This document shows positions 1 through 36,216 of a stretch of 36,216 bases of DNA, piece after piece; the first letter of the stretch is position 1, and each line of letters begins with the position of its first letter. Position numbers and translations under genes: made by a program. The notes under the pieces were generated by a model. The model saw only the letters and a program-made list of their open reading frames with translations. It searched no databases and had not been told where the DNA came from. The stretch comes from Stramenopiles sp. TOSAG23-2 (Eukaryota): NCBI GenBank assembly GCA_900128395.1, contig LT649339.1, positions 1-36,216 on the forward strand, written 5' to 3'.

Positions 1-135
1 ATATTACTTAACACGAGAAGTGTAAAATTATTATAACTTAGATTTTAACCATCATACGTATATATATGACGTATTAACCATTATTATATACGAAGAATAT
101 ATATATTATAATATTTATCAAATACGAAACCATTT

Positions 136-2520
136 TTATAATAACCTTTTGACTACTGATCTTACAACTTTTGCATTATTAGGATCAAATTCCTCATCAT
201 TGTCAACTATATCCATTTTATTTTCAACATCTCCCATAATTGGTTCCATCTCCTTTATTTCTATTTGTTTCATTGCTGTCACAGGTGTATTTGATTTGTC
301 ATTTAACGTATCATTTCCAACCTTCTCTTCTTCTACTTCATTTCCTTTTTCGACTTTCTTTTTAACACTTTTGCTTCCTTTATCGATCTCCTCTTCTTCT
401 TCTTCGTCAACATATTTAATATGTTTCAAACAATCATTATTAATCTGTTTTAACACATTATCATCCAGACAATCTAACTTCGGATGTTGCATCAATTTAA
501 CTAAACGTTGAAATGATCCTGCTTGTCTTTCTGATACACTCATAACGTGATTTGGATGCGCTTCTTGATGCTCCATTGCACATTCTACGCAGAAATAAAC
601 TTTTTGACGTGTTGTTAACTTTCGCTTCTTTGTTGTCCCACGTTTATTATTTACTTCTTGGCATGTACTACAATGCACATAAATATTAACAAATTCTCTA
701 TCAGGGCAAAATGCTTCACAAAAAATAATTTTTGCGCCATCTAGTTCTTCATGAATACCTTCAACGTTTTTGATCGTGCATTTCTTACATATTTGATGTT
801 GTTCAATTTCGCCATTTAAAATCTCTTGTAATTTCGTTGTAATAAATAATTTCAACGCTGGGTCTGAATCGAAATCTTTCTTCTCGTTAATTATAGTTTC
901 ATATACATAATCGATCAAAAGCATTTTCATGGGTACAATATTATCCACTCGTTTCACTTCTTTGTTTATTTCATATCGCGTAAATGCAGTTTGAAGTTGT
1001 TCCAATGATCCCAATCCAAAGTTCCAAGATGTATTGATTGCATGGCCCATCGATCGAACCCAATGCTGGGTTCCACCTTTTAAAACAACGACATCACCAG
1101 GTTCCTGTATTCCAGTCATCACAGGAATTCCATGACTGCGCAAAAATTTCACTGATGGAAAATACCTCCCTTCATCTTCATAAATATCCACACCACACTC
1201 ACGATAAACTACCTCGCGTAATTTGATCGCATGTTCAGGTGCAACTGCATACCACATACTTGCACCATCCCCATGTGAACAATTTATAGAGCGAAATCTT
1301 AAATTTTCTTCATGCCCCCCAGTCCACACCCCTGGTACCTTTAAGTACATTTGCGGACTAGTCATCCCCTCAATATCTTGACGTACATGACGCAATATAT
1401 CATCTGCTTTTTGACACAATAAAAATCGCGGCAATACTGTTTCTAATAGCTTGCGATATTCTTTCCATTCTCGCATATCCACATTTACACAGTATTTCAC
1501 TAAGTCTTTCTTTTTCGCATTTTTACCTTTTTTCCCGATATTTATCGCATTGTTATCCATCATCATACCGTTATGATCACTACTTTGACCATCGATGCCA
1601 ACAGTACCATCATCTTTTACAATACAATGTTGCTTTTCAAATCCAATATCTCTTACACCAATGGCTTTAACCCGCTTTTTTTTAAATCTTTTCTTTATCT
1701 TTCTATTTTTTTCCAAAAGATTTGTGAAATATTTAAGAAACCTTTTTAATGGTTGCTTTTGATTTGTATGGTCGTCCAAGTTGAAACCCACATCTTTTGG
1801 ATTTTGTAAAAGAACATCAACCTCTTGAGTGCCATAATTTTTTATCATGCTATCAAAATTTTTCATTTGACTATTAATACTCTCAGGAAATAACTTTTTT
1901 AATATAACTATTGGATATTTTAAAAGTTCTTCCTTTTCTTCATCGGTAAATGTTGCTGGTTGAGAATTGTTTTGTAACTTGTTATTTTTACTATCCTCAT
2001 CTTTATCTTTATTATTGTTATCTGATTTACCTTTTTGATTTATTTTATCTTTATTAGCATTATCAATAGGATTTTTTGATGTTGTTGCACCAATATGCAT
2101 CGTTGGAATTGATAATATAACTCCAGGCTTATCACCAGGATAGAACACATTTCCAATTGTTGTATTTTTAACATTATCATGACGAAGTTCTGGTTGAAAT
2201 GCATTTGTGTTTGTATTAAGTCGTTTTGCCATTGTCTTATATTTTGTAGAAAGACTTGAAGAACCTTTAGTACTAGGATCAATAGACATACCGCCTTGTT
2301 TTAATATTTGATCTATTTTCATCTTTTTATGTATATTAGAGGCTTTTACAGCTATTATTTTATTTGTATTGTGTAGTTTAGCTGCAGGTTTTTTACTTTG
2401 TTTTTTTTTTTTAGATTCTTTCCCCTCTTCTTCCTCAGCAACAAAACGTTGTGGTTTTTTTCTAATTCGTTTGGTATTTTGAACTGGCCAATCATCTAAT
2501 CTATTCGAAATACCGGACAT
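136..2520 (-). CDS. JmjC-domain histone demethylase, KDM6 (UTX/JMJD3)-like, with C-terminal zinc-binding domain
   Basis: 794-aa ORF. QMYLKVPGVWTGGHEENLRFRSIN and QEPGDVVVLKGGTQHWVRSMG match the KDM6 JmjC core (HxE...H Fe ligands). It continues with IVPMKML and a Cys cluster (CEAFC...CSTC...CVEC) and has a Lys-rich NLS-like N-terminus. Confidence 0.85.
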   Translation of the reverse strand: MSGISNRLDDWPVQNTKRIRKKPQRFVAEEEEGKESKKKKQSKKPAAKLHNTNKIIAVKASNIHKKMKIDQILKQGGMSIDPSTKGSSSLSTKYKTMAKRLNTNTNAFQPELRHDNVKNTTIGNVFYPGDKPGVILSIPTMHIGATTSKNPIDNANKDKINQKGKSDNNNKDKDEDSKNNKLQNNSQPATFTDEEKEELLKYPIVILKKLFPESINSQMKNFDSMIKNYGTQEVDVLLQNPKDVGFNLDDHTNQKQPLKRFLKYFTNLLEKNRKIKKRFKKKRVKAIGVRDIGFEKQHCIVKDDGTVGIDGQSSDHNGMMMDNNAINIGKKGKNAKKKDLVKYCVNVDMREWKEYRKLLETVLPRFLLCQKADDILRHVRQDIEGMTSPQMYLKVPGVWTGGHEENLRFRSINCSHGDGASMWYAVAPEHAIKLREVVYRECGVDIYEDEGRYFPSVKFLRSHGIPVMTGIQEPGDVVVLKGGTQHWVRSMGHAINTSWNFGLGSLEQLQTAFTRYEINKEVKRVDNIVPMKMLLIDYVYETIINEKKDFDSDPALKLFITTKLQEILNGEIEQHQICKKCTIKNVEGIHEELDGAKIIFCEAFCPDREFVNIYVHCSTCQEVNNKRGTTKKRKLTTRQKVYFCVECAMEHQEAHPNHVMSVSERQAGSFQRLVKLMQHPKLDCLDDNVLKQINNDCLKHIKYVDEEEEEEIDKGSKSVKKKVEKGNEVEEEKVGNDTLNDKSNTPVTAMKQIEIKEMEPIMGDVENKMDIVDNDEEFDPNNAKVVRSVVKRLL

Positions 2521-3366
2521 GTTCGATCGTTTTTCTCTCTTTTTTCCTCCTCTCTGTGTATGTATATATTGTTAGAATCTTTGACTGAATGTAATGTTTG
2601 CCTTTTGTTATCTTTGGTGTTTTAATTTGTGATATATGTATGTATGTATGTTTGTATCTTATCTATTAGTCGTTTGATGTAGAACCACGCACATTTAGCG
2701 ATTATTATTGTTGATTTATTACTGTATTTTTTGCGATGTGCGATGTAGATGTGGTAATCTTCTGGTAATGTTAAATAATTTTGCCGATGTGTAAGTTCAC
2801 ATCACATCACATCACACCTGCGGATCCAATAGTATATCTATGCTATTTTTTAGATTTTTCTAGATTTCTAGATTTCTATATATATATCTTGTTATTTATG
2901 ATTTATGATTGATTGACACAGTGAAGAAAAGGTGTGCCCAAGGTTACAGTGCTATTTTCTATTTTATTACAGTATCGGCAATGGATGTATTCATATAGGA
3001 GCTTGTCGTCCTCGTATACCACCAGTTGGGTACACGTAGTATTATATTATATAATAGTCGTCTAATAACAATCGTAGTGCTAAGATTATTAAGATCTTCT
3101 CCTCCTCTGCGTTTTTTTATTACATGAGAGCTGTTGTTGTTTTTGCCACCTTTGCTGGTTTGCACTTTTCGTTTGTTTTTTTTGTATAATATTTCGTACC
3201 TGGTATTTTTTACCAAAAAAATTATTAGACTAATAAAATAATCTATTAGTCTATTTATATTATTCTTCTAGAATTAATTAGTTAAAAGTAATATACAACA
3301 ACAAATAAAGATATCATTTAATTCCAAAAACTTAAAGTTATAAATTATCCAAAAAACATATAAACA

Positions 3367-4572
3367 ATGGCTGATGAAAAAGAGACTGGTGTAACGTCAC
3401 TTGACAATAATTTATCCTTGCACTTATTTTCAAAAGATATATTGTTATCATATCATAACTATTTAAAATGGAAAGATATGTATAATTTTATACAAACATC
3501 AAACGTTGCATTGGGATATTTTAATGATTTAAATTTATGGAGAAAATCTTTGCGTAGAAAGTTATTGATAGAATCAATTCCACAATATTTAAATTGGCCA
3601 TTAAGAAGTAAATCAGAAATGATTGCAATACAAAAGAAAAAATCCGTACTATTAAAAAAATATCCTGGATACAAAAAATATATAAAAAAATTACAAACAG
3701 ACGAAGATGAAGTTGCTGGATTATATGAAATGTTTGGCCATAAAAAAGTAGGATGGCGCATTGATGTACAGCCAGATCCATTTGATTTAATTCATAATAA
3801 TGATCCTAGTGGCTATAATTTATCAAAAAGCAGCTTGATGAAACTCACGCCATTGTTGCAAGCTAAAGTAACATTTTATTATGCAAAAGGTATTAAAGAT
3901 TATGAAAATAGAAAATTTGAAGACTCTTTAAAAGCATTAAATATAGCTTTAGAAATAGCGCCAAAGCATGATTTAATACTTTGTAGATTAGGCGATACAT
4001 CGTATGCTTTGAGGTTAAAAGCTGAAGAGCTTGTCTCCGAAGATGAGGTTAAAAGTTATTATGAAGCAGCTTTGGAAATGAATCCATCCTCTTCAAGTGC
4101 ATATAACGGACTAGCTCTTTTTTCAAAATCAAAATCAAGATTTACTATTGGTGGTCGAAATCCAAATGAAGGCGTACCATTTTCCATAAGTTTCAATCGA
4201 TTATCCTTTCAAAGAGCTGCTTTGCTATTAGACCCATTCAATACCTATACCATTGTAAATTATTTCACGGCAATTAAAAACCCGTATGATATATTATATA
4301 AAAGGACTGCAGGTGGTACGGAAAAGTTGGTTTTTATTTATTCTCTTGTAATGCAAGCATTAAAATTGGCAGTAAGTTGGAATCCAAATTTATTTTATGC
4401 ACGTTTATCAATTGCTGATATGTTATCCCATAGTCGTCAATATGAAGGTGCATTAAAAGTATTGAAAGAACAACCTAATTGGGAAAACGTTGATGACTAT
4501 AGTCGTCGGGTGAATGTAATTGAAGGATTAATAGTAAGATTGGGGTTGGAAACATTGAATACGAGAAGATAA
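3367..4572 (+). CDS. F-box-like / TPR-repeat protein
   Basis: 401-aa ORF. The N-terminal LHLFSKDILLSYHNYLKWKDMYNF...DLNLWRKSL has F-box spacing. TPR-like helices follow: YYAKG...ALNIALEIAP, YYEAALEMNPSSSSAYNGLA, ALKLAVSWNP. Confidence 0.65.
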   Translation: MADEKETGVTSLDNNLSLHLFSKDILLSYHNYLKWKDMYNFIQTSNVALGYFNDLNLWRKSLRRKLLIESIPQYLNWPLRSKSEMIAIQKKKSVLLKKYPGYKKYIKKLQTDEDEVAGLYEMFGHKKVGWRIDVQPDPFDLIHNNDPSGYNLSKSSLMKLTPLLQAKVTFYYAKGIKDYENRKFEDSLKALNIALEIAPKHDLILCRLGDTSYALRLKAEELVSEDEVKSYYEAALEMNPSSSSAYNGLALFSKSKSRFTIGGRNPNEGVPFSISFNRLSFQRAALLLDPFNTYTIVNYFTAIKNPYDILYKRTAGGTEKLVFIYSLVMQALKLAVSWNPNLFYARLSIADMLSHSRQYEGALKVLKEQPNWENVDDYSRRVNVIEGLIVRLGLETLNTRR

Positions 4573-4990
4573 ATAAATGAAAAAAGGAGTGCAGTCGTCT
4601 ATATCTATTTGATCAACCATTATTCATATTCACTTATAAACTAAATTTTAAAAAAGGTATAAATAGTTATCCTTCTATCTTCTACCAATAGTAAAGCTAG
4701 CCCAGCTAGCTCCCTACCACACTGGTGGTAGTGTTATTATATACTCACAATACTACGTACCTGGTAATCCTGGTAATAATATAATAATCTTCCTCGTCGT
4801 CGGTGGTCTGAAAAAACTTCTTTCTAAAAACCAACCATTTTTTTAATAATTATTACAAACACACATACAGATAGAGTCTACATTCACATACACAAAGAGA
4901 TAGAAATCTATTTGGTAGAAATATTATAACAACATTATTGTATATATATGTATATATAGAATATATTCATAGGTATATTTAATCAACATT

Positions 4991-7018
4991 ATGAACCGAA
5001 TAGATCCACTTCATTGTAAAAGACTAATTCATTTCTTACAAAAGGAAAATACGCCATTACAAAATAAATATATATGTCCAAGATGTATGTGTAGAAAATT
5101 AATTATTGAATCTAGTAATTGTATTTATTTAACAAAAGAAAATGAAATTGTTACTAAATTAAATGATATCTTCAATGATGTAAACGATGGAAAACATAAT
5201 TTATTAACTGAACAAGATCATGCAAAGTCAAATTGTGTATTATGTTTGGGTATATTACAAGATAAATTTTTACTCCCATTTGCAGAAAAAGTATCTAAAG
5301 TACTTGAAGCTTCAGGGTTTGATTACAGTGATGCAATAGGCGAAAATATGCAAACAAATACTTCTTTGCCTTCAGCACTATACATTCGTGAATACAAATT
5401 TTGGCAATTGTTTTACAAAGATGTAAATTTAAATGATTCATCTTCTGCAATTCAAGCACAGTCATTTAAATCCTATTCTAGTGAACGAGATAAAATGTTT
5501 GTTGGTATTAGGTTTATTTTACGAAAATTTATAATTGAGAAATTAATGATATTAAACCGCAATGCAAACAACAGCAATAATAATAATAATAATAATAATG
5601 TTGAATATTGGAAACAGAAATTTAATGATAATTTTGTGATTCGCCATCAACATGTCGACATGGACATTGATATGTTATCATCCTTGAATACCAACGATAG
5701 TATTCATGAAGAAATGTTAAAGCAATCGAATGAAGATCGCGCAATCAAGCCTTTAAATGATTTAAGTATTAGAATAACTATCAATTATAAATCTAACTTC
5801 TATGAAGTTGAAGAATTTTGTAAAAAAATATGCTCAGTCCTTGGAACGAAAATTATTTATGATACCTGTAATAATAATGATAATAGCGACAAGCATGAAA
5901 GCGGTAGTGATAATCATAAAAAAAATAGTAGAAAATATAAACGCCAACGTATTTCAAAAAATAATAAAGGCAAACGTATAATAGCTACGGGCGAAGTTAT
6001 ACGTTTAATAGATAATTTTGTAAAAAATAAATTCTTAAAGAAAGGAAATGGTAAGAATAATGATGATTCATCATCTTCATCGGTAACAACAACGACAACA
6101 ACAACGACGACGATAGTATCAGGAGCATCGAAATTTATCGATAAAATAATTTTTCCCAATGTTAATTTTCCAATGGAATTATCTGCAAGCAATAATAATA
6201 ACAACAGTAATATGATTGTTGAGAAACCAGCAAAGAAACAAGATGAAATGGTAAAAATTCATATAGAGCGAGAAACAATATATTTAAAAGGCAATTATTT
6301 AAAACATTTAAGAGGTTTGCCACAATCGCCATGGACGATTAATGGTGTACGTAAAGGTATATCCTCTGTCCAAGAATACTTAGCAGAAAATATTATAAAG
6401 CTATACGAACCAAAATCATATAAATTTCATTCATCTGGACGCGAAGATATTGATGTCCGAATGCTCGGTAATGGCAGACCATATGCATTGGAGTTAATAA
6501 ATTGTAAAATGTGTCCTATTAAAATGAGCAAGTATTTATCTGTAATAGAGAATTTAACAAATGAGACATATGATGCTATTGAATCAAATGGTTTGACATG
6601 GTGTACAGAAAGTGATCCGTATGTATCGTTAGAAGCAAATTGTGAAGACAAAAATAAAACGTATGCATGTGTATGTTGTGTCTCCAAACCAGTATCAGCA
6701 AAAGAATTGGTTGAAAAATTAGATTCAATATGTGTAAAACCAATACCAATTATACAAAAAACACCAATACGAGTATTACATCGAAGGCCTAACTTAGACC
6801 GTACACGACATATTTATTCTATGAAAACAGAATGGTTGAATAAACATTTTTTCATATTGACACTAATTGCAGAGGCTGGTACGTACATAAAAGAATTCGT
6901 GCACTCAGACTTTGGCCGCACAAGACCAAACGTAGGTGAATTATTGGGTAAAGATGTAGATGCAGATATTTTACAATTAGATGTTATGAGTGTGAACTTT
7001 AACAATAAGAAAGAGTAA
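4991..7018 (+). CDS. PUS10: tRNA pseudouridine synthase Pus10
   Basis: Motifs GNYLKHLRGLPQSPW, catalytic SSGREDIDVRMLGNGRP, QKTPIRVLHRR and AGTYIKEFVHSDFGRTRP, plus N-terminal Zn pairs CPRC/CVLC. Contains low-complexity N/T/S insertions. Confidence 0.95.
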   Translation: MNRIDPLHCKRLIHFLQKENTPLQNKYICPRCMCRKLIIESSNCIYLTKENEIVTKLNDIFNDVNDGKHNLLTEQDHAKSNCVLCLGILQDKFLLPFAEKVSKVLEASGFDYSDAIGENMQTNTSLPSALYIREYKFWQLFYKDVNLNDSSSAIQAQSFKSYSSERDKMFVGIRFILRKFIIEKLMILNRNANNSNNNNNNNNVEYWKQKFNDNFVIRHQHVDMDIDMLSSLNTNDSIHEEMLKQSNEDRAIKPLNDLSIRITINYKSNFYEVEEFCKKICSVLGTKIIYDTCNNNDNSDKHESGSDNHKKNSRKYKRQRISKNNKGKRIIATGEVIRLIDNFVKNKFLKKGNGKNNDDSSSSSVTTTTTTTTTIVSGASKFIDKIIFPNVNFPMELSASNNNNNSNMIVEKPAKKQDEMVKIHIERETIYLKGNYLKHLRGLPQSPWTINGVRKGISSVQEYLAENIIKLYEPKSYKFHSSGREDIDVRMLGNGRPYALELINCKMCPIKMSKYLSVIENLTNETYDAIESNGLTWCTESDPYVSLEANCEDKNKTYACVCCVSKPVSAKELVEKLDSICVKPIPIIQKTPIRVLHRRPNLDRTRHIYSMKTEWLNKHFFILTLIAEAGTYIKEFVHSDFGRTRPNVGELLGKDVDADILQLDVMSVNFNNKKE

Positions 7019-7042
7019 ATATTTCAATATGAAAAACTATTT

Positions 7043-7999
7043 TTACGCTTTCTTTGCTTTTAAATTTTTTAAATATTCCGTATACTTCACATCAGTTCCA
7101 TGCAATTTATCCAACAAGCCAATATTACCATAATTCGTAGTGAACTTTTGATGATGAAAATCATGAAAAGATGGTTGATGATCATGTGCCATCCATGGCC
7201 AATCATAACCACAATGATGAGTCTGTGTTCCTAAAACAGCAAATGTGACCCATACGATTAACGTATAAATATGTGAATTCATAATGAATATACCGACAAA
7301 TAATGGTAATACATTTGATAATAACATTTCAATTGGATGGCAATATGATGCTACTAGACCTACAGGTGCTGTGAATTCATGATGCTGTTTATGTATCCAT
7401 GTATAAAAAGGTTTTTGATGCAATAATCGATGTCCATAATAAAATAGAACTTCATCAAACAACACTGCTACCAATATATCACGTGCTATTTCAAACGGAG
7501 TTGGTAAAATATTTGTAACTCTGATAACTTCCCAATGATACAATGCATATGCAGTTGGCCAAATGACAAAAAGTTGACCTGAAAGTACATTCAATACAAC
7601 TTTTTTAATTAATGGATAATCCCATGTCGTTAGCTTCACATCTTTCTTTGTTGATTTTTTTAAATATGTATTTTTTTGTATTTTAAATTTCATAAGTTGC
7701 GATGGATAAAATAAAAAGTCCAACAATAATAAAAATAACCCATTTATCCAATACGTCGCAATACAAATTAATGGCAGTAATACTACCATGACTTGAAAAT
7801 ATGTCAAATTATCCACAATAGATGCCCACATTTCTTGTGGAAAATATAACATAAAATAAGCAAGGAATATAGCTGGTGGCGCAGGCCCAGATGCCCCTAA
7901 AGTTAATAGAAGGAATAATACTGGTCCATAAATTGGTTCATATGGCATTATATTTTCCTTTGCAAAATCAGCAATTATGGAAGTGCTATTGTAATCCAT
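7043..7999 (-). CDS. Fatty acid hydroxylase / sterol desaturase family protein (FAXDC2-like)
   Basis: His boxes [22 protein letters not shown] and [20 protein letters not shown]; several hydrophobic segments; lysine-rich C-terminus KAKKA resembling an ER retrieval signal. Confidence 0.9.
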
Positions 8000-8778
8000 T
8001 ATTTGTTGATAGTGTTACGTACGTGTATGCGTATATATAGTTATTGATAAATATTGAATCAGAATATTTCCTGTATATGTATATATATATGTTAATACAT
8101 ATAATTGGTTGACATGATACAGTATGTTGCACGCGTGCCTAATACTTACAGTATATATATATTCAGTCGTTATAATCACACACACACACACTCAAACAAA
8201 TTTCTGGCTGTATTATGTTAGATGTGTTCAGTACTGTAGCTAGCTAGAATACAACCAAGTACAGTGGAGCCACCTATTATAGGTACGTAAATACAGAAAG
8301 CACGAAATACTGCATAGTGTGTTGTGATGATGATGAGATGCTGTAAATCTGTTGTGGTGGAGTTGTGCTTGAAATAAATCCTGAATGTAATAATACTGTA
8401 GCAAGTACCAGCATACACAATGGAAACCTCGCGTGGAAACCTCGTGCCACGAATTGCTCATCGAATAGTGCTGGGCATGCCATATAATAATAGATCCAAT
8501 CATATGTAGTACACTGTACACTAGTATCTCCCTATGAAATGGATATACTTCATGCTATTAACCTATTATTACACGAACAAAGAATGAATAAATGAATTTT
8601 CGTGTACAACCATCAACAACAAATAACACTAATAACAATAGGGATCGAGCACCAAATATATAGAATAGAATATATATACATAAATGTCATCTATATCAAT
8701 AAACAATATATATAATACATATATATATATATATATAGAATAACAGAGGTATCATACTAAGAAGATTTTGTAACAAAG

Positions 8779-9600
8779 ATGGCTTCGTTATTAATGAAAA
8801 AATTTACACGCAATGTGTTTAAAGCACAGACACAACAAGTACGTTTATTATCATCTGCTGGGGAGTTAAAAGTGGATTTGCCAAAAAAAGCAAATATTCA
8901 CCATTTTAAAATATATCGTTATGATCCAGAGGAGAAACAAAAGCCATATATCCAAACATATCCAGTCGATATGAATAATTGTGGACCGATGGTGTTGGAT
9001 GCGTTGATCAAAATTAAAAATGAACAAGATTCCACATTGACTTTCCGTCGTTCATGCCGTGAAGGTATTTGTGGTTCTTGTGCTATGAATATTGATGGTG
9101 GTAATACACTAGCATGTTTAAAAGATGTGGAAGGTGATACAACGAAAATTTATCCTTTGCCACATATGTATGTCGTAAAAGATTTAGTACCAGATATGGG
9201 TAACTTTTATGACCAATACAAAACAATTCAACCATGGTTGAAACGTAAAGACGCACCAACTGCTGGCGTTCCAACGGAGGAAAACAAACAAACCATCGAA
9301 GACAGAAAAAAATTGGATGGTATGTATGAGTGTATTTTATGCGCTTGTTGTAGTACATCATGCCCAAGTTATTGGTGGAATGCAGATAAATATTTAGGAC
9401 CTGCCGTATTGATGCAAGCATTCCGTTGGATTGATGATAGTCGTGATGAATTCACAAAAGAACGTTTGGAAGATTTAGATGATGCATTTAAATTGTATCG
9501 TTGCCATACAATTATGAATTGTACGAAAACATGTCCAAAACATTTAAATCCTGGAAAAGCTATTGCTAAAATTAAGAAGAAAATTGCTGAAATGCATTAA
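8779..9600 (+). CDS. SDHB: Succinate dehydrogenase iron-sulfur subunit, mitochondrial
   Basis: [36 protein letters not shown] and [16 protein letters not shown]. The N-terminus is a basic mitochondrial presequence. Confidence 0.98.
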
Positions 9601-10189
9601 AAAAAAGAAAATTTATATATATATTTTTAAAGTATATATATATAATATATATCATATTATTTGTTTGTGTTGTTGAGAAAGTATGTGTGTGTACATATGT
9701 GTATATATGTATATTTGTACATGTAGATTCATCTACAGATAGATTTTCTGTGTGTATAGATTTATGTGTGTACATTTTGCATATATGGCCCACGAATCAA
9801 CAAAGAGCGAGAGTTAAATCTCACATTTTTTATAGTATCATAGGGTACAGCACTACACAAAAATTAAAATAATATACCGGTATCTATTTTTTATTTTTCA
9901 TATATACGAAGTATGTTCACTGTGTGTATATGTTTGTTTTTTAGGAAAATACGTAAAAAATAAAAATACGAGATGCTTTATTATTATCGTTAATGTAATA
10001 ATGATGAAAGAGAGTTGGTGGTACAGTGTAAAAACGTATATTAATATATTTTTTTTATTTTATTTTAGCGTAGTATGATATTTACCACGGGAACTAAAAT
10101 TATTATCATTATGATATATGGTGGTATAAACTTAGATTTTAACCATTCATTATTTTTATATAAAAATAAAAAAAAACATTCTTCCCAAA

Positions 10190-10225
<36 letters not shown>

Positions 10226-10307
10226 CGCTCTCTCTACACACCTCACAAAGAAAGAGAGAAAAATATGTGTGTATTAATTAAATTTTTCCTCGTCTCTCTC
10301 GTATATT

Positions 10308-11660
10308 TTACAAATTAGGATTTTCTAATAATGTCGCATTTCCTAGTCCACTATCTGCACATGCAGCGCATATACCATATTTCTTATTTTCACGTTGCAA
10401 TCTATTCGCTAATGTTGTTACGAGCCTGGAGCCAGTGGCACCAAATGGATGACCAATGGACAATGAACCACCCCAGTTATTAATTTTACTATGTGGAATC
10501 TTACCAACAGCCTTATCATACCCATCAAATCTGGTGGATGAAAATTCATCAGATTCCAATGCAGCTAAATTTGCTAATACTTGACCAGCAAATGCTTCAT
10601 GAATTTCCCATACATCAATATCATCAACTGTTAAATTATTTGATTTTAAAATTTTAGCAATGCAAAATGCAGGTGCTAATAATAATTCCTCAAATGGATC
10701 AACTGCATGATAATTCCAATCCTTTAATATTGCCATCGGTTTCATATCCAACTCCTCCGCTTTCGTGTTTGACATAATCAAAGAGCATGAAGCACCATCA
10801 GACATGAACGATGCATTTGCAGCTGTGATTGTACCATGTGGTTTAATAAATGCTGGTTTTAATTTTTGATAATCTTCCATAGTTGTACCACCACGAACAC
10901 CATTATCTTCACTATTACCGTTTACAGGGACAATTTGAGATGCTAATAATCCTTCTTTATGCGCTGTAGCAGCACAATCATGAGATTTCTTTGCAAATTC
11001 ATCTTGTGCCTCCCTTGTGATTCCAAATTTTGCAGCCAATCTATCTGCACTATGCCCCATCACTTCACCAGTAATAAAATTTGAAACTGCAGGTGCTTCT
11101 GGGACAAGTTCTTTCATTGAAAAACCTTTTGAAAAATGTTTTAATCCACCAATTGGACCTTTTTTCATAGCTTTGCCAGCGCCTATAAGACGCTTTCTCA
11201 TCCTCTCGTTGTAACGGATTGGTGCATCCGACATAGTTTCAGCACCTCCAGCTAAGATAACATCTGCACGCCCACTTAATATTTTCTCTGCACCAGTTGT
11301 AATAGCTTGGTTCGAACTAATACAAGCCATGCTAACGGTATGTGCTGGAGTTGTTTTTAATAATCCTGCACCAAGTGCACATTCTCTTGCTAAATTATGC
11401 GTTTTAACTTCTTGTATGACAGTGCCAAAGGATACGTAATCGATATCACTTGGCTTCAATGCAGTTTTATCCATTAGACCCTTAATTGCAATACGACCTA
11501 AATCATATGCTTTCATATCATCAAAATCAGTACTACTACGTTTAAATGGTGTACGTACACCGTCCACAACCACTACGTGTCGTGGTGTAGCTTTAGCTTT
11601 TGTAGCAAATGTACGCATTGTAGTTCTTTTCATTGCATGATTTATATTTTGCACAAACAT
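10308..11660 (-). CDS. HADHB: Mitochondrial trifunctional enzyme beta subunit (3-ketoacyl-CoA thiolase)
   Basis: VVVDGVRTPF, catalytic MACISSNQA, HEAF motif (WEIHEAFAGQVLAN), GGSLSIGHPFGATG and C-terminal AACA. The start is placed at the first ATG (11660) rather than the GTG at 11687 and begins a presequence-like peptide. Confidence 0.92.
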   Translation of the reverse strand: MFVQNINHAMKRTTMRTFATKAKATPRHVVVVDGVRTPFKRSSTDFDDMKAYDLGRIAIKGLMDKTALKPSDIDYVSFGTVIQEVKTHNLARECALGAGLLKTTPAHTVSMACISSNQAITTGAEKILSGRADVILAGGAETMSDAPIRYNERMRKRLIGAGKAMKKGPIGGLKHFSKGFSMKELVPEAPAVSNFITGEVMGHSADRLAAKFGITREAQDEFAKKSHDCAATAHKEGLLASQIVPVNGNSEDNGVRGGTTMEDYQKLKPAFIKPHGTITAANASFMSDGASCSLIMSNTKAEELDMKPMAILKDWNYHAVDPFEELLLAPAFCIAKILKSNNLTVDDIDVWEIHEAFAGQVLANLAALESDEFSSTRFDGYDKAVGKIPHSKINNWGGSLSIGHPFGATGSRLVTTLANRLQRENKKYGICAACADSGLGNATLLENPNL

Positions 11661-12322
11661 GTTTTTCTTTCTTTCTTTCTTTATCACACCTTACTTGCTG
11701 ATATTTTCAAATTATCTTAATCTATTACTAAAGTAAAAATCTATTTAATTTGTTTGTTATCTATCTATCTAATTGTACATTGTCTATATTCTAGATTGAT
11801 AGTAGTAATAATAAAAAGATATATTACAGTAATAAATATATGTTGAATGAATAAAACCGTAGTTTTAATTTAGTGGTGGTCGGTGGTGTGCCTGGTGTGC
11901 CTGGTGTGGGTATTCTGGTATTCCAGTATTATTATCCTGATGATGAAATTATTAGAAATATGTTATAGCTACACACTATGGCCTAGTTGTGGCCATGGCG
12001 CTAATTAATTCAATTAAGGTATTAGAAATAGCATTAACGTAGCTATACCAGGTATCATCATCTGCTCTGCTGGCCCGGCTGGGATGAAAAAAAAGCTGGC
12101 CATAATAATAATAATTTTTCATCATCAATAATAAACATTTGCACATTTCACATCCTAATCCATTATTAGAATTATATTATATTTTATACAACTACTTTTG
12201 TACATGTACAATTTTCTTCATTGCCATTCAACTCTCTCTGGTTAATCAGATTGTTGTTTGTTGAAACAGAAAGAAACAAACAAGTATTTCATGAAAAACA
12301 GATTCACGTATTTATAACAAAC

Positions 12323-14257
12323 ATGTCAGACAATGAATCACCATCCTCTTCCGATGATGATGATGATTTTGGACCAATGCCAACATCATCATCATCGTCA
12401 TCTAATACTACTACGACGATGAATAATATAAAAAAACGTCCAGCAAATAATGATAATAATTCACCACCAATAAAAAAAAAGAAAATTAGAAAAGTGGAAC
12501 ATGAAAAACAATTAATTGCTAGATTACCACAAGCAGAAATGTATGAAAAATCGTATATGCATCGCGATGTAGTACGTTTTATTTTTGTTTCAAAACCAAA
12601 TGAGTTCATTATAACAGTAAGCAACGACGGTGTTGTAAAATTTTGGAAAAAATTTGAGACTTCTATTGAATTTGTAAAAGAATTTCGTGCACATTTAAAA
12701 CAACCAACTGGTGCTTCTTTATCATATGATGGACATCGATTTTGTACCACAAATGATTCAGAAAAAACAATAAAAATATTTGACGTCGTAAATTTCGATA
12801 TGGTACAAGTGGTAAATGTAAAAGATTTTCACCCTGGTGTATGTTGTTGGGTATATTTAAAATCACCACCAGCAATACTTGCAGTTGCAAATAGTAATAA
12901 CAATAATAATAGCAATAGTGATAATAATAGTAGTAGTAGTAGTAGTAGTGGAAACGATTTTTCTATACGTTTATTTAAAGGTGAAAGTTCAGGTGGTATA
13001 GCAAAAATGCCATTTGCAAGTGTTACTAGTCATATGGCAACTGTTAAATGCATGGCGTTTAATCATTTAGCAAGAGTTGCAATTAGTGTTGATGAAAAAG
13101 GTATGATTGAATATTGGAAACCAAAAGATGGCACGTTTCCAAAGAAACGTGTTAAATTTCGTTTTGCTTCTGGAACAGATTTAATTAGTTTATTTACCGC
13201 AAAAGCGAAACCGTATAGTATAACAATGTCACCCGATGGAAAAAAATTTGTTATTTTAGCAAGTGATCAACAAGTTAGAATCTTTTCTTTTGTAACTGGT
13301 AAATTAAAACGCCAATATAATGATTGTTTAAGAGTTGTTCAAGATAAATTGACAGAAACATGGACAAATGCAACCTTTGATGATACGTCAAATTTTTTAT
13401 TGTATCCTAGTTCAAAAGGAATCAAAATTTTAAATTTAACAACCAACAATGTTGTTAAAGTATTAGGTGCAGTGGAAGAATCTGAACATTTTTTAAATTG
13501 TGCATTGTACCAAGGTGCACCATATGTTGATTCACAAACACGTGTAAAACGTGCGACGGAGAAAGGCGAACAAGTTGATCGTAGTGAAATATTACCAGAT
13601 CCAACATTATTTTGCACTGCACATAATCAACCACGTTTTTATCTATTTTCATCAAGGGAACCAAAAAGTGATGATAGAGATGTATATAATGAAAAGCCAT
13701 TACATGTTTTACAATCTGAAAAAACAGCCAAAGCAAAATTATCATCATTATCGCAAGCTAATAGTAACAATAATATTAATAACAACGACAAGGCACCTGG
13801 TGTTGCAACTATACATACAACAATGGGCGATATTGTTGTTCAATTGTATCCACAAAAAACGCCAAAAACGGCACAAAATTGGTTAACACATGCTGCTAAT
13901 GGATATTATAATGGTGTTGTTTTCCATCGAGTTATAAAAGGATTCATGTTGCAAACGGGAGATCCAACAGGTACTGGTAGAGGTGGACAAAGTATTTGGG
14001 GTGGAAATTTCCAAGATGAAATTGTACGTAATTTACGACATGATAAACCTGGAATATTATCAATGGCCAATTCCGGAGCAAATACAAACGGCAGTCAATT
14101 TTTCATAACATGTGCAGCAACACCATGGTTAGATGGTAAACATACAGTTTTTGGACGTGTTGTTAGTGGTATGAATGTTGTCAGTGCAATTGAAAATTGT
14201 CCTACTGACCGATCGGATAGACCATTAACCATGATTAAAATAGTGAATGTGAGTTGA
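12323..14257 (+). CDS. PPWD1: Peptidylprolyl isomerase domain and WD repeat-containing protein 1 (spliceosome-associated cyclophilin)
   Basis: [15 protein letters not shown] and [11 protein letters not shown]40 start. C-terminal cyclophilin domain: [45 protein letters not shown]. First ATG is at 12323; the ORF track used an upstream TTG. Confidence 0.95.
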
Positions 14258-14678
14258 ATTTTATATTTAAAAAAATATGAGGAGATGTGTGATAAAATAT
14301 ATATATTAAAATATTAAAAAAAAAATTTGAGATGTGGTTAATAATCTTACAAGTTAAAATTTTGTACGAACCGTATACAGAGTATAATAATTTTCTCTTA
14401 TTTGCTCAATATGTTTTATTGAAATTTATTTAAAATACGAACTCGACGGCTCGTATATATATTATACGTAAATTTCTTTTACTCCCGTAAATTAAATCTC
14501 AAGTATCACACCGTAAATATATTATTATATTACAGATTTAAAAATATTTTAATATATCATATTAAAAGTATTATGCATACAATTTCTTTTGTATTATACT
14601 TTTCGGTACGACTTCGCTCAGAGAAGTGTCCACCAAAGAAAATACTCGACACGCACACTCCCATCCACCACCAAAATC

Positions 14679-15812
14679 TTATTTCTTCTTCCCGGCATGA
14701 TAATTTCTTTTCTTTCGTTTCATTATTTCTGCTTTTTCTTTTTTTTTTTGGATAAGAATTTCATTTTGACGTTCTAATTTCTGTTTTTCTAAGGATTTTA
14801 TTAATTTTCCGGCAGTTATTTTTTTCAATCCATTGCGATTTGTACTAAATGTACAAGAGGAAGGATAGATACGTGCTAATCCTATCATAAAATCTTCTTG
14901 TGTATAATTCTTGCCATTTTTTATAATATCTTCTGTTGACTTTGATTCTTCATTTTTATCTTGTTTGACTTCATCTATTATTACAATTGGTTTTTGTTGT
15001 GGTATGTAACGATTTTCTAATGTTGATTCAATTGCCTGTTCAAATAAAACAGTTAAATTGATGTCAATATCATTTGCTTCAATGACGGTACCATCACCTT
15101 TTACAATTGATCCATCTGCATCTCTCTGTATCATCTGACCATCTTCCTCTATAATAATTGTACCATCAGTTAATATATCTGTTTGTCGCCCAGTTTTAGT
15201 CGTACAAGTTTTTGAACCATCAGGATTTATTTGCAATAAATTGCCATTAACATCCTCTAAAATTTCAGTTCCATCTTCAATATCAATTTGTTTTTTTGTT
15301 CCATTAAGATAGGTAATAATTTTAGTTTGTTCTTTAAAATTTGTTTCTGTGATTGTACCATCAATTGCTTTAATTACCTCCATTGTTGAATCATGATTGA
15401 TTTCAGTAATAGTACCATCGTTCAATGTAGTTGTTATCGTTCCATCAATAAAATATTCTATTTTAGTTCCATCTTGTTTAAATTCTATGATTATACCATC
15501 CGGTGTCTCTTGTTTCATAATTCTCCCAGTTTGTAAATCTGTAGTTACAACAATACCATCCTTTGTTGTTTCTGTTTTCACAAAATCAGTGATGGCTATA
15601 CGGCTACCATCAATAGTTGATTGTTCTAATGTTCCATCTGAATGCTCAACCAATTCTTCACCATTTTCATATGTTAAAATTTTTCGTCCATCGTCAAGGA
15701 CTTGACTCCGTCGTTTTGATTTTCGATCGAATTCTGTTGATATTGCAAGTGGATGGGACATGGTTAATTCATCAAAATCGTCAATAATGGAGGAAGATAT
15801 ATCATTGTTCAT
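14679..15812 (-). CDS. Protein with repeated beta-hairpin 'xDGT' motifs, Tcp10_C/CENPJ G-box-like
   Basis: 377-aa ORF with many turns of the form hydrophobic-x-x-DG/NG-T spaced about 9-10 aa apart (YENGE, HSDGT, TPDGI, KQDGT, FIDGT, LNDGT, NPDGS). The family assignment rests on this pattern only. Confidence 0.55.
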   Translation of the reverse strand: MNNDISSSIIDDFDELTMSHPLAISTEFDRKSKRRSQVLDDGRKILTYENGEELVEHSDGTLEQSTIDGSRIAITDFVKTETTKDGIVVTTDLQTGRIMKQETPDGIIIEFKQDGTKIEYFIDGTITTTLNDGTITEINHDSTMEVIKAIDGTITETNFKEQTKIITYLNGTKKQIDIEDGTEILEDVNGNLLQINPDGSKTCTTKTGRQTDILTDGTIIIEEDGQMIQRDADGSIVKGDGTVIEANDIDINLTVLFEQAIESTLENRYIPQQKPIVIIDEVKQDKNEESKSTEDIIKNGKNYTQEDFMIGLARIYPSSCTFSTNRNGLKKITAGKLIKSLEKQKLERQNEILIQKKKEKAEIMKRKKRNYHAGKKK

Positions 15813-16124
15813 GTTGTAAGATTGTTTTGTAAAATAAATTATATTAACTTTGTAAAATTGTATTGTATTGAATTATACTATGATTCTTTGATTTTATTTA
15901 AGTTCCATGTGTATGGTGCTATGGAAAAATCAGTTTTTTACAATTGTAATAGTCGAGATCCTCGCCTCTTCGCTTACCATCTGTACTGCGTCTTCGCTTT
16001 ACAATTGTACCAACAAGTAACGTTTTTGGTATTTTTTGGTGATGGGATGTGGCCTCTTTAATGTTATACAGTATTATACTTGGTACACATATCAAGATAC
16101 ATGGACAATATATTGTGATATTAA

Positions 16125-17425
16125 GGCGGATTACGGACTTGTGAGCCTCCATTTCGGGTAATTTTGTTTAAAATTATAGCTACTTTTTCTAATTTTTTTG
16201 CCTATATTTGTACTTTAAGTATACCAATTACTATGCTATCATATCTTTCACACACATATATACAACTTCATTGAATAAATCACATCGAAATTTCAATTAT
16301 AGAGAAGAATTGCAAATAGTAAAAAGCAGAAAGAATACAAAGATGAATCTGCAACTAAAAAAAGAAGGAAAATTTTACGAGTAGGTAGATTACAGCAAAA
16401 TGTAAATTACAATAAAGATTACAAAAACCCAAAAGATGTTAGAAAACATAAATCAAATAATAATAATAATATTCTAATAATGCATCACTTGGAAATATAT
16501 GTAAGTGTTGTAAAATAACCAAAATACGCAAAATAAATACCAATTATTGTTCCAAATGCAGAAAGTTGAGTTCAGTAAAAGCAATATTGAAGGGGAATAC
16601 CTTGCCAAATATCACCAGTACGACGACAACCGCCACAATCACAGCCACCACGACCACAACCACCACGAATAATAGCGATTCATCCTCAATATCAATCAGT
16701 AACAACAATTTTAATGATAATAATAATAATACAGCAGGTTCAATAGATTTAACCAACATAATAAATAATAACGACAATAATAATTATAATTCGGATATTG
16801 AAAACTTCGAAAATTATGACGCAGATTATAATGGCGACGATCGAAGTCCTCTACAACTAATAGCCGATGCTGCATATCCGGTTTATGATTTAACAAATGA
16901 AAGTGATGCCGAGGGAGGATCGTAATATTATAAACAAGTATTTTTTCTATATATGCCTATCATTTAATTTACTTTCAATATTATTTCCTTGCTAAAAATA
17001 CACCAAAATGAATAATTCGCCAACCAAAAGATCAATTACTAAAATTTGATATTTTTGAACGCGATTTGTTTTGTTCGCACCCTATTATACATTTACATGG
17101 GGTAACATCTCGATTTATTGTAATTTTCCTCGCAATTTCGAGCCACAGACCAAAAAAGTGATATTTTTTGCTTTAATGGAAGATTGTCTTTCTGATTTCG
17201 TGTTCATATCTTTTTATTTATGTGTGTGTGCGAAAAAAAAAAGATGTTACACCATAGATTTGTGTTTGATTCAACTTCCCGAAAGTCCATTTTTTGCTAT
17301 AACTAAAATAGCTAATATATTTTTTGGTTGGGGAAAAAGTTTTTACAGATTTTTTGATCTAGCAGGTTCATAGGCTTATGTACACTGGAATACCACAGAT
17401 TTTAACTGAAAGGACGTAATCCGCC
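16125..17425. mobile_element. Non-autonomous DNA transposon with TIRs and TTAA target-site duplication (Kolobok-like)
   Basis: Left end TTAA(16121-16124)+GGCGGATTACG(16125-16135). Right end CGTAATCCGCC(17415-17425)+TTAA(17426-17429). This is a perfect 11-bp TIR (14/16 when extended) with GG...CC termini, and there is a degenerate coding remnant inside. Confidence 0.75.
16303..16925 (+). pseudogene. Frameshifted coding remnant inside the TIR element (possible transposase C-terminus plus CxxC...CxxC knuckle)
   Basis: The frame from 16303 reads RRIANSKKQKEYKDESATKKRRKILRVGRLQQ...KHKSNNNNN. After a shift in the (AAT)n tract near 16470, another frame reads SNNASLGNICKCCKITKIRKINTNYCSKCRKL and runs to TAA at 16925. 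Neither segment begins with an ATG. Confidence 0.5.
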
Positions 17426-17546
17426 TTAATAATACACTCAAAAACTTTCACTTAAGTTAAGTATGTACACTGGAATACCACAGATTTTAACTGAAAGGAC
17501 GTAATCCGCCTTAATAATACACTCAAAAACTTTCACTTAAGTTAAG
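17377..17546. repeat. Exact 85-bp tandem duplication spanning the right transposon end and its flank
   Basis: 17377-17461 is identical to 17462-17546. Each copy contains CGTAATCCGCC-TTAA. Confidence 0.95.
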
Positions 17547-17745
17547 GTTTTCTGTTGTTTTTGAAAAATTTAAAAAAAATAATAATCGCTACAATAGAAA
17601 CCGTTAAATATATATAGATAATGTTTTCGAAATAATAGCTGTGTTAACATATATATACGAATGTATACAAAATACCACAAACAAACAACTATTAAACAGC
17701 AACAAAAAATATACAATACATATTACAAAAGACAATCACATAAAT

Positions 17746-19152
17746 ATGACATCAACTAAAAAATATTCTGCAGTTGAACGTGCTCTTGCCATTGGTAGAA
17801 AAAAATATGGTATACAACAAAGAGGAAGTAATAATAGTAACAACAAAGGTGATTATTCATTAAGTAATAGTAGCATCAATAACACACGCAGTAATATTGA
17901 TGATAATAATAATAATAATAATAGAAGAAGTAGAAGAAGAAGAAATTATAAACAACAAAACAATATTGACGATATGTTTATTAAATCAAGTTTTGGAAAC
18001 GATGAAAATTTAAATGTAATTGATAATGATACTATTAATTTTATATTTTCAAAAGAAAATTATAACAGTAATACACCTTCGAAAAAAATGATGGCAAATA
18101 ATACTTTGAAAGACAATGCGTTATTTGAAAATGCAACAAATACCAGCATACCTTTGCCAACATTCAAAGACATTGATAATAGAATTGATGATTTGTTTTC
18201 AGAAAATGCAATGTTTCTGAAAGAAAATTTTTCGAAAAGCCATGATGTATTTAACGATGCAAGAAATATATATGGAACTACTGTTGATGGATTACGCCCA
18301 AGTAATTATCATCGAGGTGTTGCTTCTGGTAGTCTGATGCCTGGCGGTAACAATAACCCATCAAACACGATGACGACGGCAACGACAACTGATTTGAATC
18401 ATATTGTAAATGATGAATATGATGAAAATGTTAATTATAAATTAAAACTTGCCAATTTAGTCGATTCTTTGTCTAGAGAAGTGGAAGTTTTGAAAAATAA
18501 TTCGATAGGTCCAACTATTCCAAAGATTGTATCTCCATCATCTATAAAAAATTCCCGTAGTAGTAGTAGTAGTACAAAAAATGGTATTATGAAAACGAAA
18601 ACAGTAGATAAATTGTATGAAACAAGTACAGGTTTAGTCATTACTGTACCAGTTGACGTAGTAGTAGATGATGTTGAACAATCTGATATACCGGTATTAC
18701 CATCATCTCAAAATAATATGATGATGTTTGTACCACCACCACCATCACACGTAACAGCATCCATGCTGCTATATAATGATGCGGAAATAACATTACAACA
18801 AACTGGCTTAGCCATAGAGCATCATAGAAATCATACATATCGTAAATATTTTGATGGGATGAAATTGTATTATATGATCCGAAAACATATCTTTTTAAGA
18901 ATGAAAAACAATATATTATCAAGACCATGTCGTAAATGGGAAGGAATTGGTGTTCCGTTTGAACAAAAAGCTATTTGCGCAGAGCGTGGACGAGACGCAA
19001 TGGCAAAAGATTATGTAAAGCAACGTTTGTTGAAGATTTCGTTTGCTAAATTAATGTTAAATGTACATGAAGGATATGAAGATTTTGTAATCAATGTATT
19101 GCCACCACCATTGTTAGAAACACCTCCAGGTACACCAAAAAGTATAAGGTAG
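17746..19152 (+). CDS. Hypothetical Asn-rich protein
   Basis: Long open frame with first ATG at 17746 (ORF track starts at GTG 17641). Mostly low-complexity, with a short coiled coil and a helical C-terminal part. No family recognised. Confidence 0.7.
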   Translation: MTSTKKYSAVERALAIGRKKYGIQQRGSNNSNNKGDYSLSNSSINNTRSNIDDNNNNNNRRSRRRRNYKQQNNIDDMFIKSSFGNDENLNVIDNDTINFIFSKENYNSNTPSKKMMANNTLKDNALFENATNTSIPLPTFKDIDNRIDDLFSENAMFLKENFSKSHDVFNDARNIYGTTVDGLRPSNYHRGVASGSLMPGGNNNPSNTMTTATTTDLNHIVNDEYDENVNYKLKLANLVDSLSREVEVLKNNSIGPTIPKIVSPSSIKNSRSSSSSTKNGIMKTKTVDKLYETSTGLVITVPVDVVVDDVEQSDIPVLPSSQNNMMMFVPPPPSHVTASMLLYNDAEITLQQTGLAIEHHRNHTYRKYFDGMKLYYMIRKHIFLRMKNNILSRPCRKWEGIGVPFEQKAICAERGRDAMAKDYVKQRLLKISFAKLMLNVHEGYEDFVINVLPPPLLETPPGTPKSIR

Positions 19153-19425
19153 TTTGTCGAAGTATTTATACGAATTTATTCGTATATTTTTTATATCTCC
19201 ATAGTGTGTCGTATTAGTAAACACATGTGTATATATATATATATAATTCAAACAGAAAACAATAACTGAGGCAATATCATATGATAGTATGATATCTATC
19301 TGACACTATGATAGGGTGTTGATATTGATATTAATTTTTTTTTTAAAAGAGTGTGTCAGAAATTATACGTATTTAAAATGATATGCATTTTATTAATGCC
19401 ATATATCATATGATATTTTACATTT

Positions 19426-21315
19426 TTATAATACATAATCAGCAGTTTTCCCTTCTATTAAACTGCTAAAACTACCACTACGATTTCGGCGAATTGTTGG
19501 CGCTGCATGTGTTTGTAAATTCACACTAGAACTGATTCTTGCTAAAGTGTCCATACTAATAGAATGATTCAAATCAGGTTGTGCCTTTAAACTTCTACGT
19601 ATCACATCAACTAAGAAGTTTGTATGTGAATGACTCTCAAGAACTGAACTAATAAATCTTTTAGCAACTCGATCACACCAGCAATCTCCAATAGGGAACA
19701 AGCCTTCGTACCAAGAGCAATGCCCACCCCTCTTTGTATTTAATATAATTACATTTTTATTTTCAGGAATTTCATTCCAGTCAATTAAACTGCCTGCAAC
19801 GATTGGATCATCATCCGAGTGCAATATTAATGTTGTAATTTTAATTTTAGATATTTCACTTGCAGCCGTTTTTCTATAGTGGCCCCTTGTTTGCTTTAAA
19901 AATTTATATTCGCCACCTTGGTCGTTTTTATTTTTACCTGAATAATTGTCAATTTCATATAAGAAACGATCATATTCGCTTTGTGCATTGCCTCTCAATA
20001 CACCACCAACTGCACCTTTATCGTATACTCTTTTTTTTACTCGTGTTGGGTCTAGCATTGCTGGTGCAATAACATTTCCTTGGCGATCTAATGTTGGGCG
20101 GAAGCGTCGATCGTTCTGCATATGTCGTTCAAAACAAACACGTAGTTGTGAAGTCAAGTACATGCCATAGCTAGCTAATTCATTTTTTTGTACATTTTCA
20201 ATTGTTTTTTTTAATTCAAAAGCGCCACTGAAGGTCAATGCGCATATCATGGGTGTCTTCCTTCCAACATCTTCCAAATAACGCAATAATAAATGACCGC
20301 CTGCACTGAATGCGCATCCAACAATCGGGGATTCAGGATACTCATTATTAAGATGTTGCATCACATATGTCAGGTCTTTAGTACAACCAAAATCACAACG
20401 CCAATATGAATAGGCAACAACTCTCCAACCAGACCGATGACATGCTCTTGCCAATCGCTTGACATATGGCGTTTTATTATTGTCTCCAAGTCCATGAATA
20501 ATTACAACTATAGGCAATGCATTATGTTGTTTAATTGACATACGGGATGATCTCCTTTTTTTAATTTTAATATTGATTTTTATATCATCCTCATCATCTG
20601 ATTCATCCTCTTCAAACTCATCATCTGGGTGTTCAATCCAATCCAACAACAAATCATTTCCATCGTATGCTTTAATGGTTTCTCGCCTATAACGCACCGG
20701 CTCAAATAACCACCACTCTAAATGGCCAAGAACAAATCCTATTAATGTCTGGGTATGATTATTTAGCAACCAAAAACATGGCTCAAAGCGAAATTTGGCT
20801 AACTTACTCTTTTCAACGATATGGACATTCCATGGAGTTCTTTGAAATCTTAAATTAGGAGATTCAACATATAAGAAATAATAAGCCAATCCCCAAACGG
20901 CTGCAAACCACGACGTAAATAAGCCTACGCTTGATATTTTAATATTAAATCTTCTTAATTGATTTCCTGCAAAAAATGTAAAAATAGCGGCTGAAGATAC
21001 CATACTCAAGATCAATTTTGATTTTCGCATAGTAAATAAAAAACTACGTATAACTTCATTTATTACAGCTCCTTTCTTAAACAAGCGCTTTCCTGTTTTC
21101 GGATCACGACTAGGTATATTGTATATTACAGCCCCGATACCTCCAACTGCGAATATAGAAAAGTACAATAATATGCGGTTAAACGTAGATCTATATATAA
21201 AATGTTGGAAGAAACTGAATATTGATTTCTTACTTTTCGTAGTTACTATTTTTTTTGCAACAGTATTTGCCACTACATAATTAAGTGATATAAATTTTGT
21301 AAGTATATTTGGCAT
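19426..21315 (-). CDS. Alpha/beta hydrolase, ABHD1/2/3 (YheT)-like, with N-terminal membrane segments
   Basis: WLLNNHTQT, DGNDLLLDW, PIVVIIHGL, nucleophile elbow AFSAGG, acid HSDDDPIV and His TKRGGHCSW. The start is set at MPNILTK (21315) because the upstream ORF extension is TA-rich non-coding-like sequence. Confidence 0.88.
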   Translation of the reverse strand: MPNILTKFISLNYVVANTVAKKIVTTKSKKSIFSFFQHFIYRSTFNRILLYFSIFAVGGIGAVIYNIPSRDPKTGKRLFKKGAVINEVIRSFLFTMRKSKLILSMVSSAAIFTFFAGNQLRRFNIKISSVGLFTSWFAAVWGLAYYFLYVESPNLRFQRTPWNVHIVEKSKLAKFRFEPCFWLLNNHTQTLIGFVLGHLEWWLFEPVRYRRETIKAYDGNDLLLDWIEHPDDEFEEDESDDEDDIKINIKIKKRRSSRMSIKQHNALPIVVIIHGLGDNNKTPYVKRLARACHRSGWRVVAYSYWRCDFGCTKDLTYVMQHLNNEYPESPIVGCAFSAGGHLLLRYLEDVGRKTPMICALTFSGAFELKKTIENVQKNELASYGMYLTSQLRVCFERHMQNDRRFRPTLDRQGNVIAPAMLDPTRVKKRVYDKGAVGGVLRGNAQSEYDRFLYEIDNYSGKNKNDQGGEYKFLKQTRGHYRKTAASEISKIKITTLILHSDDDPIVAGSLIDWNEIPENKNVIILNTKRGGHCSWYEGLFPIGDCWCDRVAKRFISSVLESHSHTNFLVDVIRRSLKAQPDLNHSISMDTLARISSSVNLQTHAAPTIRRNRSGSFSSLIEGKTADYVL

Positions 21316-21797
21316 TGTTGCTTCTTGTTGCTTTTGTACTAATAAGTTCGAACAGGTATATAGTATATTATTATAATATATTATATATAGCAGCCAATGT
21401 ATAATATCATGTATATATCTATACAGGTATGTATATATATATATGTACATACATACATTACTGTATATGATTGAAATAATAATGCAATTTATGCCTTTGT
21501 CTTCCAAAATTTTTCTATTTAAGTACAATAAAACTATACTATAATATAACAACTTGATAGGAAAATATCGTCTAAAAAAATGTAGAAAGTTATAGTGTAG
21601 TATTTTTTTTTATCCTTCTGGCCGCCTTCTAGAAGCAACAGAACATATTTTTAATACACCACAATCATTCAAAATATTAATGTATCAATACATTTGTACA
21701 TTTGTGAACAACATTGATGTATAATATAAATAATTAACTATTATTATTTCGTATTTAAACAAACCCTTACTCTACTCGAAAGTGATAATATAGCAAT

Positions 21798-24700
21798 ATG
21801 ACGGATGCAAAATATGAATTAACTACTAGTACTAATAATAATAAGGTAACTATTAACATTCCTTCATCTAGTTTCATAGCAAAATATCTTGTTGAAGGCA
21901 TGACTTGCTCATCTTGTGTTAATACTGTTGAAACTGGTGTGAAAAAAGGGCACACAATTAATTTAAAGCGTGTCAATGTTAATTTGTTAGAAGATACTAT
22001 GGAAGTTACATTTTCTGAAGATGATTTAGAAAAGGCGAAAGTGTATGGTGAAGGTATTGTAGATACGGTGGAATGTTTAGGGTTTGACTGTAAATTATTG
22101 AACCTTGATATTATCCCTTTAACTACGTTCAAAGCAAAATATCTTGTTGAAGGCATGACTTGCTCATCTTGTGTTAATACTGTTGAAACTGGTGTGAAAA
22201 AAGGGCACACAATTAATTTAAAGCGTGTTAATGTTAATTTGTTAGAAGATACTATGGAAGTTACATTTTCTGAAGATGATTTAGAAAAGGCGAAAGTGTA
22301 TGGTGAAGGTATTGTAGATACGGTGGAATGTTTAGGGTTTGACTGTAAATTATTGGAAGTAACACAACTTCATGAAGGTAAACAAAGAAAACTGCTAACT
22401 TGTTTATTGAATTTTGAAATGGAAAAATCTATATCCAATACCGTCCTGGTAAATTTAACAAATGAGATTATTACCTACCTTTTGAACGTAAATGAAAAAT
22501 ATGAAGATAGTATTAGTAAAGTTAGTTCCACTACAACAGATCAGAATCAAAAAAATAATAACAAGATGAATGTGAATGAAATTGAATTATTTATAGAATT
22601 CAATGATGAAATTATTGGGATTCGTACGATATGTGAAGAATATATAGATCCTGTGCTGAAGAAATTCAAGGTTATAAAATACGATGTAGCTGCTGCAACT
22701 GGGACATTAAGTACATTGCAAAGTCGTAAAAATAATCAAGTCAATCAATGGAAAAAGTCATTGTATTTTAGTTTAATATTTACCGCCCCATGCTTTTTAA
22801 TATCTATGGTTCTACCATCAATTCATCCATCCATTAAAATGGCATTTATGTCAAGCGTATTTGATGAGATAAATTTGCATTGGGGTGCTTTATTAATGTG
22901 GATATTAGCAACACCAGTTCAATTCATCTCGGGTCAACTATTTTACGTTGAAGCATATCATGGTATGTTGCGACGAAATTATGGTATGTCGTTTCTAATT
23001 GCATTAGGGACAAGTGCTGCATATTTTTACTCTGCATTTGCTGTTATATATAATATGCTGTATACAAAGCCAGGTGTCCATACCAAATCTCACCAAGGGG
23101 CGCATTTTTTTGAAACAAGTGCTATGCTAATTACATTTGTATTACTTGGGAAATTTATGGAAGCTACTGCAAAGAAGGAAACATCAAGTGCCCTTGCCGC
23201 GTTGATGAAGTTATCGGCTAGCACAGCTCGATTAGTGGTACAAAAAAATACAAAAAATGACAATGTTACAACAATTACAGATGAGGATATCGATGAAATC
23301 AAAGATATCGATATCGTTATGTTACAACGTGGTGATATTATTAAAGTTTTGCCTGGTGACACATTGCCTGCAGATGGGATTGTAATTAAAGGACGATCGA
23401 CTGTAAATGAATCGATGTTAACCGGCGAACCAATGCCTGTGCAAAAAAATGTTGGTGACTTAGTGTCTGGATCAACATCCAATGTAGATGGTACATTATT
23501 TATCTCCGTAACTGAGACTGGTGCAAATACAACATTGTCAAATATTATTAATCTTGTGCAAGATGCACAAACAAAAAAACCACCGATACAAATATTTGCC
23601 GATCGTATAAGTGGCATATTTGCTCCTATTGTTGCTTCGATTTCTTTGCTTACTTTCATTGTTTGGATTATTTTAACATCTGCCAATGTTGTACCAAAAG
23701 AATGGTATCCATATGGCGAAAGCAACTTTGTTATGTCTTTAACCTTTAGTATTGCTGTATTAGTTATTGCATGTCCATGCGCGTTGGGTCTTGCAACACC
23801 CACAGCTATTATGGTTGGCACAAGTGTTGGTGCTAAGTTAGGAATATTAGTAAAGAGTGGTGATGCACTCGAGACGGCACATAATGTAACGGATGTAATA
23901 TTTGACAAAACTGGGACTTTGACATCGGGTACGCCATCTTGCACAGATATAGTATTATTGAATGATAAAGTTCCGCTTAATATGAAAAAGAAAACGGTAG
24001 AAGAACAAGATGATACAGGAAATGATTTTTTACGAATATCACAACATGATTTATTATATTTTGTTGGATGTGCTGAAAAAGGTAGCGAGCATCCACTTGC
24101 ACAAGCTATTGTAAAAAAAGCAACTAGTGTCAAGAATGTGAAGCCGTTAAAAGAGCCTGGTGCATTCAAAGCAGACCCAGGCCGTGGTATATGCGCAGAT
24201 GTTGATGGACATCAAGTTTTAATTGGTAATCGTCAGTATATGGAAGAAAAAGGCTCGATATTTACAACCAACGCGGAACGGACAGAAAATTGCATGCAAA
24301 CGATGGAAAAAAAAGGGAAAACAAGTGTAATAGTGTCCATTAATAATGTTGTAGTTGGTGTATTGGGTATTTACGACGAAGCAAAACAAGACGCGGCCGT
24401 TGCTTTAGCTGGTCTACGTGCTATGAATCTAAATGTATGGATGTTAACTGGTGATAATCGAAGAACAGCGGAAGCAATTGCATTTGAATTAGGAATACCT
24501 AAAGAACAAATTGTAGCTGAAGTTTTGCCAGGAGAAAAATCTGAAAAAGTTGTTGAATTACAAGAGAAAGGGAAAATTGTTGCCATGGTGGGGGATGGAG
24601 TAAATGATTCTCCTGCCTTAGCTCAAGCAAACTTAGGCATAGCAATTGGTGCAGGTGCTGATGTCGCAGTAGAAGCGGCTGACTTAGTGCTGGTGAAATC

Positions 24701-25316
24701 GAGATTAGTGGATGTAATCACTGCAATTGATTTATCTCGTGTCACTTACCAACGTATACGTTTAAATATGTTTTGGGCTTTAGGTTATAACACATTAGGA
24801 ATACCGATTGCTGCTGGTGTTTTATTTCCACTTATAAAAGTAGTTTTGCCGCCTGAAGTTGCTGGACTAGCAATGGCAATGTCGTCAGTCTCCGTTGTAA
24901 TTTCATCTATTTTATTGCGTAATTATAAACCTCCAAAAATTGAATCAAGTTATGGCCGAGAAGTTCGACAAGGTACATTAGGAATTGAATCAGTAAAAAT
25001 GGAATTGGAGAGTGAAAATAATGGTGGTGGTGGTGGTATTGCCTATCATATTGATCCCGGGTGTATGATGGCATATGGTGGCGCATGTACATGTGCTGCT
25101 GAATTATGTACATGTGCAGATTGTGCTATTCATAAAGGTGGGGGTCGCTACAATAGTAAGAAGAAAAGTGGTGGTGAGAAGGATGATGATGAAGAAATAA
25201 AATTGTACAGTGCCGGTTGTTCCATGCAATGGGGTGAGAAGTGTAACTGTGATCCAAATAAATGTGCTTGCGCTGATTGTATGGAACATAAATTTGAGGT
25301 TGGAAAAAAAGCGTAA
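21798..25316 (+). CDS. Copper-transporting P1B-1 ATPase (ATP7/CopA/RAN1 family)
   Basis: Two HMA domains (GMTCSSC), TGEP actuator, CPCALGLATP, DKTGT, SEHP, GDGVNDSPAL, and TM ligands YN and MAMSS. It also has a Cys-rich C-terminal tail. Confidence 0.97.
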   Translation: MTDAKYELTTSTNNNKVTINIPSSSFIAKYLVEGMTCSSCVNTVETGVKKGHTINLKRVNVNLLEDTMEVTFSEDDLEKAKVYGEGIVDTVECLGFDCKLLNLDIIPLTTFKAKYLVEGMTCSSCVNTVETGVKKGHTINLKRVNVNLLEDTMEVTFSEDDLEKAKVYGEGIVDTVECLGFDCKLLEVTQLHEGKQRKLLTCLLNFEMEKSISNTVLVNLTNEIITYLLNVNEKYEDSISKVSSTTTDQNQKNNNKMNVNEIELFIEFNDEIIGIRTICEEYIDPVLKKFKVIKYDVAAATGTLSTLQSRKNNQVNQWKKSLYFSLIFTAPCFLISMVLPSIHPSIKMAFMSSVFDEINLHWGALLMWILATPVQFISGQLFYVEAYHGMLRRNYGMSFLIALGTSAAYFYSAFAVIYNMLYTKPGVHTKSHQGAHFFETSAMLITFVLLGKFMEATAKKETSSALAALMKLSASTARLVVQKNTKNDNVTTITDEDIDEIKDIDIVMLQRGDIIKVLPGDTLPADGIVIKGRSTVNESMLTGEPMPVQKNVGDLVSGSTSNVDGTLFISVTETGANTTLSNIINLVQDAQTKKPPIQIFADRISGIFAPIVASISLLTFIVWIILTSANVVPKEWYPYGESNFVMSLTFSIAVLVIACPCALGLATPTAIMVGTSVGAKLGILVKSGDALETAHNVTDVIFDKTGTLTSGTPSCTDIVLLNDKVPLNMKKKTVEEQDDTGNDFLRISQHDLLYFVGCAEKGSEHPLAQAIVKKATSVKNVKPLKEPGAFKADPGRGICADVDGHQVLIGNRQYMEEKGSIFTTNAERTENCMQTMEKKGKTSVIVSINNVVVGVLGIYDEAKQDAAVALAGLRAMNLNVWMLTGDNRRTAEAIAFELGIPKEQIVAEVLPGEKSEKVVELQEKGKIVAMVGDGVNDSPALAQANLGIAIGAGADVAVEAADLVLVKSRLVDVITAIDLSRVTYQRIRLNMFWALGYNTLGIPIAAGVLFPLIKVVLPPEVAGLAMAMSSVSVVISSILLRNYKPPKIESSYGREVRQGTLGIESVKMELESENNGGGGGIAYHIDPGCMMAYGGACTCAAELCTCADCAIHKGGGRYNSKKKSGGEKDDDEEIKLYSAGCSMQWGEKCNCDPNKCACADCMEHKFEVGKKA
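21878..22355 (+). repeat. Near-identical intragenic duplication of the HMA domain (255-bp period)
   Basis: 21878-22100 versus 22133-22355: 223 bp with one visible difference (C21974/T22229, synonymous GTC/GTT). Confidence 0.95.
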
Positions 25317-25459
25317 AATGTAAAAGAGTCGTACGATCTGTAAGAAAAACTTTTTTTATATGATATATAATAAGGAGAGCGTAATTAAAAAACATAATTA
25401 AAACATTTAAAAAACATATATGTGTGTAAAAGAATACGAGTACATTAAAATCACATTTT

Positions 25460-25877
25460 CTACATGACTATACAAAAGCTTTCATCACTAAGCGATACAT
25501 CTACTACTCTTTTGAAATCTGAATTGTGATGTTTTCTATGCAATTTTAACTGCTTAAAGTCTTCTTTTAACACACTTTGACGACGTCCTTTTGCACCGTC
25601 TTCAACAGCAACAGACATGGAGAATTGTGAATGGTTAAACATCAAACATACAAGTAAAATCCCAATCTTCCAATGCTTTGTATAAGTTATCATAGTCATC
25701 AATATTGTTATTGTCTTTATCGTTGTAAGATATTGGAAACCAAGCTAGAATTTTACCTTCCTCTACAGCCCGATCTAAATTTGCTTTCCCTGCTCCCATT
25801 GGTATTTGACCTTCCTGGTCATTAAACTTTATCTTATAGTACGACTTCTTTCTTCCTAATCCATTATGATCTTCCAA
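25460..25877 (-). pseudogene. Possible degraded gene fragment (two overlapping protein-like frames)
   Basis: The frame LEDHNGLGRKKSYYKIKF...LEDWDFTCMFDV* switches near 25640 to FNHSQFSMSVAVEDGAKGRRQSVLKEDF...VM*. Composition is coding-like, and the upstream frame starts at TTG rather than ATG. Confidence 0.4.
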
Positions 25878-26454
25878 AATTGAGCATGTTATTAAGGGCT
25901 TAAGACAGAAACAGAAGACGGTTCAATATGGTGCATTACCAATTATAAAAAAAGTTTTAAAGATGCACTGTATTGATACGAGTAGTAATGAAAAAAATAA
26001 CGAATTGCGTCGTATTTTATGTGCATTAATAACGTCGATGGGAAAGGAATACGGTAAAGATATGATTGCACATGGAATTTTTGAAGATTTAGTAGAAATA
26101 TTAAAAATATTTATTGAATATTATTCTCAATTCAATAAGAAATTATGTGGTACTAAACAAGTAGAGAACTTTTATATCAACATTATACGTAGCATATCTA
26201 GCATTTTAAATATACATGGAAATCATCATGTTAATGATAATAATAATATTCATACGCAAAATTTAAACGAAGCGAAACCTTTGCATGTTATGTTGGATTT
26301 TATAAAACGACAAAAGGAAGTTGATGTAAATAGTAAATTGACAGAAGAAATCTTGTTAAAATATTTGAAAATAGGAAGTGAACTATTTCAAAAACATGTT
26401 CGGTGTGTTGAATCAACATATGTATGTGTGAGATGTTTATGTGTGTACATTTGA
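25870..26454 (+). pseudogene. 5'-truncated helical (ARM-repeat-like) gene fragment or short CDS (ATG at 25963)
   Basis: The frame is open from 25870 (SSKIEHVIKGLRQKQKTVQYGALPIIKKVLKMH...MIAHGIFEDLVEILK). The ARM-like 'G-hydrophobic-xx-hydrophobic' helices begin upstream of the first Met. Confidence 0.45.
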
Positions 26455-26654
26455 AAACGCCACCATATATTATTTAATGTGCCGGTATGAATAATTTTCT
26501 TTTTAAATCTTTCCCCCTCTGATATGCATGTAGAAATATTTTCTTACTTTGTATCATAATATTAATAATTCGTTAATATCATATCATATATGTGTTTTTC
26601 TCTTACTCCTATGTTATATAAAATTCTTTTACTCCCGTTTATTAACCTCTCAAA

Positions 26655-26806
26655 TCAAAAATGATTTATAAATTTTAGTAAAAATTATTTAGTATTCAAA
26701 AGATGTTTCCGCTGTCTGTGATTCAGAGCTTCAAGAATGATTTATAAATTTTAGTAAAAATTATTTAGTATTCAAAAGATGTTTCGTCTGTCTGTGATTC
26801 AGAGCT
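26655..26806. repeat. 76-bp tandem duplication with 3 mismatches
   Basis: 26655-26730 versus 26731-26806. The differences are tcaaAa/tcaaGa and gtttcCG/gtttcGT. Confidence 0.92.
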
Positions 26807-27286
26807 AAATGAAAGAGGTCCTCCTTCATAAAGTTCATATCATATATATTATAAATAAGAGAATTGTTTATATTATAATATGATACCTGGTATGATCATA
26901 TGATATGGTTAAAATCTATGTACTTCTTCGTAAATCTAAAAGTTATGATATATAATATATACATGATATTATGCATATATAAATATTACAACCCAAATGT
27001 TAAAAATTATTTTTTAAATCATTAACTCCTTACACGTATAAGATAATTTTTTAAAGCACATTTTACATTTTACTCGTAAAAAAAAAGACACGAATAAAAC
27101 ACGGAGAGTACCTGCTTGGGATTAAAAAAAATTAAAAGGTGTGTACTATGTTCAAGATTACATGAAATATGATAATATAAAATTTTTAAAACCAATTTAC
27201 ATACACAAACATATCAGTATCTGATACGTTTCTCTCGAACGATTCGTAAAAAAAATATATGTTTATGCATATTTTTTTCACTTTTT

Positions 27287-28267
27287 TCAAAAAGTCTCTT
27301 TGTCTTCTTCGTCCCGCTTTGACATTGTTTTAATAACTTTATCATATGTTCCTAGGAAAACGAAACCACCTAAACCAATCCAAAATACTCTTGGTGCTAT
27401 CCCACTAAAAAATGCACGCCAACCCTCTTCGCTTAATATTCGATTAAATGTATTAACTAAACCATTATATGCTTTACCATTAGCATCGGTACCTAACATT
27501 AATCGGGTTTTGATAACATCTAATGGTGTTGTGACTGCAGCAGCGAAACTTCCAGATATTGTCCCACAAACTGCTGCTTGAAAAGAAGTCGCTTCATATC
27601 CTTGATAATTAGCAATATATGATTTCATACCTTCCCATATAGGGAACTGAATGAACGAAAATGGTACTTCACGTAACACGGTAGTCCAATAGCCGGTATA
27701 AAAGTTTGTCCAACCACCTGGTGCACTTCTAATTGCAGTCAAAGTTTCAGATGTTGTTTTATAAAGACCAGCTTGCATTTTTTGTTTCACATTTTCAGTA
27801 GGGACGCGTATTAAACACGCGATTGTTTCGCCAAACGACGCTGCAATCATCGATTTAGCTGCGCCTAAATTGTCTGGTAAAACTGATTTTGCACTTTCAT
27901 ATGACGCGAAAAATAAAGATGCACCAGGGACTGAGCCAACAGCAGCTGATGCTAAACCATTATAAATTCCACTAAATCCACCTGCTTTTAAAAACCCTTC
28001 CGCTGCTTGCATACGAGTTTTTATTGTGTCTAATGGAAACAAAGCGACATCAACAGAAAAACCAGCAACACCTAAATTTTACCAGATGAATATATATATA
28101 TACATAGAAATGTAAAGAAGTCAAATATTTATTATATAGAAAAGTTTTAAAATAGTTAGTTTTGTTGAACGAAAAGTGATAATTGATAACATTTTAATTC
28201 AAGTATAAAAATATAACTTACCACCTGATATTAATGCTGTTATAAATGGTACCTCCTCTCCAGACAT
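27287..28267 (-). CDS. Mitochondrial S-adenosylmethionine carrier (SLC25A26/SAMC-like), two exons: 28267-28222 and 28071-27287
   Basis: The spliced product MSGEEVPFITALISG/GVAGFSVDVALFPLDTIKTRMQ restores the first TM helix. Three carrier signatures are present (PLDTIKTR, PTENVKQK, PLDVIKTR), along with REVPFSFIQFPIWE typical of SAMC. Confidence 0.92.
28072..28221 (-). other. Spliceosomal intron, 150 bp, phase 1
   Basis: Minus-strand donor G|GTAAGT at 28221 and acceptor AAATTTAG|G at 28072. Removing it keeps the frame and gives the conserved GGxAG. Confidence 0.9.
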
Positions 28268-28767
28268 GGTACACCTATTTTAATATTGTTCAACAATGAC
28301 TATTGTATTATATATATATATATATATATATCAATGTCTGGATGTCTGTACATGTCGTATTCCAGTATTCCTCTCTCTCTCTCTCTCTCTGATTTAAGTG
28401 ATCTTAGATCATCGTAATTTCCGGCACTGAATTCACCCTCTCCTCTCCTCTCGTCGTTTATTCGATTTTATTCTCTAATTTAAATTCACCCTGTACTACC
28501 ACGGTGGTATATTCACGTACTATTATTCACGCTAAGATTTAAGGATATTAATATTCCCTATCTGCGTCGTCAGCCAAAAGCAAGTTCTGGACTTTTTTCG
28601 ACTTTCGATATATTATTATTTTGTATAAAAAAATAGTTGAATTTAAAATAAAAAAATTGAATTTATGAAAATGTTGATATAGATACACACTAATGTAACA
28701 CGTTAGAAAAGCCAACAGAATATACATCTAGATAATAAAAAAAGTTCAATACGTATCAAACACAACG

Positions 28768-31700
28768 ATGTCATCACAAAGTGGATCAAGCGTTCTTAGT
28801 AAACCACCACCGAAAAAGAAAAAAAAGAAATCAAAATCAAAACGCACTTCTCCTAATAGTATTGGTGATAATGATACAAATAACAAATCAGTTTCCAAGG
28901 AAAATAATAACCAAGAAAATAGTGCATTGCCTCAAGTAGCTCTAGAACAAAGAAAACATATTAGTTTGATCGGTAGAACTGTGCGAACAAGCGGAACGCC
29001 TTTAATGGAATATATAAAATTATCAAATGAAAATGGTATGTTATTGATTCGACAATGTCCATGTAAGTTGTTAGTATATTTATTAGATAATAGTACAAAC
29101 AAGATCTCCGTTGATGAAATAAGTAAAAAAAAGAAAAGTAAAAAAAAAGACAATAATAGCACAAAGAATAACAATACATGGTTACATATATCGACTATAT
29201 GTTTTACTTCTGATATCGTTACGATAAATGTTGGTAGCTTTCTTCAAAATACGCTTAAAGCAAATAAAATTTTGATCGGAACCTACGATGGTGAAATATT
29301 CTATATAGATGCTGATAAAATAGGTAGTGATAATATTAGTTACAAGTATCTTGATGTATCAAAGGAACAAAATAAAATTTCAAAATCGCTTGGTATTATA
29401 CGTGGAATTGTCAATTGCAATTTTTTATATAATGGTAATCAAGAGGCTGATAGCCAAGCCATTTTAATCACAAGTTTATTAGAACCTATGTATTTATGTG
29501 AGTTTAAGAATGAAAATGGTATCGAGATATTCAAAAAAAATCTTATTCCACAAAACAATGTCGATTCAATCGTATCAACAACATATATAATGAGCAGTAG
29601 TAGCAATCCATCTTTTTTTTCTGCACTTTTTGGCCCTAACATGGCGTTATCACGAGGCAATAATTCAATAGCCATACAAGGTTATTTAGATGGCTCACTT
29701 CGATACGTGTTATTACAATCTGATTATATAATGAACAACGATAGCAGTGGTGGGATATCTATCAATCGCAATGTTGCCTCTATACATGGTCTACTTTTAC
29801 ATATGCCGGATAACGAAACGATTTTGAACATATTACCAATTTATTCATTTTTTGATGATGATGTCACCGATAATAATAACAGTAACCAAACTACTAATAC
29901 AATAAAAGGCTTAGTAATTATTGGAAAGCACGGTACCATTAAAATTATTAGTTATTTTAATCAGTCCCAAGCTCATCAACACATGGATGTAGATAATGAA
30001 AATGTATTAAACAATGCAAATTTAGTGAAATGTGGTAATCATGCAGTTGTTGAAACTTGGCCAAATAATATTGGCAACTCAATATCATGCGCATGCATAG
30101 TTAATGGATACCTAGTATGCATATCAAATCGAAAAACATTAGTCATGCCATTGTTACGTTTGCAATTATTACTTTCCGTAAATAATATTACAAATGTACA
30201 ATTGCCACTTGCTCGTAATGTTGTTTTCTTGCAACCGTTAGAAATATATTCAAATACATTCATTGCGTTAACATCGCGTGGTCTATTATATGAATTTACA
30301 ATGCCTAGTAACAACAATATACAAATATTGAAACGCATTGAAAATTTCGGAGCCAAGCATTCACAATGCACTCGCATAAGTGCAGATGCAGATTCGGAAA
30401 CAAGGGTGAAAGGATTATTAGAACAGTTGTCAGAAATATCAACAAAAGAATACATTTCAAAAGAAGTTAGCAATATTTATACAAAGCAATTAAGTGTTTT
30501 GTCTGAAATGCTGCATTGGATCGTAGAATTTAATCACTTGTTCGTTTCCGGTAAAGCGTTTGCATCTACTATTACAATTGATCAAAATTTGATAGGTCAA
30601 GTATCCACAGTACACACCCTTTGTTTAACGCTTACGCCTTTTTCTCGTAACTCTAATATATACTTTCCAATATCTGATACATGGCAAATTGTTGTAAAAA
30701 TAAAACATTCCCAGAGTGGCGCATTAAATTATATTGAAACAAAATCTATATTTTTGAAAGATCTTGCAGTTAGAAAACCTAATGATAATAGTGGGCAAGA
30801 ACAGCGTATATGGAGATTTCCAATAGAACTGGAGAGTATTGAACCCCTTGAAATTTCTGTTTCGTTATGCACTATGTTAAGTCATTCAAAAACAATTCGT
30901 GTGGATGATGATGGCAACGCAAAAAATACTAGTGATGATACTGGACAGTCTATTTCACTTTTAAAAGATCAAGATGCTATCTTTTTACCAATATCTTCAC
31001 ACCTTCTAGATATACTTGATTTTGCCGGTCTACACAATACCAGAGTAACGTATTTGAATAATTTAAATCGCGTTCTAAAGCAGTCTATAAACAATATTTC
31101 CTTGACCAGTGGCAATAATGGTATAATTAGTGTTGTTGATGGGGAAAATTTAAATATCAATGAACATGGTCCGATTACACAAGTTGGTTTTGGGACACGG
31201 GCAAAGATAAATATTGTAATTCATCCTGACATATACAACAGCAGTATCGATGATGATCGTAGTAGTCGTGATGAGAGTGCAGGCAAATTATTTCGATTGA
31301 AGAACATTCTTGGGAAGCTTATCGAAAGGCCAGGCCATTTTTCAAAACATTTTACATGGAGACAGAATAAAAATAGCAAACAGATTGAAGTAACTGGGTC
31401 ATTAGGCAGAGGGCATGGTATTTCTTTATTATCATCATGGTGCGAAGAAAGTAACTCTGAAGCGACAACAAGTAAAACAAACACAATGATGATGCCTACC
31501 ACTTCTGCATCTAGTAGTAAATCAATTAAAAATATATTGTCTGTTGAAATTTTATGCGAACACCCATTAGATTTACCATTAATTCGCGAGGCTTTAATAC
31601 GACGTGGTATGAAATATAATTGCCATATTAATATAAGTAAAAATAGTGGCGAAGGTAGCAATGATAATGTAACAAATGATGGTGTTGGTTCTAATCCATC

Positions 31701-31926
31701 TTCTGTTTCGATAGATTTAGAAAAAGATCTATTTGAAATAGAAAATGAATTATTGATTTTACAAAAAGAACAGCATGGATTGGAAAGTAATTGTATTGAT
31801 CCTAATAGCAATTTATCTGGTGTAAAATCAGCGCCACCATTTAATATTGCACTATACAGTGCTAGGACAAGTGAATTGGCGAAGAAAGTTGCAAAATTAT
31901 ATTTGAAATTGAGAAAAGAGGATTAA
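28768..31926 (+). CDS. Large protein, putative Fanconi anemia core complex-associated protein 100 (FAAP100)-like
   Basis: 1052-aa ORF. FFSALFGPNMAL...IAIQGYLDGSL, GLVIIGKHGTI, FIALTSRGLL and the coiled coil RVKGLLEQLSEIS occur in the same order as recalled FAAP100 motifs (LFGxxxxL...GLPDGQL, LVAFGHHGRM, KIKELLSGIGNIS). Confidence 0.6.
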   Translation: MSSQSGSSVLSKPPPKKKKKKSKSKRTSPNSIGDNDTNNKSVSKENNNQENSALPQVALEQRKHISLIGRTVRTSGTPLMEYIKLSNENGMLLIRQCPCKLLVYLLDNSTNKISVDEISKKKKSKKKDNNSTKNNNTWLHISTICFTSDIVTINVGSFLQNTLKANKILIGTYDGEIFYIDADKIGSDNISYKYLDVSKEQNKISKSLGIIRGIVNCNFLYNGNQEADSQAILITSLLEPMYLCEFKNENGIEIFKKNLIPQNNVDSIVSTTYIMSSSSNPSFFSALFGPNMALSRGNNSIAIQGYLDGSLRYVLLQSDYIMNNDSSGGISINRNVASIHGLLLHMPDNETILNILPIYSFFDDDVTDNNNSNQTTNTIKGLVIIGKHGTIKIISYFNQSQAHQHMDVDNENVLNNANLVKCGNHAVVETWPNNIGNSISCACIVNGYLVCISNRKTLVMPLLRLQLLLSVNNITNVQLPLARNVVFLQPLEIYSNTFIALTSRGLLYEFTMPSNNNIQILKRIENFGAKHSQCTRISADADSETRVKGLLEQLSEISTKEYISKEVSNIYTKQLSVLSEMLHWIVEFNHLFVSGKAFASTITIDQNLIGQVSTVHTLCLTLTPFSRNSNIYFPISDTWQIVVKIKHSQSGALNYIETKSIFLKDLAVRKPNDNSGQEQRIWRFPIELESIEPLEISVSLCTMLSHSKTIRVDDDGNAKNTSDDTGQSISLLKDQDAIFLPISSHLLDILDFAGLHNTRVTYLNNLNRVLKQSINNISLTSGNNGIISVVDGENLNINEHGPITQVGFGTRAKINIVIHPDIYNSSIDDDRSSRDESAGKLFRLKNILGKLIERPGHFSKHFTWRQNKNSKQIEVTGSLGRGHGISLLSSWCEESNSEATTSKTNTMMMPTTSASSSKSIKNILSVEILCEHPLDLPLIREALIRRGMKYNCHINISKNSGEGSNDNVTNDGVGSNPSSVSIDLEKDLFEIENELLILQKEQHGLESNCIDPNSNLSGVKSAPPFNIALYSARTSELAKKVAKLYLKLRKED

Positions 31927-32264
31927 ATATATTATTACTTCGTACATGTATATATATTATATATAAATACATGCATATCTTGAGTTACACAATGTGTACA
32001 TATATATATTTTTAGTTTTTTTTTATTAAAAAATATAAAAAATTTTTGGCTCAGTCACACTGTATTCTTTTGAGAGTAGGAATTATCATCTCGGTAGAAA
32101 TAAAAAATTAAAATATACGCGTAATACGCGTACATTTTTGTATTATATACGAAAATACAAAATATTTTATATTATAGAGCGTGTTTCAAAGACCATATCA
32201 TTACAAATGAGGAGCTGGAATAACATATCTCTCTCGTGCTTCGTAAGATGTCATGTCACAATCT

Positions 32265-33350
32265 TTACTTTTTTTTATCAGAATCAGTTTTGACATATTT
32301 CATCAATTCTGACTTTAAATGATTTAATTGTTGCTTTAAATCTTTTTCCTCCAAGCGTTGTACTTCTATTTTTTTTTCCATAGCTGACATCATCTCTCCC
32401 ATTTCGCTTTTTTGTTTCTCTAATGCTCCGATGGTTGAACGTTGTTGGTAAAGTTGATTTTTTAGTGATTTTAATTCGTTGCTTGTTGCTTGCATTGTAC
32501 CACTTCTAGCCTCTAATGCCATCATACTCTCTTGTAAATGACTTTTAGCTTTACTAGCCAATGCATCTGAAACATATCTTCTCCAATGCTTAAGTGTATT
32601 GCGTTTTATATCAACTGGTGTTTTAATGAAAAACTTTTCAAAACGTTTAATTTCCTCCTTACTTCTAATCATACAACCATGCCATGCAAAAAATGTCATA
32701 CTTAAACATAATTTTTCCCATCTGCCTACTATTTTCCATACCATAACATCTCGTAAACGTTCTAATAATCTACGATCACTTGTATTTGACATTAAATCGC
32801 CTAAAATTTGGCCCCGTTTTTGTAGCAAAAAAAATTTTTTTCGACGTTTTACAAAAACATGTTGGTCTAGGGAACGCCTTTCTCCCCCACCGACTGATAA
32901 ACGTGTGCCTTCACCTTGATTTTTCATATATGTATCTACATGCGACGCTTGACGGGACCGTTTATTAGGCATTCCACTCATTGTTTTTACTTTTTCAGCA
33001 TTATTTATTGCATATTGCAACATTGGGTCTTTCTTAACTTCCCGCAATGATGCCGTAAATGGATTTTCCATCTGATGAAAAAGATTTTTCATAGTTTGCT
33101 TTGTTGGCCCACCCAAAGACATCATATTTCCATATTCAATAACTAAAGATCCAGGTTCATCCTCGTTGATTCGACCTATATCTGATAAATGTACATTTGT
33201 TTTCATTTGTTTTCTTATCTGTAAGTTTTTATTGTTGATAGGTTTTAACTCATATGTTGGCGCCATGATAAGTGGTGATACCGGTGTGTATATCGATGGA
33301 ATAGATGTATATGGATATTTAACTGTTTCTTTTCTGAAAAGTAATAACAT
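32265..33350 (-). CDS. Hypothetical coiled-coil protein with Sfi1-like W-containing helices; 5' end uncertain
   Basis: 361-aa ORF with LSMTFFAWH, LKHWRRY and a C-terminal heptad coiled coil. The first codons overlap an acceptor-like TTTTCAG, so an upstream exon is possible. Confidence 0.65.
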   Translation of the reverse strand: MLLLFRKETVKYPYTSIPSIYTPVSPLIMAPTYELKPINNKNLQIRKQMKTNVHLSDIGRINEDEPGSLVIEYGNMMSLGGPTKQTMKNLFHQMENPFTASLREVKKDPMLQYAINNAEKVKTMSGMPNKRSRQASHVDTYMKNQGEGTRLSVGGGERRSLDQHVFVKRRKKFFLLQKRGQILGDLMSNTSDRRLLERLRDVMVWKIVGRWEKLCLSMTFFAWHGCMIRSKEEIKRFEKFFIKTPVDIKRNTLKHWRRYVSDALASKAKSHLQESMMALEARSGTMQATSNELKSLKNQLYQQRSTIGALEKQKSEMGEMMSAMEKKIEVQRLEEKDLKQQLNHLKSELMKYVKTDSDKKK

Positions 33351-34029
33351 GTAAATGTATAATCTTATTTATAGATATATTATAATTAAACTATTAGTTT
33401 AAGTTGTATTATTATATAAATATAATTAATAATAATAATACTATAATAATTGCAACCAATTATAATTAAAGCCCGTTCATAGTGCCATATGTGCATATTA
33501 CCTGTAATAGCCATAATAAAAAAAAATTAAAAAAAAAAAAATGTAACAGATACAAAAAAGAAAATGAAAAAAAAAGCTAAAGCCTGTCCTGTTGTTACTG
33601 TGGCTGTGTGTGATGTGAATATTAATAGAACTACAGATATATTATGTATGATAGAAAGCTATACAGGAAAAGGCTGGAAAGGAAGTGCAAAAGAAGAAAG
33701 CTTAAATTTGAATATAATAAATGCTGGCGCTGTAAAGTCTGGGGCAAATTAAAAAGTTACCAAAATTCCGTTTTATATAGTAAGTTTTGATTAAATATCC
33801 GCTTTTTAAAACTCTCTTTTGCCGGTTTAAGCTCTGGATTATTTTAATTTATATTTAGTAGTATAGAGATTTATTATAGGTCCTTTTTGCTCCTAATCAG
33901 CTATAATCAGTCTACCCCCTAAAAAAAAGCCTGTGTGAATGGATATAAATATTGAGATGGATAGATATAGATAGATAGATATAGATAGATAGATGAAGAC
34001 ATAACATAAGTCAATATCAACTATAAAAG

Positions 34030-34950
34030 ATGAAACCAAACTATGTATTAAATGCATGGAGAAATAAAAAGCAAACATTAGGGGCATGGGTAGGTGTGAA
34101 TTCAATAAACGTAGCCGAGTCAATGGCTCATAGTGGTTTTGATTGGTTAGTTATTGACTGTCAACATGGTTTGATAGAAATGAACGCTTTGCCAGCATTG
34201 ATAGCCGCAATTAATACTACAAACACTGTACCGTTTGTACGAGTAAAATCTAACAACTTTGGGGATATCAATAAGGCCTTGGATTCTGGTGCTTTAGGGG
34301 TAATAGTGCCAATGATTAATAATGCTGAAGAAGCCCGGGCAGCAGTTGATGCAATGAGATATCCTTCCAGTAAAGGTTACGGTAAAAGATCTACTGGGCC
34401 GACAAGACCAATGATGGCATATGGGAAAGATTATCTTTATGAAGCAAATAAAAATGTTGCTTGTATTCTACAAATTGAAACGATAGATGGTCTAGCTAAT
34501 GTTGAAGAAATTGCTGCTGTTCCTGGCGTTGATTGCTTGTACGTAGGTCCTACAGACTTGGCATTTGGTTTGGGCCTATTCCCAGGCGGTGAATGGGAAG
34601 GGAAGCGAAATGGAAGCTGGTTCTTAAAAATATTTCAACAAGATTCACATAAGAAGGCATTGAAAACAATTTTAGATTGTTGCCATCGACACAATATTGC
34701 TGGAATAATGCATACACTTGGTATAAATGAGACATCCAAAATGTATATAAAAGATGGTTGGGATGGTATAATGTCAGGTTCTGCGAAAGGATGGATGAGT
34801 CGTGGTGCTGGCGGTGCATTACGAGAGTTGAGGCCCATGGTAAAAAGTATTATTCCGAGAAAAATTACCGCTGACGATGACGTACTGCATCAATTAGCAG
34901 CTGGGAAAATTACCGTTGAAGATGCAAAGTTATTGATGAGTAATTTATAA
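34030..34950 (+). CDS. HpcH/HpaI (GarL/RhmA) class II pyruvate aldolase family protein with C-terminal extension
   Basis: GFDWLVIDCQHG, PFVRV, ALDSGALGVIVPMI, QIET and LYVGPTDL. The gene is intronless. Confidence 0.92.
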   Translation: MKPNYVLNAWRNKKQTLGAWVGVNSINVAESMAHSGFDWLVIDCQHGLIEMNALPALIAAINTTNTVPFVRVKSNNFGDINKALDSGALGVIVPMINNAEEARAAVDAMRYPSSKGYGKRSTGPTRPMMAYGKDYLYEANKNVACILQIETIDGLANVEEIAAVPGVDCLYVGPTDLAFGLGLFPGGEWEGKRNGSWFLKIFQQDSHKKALKTILDCCHRHNIAGIMHTLGINETSKMYIKDGWDGIMSGSAKGWMSRGAGGALRELRPMVKSIIPRKITADDDVLHQLAAGKITVEDAKLLMSNL

Positions 34951-35028
34951 AAAATATGATATGATGCACTACGAAACATATATATATATGTATTATAATG
35001 TACATCATATATATTATTATTAATGTAT

Positions 35029-35065
35029 TATGCGCGCGCGCGTGTGTGTGTGTGTGTGTGTGTAT
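35029..35065. repeat. Alternating purine-pyrimidine microsatellite (GC)n(GT)n
   Basis: tatgcgcgcgcgcgtgtgtgtgtgtgtgtgtgtgtat read directly. Confidence 0.9.
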
Positions 35066-35771
35066 TTTAGCACTTTCTACTAAATTTCCAAGGAAATCAT
35101 TTATCTATATTCCTGAAATATCAATTTATATATTTATCAACATAAAAATATCCATAAAAAGGTGCAAAATAATTTTTTTTCAAAAAAGGAGCAATTAACT
35201 AGGGCTGTGCTAAGTAATATACGGAAAATGTAAGGAATATATGATATCTTGAAAAAAATAACACTAATCATAATGGAAGATGCCCAATTTGATCAGAGTA
35301 GCTTTTGCAGTCAGTTTTTCAGCATTTAATAATCGAATAATACTAAATGTCGTAAACCCCAACAAAAATTATCCATGAAAACATATATTTACTAATCTTA
35401 TTTTCATGCTAAGCTGGATATTCGAATAATCAATTGTCACAAAAATGATCCATGATATATTTATACTAATTTTATTTTCATGCTAACTGGCTTAAGTTGC
35501 TGTTGGATATTCATGTTAATATATATGTATCTTCGTATTCTTCATCAACATACACATCTATATTTACATATACATCGATACTGTATAGCAAAATCCTCAT
35601 CATTATTTTTTGTATTGGTATAGTAGAGTACATTCTACTATTTTATTTCTTTTGTTCATCTTTTTAAATTTTGGATATTTGGCATATATAATTTATAATC
35701 ACCATATATATATATATATAAGACATTTTTATTAATTAAAGGCATTATTCATATTTATTGTTTTATTAACA

Positions 35772-36216
35772 ATGAATAAATTTAACATTATTATTCTTTT
35801 GATTACAATATCAGTATTATCATTATTTAATGGAGATGTATTGGTAGTGAATGCAAGGCCCAGTTATCCTGGGTGTAATTTAGTTGGTTCCTCTACTAAC
35901 GTCATGACGCGTCCTACGATTATGGGTGCAACGCCAATCGATGCAACAAATTTAATTACGTTTTCAGCAAGTCAATATTCACAAGGAGACGAGAAAATTA
36001 CGGTAACGTTGGCAAATTTACAATCGGGCGGTGCTGTTATTCATACAAGTGCTGGTACATTGTCATCTGCAAATAATGCACAAACTACACCAACTGGATA
36101 TACTGCAAAAACCGGCTGTACTGACAAAATGTTTTACAAACAAGACGGTGTTGGTGCTACGTTAACATTATATTTAACCGTTCCAACTGATATTACATCA
36201 GTAAATTCCATCACAG
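35772..36216 (+). CDS. Secreted protein, N-terminal part (runs off the window); possibly Reeler-like domain
   Basis: The frame is open from ATG 35772 to the window end: MNKFNIIILLITISVLSLFNGDVLVVNA|RPSYPGC...YSQGDEKITVTL...AGTL...GC...LYLTVP. It has a hydrophobic signal peptide with a VNA cleavage-like site and is absent from the ORF track because it has no stop. Confidence 0.75.
   Translation, partial: MNKFNIIILLITISVLSLFNGDVLVVNARPSYPGCNLVGSSTNVMTRPTIMGATPIDATNLITFSASQYSQGDEKITVTLANLQSGGAVIHTSAGTLSSANNAQTTPTGYTAKTGCTDKMFYKQDGVGATLTLYLTVPTDITSVNSIT

Follow-up and report, generated by a model that had tools for sequence, protein, structure and literature searches.

A conserved, repeated cysteine-rich tail on a P1B-1-type copper ATPase of marine stramenopiles as a putative built-in copper sensor

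The window, here the whole stretch of 36,216 nucleotides of contig LT649339.1 (Stramenopiles sp. TOSAG23-2) that was analysed, contains on its forward strand a single intron-free open reading frame at positions 21798–25316, with its initial Met at 21798 and its stop codon at 25314–25316. Based on the ORF, Pfam domains, an AF2 model and fold matches, this was annotated as the entire coding sequence (1172 aa plus stop) of a P1B-1 Cu(I) ATPase. The neighbouring genes are ordinary nuclear genes, namely SDHB-like, mitochondrial carrier, Pus10, thiolase, cyclophilin-WD40 and JmjC. A giant-virus origin was considered in view of the low G+C content (29–36 %) and the intron-free genes, and was rejected because ordinary nuclear genes flank the pump gene. 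Contigs from RNA libraries ended at 25318, 25350 and 25370, so that the stop codon and a short 3' end were placed at 25314–25370 (+ strand); as contigs are unable to prove a transcript end, an end at 25318–25370 is a weak hint. RNA folding of the 3' end of the pump gene gave a z-score of 0.5, with nothing found.

The encoded protein is a complete P1B-1 Cu(I) ATPase. A Pfam scan detected HMA (2.5e-15, two stretches), E1-E2_ATPase (1.9e-50) and Hydrolase (2.2e-30) domains. The P-type core motifs were located by regex, with TGEP at residue 542, the DKTGT phosphorylation site at 703, SEHP at 763 and GDGVND at 932; among P-type landmarks, TGE(P/S) marks the A domain, SEHP the N domain and GDGxND the hinge. 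The transmembrane metal site was also present, with CPC at residue 659, YN(x4)P at 997 and MxxSS at 1026–1030, a combination which we take to be the Cu(I)/Ag(I) P1B-1 signature. On the + strand the CPC transport site (23772–23780) and the phosphorylation site (23904–23918) lie within 23772–23918, and YN(x4)P (24786–24806) and MxxSS (24873–24887) within 24786–24887, in the last two membrane helices (residues 971–1006 and 1019–1042 of the AF2 model). The full-length model had a pLDDT of 82.8, and its best Foldseek matches were ATP7B (7si6, E 6.6e-58), rice HMA4 (8q73, TM to target 0.80) and LpCopA (4bbj and 3rfu), the last being the CopA of Legionella. Domains, motifs and ATP7B/HMA4/CopA fold matches all agree with the copper ATPase assignment made by an earlier sequence-only reading of this DNA.

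At the N-terminus, a 255-bp tandem repeat (21873–22355, + strand; 1.9 copies, 99 % matches) gives rise to two identical HMA domains, with the GMTCSSC motifs at 21897–21917 (residue 34) and 22152–22172 (residue 119). Public assemblies contained a one-HMA form of 1087 aa as well as the two-HMA form of 1172 aa.

Past the last membrane helix, which holds MxxSS, the protein continues into a C-terminal tail. Its first element is a conserved juxtamembrane segment, RNYKPPKIESSYGREVRQGTLGIESV (residues 1041–1066; 24918–24995, + strand), delimited by alignment and model and predicted to form beta strands (model strands 1047–1052 and 1063–1069; pLDDT 90, 55 and 77 for residues 1041–1050, 1051–1060 and 1061–1070 respectively). 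This segment is common to the tail-bearing clade, the diatom type included, and is absent from oomycete, plant and Asgard tails.

Two Cys-rich units follow, both in frame with the pump ORF: unit 1 at 25062–25133, encoding CMMAYGGACTCAAELCTCADCAIH, and unit 2 at 25218–25289, encoding CSMQWGEKCNCDPNKCACADCMEH. With their conserved starts they cover residues 1086–1112 (25053–25133, + strand; DPG-C-x-M-x3-G-x-C-x-C-x4-C-x-C-x2-C-x2-H) and residues 1138–1164 (25209–25289, + strand; SAG-C-x-MQWG-x2-C-x-C-D-P-x2-C-x-C-x2-C-x2-H). The spacing C-x7-C-x-C-x4-C-x-C-x2-C-x2-H is identical in both, the inner-pattern regex matched at residues 1097 and 1149, and each unit contains an invariant Met alongside six Cys and one His. 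The linker between the units, KGGGRYNSKKKSGGEKDDDEEIKLYSAG, is rich in Gly, Lys, Asp and Glu (residues 1113–1137; 25134–25208, + strand, from alignments and model); its residues 1115–1133 had pLDDT below 50 in the full-length model, and its length and sequence differ between lineages. Translation therefore confirmed the two identically spaced repeats, their Gly/charged linker and their position beyond the last membrane helix, as originally described. The units reached pLDDT 68–78 in the full-length AF2 model, which had a deeper alignment, and the tail modelled alone from nine sequences reached 46.3; the low value of the isolated tail fits a metal-requiring fold. Di-lysine retrieval motifs have lysines at -3/-4 or -3/-5, and the C-terminal ...GKKA, with lysines at -2/-3, was rejected as such a signal.

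The pattern C.C.{4}C.C..C..H occurred only at these two sites in a six-frame translation of the entire window. Shuffling the residues of the complete protein 200,000 times never produced it; in shuffles of the Cys-rich 90-aa tail alone it appeared once in 13 of 200,000 and twice in 0 of 200,000. Chance origin of the motif pair is excluded by this shuffling. The tail lies in a single ORF at three independent loci, namely the window, L003 (ORF 284–4360) and L002, and a JGI metagenome scan confirmed at least three loci. Marine metagenomes and metatranscriptomes from 11 studies contained the pump gene. Transcripts excluding the tail had been named as evidence against its relevance, and RNA-library contigs from four runs in three studies instead run contiguously from the pump body into the tail with no joint reported (X8, 22845–25350; X13, 23780–25318; X17, 24049–25370; X19, 24621–25205), where RNA libraries may contain DNA and the contigs reveal neither strand nor transcript ends.

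Conservation of the ligands was likewise proposed as a test, and orthologues keep them. Every Cys and His was retained in a 71 %-identical orthologue, and among aligned tails at 36–69 % identity all 12 of 12 Cys columns and the unit-1 His were invariant (9/9), in line with the selection on ligands suggested earlier. Both GC-x-M starts and the MQWG of unit 2 were likewise invariant in all nine. In the broader set of 22 tails, unit 1 always had its His, and always its Met at C+2. Among 18 tails, 13 had the unit-2 His at C+3, and the remaining five had a Cys or His at most six residues away. Diatom-type tails have x8 ahead of CxC, and their unit 2 is without the Met and has shorter spacing. In a sister clade (P0015, P0062 and P0065) the protein ends after unit 1. 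Some lineages can thus dispense with unit 2.

The tail is not confined to this gene: it characterises an entire pump clade, to which diatom proteins listed at NCBI as 'hypothetical protein' belong. A HMMER search with the tail against 1.84 billion representatives gave 14 matches at E<=0.001, seven of which also hold P-type ATPase sequence. Among longer proteins, a profile search retrieved 19 matches, 16 with ATPase Pfam domains and none a transcription factor. Among the best 120 whole-pump matches, 18 carried at least one unit at the C-terminus. In trees built on columns without the tail, the 22 tail-bearing pumps fell on one side of a branch (FastTree 99, IQ-TREE SH-aLRT 95). The carriers were environmental marine protists, one MMETSP transcript and the diatoms Stephanocyclus and Cyclotella, and the tail was lacking in the pumps inspected from oomycetes, plants (HMA5) and the Asgard group, whose C-termini are short and hold no Cys motifs. 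Among pumps, the tail is restricted to a single clade of the marine stramenopile type, comprising diatoms and unnamed relatives. Small free-standing proteins with two units were also found (P0014, 161 aa; P0017/P0049), P0017 showing an x3 variant of the inner spacing. A possible second protein context, P0060, with a DOPA-dioxygenase N-terminus and the tail, was set aside as a probable chimeric contig because the tail begins mid-unit and equals that of pump P0055. Scans of one or two peptide patterns gave 18 matches in prokaryotic genomes and 12 in viral contigs, with no relatives among either.

Searches for known families using the 118-aa tail returned no Pfam family at E<=1, and hence no metallothionein or Zn-cluster CXC profile, no PDB sequence match at E<=10, and in the ESM Atlas a best score of 0.76 to an unnamed cluster, under the usable range, with no usable match among named clusters. 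No publication describing such a tail was found in the literature searched, nor a Pfam family or solved structure. We rate the tail as a P1B-pump terminal metal-binding extension, a kind already known, in a new form.

The core, signatures and N-terminal HMA domains are shared with the P1B-1 pumps ATP7A/ATP7B, plant HMA5/RAN1, rice HMA4 and yeast Ccc2. In Archaeoglobus CopA, likewise a Cu(I) pump, a metal-binding domain also follows the final membrane helix. That C-terminal domain is an HMA, and thus differs in having a fold with a single CxxC site rather than a cluster-type Cys-rich unit. The name 'MBD+1' is used for such a C-terminal domain in excerpts of PMC10973460. In ATP7A/B-type pumps terminal metal-binding domains govern activity, autoinhibition and trafficking (excerpts of PMC10654040 and PMC10973460), whereas the domains concerned lie at the N-terminus and are HMA folds of the ferredoxin-like type, each with one CxxC. 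In all well-studied cases among copper pumps, the metal-binding domains are HMA folds offering one Cu site. Other extensions are rich in Cys, and Arabidopsis HMA2/HMA4 have C-terminal Cys/His tails. Yeast Pca1 has an N-terminal Cys-rich, non-HMA cytosolic extension that binds the metal being transported, acts as Cd sensor and degron and sets pump abundance or activity (excerpts of PMC10654040). Pca1 and HMA2/HMA4 differ, however, in being Cd/Zn pumps with non-repetitive extensions lacking the C-x7-CxCx4CxCx2Cx2H unit.

The label 'Mac1-type' given to the repeats held in part. The inner CxCx4CxCx2Cx2H equals the published formula of Mac1 REP-I/REP-II (excerpts of PMC4992176 and PMC3811678), and Mac1, Cuf1 and GRISEA resemble the pump in having two copies near the C-terminus, the Mac1 motifs forming polynuclear Cu(I) clusters. 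The label does not extend to the remaining features. Five Cys and one His make up a Mac1 REP as described in PMC6354809, whereas the pump unit has a sixth conserved Cys, a Gly-Cys-x-Met start and, in unit 2, MQWG, along with one His and the invariant Met. Mac1, Cuf1 and GRISEA bind DNA in the nucleus and carry an N-terminal copper-fist, which combines a Zn module with (R/K)GRP, whereas the N-terminus of the pump consists of HMA domains. No copper-fist family was found in the Pfam scan of the entire protein, and the pump is therefore not a member of the Mac1 family.

On balance, the tail is probably a cytosolic metal-cluster domain that would hold a Cu(I)-thiolate cluster of the Cu4-L6 kind and serve as a built-in copper sensor regulating the pump. 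It is proposed to lie on the cytosolic side, adjoining the N-terminal HMA and A/P/N domains. Each unit would be unfolded without metal and would fold cooperatively round a polynuclear cluster of Cu(I) and thiolate, of the Cu4-L6 type described for Mac1, Ace1, Amt1 and Drosophila MTF-1. Formation of the cluster may alter the seating of the tail against the pump, and the position of the tail could in turn tune activity, stability or trafficking to cytosolic copper. We infer Cu(I) binding, sensing and autoregulation from precedents of this kind: the two Cys regions of Mac1 bind eight Cu in vitro and show a Cu-dependent intramolecular interaction (excerpts of PMC3811678), Cu4-S6 clusters form cooperatively and have evolved in sequences that are not homologous (excerpts of PMC2396432), and P1B terminal metal-binding domains act in autoinhibition (excerpts of PMC10973460) or as metal-sensing degrons (excerpts of PMC10654040). 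The Mac1 analogy is no guarantee of a sensing role, as the REP motifs of Aspergillus Mac1 are dispensable under Cu starvation (PMC6354809), and the Cys6His site could equally hold Zn(II). Further points against the sensor model are the loss or disruption of unit 2 in some lineages and gene calls, the displaced unit-2 His in five of 18 tails and the divergent details of the diatom-type tails.

A stronger form of this proposal is put forward tentatively, as possible but doubtful: a chaperone-independent, ultrasensitive built-in copper switch, with an all-or-none Cu(I)4 cluster per unit and the Mac1 spacing reached by convergence in a marine stramenopile lineage. Assembly of Cu(I)4 would fold a disordered tail and thereby release or impose autoinhibition or re-routing of the pump. 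If true, this would represent an undescribed class of P1B regulatory domain and would bear on how diatoms and their relatives set ocean copper quotas.

A less likely alternative to the sensor is a copper buffer or hand-over platform, in which the tail is a tethered metallothionein-like store that gathers Cu(I) by the entry site and delivers it either to the membrane site or to the HMA domains, taking over part of the work of a soluble chaperone. The pump holds only one or two HMA domains, and the free-standing two-unit proteins suggest that the module can act as a soluble Cu-binding protein, although P0014 and P0017 come from short contigs. Metallothioneins are small free-standing proteins, whereas the pump units are fused to a 1172-aa pump, related free-standing two-unit proteins notwithstanding. 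The Drosophila MTF-1 Cys-cluster and fungal Cu-metallothioneins are likewise short and CxC-rich, with a cooperative Cu4-S6 cage and copper protection in yeast (excerpts of PMC2396432), but differ in spacing and protein context. Two clusters per pump molecule would provide a tiny storage capacity, and the strictly kept non-ligand residues (G, M, MQWG, D-P) together with the juxtamembrane segment point to specific contacts rather than bulk chelation.

Less probable again is a structural zinc domain, each unit binding Zn(II), for example in a binuclear Zn2Cys6-like or knuckle fold, and providing copper-independent docking for adaptor, trafficking or oligomerisation partners. CxC-rich Cys6-9 modules commonly hold Zn clusters, as in the tesmin/TSO1 CRC, MSL2 CXC and pre-SET modules, the terminal His of the unit is typical of Zn sites, and the pLDDT of 68–78 in the full-length model is compatible with such a fold. 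Against this, no Pfam Zn-module family fits the tail even at E<=1, the module occurs almost exclusively on Cu(I) pumps, the invariant Met near the first Cys would be a typical ligand of Cu(I) rather than Zn, and the inner spacing is that of the Cu-binding Mac1 motifs. PMC9472267, on Zn/Cd complexes of 'AMT1/MAC1 Cys/His-rich domains', deals with N-terminal peptides (residues 10–28) rather than REPs and so has no bearing on the zinc reading.

True homology to the fungal Mac1/Cuf1 REP domain, gained by domain shuffling or transfer, is very improbable. The identical inner spacing, present twice as in Mac1, and the x3 variant shared by P0017 and, by published residue numbers, Aspergillus Mac1 (PMC6354809) would fit such an origin, but none of the tail searches retrieved a fungal protein or a transcription factor, the copper-fist is absent, the sixth Cys, GC-x-M and MQWG fall outside the published REP formula, and Cu4 sensor domains are documented without homology (excerpts of PMC2396432). 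A non-functional tail, whether chance Cys-rich low-complexity sequence, read-through artefact or mis-assembly, has a negligible probability given the shuffles, the cross-lineage conservation, the single ORF at three loci and the RNA-library contigs.

The tail is also a clean candidate for convergence, in which a fungal transcription factor and a protist transporter would have arrived at one Cu-sensing motif. How metal-binding domains regulate transport by copper pumps is still debated (excerpts of PMC10973460 and PMC10654040), and a cluster domain binding several Cu(I) cooperatively would supply a different, switch-like input. Diatoms and abundant uncultured marine protists carry the tail, and for these organisms copper is a limiting element (iron uptake, electron transport) as well as a toxic one. 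Such a short, modular tail is easy to test.

Some variation was seen within the tail. Of the 13 same-species gene calls listed as extending into it, one (P0022) was frameshifted after unit 1, and in a P0003-like lineage three calls (P0010, P0012 and P0058) break in or near unit 2. By codon arithmetic, the variant 25058 C>T leaves the protein unchanged, and 25258 A>G produces N1154S. Cluster members, read by eye, differ by D->G, N->S, A->T and V->A, and the tail variants seen were all at non-ligand positions.

The pump, a P1B-1 Cu(I) ATPase, is encoded by an uninterrupted ORF of 1172 residues (21798-25316, + strand). Pfam assigned two HMA stretches, an E1-E2_ATPase domain (1.9e-50) and a HAD hydrolase domain (2.2e-30), and the Cu(I)-pump signatures were complete (GMTCSSC twice, TGEP, CPC, DKTGT, SEHP and GDGVND), with YN(x4)P and MxxSS sitting in the last two helices. 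An AlphaFold2 model of the full-length protein (56 aligned homologues) had a mean pLDDT of 82.8, its closest structural matches being ATP7B, rice HMA4 and Legionella CopA. The C-terminal tail, the last 118 residues, matched no Pfam family in the 2025 copy, even at E≤1. Established P1B topology and the helices of the model give eight membrane passes with the N-terminus in the cytosol, which predicts a cytosolic tail.

The sequence-only reading had proposed that two Mac1-type Cu-sensor motifs (CxCx4CxCx2Cx2H) follow the last membrane helix, as 24-residue strings at 25062-25133 and 25218-25289. Both were recovered at exactly these coordinates and in the same frame, as parts of two Cys-rich units (25053-25133 and 25209-25289) with identical C-x7-C-x-C-x4-C-x-C-x2-C-x2-H spacing and a Gly/charged linker between them. 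In six-frame translation the inner pattern occurred in the window only at these two sites. It appeared in none of 200,000 shuffles of the whole pump protein; when the Cys-rich 90-residue tail was shuffled 200,000 times, it was found once in 13 shuffles and twice in none. The two-unit tail is confirmed as a real feature.

The stretch 23800-25400 was present in 20 of the 24 public runs listed (11 studies), six being RNA libraries. RNA contigs from four runs in three studies were placed on 22400-25700: X8 (22845-25350), X13 (23780-25318), X17 (oligo-dT, 24049-25370) and X19 (polyA, 24621-25205). Pump body and tail were covered without a gap by these contigs, which are assembled and come from libraries possibly containing DNA. 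No joint was reported in the four runs over this interval, and the sole indel was a TA insertion at 25340, 3' of the stop codon. The concern that transcripts might exclude the tail is not borne out by X8, X13 and X17, which run through it to the stop codon. Contigs ended 2-54 bases past the stop codon, at most a weak hint of a transcript end. Transcript-derived proteins of relatives also carried the tail on a pump product (P0008 and P0009, 'merc'; P0061, MMETSP), as did single genomic ORFs of other lineages (locus L003, ORF 284-4360; locus L002, ORF 2313-4328).

Among pump-length proteins, a tail-restricted search returned P0002, a form with 97% identity, and P0003, which represents a second species. 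P0003 is 71% identical to the window pump over the whole protein and 62% within the tail, where no Cys or His has been lost. In an alignment of nine tails only 36-69% identical to that of the window, invariance (9/9) extended to all 12 Cys, the unit-1 His, the Gly-Cys-x-Met with which each unit begins, a Gly six positions further along, the MQWG of unit 2 and the Asp that follows CxC. The ligand conservation in orthologues expected under the sequence-only reading was therefore upheld. A larger set of 22 non-redundant tails omitted near-identical cluster members, diatom-type tails, fragments (P0004, P0006, P0010, P0012 and P0016), duplicates (P0050, P0052 and P0053), P0058 and P0060. Here the unit-1 His and the Met at C+2 were each present in 22/22, and the unit-2 His stood at C+3 in 13 of 18 tails, the remaining five having a Cys or His within six residues. 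The commonest residue in non-ligand columns averaged 54-57%; Cys columns reached 100% by construction, the units being regex-defined, and the independent evidence for Cys conservation is the MAFFT alignments. Profiles of units 1 and 2 aligned with 99.1% probability, a value inflated by the common regex. Each unit type is orthologous between lineages, which makes the duplication of the unit old. Unit 2 was out of frame in four gene calls, owing to a frame shift in the linker in P0022 (window's species) and to breaks at differing points in or near unit 2 in P0010, P0012 and P0058 (P0003-like lineage); either sequencing error or decay of unit 2 may account for them.

To place the tail more widely, 90 of its residues were searched with HMMER against 1.84 billion representative proteins, and just 14 matched at E≤0.001. 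Seven had P-type ATPase sequence upstream (P0005, P0007, P0008, P0009, P0011, P0013 and P0015), five were short fragments of pump tails (P0004, P0006, P0010, P0012 and P0016) and two were small two-unit proteins without pump sequence (P0014 and P0017). A profile of the nine tails gave 19 matches at E≤0.01 among 7990 scored candidates of longer proteins; 16 contained ATPase Pfam domains, and P0011 and P0058 showed pump sequence. The restricted, HMMER and profile searches returned no transcription factors. The remaining profile match, P0060 (241 aa), considered as a second domain context, was rejected as probably a chimeric contig: its N-terminus resembles DOPA 4,5-dioxygenase (PF08883) and gives way, in the middle of a unit, to a tail with the same sequence as in pump P0055. 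Small marine-metagenome proteins with two units and no pump, on short contigs, were P0014 (161 aa), P0017 (188 aa) and P0049 (251 aa), the last two having x3 rather than x4 as the spacing of the CxC pairs. All three are possible free-standing relatives of the tail, of a metallothionein-like or chaperone-like kind.

Of the best 120 matches of the whole-protein search, 18 had one or more units within their final 230 residues; beyond these, a variant unit was seen in P0167 and a Cys-rich remnant in P0087. The nearest named proteins among the matches listed were diatom 'hypothetical proteins' at 37-38% identity, from Stephanocyclus meneghinianus (P0071, Thalassiosirales) and Cyclotella cryptica (P0072). 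These share the conserved juxtamembrane segment, Y-(K/R/Q)-P-P ... (Y/W)-G-(R/K) ... G-x-L-G-(I/L)-E; their first unit ends in an exact CxCx4CxCx2Cx2H and their second starts P-G-C-x3-W-G-x2-C-x-C. A unit HMM from window-type tails found the diatom tails at 3e-5 to 5e-4 and matched none of the plant, oomycete and Asgard pumps examined. Cys motifs were absent from oomycete P0084, P0086, P0093 and P0106, Arabidopsis HMA5 (P0128) and Asgard P0074, such pumps stopping 31-61 residues past the MxxSS anchor. Scans with one or two peptide patterns each, covering 185,579 prokaryotic species (a single genome per species) and the viral contigs of IMG/VR, found no relative. The tail is not unique to the window genome, being also carried by diatom and marine-protist pumps.

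Trees were built from 44 pumps and 945 columns, the 70% filter dropping tail columns, which had residues in no more than half of the rows. FastTree gathered every tail-bearing pump on the same side of one branch (SH-like support 99), with P0087, labelled tail-less in that run, nesting among them; IQ-TREE quick (LG+G4) gave an SH-aLRT of 95 with P0087 taken as tail-bearing. The tail label changed once on the IQ-TREE tree, which 0 of 500 label shuffles equalled. These quick, unrooted trees are compatible with a single origin of the tail. The closest sister group of the window pump (P0015, P0062 and P0065; 54-56% identity) has unit 1 only, and unit 2 can therefore be lost.

The tail contains two copies of a conserved, cytosolic Cys6-His(-Met) module, which was found almost exclusively on Cu(I) pumps; a variable linker tethers the units, and a conserved beta-strand segment precedes them. 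By analogy, each unit would enclose a thiolate cluster of several Cu(I) ions, and folding upon metal binding would alter pump activity, stability or routing. Comparable cases are the Cu-promoted intramolecular interaction of Mac1 (PMC3811678), autoinhibition by the HMA domains in ATP7B and HMA4 (PMC10973460) and the Cd-sensing Cys-rich degron of Pca1 (PMC10654040). The isolated tail was modelled at pLDDT 46; in the full-length model the value rose to 68-78 for the units and to 77-90 for parts of the juxtamembrane segment, which may be only an effect of the deeper alignment. That the tail is instead a tethered Cu buffer or hand-over platform is conceivable and rather doubtful, and a structural Zn domain is unlikely.

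For true homology with Mac1 speaks the shared inner spacing: the two Mac1 motifs are given as CxCx4CxCx2Cx2H in passages of PMC4992176, PMC3811678 and PMC6354809. The last describes the REP motif as 'five cysteines and one histidine', dispensable in Cu starvation in Aspergillus, and PMC3811678 reports 8 Cu equivalents bound in vitro by the two regions. However, the window unit is larger, adding a sixth Cys together with an invariant Met and further conserved residues, and a Pfam scan of the whole pump lacked the DNA-binding domain that defines the Mac1 family, making such homology very improbable. By the tests made here the tail is not a Mac1 relative, and convergence is a candidate reading and a reasonable default, Cu4 sensor domains being documented to have evolved without homology (PMC2396432). 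The sequence-only reading is partly supported: pump identity and spacing stood, and 'Mac1-type' applies to the spacing alone. The string CXCX4CXCX2C was found in the full-text literature search only in work on fungal Mac1. No account of a Cu pump ending in a Cys-rich or Mac1-like tail turned up in that literature, which comes mostly from outside subscription journals, so prior mention is possible; diatom 'CTP' pumps appear as Cu exporters in PMC9853397 (citing Guo et al. 2015). The gene encodes a P1B pump with a clade-specific, cluster-type, putative metal-binding C-terminal domain, previously uncatalogued.

The window has a G+C content of 29-36% (2-kb steps) and long uninterrupted, densely packed ORFs. 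Measured from stop to stop, 18 of them on the two strands reach 200 aa or more, and housekeeping genes of an ordinary nuclear kind are among the 15 that were scanned. Neighbours of the pump are eukaryotic nuclear genes for an SDHB-like Fe-S subunit, a mitochondrial carrier, Pus10, a thiolase, a cyclophilin-WD40 protein, a JmjC protein and an HpcH-family aldolase. Two ORFs had no Pfam match at E≤0.001, 17608-19152 (+, 514 aa, Asn-rich) and 28732-31926 (+, 1064 aa). All close pump relatives came from marine metagenomes and metatranscriptomes, and the window pump grouped with diatom-type (stramenopile) pumps in its own sub-clade without a named member. The source organism is an uncultured marine protist.

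The window pump gene has no intron; its L002 relative is apparently split (ORFs 127-2265 and 2313-4328). Through a 255 bp tandem duplication (99% matches, 21873-22355) the entire HMA domain is present in two exact copies. In public assemblies, the window's species has a one-HMA form of 1087 aa (P0002, P0019, P0020 and P0025) and a two-HMA form of 1172 aa (the window pump, P0024 and P0026), reflecting either population polymorphism or collapse of the repeat when short reads were assembled. P0003, the closest orthologue, carries a single HMA and the sister clade two, diverged. Immediately ahead of the first membrane helix, the full-length model predicts a third beta-alpha-beta-beta-alpha-beta domain without CxxC (22395-22700, residues about 200-300), which resembles the structural 'MBD-1' of eukaryotic Cu pumps as described in PMC10973460.
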